Source: Eremomyces bilateralis CBS 781.70
Lineage: Eukaryota
Assembly: GCA_010015585.1 (NCBI GenBank)
Contig: ML975164.1
DNA: 64,000 nucleotides
Reading direction: 5' to 3' (one strand)
The notes under the pieces were generated by a model. The model searched no databases. It saw nothing but the letters and a program-made list of their open reading frames with translations, and was not told where the DNA came from. The translations under genes and the position numbers were made by a program. Shown here piece after piece: positions 1-64,000 of the stretch (the first letter of the stretch is position 1; each line of letters starts with the position of its first letter).

Positions 1-705
1 TTGCTTTCGCAAGTACTCCGCCGCCTCCTTTTGTCCTTCAGGAGTGGTGAATTCCGCCTATTGACTGTTAGCACTTAAACCAGGATACTGTCTCTAGTAC
101 ACTCACAATGTAAAGATGCTTCGCCGGCGGCGGGGTCTCAGTTTCCCCCTCTGCACCTCCCATTATCATCGCAAAGTAGTTATTGTACTGTCGCACACGC
201 GCGGGGTTGCTCGGCACTTCGTTTCCGTTTAATGGCGAGTCGAGGTCAGCAACAGTGATGTATGGTGCGGGACCTAAGAGCAACGTTAGTCCAATGATGT
301 CGGATCATGGCACATCAACCTACCTGAAGCAGATCCTTCGGGCTCGTTGACATCGCCGAGGGTATAAAACCTTGTAGCGAAGTTCGCCACGTCGAAGATG
401 AAATTATTTGGGCCAGGCAAAATGTCACTGTGAGCCGGAAGGGTGAAGAACTCCTGACTGCCCAGAAATTTCACATTTCGAAGCGGATAAAGCGCCAGAT
501 ATGGGCGTTCGACAGGCTCCGACTCGGTGGTATAGTATCTAAAGCCCGAATCGAAGCCATCGGTTGATGCCTTGAAGATTTGCGGGATATGGACCTCTTC
601 GTACCATTTCGTGAACAACTCCGGTGACAAGTCGTCCGGTTTAGAGATTTTGGAATTGACGTAGAACAGACCAGGGCCCGTCGGACCAGTTCCGGTCTCC
701 GCCAT
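1..705 (-). CDS. Hypothetical protein, EthD/dimeric alpha-beta-barrel-like; 3' end runs off the window
   Basis: ATG at 705. The motif FTKWYEEVHIP...YLALYPL is typical of this fungal family. GT-AG introns 274-323 and 58-106 with CTAAC branch points join ORFs 286-705 and 68-283 in frame. Confidence 0.7.
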
Positions 706-1612
706 CGCTTCAGTGGTTTCCTTGACTGAGTCGATTTTCCGAGAGGTCTTTTGACCTGATGTAGCGGTTGATCAGGAGAAGGGCTTTGAGGAACAACCGC
801 GAGGTGACTTTTGATAGCGAGGAACCCAGGGAATTCGCATCCGAAATACCTACTGAGGGGTCGCATTCATTTAACTAGATCGCAAAGTCAAAGCGGGATG
901 CATGTGACGTGAGCAACTTCGGACTGGCACAAAGCATATGCCATAAGCGAGATACCAGGCATACCTTACCACATACCGCATAGGGATGTACAATGCCAGA
1001 TGGAGTAGTATCATTGGTATACTGATTGTAAAGTGACTAGGAAAGCAGACGAAAGACGCAACTAGGACTGAATTGAGAGGATGGATAGATAGGGTGCCGA
1101 GCTGTCGGAACTGGACAGCCTAGGATACTTAGTCGTGGGCATATTTCTTGCCCTCTATGAGGAGGTCATAGGCCAAGGACACTGAAAGCGGACTTTGAAG
1201 AACGATGAGAGGCTGGAAACTGGGGGTGTCTTCAAGGTATCAATTGCGCTCTGAGAGAGAGATACATATTAGATATGCGAAGAGACAGGGCTAAAGGAGA
1301 GAACCACTTAATCAGGAGTTGTGGACACTGGACAGTGGTTTTCTCTTGCCAAAGATACCTCTCCACAGCGGGGTCGTCCCGACTTGCAGCAAATCTATCT
1401 ACACTTCCGCAGATGGTGGCGATTTGCTGCTTGTTCGAGAATTATAGTGGTATGCTTGTGCCTCGTACCGATTACTAAGTTAAGTAAGTCGATTACCTAT
1501 TCTAGAAGGCATCGAGATTCGAGAATTGAGATGTCATTAAGATTTAAGACAGGAGTGTTGTTACTCCAAAGACTTAGGAGGGACTGAACTGCAGGACTCA
1601 AGGTTGGTACTA

Positions 1613-1852
1613 CCCTCCGGGGGGGAAGAAATTGAGTTACGTTTCTTGGCATTCCCGCAACCATCACCACCATTACAGGCAGGCCCAATTCGCTCAAAAA
1701 CAACATAATACCAAAAAGTATACTCTTTTCCTAATTAAGCAACTACTAGAGGCCTGTTTTGGTGAATTCTCCGCCGCGTTCTGGTTAAGATCGTGGGAAC
1801 TATGCTTAGGGGAATGCCAAGAAACGTAACTCAATTTCTTCCCCCCCGGAGG
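1613..1852. mobile_element. MITE-like non-autonomous DNA transposon (Tc1/mariner type)
   Basis: Perfect 43-bp inverted repeat, 1614-1656 against 1810-1852 (cctccgggggggaagaaattgagttacgtttcttggcattccc). TA flanks both ends (1611-1612 and 1853-1854). The interior is non-coding. Confidence 0.8.
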
Positions 1853-2774
1853 TACTGTAAATGACCCCGGCCATGTAAGCGCGCCACCACAGTCCACTAT
1901 GAGGCATGAGCGCGTCTTTCCCCAAGTCCCCCATCTTCCGGCCTTACCAGACTGTATTCAAAAACCGAGACGGCAGAACTACGAATAATGAGCAGGACCA
2001 GTGGGCCGAAGCCCGAAAGCTCCGTTCAGACTCCAGACTTCCGACCTCAGGTTGTCTCCGGGTTAGAATACATACTATAATCGATGGAATGCGATTATGC
2101 GAAGGTGGAGATGCGCCGACCATGTCCACTTGATTCGTATTAGCCTGTGCACTATGTACATCGATGCAATTTCATTTTCCAATCAATACAAACGAGGCGC
2201 AGCCCGTGCATTGCTTGACCCATCACACCCGTGGGCCATGGTAAGACGGAGACGGGAGAACCTCCACGATCGGCGGTTGGCTTCAATGCCTACTACGTAA
2301 ACCCTTCGCTTAGGAAACTCGAGGTCGAGGATATCTCGTCGCGCTTGGCATATATACATAGTAAGCAGAGCCGCACTGTGAGGTCCTAGTATAAAGGAGG
2401 AGCGTGCCCCTAGGAGATGCGTGTCAAGACGCCAATCCACGACACACGCAACCCATCGACACAGTTGCCCTGCGCGGACGCCTGATTGAACGGGGACGTT
2501 TTCTTGATATTCTCCTCACATCGCAGCTTGGGGATTTGGGATCATAATAGATCTTGGACTTTCGCTGATATAAGAGAAAATCCGCATAAGCCCTGCTTCA
2601 CACGATATGAATCGACGGATACAGAAGCAGTGACAAGTCATCGTCGGAATCATGCGTACATAACCGCATTGAATCGCTTTGAAGGAAGAGAGAACTCGAC
2701 ACTTTAGCGCTCTGGATATCGAACCGTCCCCCGAGAACAAAACTATCTGCACACCCCAGCGTTCCGTGCCCAAC

Positions 2775-3356
2775 ATGCACCTCCCAACCACCCTCACCCT
2801 CCTCCTCCTCCTCCCCCTCCTCACCCTCACCGCCGACATCCACATCTCTGTCTCCAACCCCCGAACCGCCAACGTCTTCACCCCGGCCAGCACCACCGCC
2901 TCCCCCGGCGACGTCCTCATCTTCTCCTTCCTCTCCGGACCGCACGACGTCGCACAATCCTCCTTCGACTCCCCCTGCCACCCCGCCCCAAATGCCTTCT
3001 ATAGCGGCCTCGTTTCTTCCGCCTCCGACCGCACTTTCCGCGTCGAGGTCAACTCCTCCGATCCGATCTTCTTCTACTGCGCCGTCGCGGGACATTGTCA
3101 GGCCGGGATGGTCGGCGTGGTTAATCCGCCGCCGGGGCAGGCGGGGGACGCGTTGACGAGGAGGGCGAGAGGGGAGGGGAGATCGGGGACGCCGGATGAG
3201 GTCAGTGGCGGGACGTTTGGGTCGGCGCAAGCTGCGAGTGGGAGTAGTGTGTCGGCGAGTCCGGCGCCGACAGGTCCAGCGCCCGCGTTGGATATTCGGG
3301 TGGTGGGGGGAGGGGTTATGGCGGCGGCGCTTGCGTTTGCGATGGGGATGATGTGA
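2775..3356 (+). CDS. Secreted cupredoxin-like Ser/Ala-rich protein, probably GPI-anchored
   Basis: Hydrophobic signal peptide MHLPTTLTLLLLLPLL. HDVAQ and PIFFYCAVAGHCQAGM supply His/Cys/His/Met type-1 copper ligands. S/A/P-rich linker and hydrophobic C-terminal tail. Confidence 0.85.
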   Translation: MHLPTTLTLLLLLPLLTLTADIHISVSNPRTANVFTPASTTASPGDVLIFSFLSGPHDVAQSSFDSPCHPAPNAFYSGLVSSASDRTFRVEVNSSDPIFFYCAVAGHCQAGMVGVVNPPPGQAGDALTRRARGEGRSGTPDEVSGGTFGSAQAASGSSVSASPAPTGPAPALDIRVVGGGVMAAALAFAMGMM

Positions 3357-3641
3357 GAGATCTGGATGGCATTATCAGTAATCCCCAGGATTTGAGGAAA
3401 ATCTAGACAGTTCGGTTAGTACGCGAGGTCGCATATGGACGACTACGAAAGCGAAGAGACCGGAATCTCTTTTGGAGTAGGTGTAAGTTAACAATGTTAG
3501 TACATGTATAGTGTATATACAAGAAGTGATTGAGTGGTCCCTCGAATCGGTTGAATGCGGTATACCAATTCCAACATGAAATGTGCGAGGCCATGGAGTC
3601 ATAAATGTACAGATGCGTCCGTCGCCATCTATTGTCACCGT

Positions 3642-5061
3642 CTATTTTCGTCGTTCCAGAACTTTTTTGCACATGTTGATTAAGCCTTGCTTCGCTTCGC
3701 TTTCCGGGAAGATGCTGATCGCATCAATTGCTTGGTCGACATAAGACTGCGCAAGTGCGCGAGTCTGCTCGAGTCCGCTACTACTTGCCACCATCTGGCG
3801 TGCCTAGTGTCTGGTCAGTATGCGAAATCGAGATGTTCAAAGTCCCTGGGACACTTACGGCCTCGACGTCTCCCTCTTTTGAGAACTTTCGTCCGATTAA
3901 TGCGCCTAGGGCGCTGTTGTCCTTCCATGCGAACAGTAGCGGTGCGGTCGCCAGACCCAACTCTAAATCAGCACCAGCAGGCTTCCCTAGCTCTTGCGCA
4001 TTCACCGTATAGTCGAGCATGTCATCAACCAACTGGAACGCCAAGCCTAGATTCTTACCATACGAATATGAGGCTTCGACGACCTCCGGAGCCGATCGTC
4101 CCAGCAACGCAGCCGCGCGGCATGACTTGCTGATCAAGCTCGCCGATTTCAAGTATGTCTTTTGCAAGTAGTAGGTCAACGCGTCCTCCGACCACACCGG
4201 GTAGCTCTCATCCTTGGACGTGTTCTTTAGCTGCATGAATTCGCCCTCCACCAAATTCGCGATGACCGTCGCCAGGAGTTCCGTGACTTCTGGATCGCGC
4301 AATCGAGCCAATGCGACGGATGCGCGGCCGAGCAAAAAGTCGCCGGCCAGGACTGCCATCTTGTTGCCAAACTCCAAGTTCGCGCTCGCCGCCCCTCGGC
4401 GGGACACGGAGCGGTCGATCACGTCGTCGTGTAACAATGAAGCGGTATGGATCAGCTCCGTGATCTCGGCGAGCCGACGCTGTGACGGGAGTACATCGGA
4501 CCACTCTGCGGGCCATTCTGCGTCTGGGGTGGAGGAAAAAGCAGTGGAGGTACTGTAGGGAGGAGCGGATGGGTTGGTATCGGAGAGGATGCTGGAGGGA
4601 GATATGGGGACGTTGACTGTGGATTCGGTGGGGTTGATGGAGGAGGTTCGTGGACAGAGTGCCGTGGCGCGAGCCATGAGGAGGACGAGCATCGGCCGCA
4701 CGTATTTGCCTTCTGATTGCGTGTAGTATTTCGCGACGTTATCGAGCATCGGATGCCCGGATCCCAACAGTTGTCGAATATTGTTCGTCAGCAATTTCAT
4801 CTCCTTGGCCACGATCCTGAGCGGATCAATGCCGATGGGAGAGCTCTGGCTAGGGATGGTCGCCGTGTTGAATGCATTCTGAACCGCAGATACCGCCGCT
4901 CCCCAGGAGGATGCGGAACGTCTTCTCGGAGGATGGTATAGCGAACGCGACGAGGGAATGATCAGACTCTGGCATTGTCCGCATGCCAACGACTGGAGGT
5001 TCAGCAGCGACGTGACCGGTCTTCGCACCAGCTTGGCCTTTGCTGCAGATGACACTTTCAT
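3642..5061 (-). CDS. COQ1: Mitochondrial trans-prenyl (hexaprenyl/decaprenyl) diphosphate synthase
   Basis: EGKYVRP, LLHDDVID (FARM) and QLVDDMLD (SARM) motifs; basic N-terminal presequence. Intron 3804-3858; the last exon ends ...KKVLERRK*. Confidence 0.95.
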
Positions 5062-5616
5062 CTTCGTCAACAATCTGCCTCTCCGTGGGTTGTGGAACGA
5101 AGGGATGCCTCTGGTGGAGGCAGGTATAAGATTGCTGGACAACGATATCTTGATAGAAGATCTAGTTCATAGACGCATTTCTAATCCGTGAGACTCAGCC
5201 GGAACTTCGGTCAAACACAGCTCGATTCGACTCGACTCTGGAGGGAGGAGTGGAAGAGTATCCAGGAAAGAGCGTCGATGATGGAAATGATGTGCTGGAA
5301 CTGAACCACCGGTTACCGCTAAGGTACCTGTAATGATCCAAAAGGATCAATTGATAGCGTGTGGTGGTAGCGGAATTTGCAGCTGGTGGAATGGTCGATG
5401 AACTTTTTTAGATGATGCTAAATGGGTCCAGCCGGCATCTACCGACTAGGTATTAAGGTAGTATTAACTACAAGGCTACTACATTCCTCCGCTACCATAC
5501 AGCTACCAATAACCAGAGTTCGATAGTCGATTACAGTGTTGACTACTTCCTATTATTGACCTGGAGCTCAGGACGACAATGGAGTACCCTTTGGAAATGC
5601 TTTGAATCAAGACAAG

Positions 5617-6493
5617 ATGGTGCTGCTTACGATCACACCCGCAACCAAGGACGCGCTCCAAGCGTACCAAGCTCTAGGCCACCGTGAGGACGATTCTGAC
5701 TCTCTTAAGTTTCCCGTGGATGGAGATGTTGGGCAGCCGATTTCCCATGGAGACGTTGTCTTTCTGTCGCAGTCGCTCCTTAAATACTACTCTGCTACGG
5801 CACCCGACGGAGATGAAGTCGAACGCAAACGACATGCGTCCCTATACACTTTGAACCAGCTACTACGAGGGGCGCGGATCTATGAGGAACCCCCAAAGCC
5901 CAAGCCGCAGCCCGTGAGTTGAACATCTAATGCTTATAGTGCCCTATATCAATGCTAACCCCTCCCTAAAGTCCTCAGAGTATGTCAAACTCATGGCGCG
6001 ACTCCGCCGCGAGCAAGAAGCGAAAGACTACGAACGGATGACCTTCCACCCATCCGACCCGTTTACCAAGCCGCAGTTCCTCGGGACAACCCCCCGCCCT
6101 ACCGACTCCTTCAGCGTAGGAAACCAATGGGTATCCGAACCCGACGACGTCACCTACGCCGACGTCAACCGCCAACTAGCGCTCATCTTCAACGTCCTCA
6201 TCTCCATCGTCGCATGTGGCGCTGCCATCTGGGTCGCCGCGAGGCACATGGACGTGCCCGCGCGGTTGGCGTTGAGCATGGTTGGAGCGATCGTGGTCGC
6301 TGTTGCGGAGGTGGTGATCTACTCCGGGTATATTCGACGGATCCAGGAGAGTAAGGCCAGCGAGGCAAAGACGAAGGAGGCAAAGGAGATCTATGAAACT
6401 TGGGTCACAGAGCCGAAGAAGGAGGCGGAGAAGCTCATACGGCCGAAGGAGAAGGCAGGAGACTTGAGACAGCGGAAATTGACCTCTATGTGA
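5617..6493 (+). CDS. VMA12: ER V-ATPase assembly factor Vma12/TMEM199
   Basis: MVLLTIT start, LNQLLRGARIY..PPKPK, EYVKLMARLR, two TM helices and VAEVVIY. Intron 5914-5971. Confidence 0.85.
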
Positions 6494-6879
6494 GGCGAGA
6501 ATTGGCCGTTTACGGTGGACCTCAGGATCCAAAACTCCCCCAAGAGGAATTTCGGCGGACAGCACCTTTGCGGCCTAGCAGGAGGAGTCTTGCACCATCA
6601 ACACCGTCGACTCTTGTCGAGAGGCGCATCGGTAGCGATACCAAGTTCAAGGGCTACCAACAGAATCTACTGGGCTCAGAAAGAAGAAAAACGCGCCACC
6701 GCTGCGGACCTACACAGCATACGTGCATTTGCTCCCCAGACAGCACCTTGCAGGTAGTCTACTACCAGCAGACCAGACCATTTACAACACGCAAATGGTT
6801 TATTCAGACAAGCTTGCTATTGTCTTGAGCTTAGTATTGTCCTGTGATACAATAGCTTAAACGGCGAAGGTAGATAAAG

Positions 6880-7200
6880 GGCTTTCCCATTGTCTGGTGA
6901 TGGACTGACAATTGTCCTACCATATATCTGTTGTCGGCCTCTGTTACATCTATGGACTATTGCTGCCACTATACCGCCCCAATTTGGGTCACATATTCGA
7001 TTGGCAAACCTACCAAGGTCGCCGTTGAACAATGCATGGTCAATACCTATATTGTCTCTTACTCAGAAGTCTTCTTGCATTTATATTTCCTATTCGTTTC
7101 AGATATTGTGATGAAGGACCTATAACCCTCGAAACTTCTGAAAATCATTTCGTCCTGGCAACGGAATTGTCGCGTTGCAGCTGCTCGTGCCCAGTTCCAA
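6880..7200 (-). pseudogene. Possible degenerate SET-domain relic
   Basis: IDHALFNGDLGRFANRICDPN resembles the SET motif IDA...GN..RF.NHSC.PN. An upstream frame gives RAAATRQF..DEMIF..FEG..ITISE. Stops and frameshifts are present. Confidence 0.35.
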
Positions 7201-7668
7201 CAGTCGGATTTCAGCCAAAATTGAAAGATTCAGACCAGTTTGCATATGGATGCCAATAAAAAGTTGGTCGGGTACCTGGATGTATTCATAAATTTTGTTC
7301 GGAGCCGGAGGACGCGCCAGCTCTGTCGCAACCACTTGGAGATGGGATCTACCTTTCTCTAAGACGAAATGACGTCGTTAAAAGGAAAGCAAGCACGCAT
7401 AACAGCATGCCGATCCCGCGCCACTAACTTCATCATATCCAGTTTACGAGAAACGAGAGGATTAAAGTCTCTTATTTCCTTTCTTCCCTTCCTGACCTTC
7501 TTTAGATTTGGTAATTTCCCTTATTGTTGTTCCAATTTCCTGTTGTCCGATTGTCGCAAGCGTTTTTAGAGCAACTCCACGAGTTCGCCTCTCGTGCGCG
7601 GCCCCTACCTTCTGTGGATTTCTCCAAACCAATTCGAGGAACTATTCCCAGGAATCCCTTTCGCAAAT

Positions 7669-9330
7669 ATGGCGCTGTCAAAGGCGGCATTATCCCTAGT
7701 GATCGCTCAATTGTATGGGGGCGTGTCCGGCTCACCAGCACCCCTTCCAAACGCTGCTCCGCATCCCATGATCACACCCTCGCCCGCCCTGCATGATCCA
7801 TCGAGGACATTTAGAGCGAGAGGCATCGTCAGCGATGTCACGGAAGGATTCGGCGGCTTTACCTCAGGAGTTGATTCGGTGTTTCGTAGTCTTGGATCGG
7901 CAATTCCGTCCTACGTCGCATCTGGTTCGTCTCACCAACTTGCCCAAATCTTCCACCAATTCTGACAGGCCGTAGGTGTACCCAACTTCTTCCAAGATTT
8001 CCCCGTCGGCGACAAGGTGCAGAGTTCGCTCGGAATCGACGACGAGCAGGTGCGGGCACTGCCTACGCAGGTTCTGAACGTTCCGCCTTACGCGAATTGG
8101 AGCAATGGCGCATGGAATATACGGTTCAGAGGAAATGTAAGATGAAGTGTCTGCGGAATATATGTACAGTCGTTAACATGTGGTCAGGTCTACAAACAAC
8201 CCAATACCTCCGAGGGGAAGCTGAATGAACTTGCGAATATCTTCCTCATCGATACGGATGTCCAGGACTTGCCTCCAGAACAACAAGCGCAAGCCCGCAA
8301 TGTCACCGCGTCCATATTCATCCTGCAGCAAGATGACGAAAACGTTACCATGCATATGGAGCCCGCCGATTCGGCGGGTTCAAGCGGCGAACCTGGTGGT
8401 GGAGGTGCCGTCACACCAGAGGGTGGCGTTCAAAACGCCACTCTCCCCGACCCAACCACCGAGCTCGGCGATTTCGATGCCTTCGTCCCAATTGAACTGA
8501 ACGGATTGACCGCCGGCGACGAAGCGACCGAAATCCAGCGACTCAATGTTTACGCGGAGGGTGCCACTTTGGGAAACGCAACCGCATACCTGGTCCCTCC
8601 CACCGGTCTGACCATTATATCCGACATTGATGACGTTCTCCGCGTCACGAAGATCTACAAGCCCGATGAAGGTATCCTGAATTCGTTCGCCCGCCCCTTC
8701 ACCCCCTGGTTGAACATGCCCGACATCTACGCCAACTGGAGCCGCAGCATCCCCGACACGCACTTCCACTACCTCACCACGACCCCGGAGCAAGCGACGC
8801 GCATCTACATGGACTTCATTTACAAGACCTACCCGGGCGGCTCCTTCGACACCCGGCCTCTGAACTTCTCCGATGTCTCCGCCACCCTCTCCATCCGCCA
8901 ACACCTCCTCGACCGCATCTTCCAGACCTTCCCGGACCGCAAGTTCGTCCTCGTCGGCGACACCAGCAACTCGGACATGATGAAATCGTACCCGGGCCTG
9001 GTGGCCGCGTATCCGAGGCAGGTGCAGTGCATTCTGATGCGCAACACGACCGCGACGGACGAGGATATGCTGTTCCCGTACAACACCGATGGGTTCAAGG
9101 ACTTGGATCAGCAGATGTATATGTTTTTCAACACGCCGGACGACCTGACTGGGCTGGATATCGCGGGTGGGAATTGCTATAATGCGTCGGTGCCGCAGCA
9201 CCTCACGTTTGGGTATCAGGCGGAGCGGTTGGGGGTGCATGGAGATACGGGTGCCGCGGGACGGGTTGGCGTGAGTTGGTACGCGGTCGTTGGCCTTGCT
9301 TCATTCATTGGCGCCTTTTTAGCGTTGTAG
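7669..9330 (+). CDS. Secreted, probably GPI-anchored protein with an App1-like phosphatidate phosphatase (DUF2183, HAD) domain
   Basis: Signal peptide MALSKAALSLVIAQL; IISDIDDV, FHYLT and FVLVGDTS motifs; hydrophobic C-tail. Introns 7925-7975 and 8137-8187. Confidence 0.85.
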
Positions 9331-9790
9331 GGACCTCTGTGATGAGGCAGGATAAGTCTCACGAGATGGTTATACGTTTTGCATCGGCGCATTGCTGGAC
9401 GGCGTAATGGACGACTTGGCTTTCGAGGCTTGTATATGAGAGATAGTGTATGGTAGTACGAGTACGCAAGAACGAAGTAGACATGATTCAACTTCCTTGG
9501 GTCGTAATCGATCAATTTGAACGACCGCGCTTCCGACTTTCGATATAGCTAACAACACATTAGATCCGCACCGAACTGCAGCACGACCTCGTACTCCCGC
9601 CCAACCCTTCTCAACAAATTCGGAATTCAACGAAATAAGGGAATGAATTGGCCGCTTGTCCAGATACACCGGTGCCGAAACTTACGCCGCATTCATCACC
9701 ACCCTCGTTCGGGTTACTCTCCCCATTATATGGATATCTTCCTCCCCTTCCTTAGTGATGGCTCTGCTACAGATCCTGCATCTGCGGCCC

Positions 9791-10563
9791 TTAATTCTTC
9801 CCTGTATGCTGCGGATACTGCTGCGCGTTCTGCGGATACGCCGGCAGGCTCTGCTCCGGATACATCATTTGCGGATGCTGCTGCTGCGGCGCATACTGCT
9901 GCGGCTGGGGCGAATAATGCTGCGGCTGGGGAGCATACTGTGGCGGCTGGGAAGCATACTGCGGCTGCTGGTGCTGGTGCTGCTGTGGCGGATACACCAT
10001 GCCGGTATCCTTCGCTTCGCGGGCGCCGGCGGGCTGCTGGGTGATGAGGCTGCGCTTCTCGTTCTCGCGGAACTCGGCCTCCTTGTCTTGCTGGACGAGA
10101 TCGCAGGGTGTGCAGCAGCAGGCACAGAGGCAGTCTTTGCAGCCGCCGCCTTGGAGTTGGTACTTGGAGCGCATTTCGCCGCGTTGCATCATTTGGAGGA
10201 TCCAGTGACAGCCGCACATGGCGATGACGTAGTAGCTGGAAGGGGGGTTAGTTGGGGAGATGGGGATGGGTAGGGCTGGGGAAGGAAAAGGGGGTGAGGA
10301 GAGACGTACCCGCAGCATGATCCATTGCACCAGGAGAAATCTTTCATCGAGGAATCCTTACGAGTACGGTGATAGACTTTGCCGTAAAGAAAGCATGGGC
10401 AGCACCATCCTAGGAAGCCTGTGTGGAAAATGTATTAGTATGATAGACTCAATGGACCAGAATCCCTCGACATTAGGAGATCCGTCAAGCACATACAAGA
10501 GGAAATCGGACTGCAGCAATCCGACCCTGAATGTTCCCAATTCCGCACTTGACTGGGAGCCAT
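9791..10563 (-). CDS. PLAC8 (DUF614) Cys-rich protein with a Q/P/Y-rich tail
   Basis: The spliced product reads MAPSQVRNW..DCC..CFLGWCCPCFLYGK...RGEMRSKY..DCLCACCCTPCDLVQQDKE. Introns 10419-10496 and 10236-10309. Confidence 0.9.
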
Positions 10564-13477
10564 CTTCGGTGACTTTGTTGTGATCGGAGGATTTTGATAT
10601 CAAGTCTTGCAAGTTGCAGCGATTATGCAGTGTATTTCCGACGGATTCGAAAACGATCGAGGACAGTACTTTGGTAGAGAAGAATGGCTGCGACAGAAAA
10701 ACACGCTCAGAGAAAGACAGAAAATTGAAAAGATAATACTATTCCTCGTCACATTGTCGCGCTGTTCTCAGCGGCCGTGCTTCTTATGAGTGCGCCCCAT
10801 CTGCTTGTCGACCCCTTCTGTTGGAGTTTTGTATCAGCCAGTCATGCAGCCACCCCGTGCCCTCGCCGCAACTCGCTACCATTCTGGGGACTGATTCACC
10901 AGTGGTCCAGTGCACGCTTCATAGCGTAGCACGCGTTCTAGTGGGTCCCATTATTATGGGCTACGTACTTCATGGTTGACCGGAGGATGCAGGAGACTTG
11001 GAACTCTTCGAATCCATCCTCCTCGGATAATCATCCATCGGTGCCCGAACGCGTCGCACATCTGTGAGCAAGCGGAACTGGCACCGTCCCGTATCCAGCG
11101 CGAACTAACCATATCCAGCGTTTTTCCTGACCGGTGTCGCGCGTGCAGTAGAAGTCCCCGAAGCAGTAAGCACAGGTAAAGAATAGAAGAACCAGACCAG
11201 TCGATCACAAGCAGAAGCACCGAAGTGTCCGAAATCATTGGAACTGTGCACCAGTTGCTCAGTTCCGCACATAATTCAGCCAGGAAGGCGCAGGGGATCC
11301 TGGCTAGAGGTCCATCCATGATCCAAGTCGGGATCTGTCGCCGGTTTTGGGCGCAGGGCTGAGCAGCTCCCTCTATTTCCTAAGTTGAGTGGTGGCGCGT
11401 ACGGGCTTGTCGGCTTAACTCAATGATTCTTGAGGCTTCGGAGTGATTACTAGAATAGAAGGGGATTGGCAACCAATGGTAGAGAGGCGGGCAGGGAGAG
11501 GGCGAGTGGTGAACATTGAACAGGAGAGCAGTGCCGAGTTCTTCGCTCGAACACGAGATGGAGTTGCGCAGCTGGAAGCGAGAGTTACACTGTGATAGGA
11601 GCTGAATACGTACTGAGAGATCATGGATGAGAGGACGGGACTTTGTATTGGAGGGACATGCAAGGGATCGGGAGGGGGGTCGAACGAGTATCGTGCGATT
11701 TTAAGAGCAGCAAATTCATCTTGTTTGTTTGCTTGTGGGATTGCATTTCATGATAAGCTCAGGTACGAAATAGGTGTTTATTCCCTAGGGTCATAGACTC
11801 ATGATTTAGGAGGGATTCTGCCTGTCACATTGTGATCTGATCAAGACGATTTCTTTTTTCATGAAATTACGATCCTCGTCATCATGCTGGGGCCAAGTCT
11901 CGGTGGCATTGAAGTGATTGGCAGGGTGATGTCAGCAATCACAAGAATAATTATTCCATTGTCTCCGTAAACTCAGGCAGATTTTGATGATTTTCGAGTT
12001 TCGACCAAGCTCGTATTCCGCTGGTTTACATCTGGAATAATACATCCCGATCTTGCAAGAAAGCAAATAAGAATCATTAGGGACATGATCTTTGCTGCCT
12101 TGAATCGATCAAACATAGTCAAACATGCCTCCATCGGTCTCTTCGTTTTGAGCCTTGACTCTGTTTATAGATCCCCCTAGTTAAGCGCTGATCGACATTG
12201 AGCATCGTCATAATAAAATATGGAAAATTGGAAATCCTCCGTCGCTCAACTTACCATGTCGGGCTTAACCCCAGTGCGTCCCTCCGCAGCCCATATTTCT
12301 TCTCCGACTCCTCCATTCTTCGCCATACTTCTGGAGGAAGGACGACGAATTTCAATTTCGAGGATAAAGTTCTCAACTACAGTAATGCATGATGGAGCGG
12401 TTATACGTTCATTGAAATCTCTTTCTGCGATCTCTTCGGTTTCCAGCTGAGGCCAAGTCGTATTTATCAATCAATGTCTTCGGATTAGCGTCCATAATAT
12501 ATCCTTCGCCCGGGCTAGTCAAACTCCGCTGAAGTCAGAAGCGGTCTTCTGCCAAAGCCATCCGCGTGCGAAACCGTACCGACATCTATTATATTGGCTT
12601 TTATCACCTCTTTGATGCCGTCTTGACCAGCCGATGCCTGGAGACATAGACCACTGACTAGCTGGAGCCTGTCGCTCGTCGGTGACATCGCCATCTCTGG
12701 CGTCAGCAGCCGGTTGGTGAGAGCGGCGACTTGGTCGAAAGTATCCAGCGTCGGAGATCCGTTCAAGATCGAGCTTGTGATGGCCAAGTTAGAGATGCTG
12801 CTTGCGTCGATCACGAGCCCGTGTTCCCTTCGTTGACCGTGGCTTCTTCCAGGACTCGAATACACAGCGATGAAATTGACTCTCGTAGTAAGACAGACGA
12901 CGAGACGAGACGGGCTAGGAAATAGAAGACAGATGGAGAAGAGAATACTATCGTAGCTGTTCCTCGGTGCGTGACGTGAGCTCATACACCTCGTAAGAAC
13001 GAGTCGACAGAATTCCTCCGAATCTGCATGGCATACTTAGGTATTCAGTTCTCTTGACTTTACAACCCACTGCAGTAAAGAAGGGAGTTTGATACCGAAC
13101 CCCAGAACGCAGAATGAGATATAGCCGTGCAGGTATGCCGAGAACACACCATTTCCGAAAGATTGTCAGACAGTCGGACCTCAGGTTTCGATGCAATCAG
13201 GGTGCTGCTTATATAAGCTCTCATTCCGGTCATCCAGGTTCCCAACCTCAAAGAGGGGACCCTCGGGATACAACACCGCATTTGCAGAGAGGGGAAAGCA
13301 CGGCAACCAGACAGGGTCGCACAACGAGTCACGCAGGACATGCGTTCCTGTTCAGGGAGCTGGGCCGGCTGTGACCGAGCTATGAATTATACGTCGATTT
13401 ATTTGATGTTTCGCAGATCAATGTGTACAGTGTAGGATTGAAGCCACTGATTAATACAGGTTTGACAGTTTGACACC

Positions 13478-14727
13478 ATGGCCGGAGCAGTGAGACAACC
13501 AATTGATATAGCATCGTTCGAGGATTATGTTAAGGCCAATGTCCCTGAGATCAAATGTCCCATTTCATTGAAACAGGTCAGCAATTGTCTCGAGCAAAAG
13601 ATGTAAACCCCGTCACTGACTTCATCCAGTTCGGCTACGGCCAGTCCAACCCAACCTACCAAATCATTGACAGCTCCGGCAAGAAATATGTCATGCGCAA
13701 AAAGCCCCCGGGCAAGCTCGTCTCCAAGACTGCCCACAAAGTCGACCGCGAATACCGCATCATGACCGCCCTCGCCACCACCGACGTCCCCGTCCCCAAG
13801 ACCTACTGCCTCTGCATGGACGACACCGTCATCGGCTCCCCCTTCTACATCATGGAGTTCCTCGACGGCCGCATCTTCGAATCGCCCGACATCCTTAGTG
13901 TCTCCGCCGTGGAGCGCAACCAGATGTGGCACGATGCGATCCGCACGTTGGCGAAGCTGCATCGCGTCGACCCGAAGAGCGTGGGGCTGGAGACGTACGG
14001 GAAGCCGGCGGGGTTTTATGATCGGCAGCTGACCACGTTTAAGACGCTGTCGAAAGCGCAGGGAGAGACGGTAGACGTAGAGACGAAGAAGCCAGTCGGT
14101 GCGGTGCCGAGGTTTAATGAGATTGTTGAGTTCTTCGGGCAGAAGAAGTACCAGCCGGAGGATAGGGGGACGCTCATCCATGGAGATTATAAGATAGACA
14201 ACATCGTCTTCCATAAGACTGAACCTCGCGTCATTGGTGTTCTGGAGTAAGTTTTCTGATTTCAGGTACATCATGAACAACTTACTAACGATAACAGCTG
14301 GGAAATGTCCACCATCGGCCATCCGCTCTCCGACCTCTCCAACCTAATGGTCCCTTACTCCCTCACGGCGGCACACTACCCCACCGCGCTCGTGATCCCC
14401 GCCACCTCGGACTCCTCGCAGCCTCTACGGCGAGGCACCTACTCAACCTTCCACACAAGCATTCGTCTCGGCGGTCTGCCGCCTGCAGAGACTGTCGTCA
14501 AATGGTACAGTGAAGTCGCCGGTTGGGACCCTACCCCCGATCTTGCATATGGACGAGCCTTCAGCTCTTTCAGAGACACAGTGGTGTTCCAGGGAATTGG
14601 GGCGCGCTATGCCGCGAGGCAGGCGAGCAGTCCACAGGCAAAGTTCGTGGGGCAGGAAATTGCTCCGTCTGCGGAAGTGTGCTGGAGGCTGATTGAGGCG
14701 ACGCGAGCGGCAAAGGCAAAACTATGA
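13478..14727 (+). CDS. APH-family phosphotransferase like the ACAD10/11 N-terminal kinase domain, with PTS1 (AKL)
   Basis: [25 protein letters not shown] and [10 protein letters not shown] motifs. Introns 13577-13629 and 14247-14297. Ends ...KAKL*. Confidence 0.92.
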
Positions 14728-14863
14728 TTTCTGATAGTTAGCGAGCAATGCATTTTCACTTGAAGTTATAAATTCATGAGCCATATCGGCATTGGAGAAT
14801 GGATGTGACGATCGGTGCAGGTGGATTTTAAGAGCCGACAAACCCAAAATGTATCTCTAAAAC

Positions 14864-16259
14864 CTAGAATATATCTTCCTCAACATTCCATTGTTTGCAC
14901 AACTCATGATACCTCTGCTGGTATTGTTTATGCCTCGTCTCGAAGCCCTTCGCCGTCTTCATCTGATCTCGTCCCACCTGATGAGCATGCGAGCTATCCG
15001 GTCCATCCGCTAACCTAACAAACCTCGCATACGTCCACATCTCCGGCAGCGCCGTATACTGCGTGAGCCCCTGCCCGCCCCAAATCTGCATACACTCATC
15101 GATGATATCGGCCGCCATCTTCGGAATCAGCACCTTGCTCTGCGCAATCGCATACCGCCCTGCCTTGTTCCCCATGATATCCATCGTGTCCGCCGCGTTC
15201 ATCACGATCTGCCGCATGCTGTCCAGCCGCATCCGCATGTACGCCACCCGCTCGATGTTGCTGTCGAACTCCCCGATCAGCTTCCCGCGCGGTTTCTTCC
15301 GCTCATCGATGCACCGGATCAGCGCCAGCTCGAACGCCCGCTCCGTCTGCCCGATCAGCCGCATGCAGTGGTGGATGCGGCCGGGACCGAGCCGGCCCTG
15401 CGCGATCTCGAACGCGCGCCCTTCGCCGAGGATTATGTTCGCCGCGGGGACGCGCACGTTCTCATAAACGTACTCGCCGTGGCCTTCGGGTGCGTGGTCG
15501 TAGCCCATGATGGTAAGATTGCGCTTCATGGTGAGGCCTTTGCTACGGGCGGGGACGATGACCATGGTGTGGCGGGCCCAGGGGTTGGGGTTCTCCGGGT
15601 CAGAACAGCCCATGAGGATGTAGATGCCGAGCTCGTCGTTCATTTGGGAGTTACCATAGAGTTTGCGACCGTTGATGACTAGTTCGTCGCCGTCGCGCTT
15701 CATGCTGCAGGCGATGGTGGTGGCGTCGGAACTGGCGCGGTCGGGCTCGGTCATGCTGTAGGCGGAGGACATGTCGCCGTCCATGAGAGGTTTGAGCCAC
15801 TTCTCTTTCTGCGCGTCATTGCAGTACTTGGCGAGCAGTTCGATGTTGCCAGTCTCCGGGGCATGGCAGTTCATGGTCTAGAGAGCGTTAATTCCATTCT
15901 ATTTTCATATATTAATGCATTTGACTTACTTGCGCTGCCCAATAGCATCTTCCCATAATCTCTGCACAGCATGCGTACTCGAGGTTCGTCAAACCTGGGG
16001 ATTCCTTGAAGTGGTTCGGCAAGAAAATGTTGAAGAGGCCTTGGGCCTTCGCCTTCTTTCGCAGTTCGTGAATCAAGGGGGCGGTCTTCCACCGGTTGTT
16101 CTGCAATTGTGCCTGCACGACGCGCTCCGCAGGAATACACTCGGTCTCAACCCAATCGTAGACTCTTTGGATGATCTCGATGGCCTGTGGCCTCAGCTTC
16201 GCCTTTACCCACGGTGGGATACGGTTGAATGCAGGGTTGTTTTCCAATGAAGGCGCCAT
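14864..16259 (-). CDS. Acyl-CoA dehydrogenase, ACAD10/11 (IBR3/LvaC)-like
   Basis: GLTNLEY, NCHAPETGN, MTEP..ASSDA, QGRLGPGRIHHCMR and RLADGPD motifs. Intron 15878-15929. Confidence 0.92.
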
Positions 16260-17031
16260 TGTAAGGACTCGGGACTTGAATATATAATACTGCGAATGGA
16301 AAAGCTCTCGGATGAGGGAACAAAGTAAAGAAGAGTAAACGATACCAACCTTAGCTTGACATTAAACAAATAACATTTCTACATGTCCTCGGGCTGGGAA
16401 AATACCGTAGCCAATTCAGGCACCGCTACACCTCTAGCCGTTGCCCGAGGTGGAGGCTTGCCGTGCCCGCACTGGATTGAGGGCGAAGTGGAAGAGATGA
16501 CGCTTAACGGCTGGGAAAGATGTGGATTGTGGAGGATCTTTTATTTCCGGGGGATCTAGGGGTGACAAGCGGGGACCCTGACGTTCCACACAATATCTCC
16601 TATTTCGAGTCCAAAGAATATCACGAATAATTCACGATGTCCCGGAACTCATCTAACCTAGATGTCGGTTCGAAAACGCACTTGAGCGACATGCAAAGGG
16701 TTGGTTTAGAATGGCCGTAGAAGATTTAAGCGTGGATCACCGAGTAGCAAGATGGTTTTCACAAGGGTTGAGTTTGGAATGTTTATGTTTGGGGCGTCGC
16801 AGCATGGCCGCCGCCAGGTAGTTATGCATCTATAACTCATGCGTACATGTAAACAAACCAAGGTCATCGAATGTTCGTCGTCCATCTATGTCCCGTCATA
16901 CTCATGGTCCAACGTAAGATGGGCAGAAAACCTTGAAAACCCTCAGCAATGCACACGCCTGCCAATGAAACCATTCCGAACAGCCAGAAGCGACTTCAAC
17001 GAGGGCGGTTGTCTCCTCATAGTCAACCGCT

Positions 17032-20000
17032 TCACTCGTCCCGATAGAACTTCCTCATCAGAAGATGAACCAACAAGTTCACGTTCAACCGTAACGATCC
17101 CTCCCCGCCCTTTCCCCCCGTCGCATCATTCCCACTCGTCCCGAACAAGTTCACAAACTGACAATTGTTAAACTGCGCCTGCAGCAAATCATCCAACGGC
17201 ACCATCGCGCTGGCACCGGGGATCATCATGCTCCCAACACTCCCCTCGACATGAAACACCCCAACCTGATCGCTCGAAATCGTGATGTTGATCTTCTCCC
17301 ACTGCCGCTCATGGTACCCTTTCCAGCTCACCAACACTCCCTTGTTTGCCAGATTCTGCGCCGAGTACTTAAACGACCCGAACTTGGGCACCCGACCGGC
17401 GCGCTGCAGCTCCTTCTCGTGGTTGTACTGCTTCGTGAACGGCAGCAGGAACCGCTTCTTCCCCTTCTTGTTCTGCAGCGTGATCATCGCCTGCTCGATG
17501 TAGTCGTTGTAGCTCTTCAGTTGGCTGTCTAGCCACTCGGATTTCTCGTCCAGCGCCGCCAGCGTCGCCTTCACGCCTTCAAGCTCGCGCGTGCGCTGGA
17601 TGCGTCGTCGGTGCTTCGTGCGGATGTCCAACGCAATGCTGTTGAGGAGGTCTTGGTAGTTGTTGTGCCGGCTCAGTCGACCGTGTCGTTCGAGCGTGAC
17701 GAAGTTTTCCAGCGCCGTGCGTTTGAGCTCGGCGTAGGTGAGGGCGGTGATGTCGAGGGCAGAGGTGGCATGGCCTGTGGTGCTCATGGCGTCGGAGGTC
17801 GAGGTATTGGTGTGTCGTCGGTGGCGGCGGCGGTCGCGCTCTTTCTGGGCAACCTCTTCGGAGACGAGGGCGGTCCAGCGATCATCGTCTTCGGCGGAGA
17901 TAGGGCGGACCATGATTTCGAGAAGGCTGCCGCCAGTTTGCACGCGGATGATGTAGAGGATGCAGCGTTTGGTTTCCATGAACAGGGACTTCAAGGCAGC
18001 GTCGGGGTCTTGGGGATGTCAGCGTTGACCTTTCAAAGTTGGACCATAAGAAGAGTATACCTTCCATGTCATGCAGCTTGGGATTCAGGGTCAAAGTGAT
18101 CTCAGTCGAGCTGACTCCGATCATTTCAGACTCGTTATTTTTCGGGCTACCGAGTTCACGAATCACTTCTCTCAGTGCATCATCCTGGCCCCCCGTCAGG
18201 AACGAGACGTCCTGAGCAATGAGCTGATGTATCGCGAAGATATCGGTAAGCTTGACATAGAGCGTCGGCTTCGTTCTTGCGTAGAGGTCATTGAACTCAT
18301 CAATATCGAAGTGAGCCTCTGCCTCTCGAATGGTGATCACTAGCAAAGTCAGTGCGATGTTGTCGATCTGGAACGCCAAAACTTACTGCTCTCCCAAATA
18401 TTCGCCATACGCGGTAAGGAGTCGCTGATGTACGGGTTCATAGGCTGCAAATAGACGTTGTCTCCACCAAACAGCCTTCCATTTGCAATCTGGCCCACAA
18501 CCTTCGCAACCTCCCCCAGGTTCCTCTTGTGCATCGGGCTGAGACCACGATCTACGACGCTCCAGTTCTCCGGCTGCGTCAACGCCGGATATAGATACGT
18601 CTTCCACACCCAATTGCCCATGAGCTGAAGGATGCCCTCCTTTGGCTCCGATGGGAACCGCTGACAGAGCAGCTCGAAGGTTTGCTGGGCAATGAAGCGT
18701 ATTCCGTACGGCATCCGATGGATTTGGTCTTCCATCTGATGGAAGAAATGGTCGGCGATATCTCGAAGGTCTTGAAGATGTCGAATAAAGGTCTCCCGCG
18801 TCTCGGGGTCCCGGATCGCTTCCTCGCGGGGAACATCGGGTACGCGTCGACTGCGTTGGCCGGTGCGTAACTCTTCATTATTGATTATGGAGCGGTAAAT
18901 CTGCATGGGATCGGACTCGAGGTCCAAGCCTTCAGTCTCGACGATGTCTTCTTTGATGATAGGCCCGAGGAGATCTCGAAGATACTTGCGGTCTCGAGGG
19001 GAGCGGATGTAGTTAGTAAGGATGCGGGTCCAGAAGAAGTTGCCGCGGAGGTATTCTTGGATGCTGTTGCAGGAGTCGATCTCTTCTTTGATCGAGCGGG
19101 AGATGAGCTTGAGGAGGTAGTACTCTTCTCGTCGCTTCTGTGCGAAACCGAACAGGCCGATCATGAGCAGTTCCATGCGCTTGCATTCCTGCTCGGGCAT
19201 GGCTTGCTCACGGAACTTCTTGAAGAGACGGGCGAGGTATTGTGGTTGGGTTTGAAGGATGAAGAACAGTTCTTGGTAATGTTCGAGTTTGCGTCGGGAG
19301 TTTTTGTTGAGGGCCTTGAGGTCAAAGGGATCTTTTGATGTCACCACATCGCGGTTTGAGAGTAAGTTGCCGACATGTCCACCGAAGTGTTTCTGATGCT
19401 TGATGACTTCGTCGAGGGTAATCTTGTTCTTGACCAGAAGAGCGATCTTGATGTCCAGCTGATCAATATACACCTCGGCCATTTCGTTCTGTCGGACATG
19501 CTGGACGACGGTCTTCCGTAATCTCTCCATCTCGATCTCCTCCTCGAAATCCAAGTCGCTGTCATTGAGAAGATGGACAAAGTTCTTCACCGTCCCTACA
19601 GGAGGGTTCTTGCCGCCGACAAGCGTTTTGTATGCCTGGCCTTGTTGTTTCCCTCGGACAAAGCTCTGAATCTTGACTACCTTCTTCATGTTCTCCTCAT
19701 AGAAGCGCTTCTTCTGGGCAAACCTCTGGCGGATGATCATACCCAATGAATGCGCTTGAAGCGCCACGATGGTATCTTCAACTTCGTCCAGCATGGTAAG
19801 GGTTCGACCAACACTGATCCGGCTGAGCATTCCTCTCGCCATCGCTTGCAGTTCAGTGACAGATGCGTCATGGTTCTCAAGCTCGCAAATGATATCATAT
19901 GTCCGTTGGCGTTCCAAGTAGCCTTTCGAGGCTGCCTGAATTGTGACGATGCTCGATGATGCGGCTTGAAGCGACTTCTTGTCAGCGAAAGCTTTTGAAC

Positions 20001-22356
20001 GGAGTAGATAGCCTCGTATTGAACACTGGAGAAGCGAAATGGAAGGTTGGCTGCCTTTCAAGGCTAGTTGAAGGGCGTCGTGTCGCTTCCTTGCTGCGGC
20101 CCCTCGACAACAAGCTTGCAGTGAACGGAAGATGGGGGCATTACTGCTTAATTCTTCCTTCAAAGTCTGAATCGAGTGTCGTTGTTGCTGGCCTCGTCGT
20201 TGAGATTGTAATGTAACCCAACTTGCACTTTGTTCTTGGACCTTCTGAGCAACTGCTTTTAGCTCCCTTCGTTTTGCTTGGCCTCTTGCTGCCGCTTGGA
20301 GTTTCGTAACCAGGGTTTGTGTTCGTCGGTCGTGAATGATATCCATCTGAGCCTCGATCGATTTCCGCGCAAGCATGCCCCGTACGGCTGCCTGGAGCCA
20401 CTGAACCCCTTGTTCCGTTTGCGCGTCACGCGTCTCTTCGTACTGATCGGCCACCTTCGCTCGCGCGAGCGCACCGCGAATCGCCGCTTGGATATCTCGA
20501 ATACCATGTTCATGGCTTCTGACCTCCGTCTTGATCATCTTCACGTCTGCACGGGCGGCTTTCGCACGGATGAGGCTCTGTAACTGTAGGATGTGCTTCT
20601 CACATCGCTCCCAGTTTTGCTGGGTCCGTTGTAACCGGCTTCTCGCGAGATAGCCACGAATCGCGGATTGAAGTTCGACAGCCGACCGGTACATCCCCAT
20701 CCGGTACTCGAATATCTGCCTCGCAAAGTCACCGCGTATTCGCGCCTGGAGGTCGACGGTCCAGTCTTCATTATCCCAGAATACCTGCATCGTGTCGCCC
20801 AGCATCAGTCGTGTCGTGGCCCCCCGAATCTGTGCCTGAAGATCCACGATAACCTGTTCGTTCTCGGCAAGTTCGCGATTGATTCGTTCTTCGTCTGTTT
20901 CCACGGGCTCCGGCTCCGGTTCTGGTTCACCGAAATTGGCAGACATCCCTGAGAAGTTCGGCATGGCGACGCCGGACTTGTCCAGTCCTTTCTGCGTTTC
21001 TTCGAGTTCATGGTCTGCGAATTGCAGCTGCCCGACTAGATTGCCGATACGGAAGTCAACGATTCCCTTTCGGTACAGCAACCATGACAGAGCATGGATA
21101 CAGTAGATGACCTTGGGGATGTTCTTCTTCTCGTATAGATCAACCAACTCGAATCGGAAAAGCTCTGGAAGCTCCACTTCGTGCAGGTAGTTGAAGAACA
21201 AGGCGATGTTGTCCGAGTGCCGGAACTGTAACTTTGGATGCCGAAAGATCCTAAACGGCTTGCCGGGTTTCAGTGCCTGCACGATCTCCGCGAAGGTTAC
21301 TCCGTCTCGTAGCGCCTCCTCGAGGTGAACAATGGGGGGAATTTCGTTCTGCAGGATATCTTCAATCCATTCCTTCGCCTCGCCAATATGACAAAGGTAC
21401 TCATAGGCTTGAAGAAACTGTCGCTGTGCATCGATCCAAGCACTCGCACCCCAAGCACTGACTGGCTTCACCATTTGTGCACCCGGTTTGACGCTGTCCG
21501 AACGTTGTAGTCGTCGTCTGCCGTGCAGCCCAGCTACCTCTTGCTCCCGGCTTTTGATGGTGAAATCCAGATTCTCTTCACCTTCCTGTGCGATCTTGGA
21601 TAGAGTCCGAAGGTGGCGAGTAGTTGACTTCTGGAACGTTTGGAGATCGGGGCGTTCGACATGCGGACTGAAGTGAACATGGCTTGCGCTCGAGCCATTC
21701 GGACGGTCGCGCGAGCCTCGCATTGAATCACTTCTTGTGAGGGTTGCCATTGACAATGGACGAGCTGCCTTCGCGGACGGAGTGTTACTGCCGTCGAAGC
21801 GTGAACTTATCTCAGAGATATCCGCATGACTCTTGGTACGGCTGTGAGAAGTTCTTGGACTCGGGCTCTCCACAGGTAGCGGGGTCTTCGTGAGCAAGGA
21901 GTTGCTGCCATTGAAGCGTGCACCTATCCCAGACATATCTGCATGGCTCTTGGTACGGTTGTGAGAAGTTTGTGGACTCGATTTCTCCACGGGTGGCCGA
22001 GCCTTAGCAGGAGTTTGCGGCAGCGGACGGAGCGATTGACGCGCAGATTGGTAGGTTTCGGATGGGCTATGGTCGACGGTTCCGAAATAGTCTTCGGATT
22101 TTGATACCATATTGCGCAAGCCGGTCGCATCGCTCATCCCTCGTTTATGTCCGTGTCCTGTGGTGTGGAGAACATGGTGCATACCATTGGAGCTGTGGGA
22201 GGATACGGTGCTCGTCCGGCTCGGAGGATAATGTGCGGAGTATGCAGAGGAAGAGGAATTAGATGATGCGGTCGAAGCGTGTCTGAGGGGAGATGGCGAA
22301 GTAGCTTTGTGTCCCAGCGCAGAGCGCGGCGAGTAGGTAGAATATTGCGATGCCAT
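17032..22356 (-). CDS. IQG1: IQGAP-related cytokinesis protein (CH, IQ repeats, RasGAP-like GRD, RGCT)
   Basis: LQAYEYLCHIGEAKEW CH domain, many LQA..RG IQ motifs, KIALLVKNKI, REEYYLL and C-terminal NVNLL. Introns 18340-18386 and 18009-18060. Confidence 0.95.
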
Positions 22357-23142
22357 GAACGGATGGAGAGGTATGAACGGAAAGGAGAGTCGTCGCTAGT
22401 CCTCAGTATCAAACTCCATATGTTGCACGGTGTCGGTCAAGATTTGGGTCTCTTGTTGTTTCGATTCCGTCGGGTTGGAAGAGGGATATCGTATTGCGTG
22501 GGACCCTCGATCCGGAACCCCAAGGAGTGTAAACAATGAAGTCCCGGTAACGAATTGCAGAGAAATCGGCGGTGCAACTCCAGTTGTACCAGCGTGACAG
22601 TGACCTTGGATGTATACTATGAGAGATTCTGGACAATCAAACGGTTGAGAGGGTGAACCGGGGATGTGCGACGATGGCGGGAATTGTTGTAAACAAGGAA
22701 GCAGCGAATAAACACTGTAGTTGCCACAACACTCAGCTGTAGCACCAACAGCGCCACAGTTAAATTTGGTGCGGCTTGACACTTCACATTTGTGGCTTGA
22801 CCCTCATAGATTGAAGTTAATTGCCTTAGTGCCTTAGTGCCTGTTGTCAGCCTTATTGCCTGATCCGCACCACCGCCTCGCGAACCAATTCATTTTTGCT
22901 TCAGGTTTTTTTTGGTTTTGTTTCTGTCGTTTGCTCTTGGGGGGGGCTTAAACGCTTCGACCCAACAAAGGTTTAACACGGCAGTTACCCCTGAATTCCC
23001 TTTGATCTCGAAGCCTGCACATCTCTTTCTTGTTTCCTCCTCCAAAGTCACACAGCCTGAGCTCAATATTCCCGTGAAACCTCAACGCGACCCTTTCGTG
23101 GCTCACAGCGTCTTTTCCAAACAACCACCACCGCAAGGAACC

Positions 23143-24975
23143 ATGTCTACCACTAACGGAGTCGCTCCTGTACATGTCTCGGGAACTAACAGCCCGCTTG
23201 ACCATACCAAAGCCATGGAAATCCTCCAGAAAGACTACGCAGGCAAGGATGGACTCGATGCTGAGACGTTGGTGGACTCCAAGCTCCATGGTGGACTCAC
23301 CTACAACGACTTCTTGATCCTGCCGGGCTACATTGGCTTCCCCGCCTCGGAGGTAAGCCTTGACACACCGGTTACCAAGCGAGTCTCCATCAAGACCCCC
23401 TTCCTGTCCTCGCCCATGGACACCGTCACCGAACATTCCATGGCAATCCACATGGCCCTGTTGGGAGGACTGGGCGTCATCCATCACAATTGCTCGCCCG
23501 ACGAGCAAGCAGAGATGGTTCGGAAGGTTAAGAGATACGAGAACGGCTTCATCTTGGATCCGGTGGTCATCTCAGAAGGGACCACGGTCGGTGAGGTTAA
23601 GGCCCTTCGTGAGAAGTGGGGATTTGGGGGCTTCCCCGTCACAGGTACGTACCTTTTTTTTTATATCACATTAAGCATTATATGATGAACAATTCCTTTA
23701 TTTATAACTTTCGTTCAACCACAACGTCTCTGGACGTGCTGCGGAGTATGAAGATATCTATCTGATAGATACTACTGTCACTGAAATTTTGGTATATTCA
23801 CTATGGATATCGGACTGACTAGTGGAATAGAGAATGGCACTCTCCGATCGAAGCTGATTGGAATTGTCACCAACCGCGACATCCAATTCCACGACGAACT
23901 CGATGCGCCGGTGACAAAGGTCATGTCGACTGATCTGGAGACTGCTGAAACTGGAGTCAATCTCCAAGAAGCGAACGATATCCTTCGCCGATCCAAGAAG
24001 GGCAAGCTCCCAATCGTCGACTCTGAAGGCAACCTCGTTGCTCTCCTTTCTCGCTCCGATCTCACCAAGAACCTCCATTTCCCTCTTGCTTCCAAACTCC
24101 CCGATTCCAAGCAACTCATTGCCGCTGCCGCCATCGGCACCCGCCCCGACGATAAAATCCGCCTGGAGAAATTGGTCAGTGCCGGTCTTGATATCGCCAT
24201 CCTTGACTCGTCCCAAGGCAACTCCATCTACCAGATCCAGATGGTCGAGTACATCAAGAAGACCTATCCCGACCTCGATGTCGTTGCCGGAAACGTCGTC
24301 ACCCGCAGCCAAGCCGCTCGCCTCATCGCCGCCGGCGCCGATGGGCTGCGCATCGGCATGGGCTCCGGCTCTGCCTGCATCACCCAGGAAGTCATGGCCG
24401 TCGGTCGTCCCCAAGCCGCCGCCATCTGGAACGTTTCCCAATTCGCTGCTCGCTTCGGCGTCCCCTGCATTGCCGATGGCGGCATCCAAAACGTCGGGCA
24501 CATCGTGAAAGGCCTCGCTCTCGGCGCCACCACCGTCATGATGGGCGGCCTCCTCGCCGGAACCACCGAGTCGCCCGGTCAGTACTACGTCAGCCGTGAA
24601 GGCCAGCTGGTCAAGGCGTACCGCGGCATGGGCTCCATCGACGCGATGGAAGACAAGAAGGCCGCTGGGGCGGATCTGAAGGATGCGAAGGCTGCGAATG
24701 CCGGCACCGCGCGATATTTCAGCGAGGGTGATCGTCTTCTCGTCGCCCAGGGTGTGAGCGGAAGCGTTCTGGACCGGGGCAGCATCACCAAGTTCGTTCC
24801 GTACCTGATGGCGGGTGTCCAGCACTCGCTGCAGGATATTGGAACCAAGAGCTTGGCGGCGCTCAGGGAGGATGTAAGGACCGGAGACGTCCGGTTCGAG
24901 TTGCGGACGGTGAGTGCGCAGGCGGAGGGCAACGTGCATGGGCTGCATACCTTTGATAAGAAGCTCTACTCTTAG
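23143..24975 (+). CDS. imdA: Inosine-5'-monophosphate dehydrogenase
   Basis: [20 protein letters not shown] pair, catalytic [15 protein letters not shown] and KAYRGMGS. Single 186-nt intron 23645-23830. Confidence 0.97.
23678..23768 (+). ncRNA. snR54: Intronic box C/D snoRNA, snR54 homolog (18S rRNA 2'-O-methylation guide)
   Basis: Box C ATGATGA 23682-23688 and box D CTGA 23762-23765. The guide TAACTTTCGTTCA (23705-23717) is complementary to conserved 18S GAACGAAAGUUA. Yeast snR54 is also hosted in an IMPDH (IMD4) intron. Confidence 0.88.
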
Positions 24976-25368
24976 GAATAGGAATAGAGCCGTGTAGAGT
25001 TGAAGGTGATGACTTTCTGCATGCAGGATGGAGTATCAGTCCGGATGAAACCGACTGCAAATGACATGACTGGAGTAGACCGTGGGTGCGAACCCTAAAA
25101 GTACATCTGATTCGGGAGGAGGAGCTCAGGTTGAAGAGCAATTTCTCTTCATTAGGAGACGTCCGGTGGTTGTAGTCTAGGTTTAACTTGATCAATTTAC
25201 TGGCTTTTCTATGAACCCTGTATGCCGTTGTTATTGGCTTCATTCTACGTGAACATGCTTAAGAAGGGAACTCAGGTCTCGATACAGTTGCTCGGGATCC
25301 GATGTTTAGTTCAGACAAGTCTGTATTGTTCGTGGCATGCAAAACCTAGCAAAGTATATACTTCATCC

Positions 25369-26519
25369 TCATAGCTTCAACTCCCCCTTAATCTCCTTCA
25401 ACGCCTCCTCCTTCGTCTTCACCTCCACCTTCCTCGGCCCCTCCTTACTAAACCCAACGAACACCACCCACTCCGCCGTCCCCTTCCTCTCACTCCCTTT
25501 CAACTCCAACCCCGGCGTCGCCAACGACAACACTGCCCTCCCATCCTTCGCCACCACCCCACCCATCCGATCCGGGCTGATCACCTTATCCTTCCACGCC
25601 ACCCCCAAATCCCCCTCCCTCACCACCCACTCCACCAATCGCCGCCTCCCTTCTTCGGCGCCCCGCCCCGCCAGAAACCGCGCCACATGGAACAGCAAAA
25701 ACACCTGCGGCGGAAACACGATGATCTCTCCGCTCGCCGCCATCGCGAGCCATTTGTCCGCCGCCAGGAACCGCGCCGCCGTGTGCTCCACCCCGCCATC
25801 GTGCGTTGGCGTCGGGATCACAACGTCCTTCTCCGTCGCCAGCGGCCCGATCCCCCCCGCCCCCGCCGTCGCCACCGGCAGGAAATACAGGTACATCTGC
25901 GTCGTGAACCGCTTCGGCACACCGGTGGGCGTCACCCATCGCGTGTACGGCACCAACCCCTCCGTATCCGGCTCCCCGCCCTTCGCGCGCACCCAGTCCA
26001 CAAACTTCACCTTCCCGGCGTAGATGTCTTTCCGCGCCTGCTCCCGCTCCGCCTCGGGCACCTCGATTAGGCGGCCGGTGGGATCGCGCGCGAGCAGAAT
26101 GCCGCTCTCCTCGAAGGTTTCGCGGATGGCGGCGAGGCGGTAGGCGGGGCCGTCGCGGTGGCGGTCAGGGTGGAGGGGGTCCGGGACGAGGCCGTCGTGG
26201 GCGGCGGAGACGTTGCCGCCGGGGAAGACGTGGGCGGAGGGGAAGGAGGATGAGGTGCGGACGCGGCGGAGGAGGAGGACTTGGTTGTCGGGGGAGAGGA
26301 GGAGGACGCTGGGGGGGTTAGTGGGATTTGGTGGGGAGGAGGGGTTGAGGTCGTGGGAGGCGGATAGGCCATGAGACGAATCGTCGTGACAGGCTAGGGG
26401 ACCCCGGATTGGAGACATGGCAGGGAATAGGTTGCTTACCTTGCGCTCGGCCTTGGAACCGGAGGGGCCTTCTTTGGCTTCTCCGCCCCGTCCTTGTACA
26501 TCGCCTTGGCTTGCGACAT
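25369..26519 (-). CDS. Nudix hydrolase, NUDT19-like (acyl-)CoA diphosphatase; start may lie further upstream
   Basis: PRPSAS, VFPGG, AAIRETFEESG Nudix box and RWVTP..KRFTT. Intron 26309-26439. Confidence 0.88.
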
Positions 26520-28233
26520 GTTTCTAACTTGTATTCTGCTCGCCGTCACAGGGGAGATATGAGAACCGAACGACTGCCCCGCAAGGATTCCTATACGTGG
26601 TGCGATCTGAATTGCCCCTCGATTGACCTGTCGATCAGAGAGATCTGCAAATGTGATACCGGGCTGCGAGAGAAAGGATCTAATCTTTGAGAATGCAACC
26701 GATCTATTCGAGGATCTAGATAGCGAAATCCGGCAATATGCAATCGCGTGAATATGCTTTTTCGATCCTGCAATCCAACTCCGGGATATATGCCAAGTCT
26801 CCAATCGTACCCAAAACGTACGGTGACTAAGATGCGGTCTATCCAAGCTCTTTCTCAGGAGTTTGGGGTCTTGGTCCCAGCGATCTACAAGCTCGGTCCC
26901 TATCCGCCTCTCTCGCCACAATCTGTTCCTGTCCGTGGCAATACCTCGTGTTTCACGTCCAATTCCCTGGGTCGTTGGATGTATATGACGACTGAATTGA
27001 GGGGACAAGCAGCTTCGCACTGCGCTCATTTCAGGGCCCCGGGTGCGTCTCTTAAGTAACAACGGGATAATAGACGAGATATACCGAGAACCTCCTCACA
27101 TTGGTGCCGCCATCCGTGGACCGGGGAACTGGGAGCCCGAAAGGAGGTTTCACGGATCTCTCATGCCTTTGCCGAGGTTGGCCGTGACCGCCTTATTGCC
27201 TTATTGCCTTGGACTGGGAGCAGGAAGGTTCCACATCCGTCATCTCAATCCTGCCTCCATCAACGAAATTTTGACATTTACTTGCGTTGAAACATCTGAA
27301 ACCATGGCTTTTAATTGATTGACATAGACTCGGGCCTATGGAGTGAATCGCAAGCCTCCATAAAACCCCGGACAAGCAAGGCCACCTGGGTGAGGCGAAC
27401 ACCTTGGGTCGCTCATTACAATTCGTCCGCAGATCCCGCGTTGGGCTGGTTCTCCATGCTATCGCGGTGTAGGATTATGCCTGCATCAACCAAAACACAT
27501 GGCGTCAAACGGGGATTTGGGCTTGTTTTGTTCGACGGCAAAGACAGTTGCGGGTTGTGGGAAGACATGCTGCTGAGCCAATCGGCGAATTTATTCACTG
27601 CGGTAACCTGTGGTTGACTATGGCATTCGCTCTGCTGGCTCCTCCTCCGCCATGGTATCAATTAATCGTCGGCGATTCGTGCCTATATCCCGCCTAACAT
27701 AAGGAAAATCCAGAATTGACAGGCGACCCGAAGGAATGCTGGACTCAATGGTGATGCAACTCGTCATTCCCCCCGAGTATGCCAGGTCCGACCAACGCCG
27801 GAAGAGCAGATTGAATCCTGTCCCAGCCGACGAGCCAAAGGAAACCAGCGAATGATCCATGGTATCTCGCTGTAAACCTAGACATTGCTTTAGAAAGCAA
27901 AAAGACCCGTCCGCTGCTGGTCTCTGAGACCGAAACAATTCGGGATACAACTCCAACACGACCATGTGACCGAAAACCGCCAACCCAAAACCGAAAAATA
28001 ATATGAACTCCAATGAGTGTATATATCAATCCATCCGAATATTTTGTACATATCTGCCCTTTGCGCCAGACGCATTCCGTCAAGTGAGCGGAGCTCAACT
28101 GTTTCGATCCGGGATATCCGCTAAACTGAAAAAGTGAAAGACGTAGAAAAATAACAATATGCTGAGTCCGTCGATATAATTCCGCAGACCGTTGACTCCG
28201 TTTGAAATCCCGAGAAAGCGAGTAGACGCCCCA

Positions 28234-29884
28234 TTAACACCGTCCTCTCGTGAGCTCAGTGCTGCCGTAGGGCCTTGGTCTGGTAGACCCTGGCGGATCT
28301 TCGGGCTCCATTAGAGCAGTGATGAAGTCAACGTGCTCCCCCGGCGCATTGCTACTCGGTGCCACTGGCAGTGGCTTCCTCACCTGCTCCATCGGCCCAA
28401 TCGACTCGGACTCCACCGCCCACTCCTGTTGCACGACAACGCCCGTCTCCTCCCGTTGACTCGAATCCCGCGACACCTCCGGATACGCGACTGTGATCTG
28501 TAGATTTTTCTTCGCATTCTCGCGCGCCTCGCGCTCTTGCTTCGAGTTTTTTCGGAACGGGAGGTGGGCTAGCTGGATGTCTTTGAGCTTCTCGCCTAGC
28601 TTGCTGGCGGTGGCGGCAACGTCGCTGAAGGAGAGCTTGCGGCGCGTGCGGCCGTGCTGGTCGAGCATTTCTCCTTCCCCAAGGGGGCGGCCGGAGATGG
28701 AGACGCGGGAGAGGGGTAGGGTATCACGGTGCGACTCGGCGGAGAAGGAGGTGCTAGGTTTGGAGTCTGTGCGGGAGTCTGTGCGGATATCGGCGCGGGA
28801 GTGGTTCCGGGATTGGGACTGATTCCGGGATTGGGAGCGATTGAACCAGCGTTGTGAATTAGACAGAAAACGATGAGCCGGTACGATGTCGTCGTGTTCG
28901 TAGGCCGTTTCAGTGAGGTCGGATATAGAACCCAGGCCGGCTTTTGCATCGGGCTCCATGTTCAGGTTGTTACGGACCATCGGTGACTTTTTGAACTGGC
29001 CGAGACGGATTGCACCGAGGCGCTGAAGGACGGACTTGAAATCGTCTAGCATGATGTTGTCTGTGAGACACTTGAAGACGAGAGATAACTTCCAGTATGG
29101 ATTGATGCCGTCCGTCGAAGAAAGCGACGTGGTTGAAGATATGATGTCCATGAGCGTGAAGATCAAGGAGATGATGATGGATGCGAGAAGAATTCCGAAC
29201 CGAGGCGTCTTCTGAACCAGAAGGAAAATATTCATCGAGTAACATTTTCGAATAACATGGAACAGAGTCATACAACTGAAGACCCACCAGGGGTCGCGCA
29301 TTAGAGTCTCATACGGTCGAACTAGTGAGTAAAGGGTGGAGATATTGTTAAAGAAACGGAAATTGTTCGCAATCTGAAAGACCACGATCGGAGCAGTAAT
29401 AGACAAGGAGACCAGGTACGTCCAGCGAACTGTCCTTGAAACGTTTGGAGAGAAGGACGCATGTGGGGCGGTGAAGAACGGTCGAATTTTCATCCAAGCG
29501 ATGACGTTGTGGAGGAAGTACGAGGTGTAGAGCATTGCTGCGGTCGTGGATAGATACCAGCCATATCCATCGAACGACATGAAGCAGAACGTTCCGTGAC
29601 TCGTGGCGAGGAGAAGCTGGATGTGTCAGTGCCGTGTTTCGAAGGTGAATACGACATACCTCCAACAGGATGAGTTTGTGCAACAGAACTCCCTTGCGCA
29701 TGTTGGCAACCGTGATGATTGCCATTATAAGCAATGCTCCAACAATAAGGCCTTCGCTCCATCCCTCCACAATGAATACTTGAGGGTCTGTCTGATCGCG
29801 CCAGTTTCCAAACGTCTTCGGTTCGCCATCTCGAGGAAGTAACAGCTCCGTCACCTCTTGGGGGACGGATGAGATAGGGGCCAT
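28234..29884 (-). CDS. Conserved fungal multi-pass membrane protein with a long disordered cytoplasmic tail
   Basis: About 7 hydrophobic segments; LLHKLILLE, RDPWW and GINPYWKLSLVFKCLTD motifs. Intron 29617-29659. Confidence 0.8.
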
Positions 29885-31226
29885 GATGAAATTTCCATGG
29901 ACAAATGGAGAGGATATAGATGGGGAATGAGGAAGATGGAGGTATCCTAAGGTTGTGCAAGAGGGCCTCCACGACAGGTAGGTCAAGATTTGGGGGTAGG
30001 TGACTTGATAAGAGGTACTTCTGAAACGTTCAATCTAGGGATTCGGTTTTGCCGTCGCCAAGTCATTCTAAAACAAAGATTCTGTAGTTCGATTCCTTCA
30101 GGCGAATGTTTCGCTAGTGTGAATATATGACGATTATTCGGAGTCCGTTAGGATGTCCAACCACGGCACAGAATCGCGTTACCAGGCCAAGCGGACGGAA
30201 ACATAGAAAGAAGGATGTAAGAGTAAGAAGCAGGAAACTACGGCAGATGGCTATGACGAGAATAATAAATAATCGATCGCTTACCGGAATACGCATGCAC
30301 CATGACGAGGCTGAAAGGCAAGACTCGGGACGTGAAAAGACGGTCAATGCCGGGCGCAGCCCTTTGTTGTGCTGTCAAAGATGCATGAAGTATTGAGGTT
30401 GGATTTTCCTCCGTCGACCTAAAATAATCCAATGGCAACCTGACTACCCTCACTATTGGTAGGCAAGGGAGTACAGGGCAGTATATCCAATCCTTTAGGT
30501 GTGGAGGTGCATGTCACTCCCCATGTCGAGGCGGATGCGGCCAAGAGACGGCAACGTGGAGAGGGTGAAATGAGAATGGATCCTTGCTCCCGCGTGGACT
30601 ATTATTAAGATCTGAAAGCGACAAAGCGAATAGCCGGAAGATGGGAATACGAGAATTGCACTTGATTGTCGGGACCTACGCAGGGTCCATTGGAGAATAA
30701 CGGCAAGAATGTGGTCTTTATTCGAGGGAGTAGGAGATAGAGAGTTTGGAGGCCAGAGGCAATATGGATATGGATAGTGAGGAAGTTTGGTTGTTGACAG
30801 AAAAGAGGATCCAGATCAGCCATCCTAGGCACCAAATAAGGCACGAAATCATGACGTATATCGGATGCTACAGTGAGCTTGACCGGATCACTACTCTTGG
30901 ACTTCATCTTCAACATTCTCCCTCCCAGTACCCATGGTGGTATCTATCGCGCAACTATCAGACTTTATGGAATCTTCCTCTCATTTTCGCTATCATGTGC
31001 GGTAGTACTCTTCGACAGATGAGCCATGATAGAGCCCCGAAAGCAGCGACTGGAATCTGGATCGATACAGATGGCGTCTAATTCGGGTACTGTTCCCTTG
31101 CTTTCGGTTTGCCTGTTCTGAGGCACTCTCCAATATCGTATTTCCAATGCTCTGGATACAGTAATTTCGAACGATTGGCCTAGATTCGGTCGAGCATACT
31201 GTGGATTCGATATGGTCCAATCACCC

Positions 31227-32825
31227 TTAGGTTATATTTATATCTAGCTTATATACGAGCTGGTTCAATATGCGCTCGGATTTCAAGTAGACGTTGATAG
31301 CATCGACCTTGCTCTCATTCCGCTTATACACGTACTTGGCGCTGACTCTCCGTTCCGAGACATACTCTCTATTGGGAGCGGCAGACAAATCGGCGGAACA
31401 TGTCGTGATCGATTGTTGAACGGGCCAGTCCGCCGGTTTCTTGTAGATCTGGATGCCATTCAGTTGGGGGATGGGAGGGTACCCGAGCGGGAAAAGAATC
31501 ACGATGAAGATCGCATCGACATGGGGGGCGTATGGCCGGCATAATGACAACAAAAATCCGGCGGCGATATCATGGGTAAACGCCAGTGGTGTCCGCCCTA
31601 GTCGCATCGTCAAGGTTTTCGGATCCCACGTGGAATTGACGCCTTTGACGTTGGCGAAAGAAACCTCGAAACTGTCGGATGGGTAGGATAAACGGCAGAA
31701 TATGCCAGTTGGCCGTTTATACAAGGAACGGAAATGGCTCACGATGTACAATGATCGGACTTCAGCTTGGGCAACTCGTCTGGGATCCACTGATCCAATA
31801 TAAGAACCCTGATATACACATCGCTCATATATGGATATACCAGGGGTGACTGTTTCTCGAAGATATATCCCGATTTGTTTCGCAAAATTGTTCTCAATCT
31901 GGCATTCGAGGACGCCGGTTTGGATATGTTTTCCGCTAGAATCAGGACCAGTGGGAAACATTGGAAGGCGGATGCTCAGCCCCATATGCGTCATGGTGAA
32001 CGGCCCATGATCAGGGTTGCGAGGGATTGGTATGATATTCGAGGAATTCAGAAAGTCGAATGGTGTCTGTGCGAGGACGGAGACACGGTACGGGTTGGTG
32101 TCCAGATCCCACGCCAAAATCGATTGATCGTCCGAGATCTTGATGATTTCTTCCTGGAGTCGCAAGAACGCCTTCTCCCCTTCTCCATACAAGAGAGGCA
32201 TGTTCACGCCGAAGAGCCCAACGAGGTAGTAGGCCATATCTTCGACACGAGTGGTCTTCCGCTTAGCAGCCCACGACATCCGGCATGCGATGCTGGTCGA
32301 CCACAGGCTGTATGCGTCAACGAGGATTGTTTTGGGTATCCCAGTGATCGTCGAAATCTGATCCGCGAAGGATTCCTTCTCGCCAATATAGTTCCAGTCC
32401 GCATTGTAAAACCCCATGCGTTCCGGTGCAATCAATTCTTGGAGTGTCCATCCTCTCGTGAACCAACGGCCGTTGGAGAGAACGGTCCCGCCCTTTGCGG
32501 GCACCATGTCGCTCAGATAAGCATAACACACCTCAGCATATCGGTACCATTTTAACATGGAATTGATGGCCTCGGAGAGCTCCGCGCTGCTACTCTTATC
32601 GATGCAACATGTGTCAATCCATATATATTCGTATCCATGCTCTTTGGCTTTCTCGCAGACACCGTGAACCTTTGCCCAACCGGCCTTATTCACCGTTCCT
32701 CCAGGCGCGAGGATGTCTTGATATGTGATTTCATCTGTGTCCCAAGTGTGGGAAAGGACAGTATATTGAAGGATGGAGTCGACAAATCCTTTGACCGATT
32801 TGGTGGACGCGTTGAGCAGGCGCAT
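31227..32825 (-). CDS. HET-domain heterokaryon incompatibility-type protein
   Basis: MRLLN, YTVLSHTW, WIDTCCIDKSSSAELSEAINSM..WY, WFTRGWTLQELIAP and MPLLYGEG motifs. Intronless, 532 aa. Confidence 0.93.
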   Translation of the reverse strand: MRLLNASTKSVKGFVDSILQYTVLSHTWDTDEITYQDILAPGGTVNKAGWAKVHGVCEKAKEHGYEYIWIDTCCIDKSSSAELSEAINSMLKWYRYAEVCYAYLSDMVPAKGGTVLSNGRWFTRGWTLQELIAPERMGFYNADWNYIGEKESFADQISTITGIPKTILVDAYSLWSTSIACRMSWAAKRKTTRVEDMAYYLVGLFGVNMPLLYGEGEKAFLRLQEEIIKISDDQSILAWDLDTNPYRVSVLAQTPFDFLNSSNIIPIPRNPDHGPFTMTHMGLSIRLPMFPTGPDSSGKHIQTGVLECQIENNFAKQIGIYLRETVTPGISIYERCVYQGSYIGSVDPRRVAQAEVRSLYIVSHFRSLYKRPTGIFCRLSYPSDSFEVSFANVKGVNSTWDPKTLTMRLGRTPLAFTHDIAAGFLLSLCRPYAPHVDAIFIVILFPLGYPPIPQLNGIQIYKKPADWPVQQSITTCSADLSAAPNREYVSERRVSAKYVYKRNESKVDAINVYLKSERILNQLVYKLDINIT

Positions 32826-33618
32826 CGCGACACTGGGAAAATTGGAACTGCAGTCGTATACAGGGCAAACCAGTTTTCGTACAGCCGAACTACTCTAAGT
32901 CTATAACGCTCCCTACAAACAGACGCTCGAGCTTAAGAGGCCGTGTGACCCTGCGATAATGAAACTTGAATGTACATACTCATTATTCATAACGGTAATG
33001 AACCACGGCAGATAAAATTAGTTCAAGAGGTACGGAGTACCCAGCCATTTCATGCAGGACTCAGCCATCCAACCGTCGGGTATGGATATGCAACAGCGGA
33101 GAATTGCCAAATCTAGTGATCGTCCATTGTAAGTAAACATCAATCCGGAAGTAACAGTACGTAGGCCCTATCTAATCCGCAATATCATATTGATATCTCC
33201 ATTGTAGGACAGTTGTAAATACTCTCCAAGCATTTGGCGGCAGCGTTGTTTATGACAACCATCGATCGATATCGTTGACGGTACCTGGGGTGGGAAAATT
33301 TATGGGCCTCTGCCTTTTAATTTGACGCCCTCCTCTAGCCCACGCAAACGGAGATTCATACATGTATTATTGACTTGCGTAATTAAAAGAAGGTAAGACA
33401 TACCTCAAGAGAGGGAATGCGAGAGTAAAAGAAGGTAACAATCGAGAGATTTTGAAGCTTTGGGGTATGCTTCTGGATGCGATCAAAAACATATATCATA
33501 CGGCATACGCATGGAAGACCTATCGAAAACGCCAGTGAACGGCCCAGCAATTTATTGGTAACTATACCTTCGGTCATTAAGCTGCAAGAAGTGACTTGGA
33601 CATGGCTGATCGGAGAAC

Positions 33619-34790
33619 GTGCTACATCACGCTCGCGGTTTCGAAGGGGAGAGACCGCTGAAGCACAACACGGTCAGATCCTCGCCACGACCGGGGAACA
33701 CGTCCTATAACATTAGCATTAGGCACCTAGATCCCCATACGAACCAAATGATTTTGTGGATGAAGGGGTTCGACTCCAAACTGATGACAACGGACGGGAT
33801 TCCGATGGTAGGACCCAACCACGACTATCAGCACGGCATCGAATTCTGGACGAGGGAGGAAACTTGGCCACCGGAATTCTTCGAGAAGCACCATGGAGCA
33901 AATACTCGCAAGGAAGATGTCGTCGCCATCTCGTCGCCCGAGGAGATTAGAAGTCGGCTCTTCAAAGTTGACTTTAATATAGCTAGCGATCGGAAATAGA
34001 CAGAGGTGAAGAGTGCGTTATATAGGGACACAGGGAATGTACATTTGCTCGAGACTGAAGGCATGTATTCGAAGGAGTCGAGCTAGATGTAGTAGATGAG
34101 AGTAAAGAGATATAGGATCCCAACCGGGCACTCTTCCACGATCGTATATTCAAGACAGCCTGCAAGACCCTAGAGGAAAGGGATGAAGAGAAGGCTATTC
34201 AAACATTTCTGGACTATTCTTTCTATCAGCAGGAGCATTCGCCTTCAACCACACGCCGCCAGGAACCCCGCGAGGGCTGGGATGGCTTGACTCCTCTACT
34301 AGCCTCCGGCCATAACCAGGCTACTACACTATGGTCCGTAGGAGTCCAGCGCAACGCATGTACAGAGAATCGGCTCGATATCTCTCGCCATTCGTTGGCG
34401 ACCTATCCTATTTTATAGCACATACTCTATTTTTCCTTCCCGTTCCTGACGTCTGAGGTGAAATTTGTTACCGCTCCGCTTGACTTCATGGATCGGTAGA
34501 ACGCACAAAGCATAACCGTCTCAGCCGAGTGTCATTGAGCTCTTCCACTTCGTGGAATGGAGAATGAGGTTGAGCGGTAGATCCTGCGTTCCCTATCTTG
34601 TACAACTAGGATTTCGTGCGGATCTATTACCCCATGTTTAACGGGAAATATACAAGATATTACTACCACCAGATCCTAGATCCACGCGTTTAGCATCCTA
34701 GAAGCTGGTAAGGAGAAATGGTCAGCGTAGCAGTTTATGAAGGATGTTTACGACAAATGGATGCCAGAACACATAACCTATCCGCGGATT
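33619..34790 (+). pseudogene. Decayed member of a fungal PD-(D/E)xK-like family (recalled as DUF7924; verify)
   Basis: Colinear motifs across frames: IEFWTREETWPPEFFE, SDRK*TEVKSALYRD, LFHDRIFKTAC, EGWD, SVG..NACTE..SPFVGD, FPFLTSEVK, LDFMDR*NAQS, VRIYYP and KEKWSA*QFMKDVYDKWMPEH. Many stops and frameshifts. Confidence 0.7.
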
Positions 34791-35491
34791 CCCTACATGA
34801 TCGGAGGATTGCAGCACTGATCTTAGATATTTAGAATGTTGTGGCGGTCTTAGAGAATGGTCTAGCGGATTGTTCGGCAATCGATCAGTGTCTACGGCCT
34901 TCTATGCCAAGAGGAATATCAAAACCTGATGGAGGAATATAAGGCGGCACGGTCAGTGCACTTGGAGGCGCTCGCTTTCAGTATTCAGGAATTCCGAGGG
35001 ATCGCGAATGAGAGCGATTTCGCAAACACCGTTACAAAACGTAAAACGTTGGAAGTGTCTTGCGGATTTGCAATGCAACACATTGCGACGAATCTGTGGG
35101 AATATCAGCGAGGAGGAAACTGAGGTCAAGCAGCTCGAAGAGTCACTGAAGAGACGCTAGGAATAGCTACAAGTCTCTCAAGAGGAGGGCGCCTAGATTG
35201 GACTTCGGGTCACTTCGGTAGCTCATCGTCGGGGTTGGATATGGGCGGCATTGGTCCACTGGTGGAGGACGGTCTCGCGAAGCGGGATGGTTGTGAAAGG
35301 TGGTAGAAAGACATGTCAGGTAGATTAAGTAGAAGGAATGAATTGGTCAAGTAGAATAGTCAGTAGGGGAGGAGAGTGAAACCAGCGTATATCCTGTGGA
35401 AAAAATGATGGCCATTCACTGTTTGTTGACATGCTCTCCGGTCGTAGTGATATATATTTAACCGTTCGACTTATCAGTATCCGGGCACCAT

Positions 35492-35705
35492 GGCTGTGAA
35501 TGGAGGGAGCCCGTCTCCTTGGTAATAGTGGTCAGTCATCGGTTGGAAGCCCCGGGTTCGACTCCAGTCGAAGTTACAGTACTTGAATCATGCTTCGGCC
35601 GCTTCTGATAACGATGGTCTGTAGGGCAAAAACCGCTATTACACTACCGGGCGGTTTTTGTAACGTTCCCGCACTTGCGAGGCGTGAGCATTTTTAGCCT
35701 TTTTT
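35492..35705 (+). ncRNA. Candidate structured Pol III transcript or SINE-like element, identity unknown
   Basis: TATA at 35451-35460, A-box-like TGGTAATAGTGG at 35520-35531 and B box GGTTCGACTCC at 35555-35565. The 5' and 3' ends pair (GGCTGTGAATG with CATTTTTAGCC), there are internal hairpins, and a T6 run lies at 35700-35705. Confidence 0.6.
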
Positions 35706-35860
35706 GTATGAATCTCGTGAAGCGGGATGGATTTTGATTAGTGAGTCGTATGTGTATAGTTGATTTCCTTAGTTGAAAGAGGGGAAGATGTGCCCGAGGA
35801 AGGGAATATAAGGGAACAAGAAATTAATAGAGCTCTCAACACCCTGGGGCTTCAGAACTA

Positions 35861-35889
35861 TCAATTCTTCAATTCTTCAATTCTTCAAT
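35861..35889. repeat. Short tandem repeat (TCAATTCT), about 3.5 copies
   Basis: Read directly from the sequence. Confidence 0.8.
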
Positions 35890-35934
35890 CCGTATATCCT
35901 CACACTCCTGTTTCTGTGACTATATTCTTATAAC

Positions 35935-37707
35935 TCATCCTTGACTGGGAACTCTAGCACTACTCCCACCCTCCATTTCCCCATGACCCAAACCAGCCCT
36001 CGCCTCCTTATCCCTCCCCCACGTACTCTCCGCCATAAACGGACTCCTCGCCCGAATCTGCGGCCCCTTCCACACCAACACCACCGGCACGAACGTCAAC
36101 GCTAGCCCCACGAACCCCAACAAGCTCCCCGCCCAGCCGAACCCCAGCGTGTCGAACAACCGAAAGCTCGCGAACGGTAGGAAGGCGGCGAACCCATTCC
36201 GCGCGAGCCCCGCGGCCGATATGGCGGATGCGGCGTACCGCTCGTACGAGTCAGTGAGGTAGTTCGTGACGGTCAGGAAGATGCTGAAGATGCCGACGCC
36301 GGTGCATGCGATGGCGGCGGTGGGGACCATCCAGTGGACCTCGCGGCGGCAGGTCCAGCCGTACCAAAAAAGGCCGCCGGTGAAGAGGGACGAACCGATG
36401 ATGGAGGTGTAGAGGCGGGCTTCGGGTTTGGGGACGCCCGGGTTGGCCTTGTTCCAGCGGCCGGAGTGGAGGTAGATCCAGTCTTGGATGGGGTTGAAGA
36501 GGAGGCCGATGAGGCCGCCGACGGAGATGGCGAGTTGGATGAGGCCGGTGGACATGATGCCGAAGCCGTAGCTGGTGGAGAATGTTTGGACGATGCTGCT
36601 GAAGTAGAGGTAGAGGATGCCCCAGGCGAAGGCTGGACGAGTTAGACGATATGGTGGGGTGGTGGGGAATTTGGACGCACCGAGCCAGAGGGAGAAGAAT
36701 AGGACGACGGGCTCGGTGAATAACATCCGAACCGGGCGTTTGAAGGAGATCTTGATCAATTCCCAGACACCAGTGCGGTCCAGTTCGGCTTGAGCGTAGA
36801 TTCGCCGGCCCGGATTCTCCTTTCGAAGCTTCTTGGCCCGACGCGTCAAGACGGCGTCCCCCCGCGTCTCCCGTAGGATAAACCAAAAGATTGGGATAAA
36901 CCCCGCGTTGTAGATGATTTGCACGTAGAAGATCCTATATCCTCGTCAAACGGGTTCACGGCACCGGTCACGACCCACCTCTCACCATCGCCACGGATCG
37001 TTCCGCTTGATCTGCACAATCGCCGACCCGATAAACGGCCCCAGCGCAATCCCAATTACGCTCGTAAACCCAAACAACGACATCGGTAGGCTCCGCTCCC
37101 CGTCCGTTTGCCACACATCGGCAATCGACCCGCTCACCAGCAAGATCGCCACCGACGAGCCCCCGCCGCCGAAGAACCTCGTCACTACCAACGTCGCGAA
37201 GTTGTTTGCGAACGCGCTGCCGAACAGGAAGACCTCGAATACGAAATACGCGATGAAGTAGCCCGGCATGCGGCCGGAGTGCTCGGTCAGCGGGACGAAG
37301 AGGAGGGGGAGAACCGACGCGCCGATGTTCCAGGTGCAGGTTGCCCAGTAGAGGTTGGGGAAGGGTTGGTTTTGGATGTGGAATTTCGATTCCATGTAGT
37401 CGTTACCGGCGCCGTAGGACCCGGCGGGCAAGCCTGGACGATGTTAGCATGGTTTCAGGGGGTTTGGCCCAGGGGGGTTCCATCATATACCGGTGAGAAT
37501 CGAGACGAAGCACACGGTTATCGTGAGGATCCATTTATAGCTTTTCTTGAAGTTGAACGGATTATCCGGATCATCTGGGCCATACCAGTCGTGGAGCTCC
37601 AGCCTCTCACCGTTACGCTCGACTATGCGAGCGATTCCGTCCTGACCTGCGGGCCCATTCTGAGGAGCCCTGTTCTCAACTTCTCTCGTGGTATTAGAAT
37701 CCGCCAT
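35935..37707 (-). CDS. MFS transporter, DHA1 (drug:H+ antiporter) family
   Basis: WYGPDDPDNPFN, PLTEHSGR, GSIADVW, WRWIF, RETRG, RPVRMLFTEP and PEARL motifs. Introns 37434-37490, 36935-36985 and 36633-36680. Confidence 0.92.
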
Positions 37708-39147
37708 CAGTTTGAATGGCCGGTGGATCGATATTGATTCTGTAAATAAGTGTCGTCGTGCCTCGAGTATGTTAGTGGTATATGCCAAGATTATACAGAC
37801 TTCTACCGCCGTCCGGTGCTCCAGGAGAGCGAGATATTGGCTGAACGGAGTGTATGTGGACGCGATTGGGTTTCATAGGGAAGTCAGATTATATTTTCCC
37901 TTCCTCAAGGGTTAATTATTATGTAGCTTGCCACATTGAAGTTGTAGACCGAGACCACAGGCGATTGCAGACTATCAACTGGTGTTCAGTTCCAACTACA
38001 GGTACGGATATCCCATCGTACAGCAGCTGGGCAGCCGACGTCATGGTTCGCTGACGATCGTCATCACCAACGGTCCCTAATGCTGTGTATCATGGACCTG
38101 CATGGTGTAACTGGCGCCAATTTTTGCATCTATGACGATACGCATCAATCTGAATGAGACTCAATTCTAGAAATTCGTAGATGATCGCCATGACTATAAT
38201 AAAGGAATTAAGGAAACGACATTGTTGACTTGGAATGGGAGATTTGTTGAGGTGATCGGCTTGTCTCCACACACTCCTCTTAGTGAGTTCTCACCATGTT
38301 GATCAAAGAGCAGGCGATGAGTTCAACATGATACAAACACCGACAGAATGGGGCTTTTACATATAGAGCTTGTACTATGTACGGCAGCGATTCCAAAAAA
38401 TCGACTCGATCTTCGTTCAAGTCGTACGACGAGATGGTGGCTGAGCAATGGATGGGAATTGGGAGTCTGGAACTTAGGAACGCCAGCACTCCTTTCATCC
38501 AATTTTACTATGCACTAAGCCGCTCTGGTGGAATCTAAGCAATGTAAACAATATTGGCATTGCTTACTATTGTATGATACACATTAAATTAGGATAGAGT
38601 TTGGTTCATAATTGTTAGCGTCATATCTAACCAATTTACTGCAAACTCATTGGCTAGAGCCAGCTTTGTTTTCTTAGACCGAACCGCCTGAAGTACAGAA
38701 CGGCGGTGACAAAGGAAATTTGTGGTCCAAATGCAATCCACCTCCCACTCCTCACTAAAATCCTAATCAGATCCTCCTCCCTTCGATCTTTTAATCTGTC
38801 CCCCCTGATTGCTGTTTTTCGTGAAGTATTCCTGTTAATACGGCCATTGTTGGGGCGAGGAGAGAATTTCTGCTTGGATTCTGCTTCAATTGCTGGATTT
38901 TAGGTGGTACTTCTCTGCTGTTGGAAGTTTCCAACTTTATTTCGCCTTCCTAGTTCCCAGCCGAATTCGGATTCAACATCTGCCGGTTGGAAGATCTAAG
39001 GTATGTATTGGTTCTAGATCCTTTATCAAGGTGTACAGGTATTGACGATCCCATTTCACAGCTGGACGCACCGTCTCCTTGACTTCGCATTTCGGTATAC
39101 GACCGTCGTCCACGGAATCCGTCCATCTCCGACATCCTACCGCCACC

Positions 39148-42100
39148 ATGATCGGCTCACGCTTTCTCCCGGCGCGATTTCGCGATGATTCCCCAAACGC
39201 GCCTAGAAGTCAGCCTGGCTGGCTCAACCAACAGGTCACCTCCGTCCTCTTATCCGTCTCAAAGAAGGCATACACCCACCCGATCCATACCATCGTCTTC
39301 GCCTCCCTCCTCGCAAGTACAACATACATTACGCTGCTGGAGGAGAGTCTATTTAAAGAATTGGGGCTACGATCAGGGAGCGGAAAAGTTGACTTCGGAT
39401 CGTTGTCTGCCGGGAGCAAGCAGTTAACTCTCAGCCCGGAGACTGGCTGGAAATGGGCAAGCGAAGACAACAATTCTTCCAAGGACCTTGGCAGGGTGAG
39501 CTGCAACTTCCGACATCCATTTGTGGCACATGGGGCTAACCTGGGAATGAACAGTCTTCCCATAATCTTGCCCTTCTCACTCTCGTCTTCCCGGATTCAA
39601 CTCCTGCCGCTCCTCGAACCGCTCCGTTACACGCACACGTACCTATCCCTTCGAATTCTTCCGCGACATCACTTCCGTCCTCGACAAATCCATTGTCTCC
39701 GTTATCTTATGATTCTACGCTTGCATTCTATTTGTCATACCTCGAGGCCTCCCAATTCCTGGCTTCCGTGCAAGAGATACCAGCTGATGAGCAAGAACCC
39801 ACCGAAGAAGAAACCCACGGCTGTGCCGCAGAAACGAAGATGTGGATCATGCAAGCGGCTCGAACTGGAGGAAGAACCAGCCTTCGGAGATGGGCAAAGA
39901 ATGCTTGGACTACGTTCCTTGACCTCTTAAAGGTAGGCTTTAACAGCTCACAAGCACTGAACCATAGACTAACAATCCAAAGAACGCAGAAACCCTGGAC
40001 ATTATCATCATGGTTCTCGGATATCTCTCGATGCACGCGACATTCGTCTCTCTCTTCCTTAGCATGCGACGACTCGGTTCAAACTTTTGGCTAGCCACCA
40101 CGGTCCTATTCTCATCCAGCTTCGCTTTCCTATTTGGCCTCGTCATCACTACGAAGCTGGGCATTCCTCTAAACATGGTTCTCTTGTCTGAAGGCCTACC
40201 GTTCCTTGTAGTTACGATTGGCTTTGAAAAGCCTATCATGTTAACCAAGGCGGTTATGAGCGCCGCACTTGACGCAAGACGACGTGCAGAGACTCACGCT
40301 CGCGACGGAAAGACTATGAAAGATGCCCGGTCCGAAGGCGCAAACCTGTTGACTATTCAAGACGCTGTGCAGACAGCCGTCAACGAAAAGGGTGCCGATA
40401 TTGTCCGAGACTACGCGATCGAGATCATCATCTTGGCGGCCGGCGCTGCTTCCGGCGTACAAGGCGGACTTCGTCCCTTCTGCTTCCTGGCAGCGTGGAT
40501 TCTCTTCTTCGACTGCATTCTTCTATTCACTTTCTATACCAGCATCCTCAGCATCAAGCTCGAAATCAACCGCATCAAGCGCCACGTGGATTTACGGAAG
40601 GCCCTTGAAGATGATGGCGTCAGTCGCACCGTTGCGGAATTAACTGCCCGCAGTGAAGACTGGCCTGCCACCGACCCTTCTGAAGCGAAGAAAGGCAGCA
40701 GGACGGGGCCACACTACTATACGGTGTTTGGGCAACGGGTGCGCGACTCCTCGATTCCGAAGTTCAAGGTCCTCATGGTTGGTGGCTTCATCCTGATCAA
40801 CCTCCTCAATCTGGCAACCATTCCATTCCGATCGTCGCACAGCTTCCTGTCGCGGTCGCCATCGTCCACGTTCAGCCTCGCTGGTATGGGCGGTAAGGCC
40901 GAGATGGACGTTTTCAAGGTTGCCGGGGCAGGTTTAGAAACCATTGCTGAATCCGCTAAAACTCACCGGGAAACGACTCGCGTCACCATCTTCCCGCCTA
41001 TCAAATACGAGCTTGAGTATCCTTCGGTACACTACGCCATCCCTCCCTCCAACAGCGTCGCAGGGGCCAAAACCAGTGTCGACGGCGACCGTAACGATCA
41101 ACTTCTCGGTGGCATGGGCGTCGGCGGGGCAGTTGTGAACAGCATCCTCGGCAGCCTAGAAGACCCCGTCCTGTCGAAATGGATTATCGTTGCGCTAGCA
41201 CTGAGTCTTGCGTTCAATGGTTACCTGTTCAACGCCGCGCGATGGAGCATCAAGGAGCCCGCAATCCAACACCCGCCACCGGAAGAACGTGAGATGATGA
41301 CCGAACCGGGCGGAGAGGAGCAGATTCCCGGCGAGGCACGCGCATCAGCTTCTCAGCAGGCGGCACAGGAGCAGCAGGCGCATGCGACCGAACTAGCGCG
41401 TGCAGTGGCCACGCAAGTTCCCGTGGTACCACAGCCGCGCGGTGACAGAACGTTGCAGGAAGCTGAACGCCTTGTCAAAGAAAAGCAGGCTCCGTTGGTG
41501 TCGGATGAAGAATTGATCGAGCTTTCAGTGCGAGGCAAGATTCCTGGGTATGCGTTGGAGAAGACGCTTGGCGATAAGACCCGTGCGGTCAAGATCCGTC
41601 GAGCTCTCGTCAGTCGCACCCACGCTACTCGAGACACGTCCTCCCTGCTCGAGTCATCACTCCTCCCGTACGAACGATACGACTATGACCGCGTCCACGG
41701 CGCGTGCTGCGAGAACGTCATTGGATACATGCCACTCCCCGTCGGCGTCGCGGGCCCTCTCCTCATCGACGGTCAAAACTACTTCCTCCCAATGGCGACC
41801 ACCGAAGGCGTCCTCGTCGCGAGCGCGTCCCGTGGCTGCAAAGCCATCAACGCATCCGGCGGCGCCACCACCGTTCTCACCGGCGACGGCATGACGCGCG
41901 GACCCTGCGTGACGTTCCCGACGCTCACCCAGGCCGGGCAAGCGAAGCTCTGGCTCGACTCGGAGGACGGCCAGAAGGTCATGAAGGCGGCGTTCAACAG
42001 CACGAGCCGATTCGCGCGGCTCAACCAGCTGAAGACCGCGATGGCCGGCACGTACCTGTACATCCGCTTCAAGACGACGACAGGCGACGCAATGGGGATG

Positions 42101-42920
42101 AACATGATCTCCAAGGGCGTCGAGCACGCGCTCGCGGTCATGCAGAAGCAAGCGGGCTTCGACAACATGGAGATCGTGACGCTTAGCGCGAACTACTGCA
42201 CAGACAAGAAGCCCGCGGCGATCAACTGGATCGATGGGCGCGGGAAGAGCGTGGTGGCCGAGGCGATCATCCCAGGCGACGTGGTGAAGAGCGTGCTGAA
42301 GACTACGGTCGAGGCGCTCGTAGAGATGAACATTGCGAAGAACTACATCGGCAGCGCCATGGCGGGGAGCATAGGCGGGTTTAACGCGCACGCTGCGAAT
42401 ATAGTGACTGCGATCTTTTTGGCGACGGGGCAGGATCCGGCGCAGAATGTGGAATCGAGCAACTGCATCACCGTCATGCGAAAGTAAGTTTATCCCCCTA
42501 GCCACTTCCCCCCATCTCTCAACACCACAACTAACACCCCCCAGTAACAACGGCAACCTCCAAATTTCCGTCTCCATGCCCTCCATCGAAGTCGGCACCA
42601 TCGGCGGCGGCACCATCCTCGAGCCCCAAGGCGCTATGCTCGACCTCCTTGGCGTGCGCGGCGCCCACCTCACCTCCCCCGGCGACAACGCCCGCCAGCT
42701 CGCCCGCATCGTCGCCGCCGGCGTCCTCGCCGGCGAGCTCTCCCTCAACGCCGCCCTCGCCGCCGGCCACCTCGTCAAGGCGCACATGGAGCATAATCGG
42801 TCCGCCGTGCCGAGTCGGGTGGGTACACCTGGGCCCGGGACGCCGGGTGGGGCGAACGGGGCGGCGACGCCGAGTGGGTTGGGGATGACGGCGGCAAAGG
42901 AGAGGGGGACGAGGGGTTAG
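39148..42920 (+). CDS. HMG1: HMG-CoA reductase (HPIH, sterol-sensing and catalytic domains)
   Basis: [39 protein letters not shown] and GTIGGGT motifs. Introns 39496-39554, 39933-39982 and 42484-42544. Confidence 0.97.
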
Positions 42921-43357
42921 TTGAGGTGGGGGTAATCTGTAGAACATAGTGGTGCGGCGTCGTCGCCGGTGTAGTATATTGTCGATCGGTTTCGCATCAT
43001 CGTAGATGGTGGGGATTTATTGTATTCACCGACAATAATATGCACGCTAGATCGACCACGGGCGTGAGGTGGCTGTTTGGATGCTCGTGAAAAGATCATA
43101 GATAAAAACGTCTTTGGGATCGTAGATAGGCGTTGTGTAAGCCTTGCGAATGTATATACTATTGACAAATATGGCGTCCAAATTGGAATTTCGAAACAAT
43201 ATAAAATCGCCTAGAATCGCTCCGTAGATTCCGCGTCGTACTTCTTCAGAAGGCTTAATTAACAGAAATGACCTGCCCTAACTTATACACATCTGCACTA
43301 ACCAATCTATCGCTTTAACGTGGCGGATTATTTATTCACCGCCCCGCACGCCGTTGT

Positions 43358-46300
43358 TCAAAGCACCACCAGATTCCCAATCCGCAACCCCTGACTCTCA
43401 AAATGCCACCGTCGCCGCACCCCCACCCCTTTCGATCTCCGTAACATCTCCCACGTCGCCTCCCCCCCACTCACCATCACCAACGGAATCGGATGCGGCC
43501 GCGCCAACCCTCCCGGCGTCAACTGCAGCTGCTCCAACAACGGCATTACCAACGGCATTTCCTCCGCCAATTTTCTCCGCTTTCCTGCCTTCCTCTTCTG
43601 CTTCTCGGCAAGCCCGCCACCCGCATCCGCGTCCGACGGCACCTCCTCGTGCTCCGGATATGACACCACGACGACCAGCTGCACGGACTCCGCGGTCGGC
43701 ACCGTCGCGGGGATGTTCTGCAACTTCTCGCTGAACGAGCAGCCACCGCGGCGCAGCACGACGACCTGGCAGTCGCGCGTCCGGTCGAGCGGCATGCGCG
43801 TGGAGCAGCCGTCGCCGTCAAGGAAGCAGAGGTGGCGCCAGGGGAGAGGGGAGTCAGTGGAGGGGTCGGCGTCGGGGACGTCGGGGAGGGGAGCGGCGCC
43901 AGGGCCGGTGGGGAGGGCGGCGGTGAGGGAGAGGCGGTTGGGTGGGGAGGAGGGGTAGGGGAGAGAAGAGGGGTTAGAGTTCGCGAGAATGGAGTGGAGG
44001 GAGTGGAGGAGGGAGGAAAAGAGGGAGCCGGAGGGGAGGGAGTCGGGGGGGGAGACGAGTTCGATGTTGTGGAGGTCGAGGTCGAGGTCGAGGTCGATGT
44101 TGAGGAGATGGTCGGGGGCGGAGTCGGAGGGGTGGGATGCGTCGGGATAGGATCGGTCGGCGACGTCGAGGATTAGGTCGGTGCTGTAGAGGTCGCGGAT
44201 GCGCGTGAAGTAGGGGTCCAGGGGGTTGAAGTTGGAGACCATGCTGCGCTGGACGAATACTTTCTCGTCGCGACCGAGCGCGATGTTCGACACGGCGTAG
44301 ATGCGGAAGAAGTATTCATCAGAGTCGGGACCTGGCCCCGACTTCGATTCGCGGACCATTGCAAATCGAATGCCGCTCATGGAGTTGACGACGATTCCTT
44401 CATTGACTCGCGAGATGGCACCGAGTTCGCTGAAGGTATTGGGTAGGTTTGGGAAGGATAGATCGAATGTCGGGCGGAAGTACATGACCGCGGAGGTCGC
44501 GTTGTGTGGGATGTATTCCAGAGGAAGTGTCCAGGGGTAATAGGTGTAGTTGGAAGGGGATCGGATGTCAGAGACGGTGATGCTTGGATGATCGGCGCTG
44601 AACTCGATCAATGGTGAATCCAGTTGCTCAACGGTCGGCATCAGATGCAGTCGAGCTAAATGAGCAGCGTGAAATACGTCTCCTCTCGCGGCGGTGGACG
44701 ATATAGAAAATGGAAGCGGTGTAGGCGGCAAAGGACATGTGTGTGTTTCAAGGTCCGGTTGCTCTTCGTCCCAGTGGCGGACTTCACGCGGCTCTCCCTC
44801 CTTTCGAAGAGATTTCGGAAGGATCAGCGGATGTCCTTCCGTTGTGAATATGAACGATGAGTCCCATGTATTCAACGGATGATCCTCGTCGAACAGGAGG
44901 AATAGATATTTGGCCGTCTCGCCAAGGAAGAAACTCTCCATCCGATCGCTCAATTCGCCAGTGCGGACATCCTGAAGGCCTGCCCACCCGCACTTCGTCC
45001 AACAACGCCGCTTGATATCGCGGAGAACCATCTCCCCAACATGGAGGTACCACGGGTCCTTGGTTGCGCGGTAGATGTACCATGTCGATTCGATGAACTC
45101 CGGACGACCGCCCCACCACCGTAAACCAGCCTCGATATTTCCATTGGCGGTGGACCACCGCTCCGGAAGCGCGGAATATCGCGTCCACAACGCCGTATAT
45201 AGTAGATGTGCTTCGATGGCCTCTTCCACCTCTCCCGACAGCGCTAATAAGCCGGGAAAATAAGCGCTCAAGCTGTCTATCCAAAACGCACGCAATGCTC
45301 CTGTATATAAATCCGCCTGGATATAATGTGGATGCTGCCATAGCGCATCGCGGTATATGTGACGACGAATGCTTTGGAAAGCATCGCGCCATGCACCCAG
45401 AAAAGATTCCGGTGCTTGCGTCTCGGCCATCGAGCTATTGTATGGCATGCCAGACAAGAAAATGTACGACTTGAAGGCATATTCGAAGAAACTGTCAATT
45501 CCCGCTCCGATGCCCGTGTATGGAGCAACCCATTGACCAGTCTCTGCGTCAATACCGGACGCGATGAGACCGATTGAGCTGCGCCGTTTCCATACCGCCC
45601 AGAACGCTTCCTTGGCTGCGAGTTCGAAGCGGTCATCGCCGGTGAGTCTGCTTAGAGTAGTAAATTCCATGACCAAACTTCCAGCGCCGGCGCTGCAAGT
45701 TTCCGTGATTTCTGCGCCTGCTTGCGCAGCCTTTAGGCACTGTCCCTCTTCGGTGCCCGCATTCAAGGGCGAGTTCGCATAGAAAGGAACGCCATGTCGC
45801 AGGTTCACTCTGGGATAAGGCAATCCGGTCGGTGTATAGAATGCAGGGAGCAGTCGCCGTCCGAGGTCGTGTGCTAATCGAAGCAATTGTCCATTGTATA
45901 ATAGGCCATTGGACCACCGTATCCCTCGCTCTCCATCTTGAACCTGCCATTTTGGCTCATAGCCGGTAATTGGCAACTCGCCTATCGCGAACAGATGCGC
46001 GCTGAGCAGCCCGCCAACTCCACGAATGACCGTTTCGAACACCTGGACTTTGCTATCGAGGTCGAATCCTCTAGCACGGATCCCTTCCCCTGATGCTGTG
46101 TCCGTCCCGTCTCCATAATACTCGACAAGCAGCTTGATTCCGTTCTGAAAGTCCTTCAGCGGATTCCGGCCCTTCCCTTGCGGCGAAGACGCAAGGATCG
46201 CCAGCGTCGACAGACTGTCCACTAGGGTCAAAGAATAGTTCCCCAGGACGTCATTCACCTCGATATGGGCCGGATTCTCACGATCGCGCGTCAACGGTGC

Positions 46301-46571
46301 GCAAGAAACCGGTTTGAGCTCATCCTCCGGGAACGCGTGTTTCATGTAGTTGTCGAAGCCATGGTAGAAGATGTCCTGGGTTTCGCGGCTGGATATATTA
46401 GGGATCTGCTTACTAGAAATCCAATATCCGAGGAACTACTTACAGAAGGGCTTTCCGCGTCTCATCTACCATGCAACACACGTGTGTCACCCAGCCCAGG
46501 ACCAGTACAAGGCATATGGCATGCCATGACAGTCTCGCGGACCGAATACATCCGTTGCTGCGGAACAGCAT
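43358..46571 (-). CDS. MNL1: EDEM/Mnl1-like GH47 alpha-1,2-mannosidase with C-terminal PA domain
   Basis: HAFPEDEL, QVFETVIR, GAGIDSFFEY, RPEFIES, MESFFLGET, TTEGHP and PA-domain RGGCSFSEK. Intron 46389-46443. Confidence 0.92.
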
Positions 46572-46952
46572 TCCCAAGACCGGACTGGTCCGACGACATT
46601 GGAGCTTACCCTGAACGAATGTTCTGAGGCATGGCAGTGGCCAAAGGGGTATATTCACCAAGGAAAGGAATCGTAGGGATATTGGCAAAAGAATGAACGC
46701 GGTAAGCAAGAAAGACTTTCCTTATGTCTCAAGATTAATAACCATCCTCCAAGTCTCAAAGGTGTCCAAAGAGACGGAGATATCAGTGGACGATACGAAC
46801 CAATGACGCAATAGCAATTGACAACATTTTTCCTCGAACATCAGATCTTAAACTCTCCTTCGAAGATGCCATTTGCTTCATTCCATTAACCATGATTCCT
46901 ACTTGTTCACAATCATAATATTACTCGTGTTTTGGTATCAGCCCTCCACATA

Positions 46953-48748
46953 ATGCTGGTGCGACTGGTATCTCGGGCCTCTGCCCAACGCCTCGTCACA
47001 AGCTCTCCTTCACGAACCGCAGTCGCCGCACAACTACGATCATACCATGCCTTCGATAGAAGCACAACCCGATACATTCGAACTCTAGGTCAATCACAAC
47101 GAACATCACACGTCTCAGCAATAGGCGCACGATGCTACTCCTCGAGAAAAGATCCACAACAATCAAACGAGCCTCCCTCATCTGCACAAGAAGAGTTCAG
47201 CGGTCCAAAGTCACCTGAGGCAAACACCACCCCATCATCCACAGAGTCCTTCGCCTATGAAGCTCCTAGGACCTCGCGTCCAGCTCCAGGTGCGCCCGCT
47301 CCAGGTTCGCCTGCGGAACCCTCGTCCGCAGAGGCAGAAGAAGCAAGCCAAGTCGCTAGTGGCCAGAAACCTTTGCCAGACCTTCGCCATGGCATTCCCT
47401 CCACCTTCGCAGAGGAATTCTTGAAGCAAACGGCCGAGAAACCAGAGAAGTCGACGGAACCGGACATCACAGAAAAGACGACACAAGAGTTAGAAGAAGC
47501 GCCCGAGCCTGAAGCAAAGGCGGGTGGTGGTCGTGGAGATTCCGATTATCCCAAGTCGGCATATGAGACGTCCATCGATCGGAGGAGGAATATGATGGCG
47601 CGATACATGTACATTGCCTTGTTCACTGGCGCCACCGCGTTCGCTATGTATATGGGCCGTAACTGGGAGACCGAACAAGAGGAGAAGGCCCACGCCGACG
47701 CGCCGTCCGGATGGGGATTCAAGCTCTTCTGGGACCGGGTGAAAGTTCGTCTCTCGAGTCAAATGGTTTACTACACCGAACCCGCGTTCCCGAAGCTACT
47801 CCCCGACGTCGATCCAATGATGAGGCCGCCAGGTGGAATGACGCTGGTGATCTCGTTGGAAGACATGATGGTTCACACGGAATGGACTCGACAAAACGGA
47901 TATCGTCTGGCGAAGCGCCCCGGCGTGGACTATTTCCTCCGATACCTCAGCCAGTACTACGAGTTGGTGTTGTTCACGTCCGTTCCAAGCATGAACGCCG
48001 ACCCGATCATCTCCAAACTCGACCCTTTCCGCATCATCACTTGGCCACTATTCCGAGAAGCGACCAAGTATGAAGGCGGAGACTACGTCAAGGTATAAAT
48101 TCCCCACCGTTCTCCCCCCAAACAATCTAACCGTCCCAGGACATCTCCTACCTCAACCGCGACATCTCCAAAGTCATCGTCATCGACTCCAAGGCCGGCC
48201 ACGTCAAGAACCAGCCCGAAAATGCCATCATCCTCCCCCCCTGGAAAGGCGACCCCAAAGACCAAGACCTCGTCGCCCTGATCCCCTTCCTCGAACACGT
48301 CGCCACCATGGGCATCACCGACGTGCGCCCCGTCCTCGCCTCCTTCAAAGGCAAACACATACCCACTGAGTTCTCCGCCCGCGAAGCCCGCGCCCGCGCC
48401 CTCTTCAACGCGCAGCTAGACGCCGAGCGCAAGAAATCCAGTCAGCGTGGCGTGGGGGCGTTCGCCAGCGCGCTCGGCGTTAAGCCCGCCGGCATGATGA
48501 TCGGCGAGGAGAGCATCAGCGAAGGCTTCGAGAAGGGGAAGATGCTCAGCGACCAGATCCGCGAGCGCGGGATCCAGAACTACCAGCAGATTGAGAAAGA
48601 GATCCAGGAGAACGGGACGAAGTGGCTGAAGGAGTTGGAGGCGGAGCAGAAGCGCATGCAGGACGAGCAGGTGAAGGGGATGAAGAGCGGGCTGATGGGG
48701 TGGATTGGGCAGGGGTCGGGGCCGGAGGAGTCGCCGAAGTCGGCGTAG
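46953..48748 (+). CDS. TIM50: Mitochondrial import inner membrane translocase subunit Tim50
   Basis: Presequence, a single TM helix, then EPAFPKLLP, KRPGVDYFL, LFREAT and KDISYLNRD. Intron 48093-48139. Confidence 0.95.
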
Positions 48749-49448
48749 GGAGAGATAATACGGCATTGTACAAATATCGCACAATATTGATGGCGTTGGA
48801 TCTTCGGGTCGGGGGGTGTGCATTTATGCGAGACATTCCACTCTGGTTCGATGGGGGGGGGGAATGGATGACAACTTTGTCGGATAAGTACGTCCTTGGG
48901 CATGCACAGTCACTCTACAACATTTGCAGCCTCGATTAGATTCGCGTTTTCGGTTCTGTCTTACTAAAATGGATCCTTGTAGATGTTAAATACGCCGTTT
49001 TCCAGTTGCTCTTCTTGGTCGGAAATCTGTCCGTTAGGCAATGTCTTTGCTTGTCTGGGATCACGTTGATATTCAGCGGTCAATATGTTTAATAGGGGGA
49101 GGAGAGGACCGTTACCTCCGCGTCACACTCTCTGAATCGTTGCTAAGCAGTATCCGTGCTTAAATTTGTTGTCTGGTACCAGTCTTGGTTCCTAATTCGG
49201 CTGATTGAATTGAATTGTACTATTATATAGGTTTCCCTGACATCGCCGGGTTGACAACAGTCCTTCACCATTCACAAGAGTCTTTCAAGGTGGTCCTTTG
49301 CTAATAATCTCAATATCTACTCATATGGCAGTGTAGACGTGTTCATTTCATTTTCGCTAGTTCATACATTCATCCATCAAAGACAATCCGATCCATTCTC
49401 CAAAGGTCCTCTCCAGCGAAGGAATCCCCGATTCGCCCGCAAAATCGC

Positions 49449-50411
49449 TCAGACGTCAATCCCTTCTACCGTCACGCCCTTATTCCACACATACTGCAGC
49501 GAATGCGCCACCTTCTTCGCCGCCTCGATGGTCACCAACGCCCCGATCAAATACAACGTCGCATCCAACCCCGCAGTGATTCCCCCCGCGGTAATCACCC
49601 GCATGCCCCCCAATGGCAGCTGCCCACGCCTCACCAATGACTCCCGCCTCCTCGACAGCTTCCACGCATCGCTCCCCTTCCGCGCGGTGCTCGGCCGCCG
49701 CCCATCCGGCTTCTTGCTCAAGATGAACGGGTTCTCATCGAGGTCCGGGCCGAGGTCGAACCGCGCGTTGTTCACGACGTAGCGCTCCTCCATGACGTTC
49801 GTCGGCACCAGGGAGTCCGCCTTCGCCGCCTCCTGGCAGAGGATCTCGAACTTGGTGTAGTGGTCCGGATGGGTGGTGGCGGAGAGGCCCTGGAGGAGGC
49901 CGGCTTTAGCGAGGAACAGCGAGCCGGTGCAGATGGAGAAGAGGGTGCGTTCGCGGGATGGGTCTTTTTTCTGGAGGGCGCACCAAGCTTTGGCGATGGT
50001 GACCGTCGGGAGGTCGTCGAGGGCTTTGCTGTCGAGGAGGGCGACAACATTGCCGCCGGGGATGGCGAGGATGTCGAATTCGTCGAGGCGGTCTTCGGCC
50101 TCTTCGAAGTCCATGTCGGCCTTGATTTTGATGCCTTGATTTGAGATGACACGTTCATCTTCGGCGACAGTATGGATGACGAAAGCTTGGCCTTCTATGC
50201 GGGGTTAGTTGCTTGCTCGATGGTCCTCATGGGTCAAGGGGGTGAGGAGGGGGTGGTAAGTACCTGGCTTGCTGATATCGTCGTTCTTCGCATACCAGAA
50301 GGTCTCCATGGGCCCGGTGAAGTCCACGGTGTCAAACCCCTCGTGGAGGAGGAAGAGAACCTGGATGGGCTCGGTCTTGCCGTCCACGGGGGTCTCAGCG
50401 ATTGCACTCAT
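49449..50411 (-). CDS. DJ-1/PfpI family protein
   Basis: DFTGPME, IPGG, SICTGSLFL nucleophile elbow, ATTH and TAGGITAGLD. Intron 50195-50263. Confidence 0.9.
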
Positions 50412-50819
50412 TGTGATTGTTGGCTGGATCGAAGGACTGATTGATTGATTGATGGAATTCAGGGACAAGTTTGAGGATGGAAGCGGTTTTTGATGACTGG
50501 AATTGGAGGGTGTGACGAGAATGGACTGATCAGTGAAGTGCGGAGAAGGAGGGGCCAACAACGGAGATCACGAGTTCCATGTCACTTGCCCGCTTCAGAG
50601 TTCAGACATAACACAGTACCGGTACCTTAACTAACTAATGGTAGGTACCTTACTACGTAATAGAATAAAGGGATGTCACTCGTCGCCTGACCGCGTGATG
50701 AAGACAGGGGTGTGCGGGGCTCCTGCCCCACCCCCGCATTATGCTAACTGAACAAAGTTAGTCTCTTTCTAGCTCAAAGCTCCTTCCAAAAACTTGAAAT
50801 GATGCCTGATATATACAAG

Positions 50820-50846
50820 GCGCTAACGCGCTAACGCGCTAACGCG
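50820..50846. repeat. (GCGCTAAC)x3 tandem repeat
   Basis: Read directly; lies in an AT-rich intergenic region. Confidence 0.8.
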
Positions 50847-51179
50847 ACTATCTAATCACTGATATCACTGAATTCTGTTAGAAGATAAATAACCATTCAC
50901 TTTTAAAGATCTATTACTTCATTATGGGTTTAGAAATCAAATCCTCCTTAGCTCTCTCGCTCTGCTCAAATCCCTCCCTTACTGGAATTTCTCTATTCCT
51001 CCTCGTTATCTACGCCCTGTTCGGGATACTACGTCCCGTTATTGATTTGTTGCGAAGTCGATAATTCGACAGCGTTAATACAAATACAGGCATCGACAAC
51101 TCCTCTTAGCTCTTTGTTGTGATTACAAGTTCTAAAGTGGCCCGCTTATTACCTATCGCTATCACAAGCCTGAACCAGC

Positions 51180-52286
51180 ATGACGGGCCAAGTCTTTTCC
51201 CAGCCTTCCCCATCCTCGGCGTCTGTTCCCCGTGCAATCCGGACAACCGGGCTAATTGCTCGAGCAATGCTCCAAAGTGAGTGGGCCAAGGCTGAGGCCG
51301 ACTCTAAGGGAGACTCTCCACAGGACATCTACTCTCGACCCACCCCAAACGTGAAGGATGCGGGACTGCGTTTTGAAAATCTTCCCTTTCTCCCTCAAGA
51401 GATCCGCGAGGAGATCCTCACCTGTTGTCTTCTCAGTCTCCGCCCCATCAAAGTTTGCAACGTTGACCGAAGACAATTCAATGAAGACAGGGGATGGCGC
51501 CGGCTCATCGGATACGAATGGGAGATGATCCCCAAAAGCATTGAAGACCTCTCCCTCAACCTCCTTCACTGCGGGAACAGACATCTAGCAGCTGATGCAG
51601 CTCGCATCTTCTACGGTAAAAATACCTTCGAATTTGGCGGCGATCATGGCTGGAGCATCATCCTAGCCTGGCTGGACCTCATCGGAGAGACCAATTGCAA
51701 TCATCTTCGACACCTCCGCATCGGCATTCACGCGGACCCGATGACACGCAGTGAGGATTCGGAGCATTACCCTAATAACAAGGCAAACTTCCAGTGCAAT
51801 CGCCTATTCCAAATTGCACCGACCTACCTCAAGCGTAGCGAGATGCCGCCAGAATACGAGTTCGACAAATTCGCTCCTATCATGGAGAGGGTGTTCGAGA
51901 AGCTGGGAAGTCGAGGACCTGGGCCTGCACTCGATATTATGTTCCGTCCGGACCGGCAGTTTTCATTGGTAAAGATCCTACGTCTATATTACGGATGGGA
52001 GCAGACGGAGGGGTGGTGGCGATATCAACCCTACGCTGTAAAGCTGGTGCAGCGTATCAACAATGCATGCGAGAAGCACACGAGTGGCACATCGCAACGA
52101 AAGGTGGAGATGTTATGGGATTGGTGTTCTGGTGGGATCGATGCTGCAAAGGATATCACAGTGATTAACAGGCAAGGGTGGGAATGGGTGTACGGACACT
52201 CGCCCCGAAGACTTGGCTGGTGCGAATTTGTCATCCTTAGAAGCAAGATGCCCAAGGAGGTGAATCCGGATGGTGCTGACGCTTAA
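51180..52286 (+). CDS. Hypothetical protein with an F-box-like N-terminal motif
   Basis: Intact 368-aa ORF. LPQEIREEI and IFYGKNTFEF are motifs common to fungal lineage-expanded proteins. Confidence 0.7.
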   Translation: MTGQVFSQPSPSSASVPRAIRTTGLIARAMLQSEWAKAEADSKGDSPQDIYSRPTPNVKDAGLRFENLPFLPQEIREEILTCCLLSLRPIKVCNVDRRQFNEDRGWRRLIGYEWEMIPKSIEDLSLNLLHCGNRHLAADAARIFYGKNTFEFGGDHGWSIILAWLDLIGETNCNHLRHLRIGIHADPMTRSEDSEHYPNNKANFQCNRLFQIAPTYLKRSEMPPEYEFDKFAPIMERVFEKLGSRGPGPALDIMFRPDRQFSLVKILRLYYGWEQTEGWWRYQPYAVKLVQRINNACEKHTSGTSQRKVEMLWDWCSGGIDAAKDITVINRQGWEWVYGHSPRRLGWCEFVILRSKMPKEVNPDGADA

Positions 52287-52493
52287 GAGAAGCATAGAGC
52301 CAGGTGAAAATGATTATCTAGACCACGCGAGTAGGGGGTTAAAAGCATCCGGGAGCTCGCGCTCAGAAGACAGACCATATGAGTCTATAATGAGGAGGAT
52401 ATTAGGGGATTTATCAGAGACGGAAAGCGTGGGCATACCCACATCATCATGTACTGCAAATTCAGCAGAATTCAATGATTATCATCCATGCCA

Positions 52494-52745
52494 CTACCTG
52501 AACTTAATCGCCCGATATGCCCCTGCCTCAAACAACTCCCCCTTCATCCCCCCATGCACATATACCTCTTCCACCAACATCACCCCCTCCCCCCCTTCCT
52601 CCCCCCTCACCACCAACGGGACCCTCCCTCCCTCACACACCACCACCCGATCCCCACCCCCACCCCCTCTGACACCAAACACAAATACCCCCTTCCCCCC
52701 ACGTCAACCGCCTCCCATTCGTATGCACCATCAGCTCCCCGAACT
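52494..52745 (-). pseudogene. C-terminal fragment of a HET-6-like gene
   Basis: GRRL..GYLCLV..GDRVVVCEGGRVPLVVR..LVEEVYVHGGMKGE matches the HET-6-type C-terminal signature. Two frameshifts fall in G runs. Confidence 0.75.
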
Positions 52746-53600
52746 TCTTACCTGCCGGATATGACTCATGCTGAATGAGCCTTGACTGGGGATATTTGCT
52801 CTCCTTGCAGCAGAAATGACCTGATTGAGGAGTCGGATGTAGTCAGTTTCGATAAAAATAGGCCCAGGGGTTCTTTCCAGTATTGGCGCGGACTGGGATG
52901 CTTGTGGTAATGCTCGCGGGGCAGTACTGTCGTCGTCGACCATGGTGGCTGCTGGAGTTGGGGTATGCTCGAATGATGATCTTAACGTCGTATCTGCGGT
53001 TGAACTGCCACCTTCAGGATTATGGTTCAGGAGTGATGGAGTTTGACTAGATGAGGGCAGAAACGATGCAGGTCGGTCGAGTTGTACAACGGGTGCCTGT
53101 ACTGCAGGTTCAAAGGTCATTCCTTTTGGTTCAGCATCAGCCTCTTCCTCTGGCTCTTCTTCTTCTTCTTCTTCTTCTTCTTCTTCTTCTTCTTCTTCTT
53201 CGTCATCATCTTTGAATTTCACATCCGCGATTCCTTCTGAGTCCAATATTCGATTCAGTGCAGATTCCCGAGCATTTAGCACACTCTTCAGTACACCCTC
53301 TGTAGATTCCTCTATTTTCTGAACCTTGCGTGTTTCAGGGTCAGTAATCAGCTATGTCGACATAGCTCGAGGAAGCTTTGACAGGTAGCAGACGTCCTGG
53401 CTGGTTAAGTCTCTCGGGACGTATATGCGTAAACCGGACCTGTTATCTTGGATGTGCAGCTCACTCCTTCTAATCGGATATTTGAAGGTTTCTTCACCTT
53501 GTGAGAGTTGAAGTTCCGAGCAGATTCCTTCGGTCTCGAAGACCTCGGCAGCTTTGAGCACTCTATACAGTGAGTTGATCTCGGCATCTACTTTTGGGCT
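52746..53600 (-). pseudogene. Internal fragment of a large fungal protein (resembles the sacsin/NO VEIN-associated family)
   Basis: ORFs 53352-53561 and 52731-53282 are in the same frame, separated by one TAG. Motifs LRIYVP, VLNA..L..IL..EGI and Y..LL..VI.AAR. A (GAA)n tract encodes poly-Glu. No start or natural end is visible. Confidence 0.55.
53155..53201. repeat. (TCT)n microsatellite encoding poly-Glu on the minus strand
   Basis: About 15 units, read directly. Confidence 0.9.
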
Positions 53601-54578
53601 TCCATAATGAACCGCTATGCTGCCAATAAATTAGTTCCTTTTAGCCTTAACTAACTAGTTACTTGTTATATTAAATTAACTTATCAATCCGATTGGACAA
53701 CATTGACCAAAAACATAGCCACTCCTCGAACTATCATAGGTATATAGTAGGGAAGTAACCTCGCACTTACATCGAATCAGGTCCTCATTTAACAAGAAAT
53801 TCTTCATCTCGAATAGCCTCCTTCCAAACGGGGTCCTTATCCCAAAAAAGCTCTTCATCCAAAACCGGCCCGTCATCTCAAAGGGACGCTCGATTCTAAA
53901 CAGGCTCCATTTCAGGCTACGAACGGGCAGCTTGGTATAGAGAGTGACCAGTCGCAATCAAGCTCCGCCTAATTGCTCTCAGCGATTTTTTTCACACCAT
54001 GCCGCTCGCCTTTTCGCCCTCTCAGCAATGGCGCACTTGCCAGCCCTGAGCAGGACCCTAACTTGGAATATCCCGTTAAATTTCTTCTCACGTATCATGA
54101 GATTCGACGATATAAAGACTATTTAAGTTGTTGTTCGACCAGGAATGATTTTGCAACGGGCGAGGAGCTGGCTGAACCACCTCTCAGACCCGATGATGTA
54201 GCTCTTCTCAGAACGCCTGCCCGATCGAGAGCCCGTGATTTCTCTGCGTAGATTGGATAAATCTGCCTTGCTTGGTTGCGACGCTTGCTGAGCACCCGGA
54301 GAGGCACTTGGACATCGCAAAACAAGAAGGCGTTAAATATGTTTTCTTACACGCAGAGCAAGGAATGTATATTGAAGAAGCGAAGAACATTGCATGCGAA
54401 CTCACGAAAGTGAGTGTCAGACTACGGCTGTGCCTTCGCTGTAGTTAAAAAGGCCAAGAACTGCTTTCAAAAATAAATTTGCAACACTTCAAGCAGTCGC
54501 TCCACCAATGTCCGAGTCAAAACACTCTCTGCCAAACGCGATAATCAGTTTCCCTCAACTGACTCACCCGTGAGTCCC

Positions 54579-57368
54579 TCAAGACCAACTTAAGGTATTT
54601 TTACACCACTTGTCCATATCCCCAATAGAAATGGCCTCCAACTGCCTCCTCGTCTCCTCATCAAACATGTCATCAAAGTCATCCCAATGCACCAGCTGGT
54701 ACGCATAGTCCTGAAGCTGGGCCTGAGCTTTGCCGATACCCAGTTGGTACATATCGATGAACCACGACTTGTGCTCCCCTGCCCAGGTTGTAAAGTCTGT
54801 AGGTTTAGTGTATGTCCCCCAGATCGTAGTATCGGCGTCCATGGCAGCGCTGCGGAACGTGTTAGTAAAGCAGTAGCAAGGAGTAATTGGAATGGAGGTT
54901 GGGGAATGAGACTCACAAGACGCCATCGACTCCTAAGTAGGCAGTTCCTCCAGCCGTGTATCCCGTCAGCGTATTCTTAAGATTTTCTTGCGTCTTTGTC
55001 TGCATCATGTACAGGCAAGTATTGATGATTCTCCCAATCCTGCAGAGCTTGACCTGGGTGTTACTTGTGCTCTCGGCAATACGATCGATTTGGGTAGTTG
55101 ATGAAAAGAACCGATGCTTGAGCTGGTTTTCCTTCTTAGTGAAGACGGTCATGGTCTTGTCATATGTGGTCGTAGTTCCTAGTTGAGAAAGTAGTTTGTC
55201 CATATAGCCGGTGCTATCTCCAATTTTAAAGATCTTGCCCAGAGCATTGCAACCGTCAGTTTGCTCCGAGAAGTATTTATCATGGAGATGATTGAGGAAT
55301 GACTTAACCCAGTCACCCTCGTAGACATGTTCAGCTGTTCTAGTTCAGCGCGTAATAATTAGAAGTAAACGCGGTTGGATACCTACCGTCCCAGTATTTG
55401 CCATCGACTAAGCTGTTGTCTTTGGTGTCCTCAATCTTCCAGTGGTCTTGTGTGCAGTCCGAAGATTTGTCATCTCCGCAAGGATCTACGCCTGGCAGCA
55501 AGATGGGCGCCTCGCTAGTTCCTGCATTATATAAGCCGGCGAGGTGTTCCGGCCCATAGTAGTCTTTCATTTCAATCTTGTATTGCCGAGAGCTCTTGTC
55601 GCATGTCATATAGTAACCGCGCTTGGGTGCACGTTTAGCGATTGCGGATCGGCGTCGGACGGTCTGGCGTCTCAGCCGCGCGAGTGCTGTAATAGGCGAA
55701 TCAATCTCATTATCCCACCATTCCTGGTCTTCCTCTTCAATGATAACGGAACAAGTGCCGTCGTTAGACTCGCCAAGGCCCAGGCAGAGCACTGGAAATT
55801 GGTAAAGCTGATCGTTTTCGTAGAGATCGACTTCGAAGAGGACATTTCGCTTCCCGTCAATCTCAGTCCAGCCTTCCAGCTCAAGCTCGGCTCCGAGGTC
55901 TACGTCGAGCGACACGCCGAATGGATCTGCGTTACAGAAACCATTGGAATCATATCCGCCGGAAGCTGTTACTGTGACTTTCGGGAACTGGAGATTTACG
56001 TCTACGTTCACCCCGTTCTCATCTGATTCGGTGTCAGGCACTGCAATGGAATGAGTACAAGTAAGACTTACCAAGTACCTCAAGGCTAACTGCAACTGCA
56101 ACCTTAGTCCAGAGTGAGCCGGTAGCAGTCAGTTCAGCTTGTAGCTGAAGTGGCTGAATTTCAAACGTTGGAATCCAGCCGTGGACGTCTAGTTTCTTTT
56201 TACCAAACAGGTCAACCTTCGCTAGCGAATCATCCGGAATCTTCGCCGCAATGCCCGTGGTGACAGTGGCTGAGCCTGCTACACTCTCGAGCTCATAGCC
56301 AGCAAGGACCTTAGCATTAGGTCCAAACGTAAGGACTCCCGGGATCCTCCATCCAGACGGTAAGGGAATGGTGAGAAGTTCGAATTCCTCTTTCGCGTCC
56401 TTACCGAACTTGTACAATCCTTCAAAGGCGATTTCCAAGTTCAAAGCAGCTTGAAGGCCACGCGGAGTTGCGCTGATCATGAACTTGTCAATACCACTGA
56501 AAGCGCTGCCCTCAATGTGTCCGGAGAACACGAGTTGACCAGATGTTCCGCAGTCGACACAGCTGACATCAAACGTAGCATGCGTCCTATAATTTGGAGG
56601 CACAGTCAGCAAATTTTTCAGAATCGGTATTTGTACCCCAGAGTTACGTACCAATTCTTGTGGATGATCTTGCTCGGCCATGTCGAAGCCAGATCAAGCG
56701 TAAATGCCTTATCGAGGTCAAAGTCTAGGAAGCTCTGACGTTTCCGCCTGGCTTGTTCGACTTCACCAAAATCCAACGTGTAAGAATGAATAATGTACTT
56801 CCAAGTCTTCTTCTCGGCTTCCATGTGAATGGTAAAGTCGCTCTGGTCGAATCGTACGCTGCTGACGAGCCAAGGATCTGGTGACCACTCTCTTCCGCAT
56901 TTGATGTGGTCCGCAATCATTACAAAGGAACGCATGCCGTTGAAATTCACCCAGTCCCAGCTCTTTTTGGCGGCTTGGAACGAGATGTTGTGCCGAAATT
57001 GGACCATCATATTCTCAGTGCAGTTCACAGCCTTCAACCCCCAACCGAACTTGGCCATGTCAAGGATGAGCCTGTCCTGGCCAGTCCAGAAGACCAAGGA
57101 CACGTTTTTTGGTTTCGGATCTAAGCAGTTCAGTATCTGAACAGCTCGTTAAGAGCGCGTTGCATGTACCATGGGGTGGGCTGGTCCACTGCATTTCCTC
57201 GTAATCCACCAAAGTGACGTTAGCGGCCTGGGTAGTCTCATCTCGCCTGCCGATGCGCATAGTATGATCCCATAGGTGACGAGGAAGGGGAACGAGATCA
57301 ATCTCCCCGGCAGCAGAAACAAGCTGTGAAAGCCATAGAATGGCAAATGAGAAATACAATGCCCTCAT
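54579..57368 (-). CDS. Secreted modular protein (835 aa): beta-rich N-terminal domains, polybasic linker and C-terminal EHVYE domain
   Basis: Signal peptide MRALYFSFAILWLSQLVSA. Five GT-AG introns (57121-57169, 56587-56651, 56023-56071, 55335-55386, 54850-54916) give 2508 nt in frame. Motifs include WDWVN, CVDCGTSG and IPGVLTFGP. Confidence 0.85.
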
Positions 57369-58199
57369 TGACGCTGTCGGTAGTAGGATACTTACTTCTT
57401 CACGATGGGGTGACACTTGTGATCTCACTGGACGCTGCAAGTTCGTTGAAGGAGAGTGGACTCGACTGAGGGCCCTCGCGGATATATACTACTATGAAGC
57501 TGGGCTCGAACTCGAACTGGGATTCGCTTGTGGCACGATGAAGTCGAAAAGCTTTCTACAAACATAGAAGAGAATCCAAGCTGAGATCTGGACATGGCCC
57601 AATCAGTATGGTCCTGCCGTCGGAAAGTGGCCATCGGATGCAGCTTAGATGAGGGCATTCATCGTATACGGGTTTTCGCAGAGTAATAGGCCCATCGTCC
57701 AGAACTGCCAGCTCCGAATTAGCATCGTCCCTGGTGAGACGGAATCAGGAAACTTTCGCATTAGCAGGAATGAATCCTAAAGTTAGTTCCTGTTTTCGTT
57801 GTTAAGTTCTCGAACCTCGTATACCACTATCAATTTTGAAAGTGATGAGCGCCTCGGCATTGCAGGTTCGATGTATGGGTGGTGAGAGTGAACGAGTTGT
57901 ACAGTGTCCCATTTGTAAGGGAACATGAGGCTAGGAACATACAATATATACTTCGTATTCAACGGAGAAATTGCAGGGGTTGCACTAACCCGACCCCTAT
58001 CGGTAGTTATATTAACACGAAGAATATATAAGGCGAAGCGAAGGCGGCATTTATTAGATAAGGGTAGAAAGCTGTATTGATTATTAAATACCGGCCAAAA
58101 CATTTTCACGCTCCAAAGGGGATCCTGACCTGGCTCCTTAAGATATGAAATTAAAGATCGCAGATTTCTGATATTCTTGATGCTGGATCGGTCGGAATA

Positions 58200-58538
58200 T
58201 GTGCTCAGCGCGTCAACCCATAACGTGCGTGGAGAGTCAGGAAGGTGCAGGCGACGTAGCCCTGCACGAAGGCTCTTGGTGACATGGAGGATGTTGCCAT
58301 TGACCGATATCTGTAGAGTATCAGTTGCATCGCCACATGAGTATGATAGAGCCTAGTATGGTGCGGACTTGATGTGGATTAGGATTATGTTAGCTTCGAT
58401 GGGATCTTCTCTGCTCCCTGGCTATAGCTCCTATAGTCTGATAAGCTTGTTCTCTGATGTCAACAGAATTGAATCTTCATATCTAAACGACACACCGGAT
58501 GGAGATGCGTATGTGGACTCCTATTCGTCACTAACCAT
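58200..58538 (-). pseudogene. N-terminal fragment of a HET-6-like gene
   Basis: FRYE..LIRL*EL*PG..DPI...PY*ALSYSCGD...ISVNG..LHVTKSL..GLRRL....RTLWVDAL matches the HET-6 N-terminus (IRLL.L.PG, YEALSY.WG, LWIDA). Four in-frame TAG stops. Confidence 0.8.
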
Positions 58539-58959
58539 CAGCGTTCGCCTTCCATGGCCGCAATAGGAACCTGGAAGATACAGTAAGAAACAACTCACAT
58601 CCGGCTCTTTCTGCTTTCTTCGCATCCTTCTCTTTCTTAGCCTCCTCTTTCTTGGCCTCCTCTAATCGTTTCTCCTCAGAATCCTTATCTCCGTCACTAC
58701 CAAATCCTTCGGCAAACCCTATGACCTTTCCCCGGAAGTACTTGGGAACATCATACAGCGCGAACTTGGCCGAACCACCCCATGAGGCCTTACTGGGCAT
58801 TTCGGGCCGGTCTCACGAAGCAGGATCCCGGCCTTCAGCCAGGCCCGCTTTGACGCGCCGCATATTGTGCCTTTCACGACGTTCTTTGACATTATAGAGT
58901 CCTGGAAATGGGGATGAGAGTAGGGAAGACGTTGAAACTGGGTTTGCTATTATTATCAT
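58531..58959 (-). pseudogene. Possible degenerate gene fragment (K/E-rich)
   Basis: An 89-aa ORF extends upstream through one TGA and has coding-like composition. No family recognised. Confidence 0.25.
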
Positions 58960-59574
58960 GATCCACTAAACGTTGACGAGAGCTCGAGGCTGTTAACGTC
59001 GTCTAACCAGAATTGGAACCTGGCGGTTTCAAACTGTGTGAGAACGCTTGGCGTCTTTTTGAGAGAGTGTGTGTCGCAAGATGCCCCTGTTGGTTTCTAC
59101 TGCCACCTAACATTCCATTTACTGCCCTCTACCCATGGGCTAGGCCTAATCAGGACTCCTCAGTCTTCTCCTAATTATGTATTAGGTTATCTTCATCTGG
59201 TTTACTAGCTAGATCTCTTTTCCAGGCAATGAGAATCGTCAATACCAATTTGCGCTGTGACTCTACAGTAACTGAGCCTAAGCAGCGAACGTCTAAGGAG
59301 TTCCTGGTGGAGATAGCAGCAAACTCTTGAGAATAATTTGATCTTACATTCGGATAGGTCTGCTTCTGGATACGAACGTGAGTTACATAGATGTGCAACA
59401 TAAGCGGTAAGTATCATAAGTTAGTAACCTGAGCGGAGCTTAAGTGGGAATAATTCACCCAATATGTCCACGAAAGACCTGTGGAAAATATCATCCGTTC
59501 TCGTTCCAAAGATTCTGCTTCGTAAGCTATTCTTGATACATGACACTCTACCGCTGGCTACTTTTGTCTTATTT

Positions 59575-60757
59575 TCATTTCATTTCAAATCCCTTGACAC
59601 CTAAAGGACCAACACTATCGGGGATCTCGTAGCAGCCATGATCGTTTAAGAGGACTCTTGTTTTGTGTTGAGGATGTCCAACGCCATGTCCCCGATTTCC
59701 GATGGCATTTCCCCATACGCCTCCACTATTCTCCGTATCCATCCTCAACATTTTGTGGTACTGGTCCCTCGCACCAGCTTGGGTTCTCTGCTGCGTGCTC
59801 AACAGGCCGACAGTGCGCAGGAACTTCTCAAACGGCGCCTTCAGACACGGCACGCAGGCCGCAATGATTCCCAAGAACTGCTCCACGTAGCCCCAGAGTG
59901 CGAGATCGACCATGTCCCAGAGCGGGTCGGTGCTGCTCGCGTAACGCTTGATAAGAAACATTTTGACCATCGCGGCGGTGGTGGCGAACAGCCCCAGACC
60001 CATGAGACATGATGGCCACCCTCTCGCGTAAAGGGCGGCGGAGCTTGGTGATGAAAGTCAATGGTAGGAGCGAGAGGGTAACGTCAGTTGAAATGAAGAC
60101 GGCTATCGTTCTGTGAGCGGCTTGGCAACACGAGGGACGACAAGGAGACTTACCAGATACGATGTACAGAGAAAGCTGTATGTCTTTTGCCGCCCAGCAC
60201 TTGCGCCTAGAGTCGTGCGGTCCCAGAAGGTGCGTACAGGTGTACATTGTATAAATTGGAGTACAGTGGATGAAGCGGCGGAGCAGATAAGGAAAGATAT
60301 AAGGAGAGGTAGCCATATCCGCCAGGGCTTATCGTTTCGGATGCGCATTAGCATCAGCGCGACGGAGACTTTTATAAATGTAATTGACCATGTCCAGAAC
60401 AATTGCTGTATCCAGACTGCGCGAAGTGCCAGTATGATAGTCTCGGGTGTGAGGTAGACGGCGTGCCGGCCGGTGCCATTATGTATGCAATTGACTATAA
60501 CAGCATACTGGCCAATTGCGAGGACCTTGAACCAGCGTAAGCTTTAATTTTAGTGAAAGGTGGAGGATGCAGCTAACCACTGCTGTGAACATAGCATAGT
60601 CGTCCCACCTAATATTTAGCACTGGATGCACTCGCGTGTATACCCGGGCCCCGTACACTATCAATGAGAAGGAGAATAGCGATGTTGTGACACCGAGCAA
60701 AAGCGGCACTTTGGACTCATCTGGAGGCATAGGATCGGGACCCCCTATAGATGCCAT
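59575..60757 (-). pseudogene. PTH11-like (fungal rhodopsin-domain) membrane protein gene with two frameshifts
   Basis: RWDDY, GTGRH, IKVSVAL, QCTPVRTFWD, D...SLLP and IIAACVPCLK motifs. Frameshifts near 60205 and 60007. With intron 60103-60153 spliced out, the uncorrected frame hits TGA. Confidence 0.8.
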
Positions 60758-61477
60758 ACCGAATGTACGTTCACATGAGGTATAATGGTAAGAAAGAATA
60801 GGGAACGGCAGACATTAGACAGAAGGACTGAGGTTCGGATTGAAATACTTGGTCCATAGAGGGAGAAGCTGAATTGACCATCCACACGGGCCTAGGTTGG
60901 CAATTCTCCTTCCTGCTGGGAGCATTGATTTAGAGATTCCGTTCTGCCTTTCAATATTGGCTTTTGCGACCGTCCATAGTGGCGTTCGCACCCACACCTC
61001 TTCGCTCGAGTCTCTGCTCGAGTCTTCACTAGTCACTGGATGGCCAACGCTGCAGATCACTTCAACTAAACTTATTGGAGGATCGCCCCTATCACGAACC
61101 ACGTTAATCAGGCATACGAGTTACATGCATCACAACGAACGGCACGTAGTTCATCACAAACTCAAATAACACGGACAATGACGTTGAAAATGCGAGACAA
61201 AAGGAAGAACCAAACTCCCCTTCACGGTGCGGTCACAACTCGCGATACATTCTTGTTTGCTGTTATCATAGTAAGTTTGTGCGTGCCAAAGCTGCCGAGA
61301 CGCCAAGTAGTTTCAGTCCTGGAAGCCTATTAGTATGGTACTGTGTGGGGTCAGAGTAATCCGGTCAAACCCCTGTTTTTCACTCCACCACAAAATGCAT
61401 CACCAATATAAATCAATCGATACATTACTATTACAAAGGCTAACCGCTCTAAAAACATCATAGATGGAAAGAACAGG

Positions 61478-62619
61478 CTAATATTTAGTATACCAGCCCT
61501 TTGCCTCAAGTACAGCCTGCAGACGACGCGGTAAACTCTCAATTAGCGCGTTTACCTTGTCTTGGCCGATGGAATCCCAGGCCTCTATTATTGCGCGCAT
61601 CATCTTGATCCTATCGACCTGGTTATCCTTTAGACTACCAAAATCTGGGTATTTTCGGTGTAAATAATCTTTCATCTGCTTCCAAATGTGCTCAATTGGA
61701 TTCAGGTCTGGGCTATGAGGTGGCCAATCGATGCAAGCAATCTGATGGTCTTGGAACCACCTAGTCGACAACTTTGAGGTATGAATCCGCGCGTTATCTT
61801 GNNNNNNNNNNNNNNNNNNNNNNNNNNNNNNNNNNNNNNNNNNNNNNNNNNNNNNNNNNNNNNNNNNNNNNNNNNNNNNNNNNNNNNNNNNNNNNNNNNN
61901 NNNNNNNNNNNNNNNNNNNNNNNNNNNNNNNNNNNNNNNNNNNNNNNNNNNNNNNNNNNNNNNNNNNNNNNNNNNNNNNNNNNNNNNNNNNNNNNNNNNN
62001 NNNNNNNNNNNNNNNNNNNNNNNNNNNNNNNNNNNNNNNNNNNNNNNNNNNNNNNNNNNNNNNNNNNNNNNNNNNNNNNNNNNNNNNNNNNNNNNNNNNN
62101 NNNNNNNNNNNNNNNNNNNNNNNNNNNNNNNNNNNNNNNNNNNNNNNNNNNNNNNNNNNNNNNNNNNNNNNNNNNNNNNNNNNNNNNNNNNNNNNNNNNN
62201 NNNNNNNNNNNNNNNNNNNNNNNNNNNNNNNATTTGCGGTAGTATTTGGACCCCCGGAGCGCGCGTTTGACGGTCGACTTGGACGGGGTGCCTTGGTCGC
62301 ATGTGAGGGACCGCGCCAGCTCGTTGTGCGTGACCTTCGGGTTTTTTTTAATTTGTTGTTGAAGATATCGGAAGTCAGGTTCCGTGATCATCTTGGTACG
62401 GTGTCCTTTTGGGAGAGACTTGAATGTTCGTTGCGTACGGAACTTCTCAATTGTATAGTCGATGGTTGAGGGCGAGCATCCGACCTCGCGCGCAATCGCT
62501 CGTTTAGACATTAAGCCCGCGTCGACCATTGCAATGATTGCAGATCGCTGTTCTGGCGTAAGATCTGCATCCTTACGCCGATTCCCGCTAATTTCACCCA
62601 AAATTGAGCGTTCCATCAT
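61478..62619 (-). CDS. Tc1-family transposase; the middle is hidden by an assembly gap
   Basis: N-terminal HTH (RAIAREVGCSPSTI). QDNARIH...WPPHSPDLNPIEHIW has 34 residues between D and E. Ends GWYTKY*. Confidence 0.9.
61802..62231. other. Assembly gap (430 N)
   Basis: Run of N inside the transposon. Confidence 1.
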
Positions 62620-63039
62620 TAAAATTGATGAAGATATTGATCATCTAAGATCTAGAGTCGTTTTGACGCGTCTCGTGGTTGTTGGGGCCTGTGCACGATT
62701 TGACCGGATTACTCTGACCCCTCACAGTATAGTGACGCCACCAAATTCATTGCTGCGCTATCCTTGTACGGAGCAATCAATGTATGAATGTATCCAGAAC
62801 GGGCGAACGGGCGTTCTCTCACCGCAACGCTTCCAATCGTGCCTGCAGACCAAATAATGTTACCAGGCCTGGAGATTGGTGGTGGTGTCTGCCCTCTCGT
62901 AGTGATAAGGAACAGTATAAGTTGAATCTCTTCCATGGGAGCATAGCCTGTGCAGGTAAACACCATTTATACACAATACTTTGTTCCTGCCCCTCGTTGT
63001 CCCCCTTCACAGTATTAACTCCTTCCAGATATAGATGCC

Positions 63040-64000
63040 ATGACTTCATTAAACAGAATGAGGGGACTGAATGACATCTATCAGCTGGGAGACCCCTCCA
63101 GGATCGTACGGATCTTGTCAGCCATAGCATTGCTGGTATGTGCCGCAACCTTATCGAGAACCGTTTCTCGTGGTTTCCAGCTGCTGATAATCGACGGAGT
63201 GCATAGGCAATCCTCTATCCCTTTGCTCTTGCCGTGTATAACTTATATCTTCATCCACTTCGCAAGGTCCCCGGACCCAAACTTGCAGCAGCAACCAAAC
63301 TACCCAAGATATGGCACCTGGCACGCGGCGGGACCCTCCACTGGATCACCCAGGTACACCACGAGTACGGTCCCATTGTGCGTGTCGGTCCAAACGAACT
63401 TAGCTTCATCGATGCGCAGGGCTGGAAAGATATCTACGGTTTCCAGCCAGCAGGCAAGGCTGGGAACGCCAAAGATCCAAAGTTTTACGACTTCGCTTCC
63501 GTGGACGAGACGAACCTCGTCAATGCCAATGATCAAGATCACGCGCGGACGCGCCGTATCTTTTCCAACGCCTTCTCTGACAAGGCGCTGAAGGAGCAGG
63601 AGCCGCTTTTGATGAAGTATGTTGACCTCATGGTGCAAAAGTTACATGAGAAGGTGGAGGCGGAACCAGACGAGAAGGTAAATATGGTGGAGATTCTCAA
63701 TTTTACCACTTTCGATATAATGGGTATGGTCCGCTTCTACCTGCTGTCAACACATCGCTCACCAGCCGAACTCAGGGGATCTTACCTTCGGCGAACCCCT
63801 CTACATGCTCCAAAACTCCAAGTACACCCCTTGGGTCACCACCATATTTAACAGCCTGAAGGCAACAACTATGCTCCAGGCGATATCATTTTTACCCGTA
63901 GTATCTAGCCTCGTCAACCTTCTCTTAGGCCGCTTCATCATCCATGCGCGTAACGTCCACTTCAGATACTCTACCGATCGCGTCGACCGCCGTCTTGTCA
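63040..64000 (+). CDS. Cytochrome P450 (CYP65/Tri11-like), 5' part; continues beyond the window
   Basis: HPLRKVPGPKL, YGPIVRVGPNELSF, WKDIYG, AFSDKAL and FDIMGDLTFGE motifs. Introns 63136-63206 and 63724-63775. Confidence 0.92.

Follow-up and report, generated by a model that had tools for sequence, protein, structure and literature searches.

The + strand segment at 35451–35705 carries Pol III-type signals in order and is a candidate for a genuine orphan unit transcribed by Pol III. Judged from its sequence, the unit would have a tRNA-type (type 2-like) promoter and would lie downstream of an MFS transporter gene on the opposite strand, approximately 230 nt from its stop codon. This reading is the preferred one and is put forward tentatively, at a confidence that falls a little short of even. 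The main rival is a chance arrangement of motifs, which we regard as credible if on balance doubtful. What can be observed directly at the locus are the motifs, their geometry, their rarity in the window (the whole 64-kb stretch of Eremomyces bilateralis CBS 781.70 DNA that was analysed) and the presence of the locus in a contig from a cDNA run. The initial annotation had described an unidentified, highly structured Pol III unit, possibly of SRP origin. Its Pol III unit stands as a candidate, with the signals in order, while the high degree of structure and the SRP origin are not supported.

The candidate is located within a stretch of approximately 3 kb (~32.9–35.9 kb) that is free of long open reading frames according to the ORF list and Pfam, with a HET-domain gene on one side and the MFS gene on the other. 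Every stop-to-stop frame from 34000 to 35935–35950 is at most 100 aa in length. The MFS gene, whose stop codon (35935–35937) lies ~230 nt from the T6 run of the candidate, is interrupted by short GT..AG introns, one of which is a 48-nt intron at 36633–36680. The exon upstream of its last exon matches MFS_1 in Pfam (2.5e-13). Taken together, the HET-domain ORF and the intron-split MFS gene suggest a filamentous ascomycete. The features of the locus and its neighbors are collected in Table 1.

Table 1. Coordinates, strand and basis of the features of the candidate locus and its surroundings in the window.
Feature	Position	Strand	Basis and remarks
HET-domain ORF	31227–32825	-	Pfam HET, 6e-12
TATA-like element TATATATTTA	35451–35460	+	Sequence reading; ~18–27 nt 5' of the predicted start
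Left edge of contig match	35475–35477		Contig alignment; a few nt from the start predicted by the TATA-like and A-like boxes
Loose A-box-like element TGGCTGTGAATGG (TRGC...GG)	35491–35503	+	Sole TRGCN5-8GG match in 35461–35556
208-nt RNA of the initial annotation, ends paired at 10 of 11 positions	35492–35699	+	Fold z -1.23; equalled by 25 of 200 shuffles
Long imperfect hairpin carrying the B box near its apex	35522–35642	+	Minimum-energy (MFE) fold
Exact B box GGTTCGACTCC	35555–35565	+	Consensus match; 64 nt from A-like box start to B box start
Hairpin, 10 perfect bp and 1 G-U, 14-nt loop	35626–35661	+	Arms 35626–35636 and 35651–35661
First T5 run	35654–35658	+	Likely first Pol III stop; RNA ~167–181 nt
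Second T5 (35691–35695) and T6 (35700–35705)	35691–35705	+	Possible read-through stops; RNAs ~200–228 nt
MFS transporter last exon	35935–36632	-	ORF; stop codon 35935–35937

Promoter-type and terminator-type signals

The exact B box, the TATA-like TATATATTTA and the T6 run that the initial annotation had reported are all present at the positions given in Table 1. Exact B boxes are rare in the window: two are found where 0.21 would be expected, at least two were obtained in none of 100 shuffles, and the second is located at 33767 on the same strand, 1.8 kb upstream of 35555. This excess counts against a chance arrangement. If up to one mismatch is allowed, four B boxes are observed against an expectation of 6.27, that is, there is no enrichment, and this count agrees with chance. 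TATAWAW and T6 are rare in the window as well. TATAWAW occurs 16 times on the + strand and 21 times on the - strand, and T6 runs occur 19 times on the + strand and four times on the - strand.

The A box is less well defined. The strict core TNGNNNANNNG, as defined in the text of PMC11724288, was sought in 35461–35556 and is absent. A better candidate than the A-like element of the initial annotation is the loose match TGGCTGTGAATGG. This element does not have the conserved A at the equivalent of tRNA position 14, and the loose form TRGCN5-8GG occurs at a frequency of one per 719 nt in the window. The looseness of the match is a point for the chance reading.

With respect to 35478, the TATA-like element begins 27 nt upstream and the A-like box begins 13 nt downstream, with the A-to-B spacing given in Table 1. 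This spacing fits a type 2 Pol III gene preceded by a TATA box, and in some fungi Pol III genes are known to have such a box upstream. A TATA-like box 60–130 nt upstream combined with a T6 run no more than 200 nt downstream is found for 0.11% of + strand positions, every one of them within the candidate; on the - strand the share is 0%. An ordered composite of TATAWAW, TRGCN5-8GG, B box and T5 with the spacing of a tRNA gene occurs once in the window, at the candidate locus. With an exact B box, the composite was present in none of 300 simulated 128-kb sequences, whether the simulation followed the whole-window composition or the local composition; these were first-order Markov sequences, in which the patchiness of real intergenic DNA is not reproduced. 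With one B-box mismatch, and with composite definitions that in every case were chosen after the locus had been seen, the count was 0 of 300 for the whole-window composition and 1 of 300 for the local composition. Thus the Pol III-like signals recognized in the initial annotation are present in a sensible geometry, and their arrangement is suggestive, not conclusive, of something beyond chance.

From these signals a mode of expression can be proposed. TFIIIC would bind the exact B box, aided by the degenerate A box at 35491–35503, and the TATA-like element would position TFIIIB/TBP. Pol III would then be expected to start near 35478–35492. The first T5 run, a putative terminator, would end the RNA at ~167–181 nt, and read-through would bring the polymerase to the T5 or T6 of 35691–35705 for an RNA of ~200–230 nt. 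The predicted product would consist of a head that holds a tRNA-type promoter without being a tRNA itself, followed by a body that has no relation to tRNA, and it matches no family in Rfam. The initial annotation had cautioned that internal T5 runs could terminate Pol III early. The caution is apt, as the transcript would probably end at 35658, and the internal T5 runs speak against the 210-nt RNA as it was first drawn, a point for the chance reading.

If the locus is a chance arrangement, it is ordinary intergenic or 3'-UTR DNA in which T runs and an AT-rich patch happen to lie near an 11-mer of B-box sequence, and any RNA from it is a Pol II product, namely MFS 3' UTR, read-through or antisense RNA. 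Against it stands the ordered composite, which with an exact B box appears in no simulated sequence and nowhere else in the window. The orphan Pol III unit has its own difficulties in the looseness of the A box, the absence of a fold signal, a family or relatives, and an RNA cover that is ambiguous.

The pair of exact B boxes also brings to mind an extra-TFIIIC site of the ETC or COC type, at which the B box at 35555 would bind TFIIIC without productive Pol III and would serve a chromatin or boundary role, maybe together with the B box at 33767. We consider this improbable. Both B boxes are on the same strand and both lie in the ~3-kb stretch between the HET-domain and MFS genes, and ETC sites are described as intergenic with a B-box-like consensus (PMC3395662), a likeness to the sites of budding yeast (ETC) and fission yeast (COC) that here includes another exact B box at a distance of 1.8 kb. 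However, the yeast ETC sites, as far as the available text of PMC3395662 describes them, carry a 10-base extension, likewise conserved, beyond the 3' end of the B box, tend to separate divergent genes and recruit no Pol III. The regions around 33767 and 35555 have only a 13-mer in common, and no further likeness was found 3' of it or elsewhere. Around its B box the candidate has a TATA-like box, an A-like box and T runs, all of which would be superfluous to an ETC site. In the portions of the literature that were available, the search found no ETC site described for Pezizomycotina.

Predicted fold and known RNA families

The pairings drawn in the initial annotation are all found in the sequence. 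The two ends (35492–35502 and 35689–35699) pair at 10 of 11 positions, with two G-U pairs and one T-T mismatch, 35539–35547 pairs with 35563–35571 to form nine base pairs, of which two are G-U, and the hairpin at 35626–35661 is present with the first T5 run in its 3' arm. The conclusion that the RNA is highly structured was not borne out. For eight choices of ends, both strands included, the minimum-energy z-scores ranged from -1.23 to +1.99, and the 214-nt full-length fold (z -1.17) was equalled by 26 of 200 shuffles. The best scores came from two sub-hairpins whose ends were picked post hoc: 35620–35668 (z -2.53, with 4 of 200 shuffles as stable) and 35516–35650, which encloses the long hairpin and is not significant (z -1.79, with 10 of 200 shuffles as stable). 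The hairpins at 35522–35642 and 35626–35661 compete for the same bases and are mutually exclusive. Perfect 10-bp hairpins with loops of 3–30 nt occur twice in the window compared to a mean of 1.7 in 30 simulations, which is the chance rate. The candidate RNA is not measurably more structured than expected. Fold energies no better than those of shuffles and hairpins at the chance rate both agree with a chance arrangement.

A search of Rfam identified no matches in the whole window at the gathering score, nor at E<=10 in 35350–35800 or in 33900–35500; the E-value was scaled by 4227 families, such that a very weak likeness would go unlisted. The Rfam tRNA model did not match the head of the candidate at the gathering score or at E<=10. 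ARAGORN found no tRNAs in the whole window with default settings and none in the candidate region with introns allowed. The initial annotation had noted that the hallmarks of known RNAs were missing, and the Rfam and default ARAGORN results bear this out. The lack of a family match is also a point in favor of chance.

The head of the candidate shares with tRNA genes an exact B box, which is the consensus of the T loop, and, spanning the A-like box, a GGCU...AGCC hairpin that resembles a D arm. It differs in the position of the first T run, which comes 88 nt past the B box instead of directly after an acceptor stem, and in that neither a default cloverleaf nor an Rfam tRNA match is obtained. 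When the ARAGORN threshold was relaxed to -ps85, a weak 86-nt "tRNA-Tyr" cloverleaf was called at 35492–35577. That setting gave 16 calls over the 64 kb, this one included, and -ps80 gave 59, which puts the cloverleaf at the level of noise. The 64-nt A-to-B spacing prompted consideration of a tRNA relic with a 20-nt intron, which was rejected when no acceptor or anticodon stem could be drawn by hand.

The initial annotation had raised an SRP-derived RNA lacking the S domain. Such an SRP (7SL) derivative, reduced to the 5' and 3' ends of Alu type, is very improbable, as is a SINE of 7SL origin. The likeness to fungal SRP RNA consists of a UGUNR motif near the 5' end (UGUGA at 35495–35499, within GGCUGUGAAUGG), two ends that can pair, and Pol III-type signals. 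UGUNR is described as universal in fungal Alu domains (PMC4605306), but with five nucleotides and two free positions it carries little weight. Helix 8, with its symmetric and asymmetric loops, is given in the same source as a defining and universal feature of SRP RNA (PMC4605306), and neither it nor the S domain is present in the candidate. None of the Rfam SRP models matches at E<=10 or at the gathering score, and the internal promoter element is a B box of the tRNA type. In addition, PMC13023118, in the part that was available, describes 7SL-derived SINEs only from supraprimates and hagfish. With no Rfam match at E<=10 and the helix 8 domain missing, the SRP derivation is not supported.

The hairpin next to the first T run invites a comparison with the Pol III-transcribed milRNA precursors of Neurospora. 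By this analogy, the candidate would be a functional, lineage-specific Pol III RNA, for example a milRNA-like precursor in which a tRNA-type head drives a downstream hairpin in the manner of milR-4 or milR-1; on present evidence this is improbable. The B box, the TATA-like element with T6 and the ordered composite would all suit such a gene, as would the ~167–181 nt to the first T5 and the position of that T run at the 3' arm of the hairpin. According to the available description, Neurospora pri-milR-1 is an intergenic RNA of ~170 nt that has TATA-like elements and, just 3' of the milRNA, a cluster of T, and that has no A or B box (PMC3547838), whereas milR-4 is cut by RNase Z from a Pol III transcript that contains a tRNA (PMC3547838). 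The candidate resembles the pri-milRNAs so described in being intergenic, in the ~170 nt to the first T cluster, in the TATA-like element and in the hairpin beside a T run, and it resembles milR-4 in its tie to a tRNA-type promoter. In contrast to milR-1, it has an A-like box and an exact B box; in contrast to milR-4, which is made with real tRNAs cut by RNase Z, its head is not a tRNA and its hairpin has 11 bp. Since the head is not a foldable tRNA, processing by RNase Z or RNase P is doubtful. The clean hairpin comprises just 11 bp, and the long one is imperfect with a z-score that is not significant.

Contigs from a public sequencing run

Contigs from one public sequencing run (X1), the kind of which could only be guessed, were compared with 34000–38000. 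From one contig a 57-nt intron with CT..AC ends is missing, and at the 48-nt GT..AG intron of the MFS gene the contigs break off on either side. Such spliced contigs indicate that the run holds spliced cDNA. A single 5,630-nt contig covers 35475–36633, which takes in all of the candidate together with the last exon of the MFS gene, and then runs on for ~4.4 kb in sequence unlike the window. It is the only cDNA contig over the candidate, and its continuity with the last MFS exon favors the chance reading. The regions 34746–34992 and 35126–35474 have no contig cover and were left out as evidence. The contigs give no strand, start, end or level for an RNA. The source of the cover may be the 3' region of the MFS gene, antisense RNA, the candidate itself or transcription by Pol II, or else a structural variant or a chimeric contig.

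The left edge of the contig match lies close to the start that the TATA-like and A-like boxes would predict. We note the coincidence, which does not prove a start. The same position also resembles a + strand 3' splice site, with TTAAC at 35458–35462 followed by CAG. The 30-letter loose end of the contig at 35475 was sought in the window, with up to three mismatches and with words of 10–12 letters, and was not found; an upstream exon within the window is therefore excluded. An intron at 35125–35477 that would join the contig at 34993–35125 to the candidate was rejected on the grounds that the upstream letters of the contig itself differ from that exon. The edge at 35475 could equally represent a transposon insertion or a rearrangement in the sequenced strain, or a chimera.

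Repeats, relatives and significance

The initial annotation had left open a SINE, and this option did not hold up within the window. A comparison of the flanks (35440–35492 against 35655–35735) for a target-site duplication identified one shared 5-mer, which is less than is usual for shuffles, 314 of 500 of which had words of at least 6 nt in common. No second copy of the candidate is present in the 64-kb window. No A/T-rich or repeat tail abuts the candidate, where the T runs are followed by unique sequence, and the nearest simple repeat, (TCAATTCT)3, starts ~155 nt beyond the end of the candidate. Membership of the SINE class is not shown, two of its defining features having failed where they were testable.

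Two repeats near the candidate were evaluated as possible duplications. An 18-nt direct repeat (35273–35290 and 35713–35730, one mismatch) has only these two matches in the window even when up to three mismatches are allowed. It was rejected as a retroposon duplication because the left copy is located 200 nt upstream of the promoter, a misfit for a Pol III retroposon. The 10-mer CGTATATCCT occurs at 35386 and 35891 and might have bounded a 495-nt element ending in (TCAATTCT)3; here the T runs would stop Pol III earlier, and a 10-mer repeat of this kind is expected by chance about once per 1.5 kb by our own estimate.

The closest published comparison is AfuSINE2 of Aspergillus fumigatus. In the account available (PMC5063351), AfuSINE2 elements are 140–493 bp in length and have degenerate A and B boxes, and their body, unrelated to tRNA, precedes an oligo-T tract. 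They do not fold as a cloverleaf, are of low copy number with some in single copy, and have target-site duplications of 4–14 bp (PMC5063351). By this description, the candidate has in common with AfuSINE2 its occurrence in Pezizomycotina, its size range, a degenerate A box combined with a better B box, a body of non-tRNA sequence that leads up to an oligo-T tract, and a head that is not a cloverleaf. It differs from AfuSINE2 as described in that it has no flanking duplications. It further differs in having no abutting A/T-rich or repeat tail and no Rfam tRNA match for its head. By analogy, the build of the candidate resembles AfuSINE2-type elements and the Pol III small-RNA precursors of Neurospora, and membership of either is not claimed.

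A scan of metagenomes with the 5' motif and the B box returned seven loci. Five of the seven were aligned to the candidate and have only the columns of the search pattern in common with it, three of these five being small and tmRNA-like by eye. ARAGORN placed four of the seven, including both of the loci that were not aligned, in or beside tRNA genes. No relatives of the candidate were recognized among the seven loci, in agreement with the chance reading. A search of the literature for the motif strings gave nothing relevant among the matches listed.

A more specific form of the orphan Pol III unit can be envisaged as a single-copy, lineage-specific gene of an undescribed family. A tRNA-derived promoter head made up of the TATA box, the degenerate A box and the exact B box would drive a 170–230-nt RNA, the body of which would be the working part, perhaps as a milRNA-like precursor comparable to Neurospora milR-4, or as an RNA acting on the convergent MFS transcript, whose 3' region may overlap. 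This form is unlikely as the evidence stands.

What the locus means depends on which of the readings is correct. If the arrangement is due to chance, it would serve as an example that Pol III genes called from motifs by eye need to be checked for copy number and RNA. If only the B box matters, the pair of B boxes 1.8 kb apart would provide a lead to sites at which TFIIIC organizes the genome in Pezizomycotina. The preferred reading, an orphan Pol III unit, bears on a sparse catalog: few Pol III products have been recorded in filamentous fungi beyond tRNA, 5S, U6, SRP and RNase P RNAs. The recorded exceptions comprise SINE-like elements that are tRNA-related and of low copy number, together with milRNA precursors made by Pol III, and they have been discovered organism by organism. 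If confirmed, the candidate would be one more extra Pol III unit and would supply a compact candidate promoter and terminator cassette in the host.

Sequence features around the candidate Pol III unit

The putative Pol III small-RNA unit (35451–35705, + strand) carries an exact B box at 35555–35565. A second exact B box is found on the same strand, and the two sites compare with 0.21 expected in the window. Likeness between them is limited to one 13-mer. The second site is preceded by TATAA and TAGC...GG at approximately 50–60 nt; no T run was found within the 360 nt inspected downstream. The features are collected in the table.

Features identified around the candidate unit and in the MFS transporter gene
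Feature	Coordinates	Strand	Remarks
Second exact B box, GGTTCGACTCC	33767–33777	+	1.8 kb upstream of the first
18-nt direct repeat, TCTCG[C/T]GAAGCGGGATGG	35273–35290 and 35713–35730		Copies 440 nt apart
Microsatellite, (TCAATTCT)3	35861–35892		MFS 3' region
MFS intron, 48 nt	36633–36680	-	GT..AG, CTAAC branch site
MFS intron, 57 nt	37433–37489	-	Skipped by a cDNA contig of run X1

The copies of the 18-nt direct repeat flank the candidate together with 200 nt on its upstream side. With up to three mismatches allowed, the whole window contains two matches versus 0.13 expected, and the repeat is longer than can be attributed to chance. It may be a duplication derived from an insertion or else a repeated binding site. 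Elsewhere in the window, 430 N occur in succession (61802–62231), representing either an assembly gap or sequence that was withheld.

Of the seven metagenome loci returned by a scan for the 5' motif and B box of the candidate, L001, L003 and L006 each contain a sequence of approximately 85 nt (1501–1590) with a tmRNA-like 5' start and a T arm and CCAC at the finish. ARAGORN made no calls on these three sequences. Bacteria or phages may be the source of these sequences, as small genes of tmRNA-like or tRNA-like type; they are unrelated to the candidate Pol III unit.

The MFS gene and a long contig

Since retention of the 48-nt MFS intron leaves the reading frame open, the raw MFS ORF runs through it. 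Beyond the coding region, the exact 10-mer CGTATATCCT adjoins the end of the microsatellite (35891–35900) and has another copy 505 nt upstream (35386–35395); its recurrence there is probably due to chance.

Run X1, a public sequencing run containing spliced cDNA, yielded a contig of 5,630 nt that matches 35475–36633 and, past the 35475 edge, continues for approximately 4.4 kb with no counterpart in the window. Mean depth is 280 on this contig and 39–43 on those covering the upstream MFS exons, a ratio of about seven. The absent sequence and the elevated depth suggest that the sequenced strain differs structurally here, that a transposon has inserted or that the contig is chimeric.

A deeply covered stretch

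A 156-nt contig of run X1 covers 133 nt of the window (34993–35125) at a word depth of 934, the maximum within the 4 kb compared, and its left end directly abuts the sequencing adapter. A search of Rfam covering this stretch gave no matches at E ≤ 10, and a Pfam search with an overlapping 85-aa frame likewise gave none. The minus strand does not fold better than shuffled sequences (z = -1.13); the plus strand does (z = -2.58), with 3 of 200 shuffles equally good. Judged by fold energy, this stretch outranks the Pol III unit as an RNA candidate, and it may represent a small structured RNA of high abundance.
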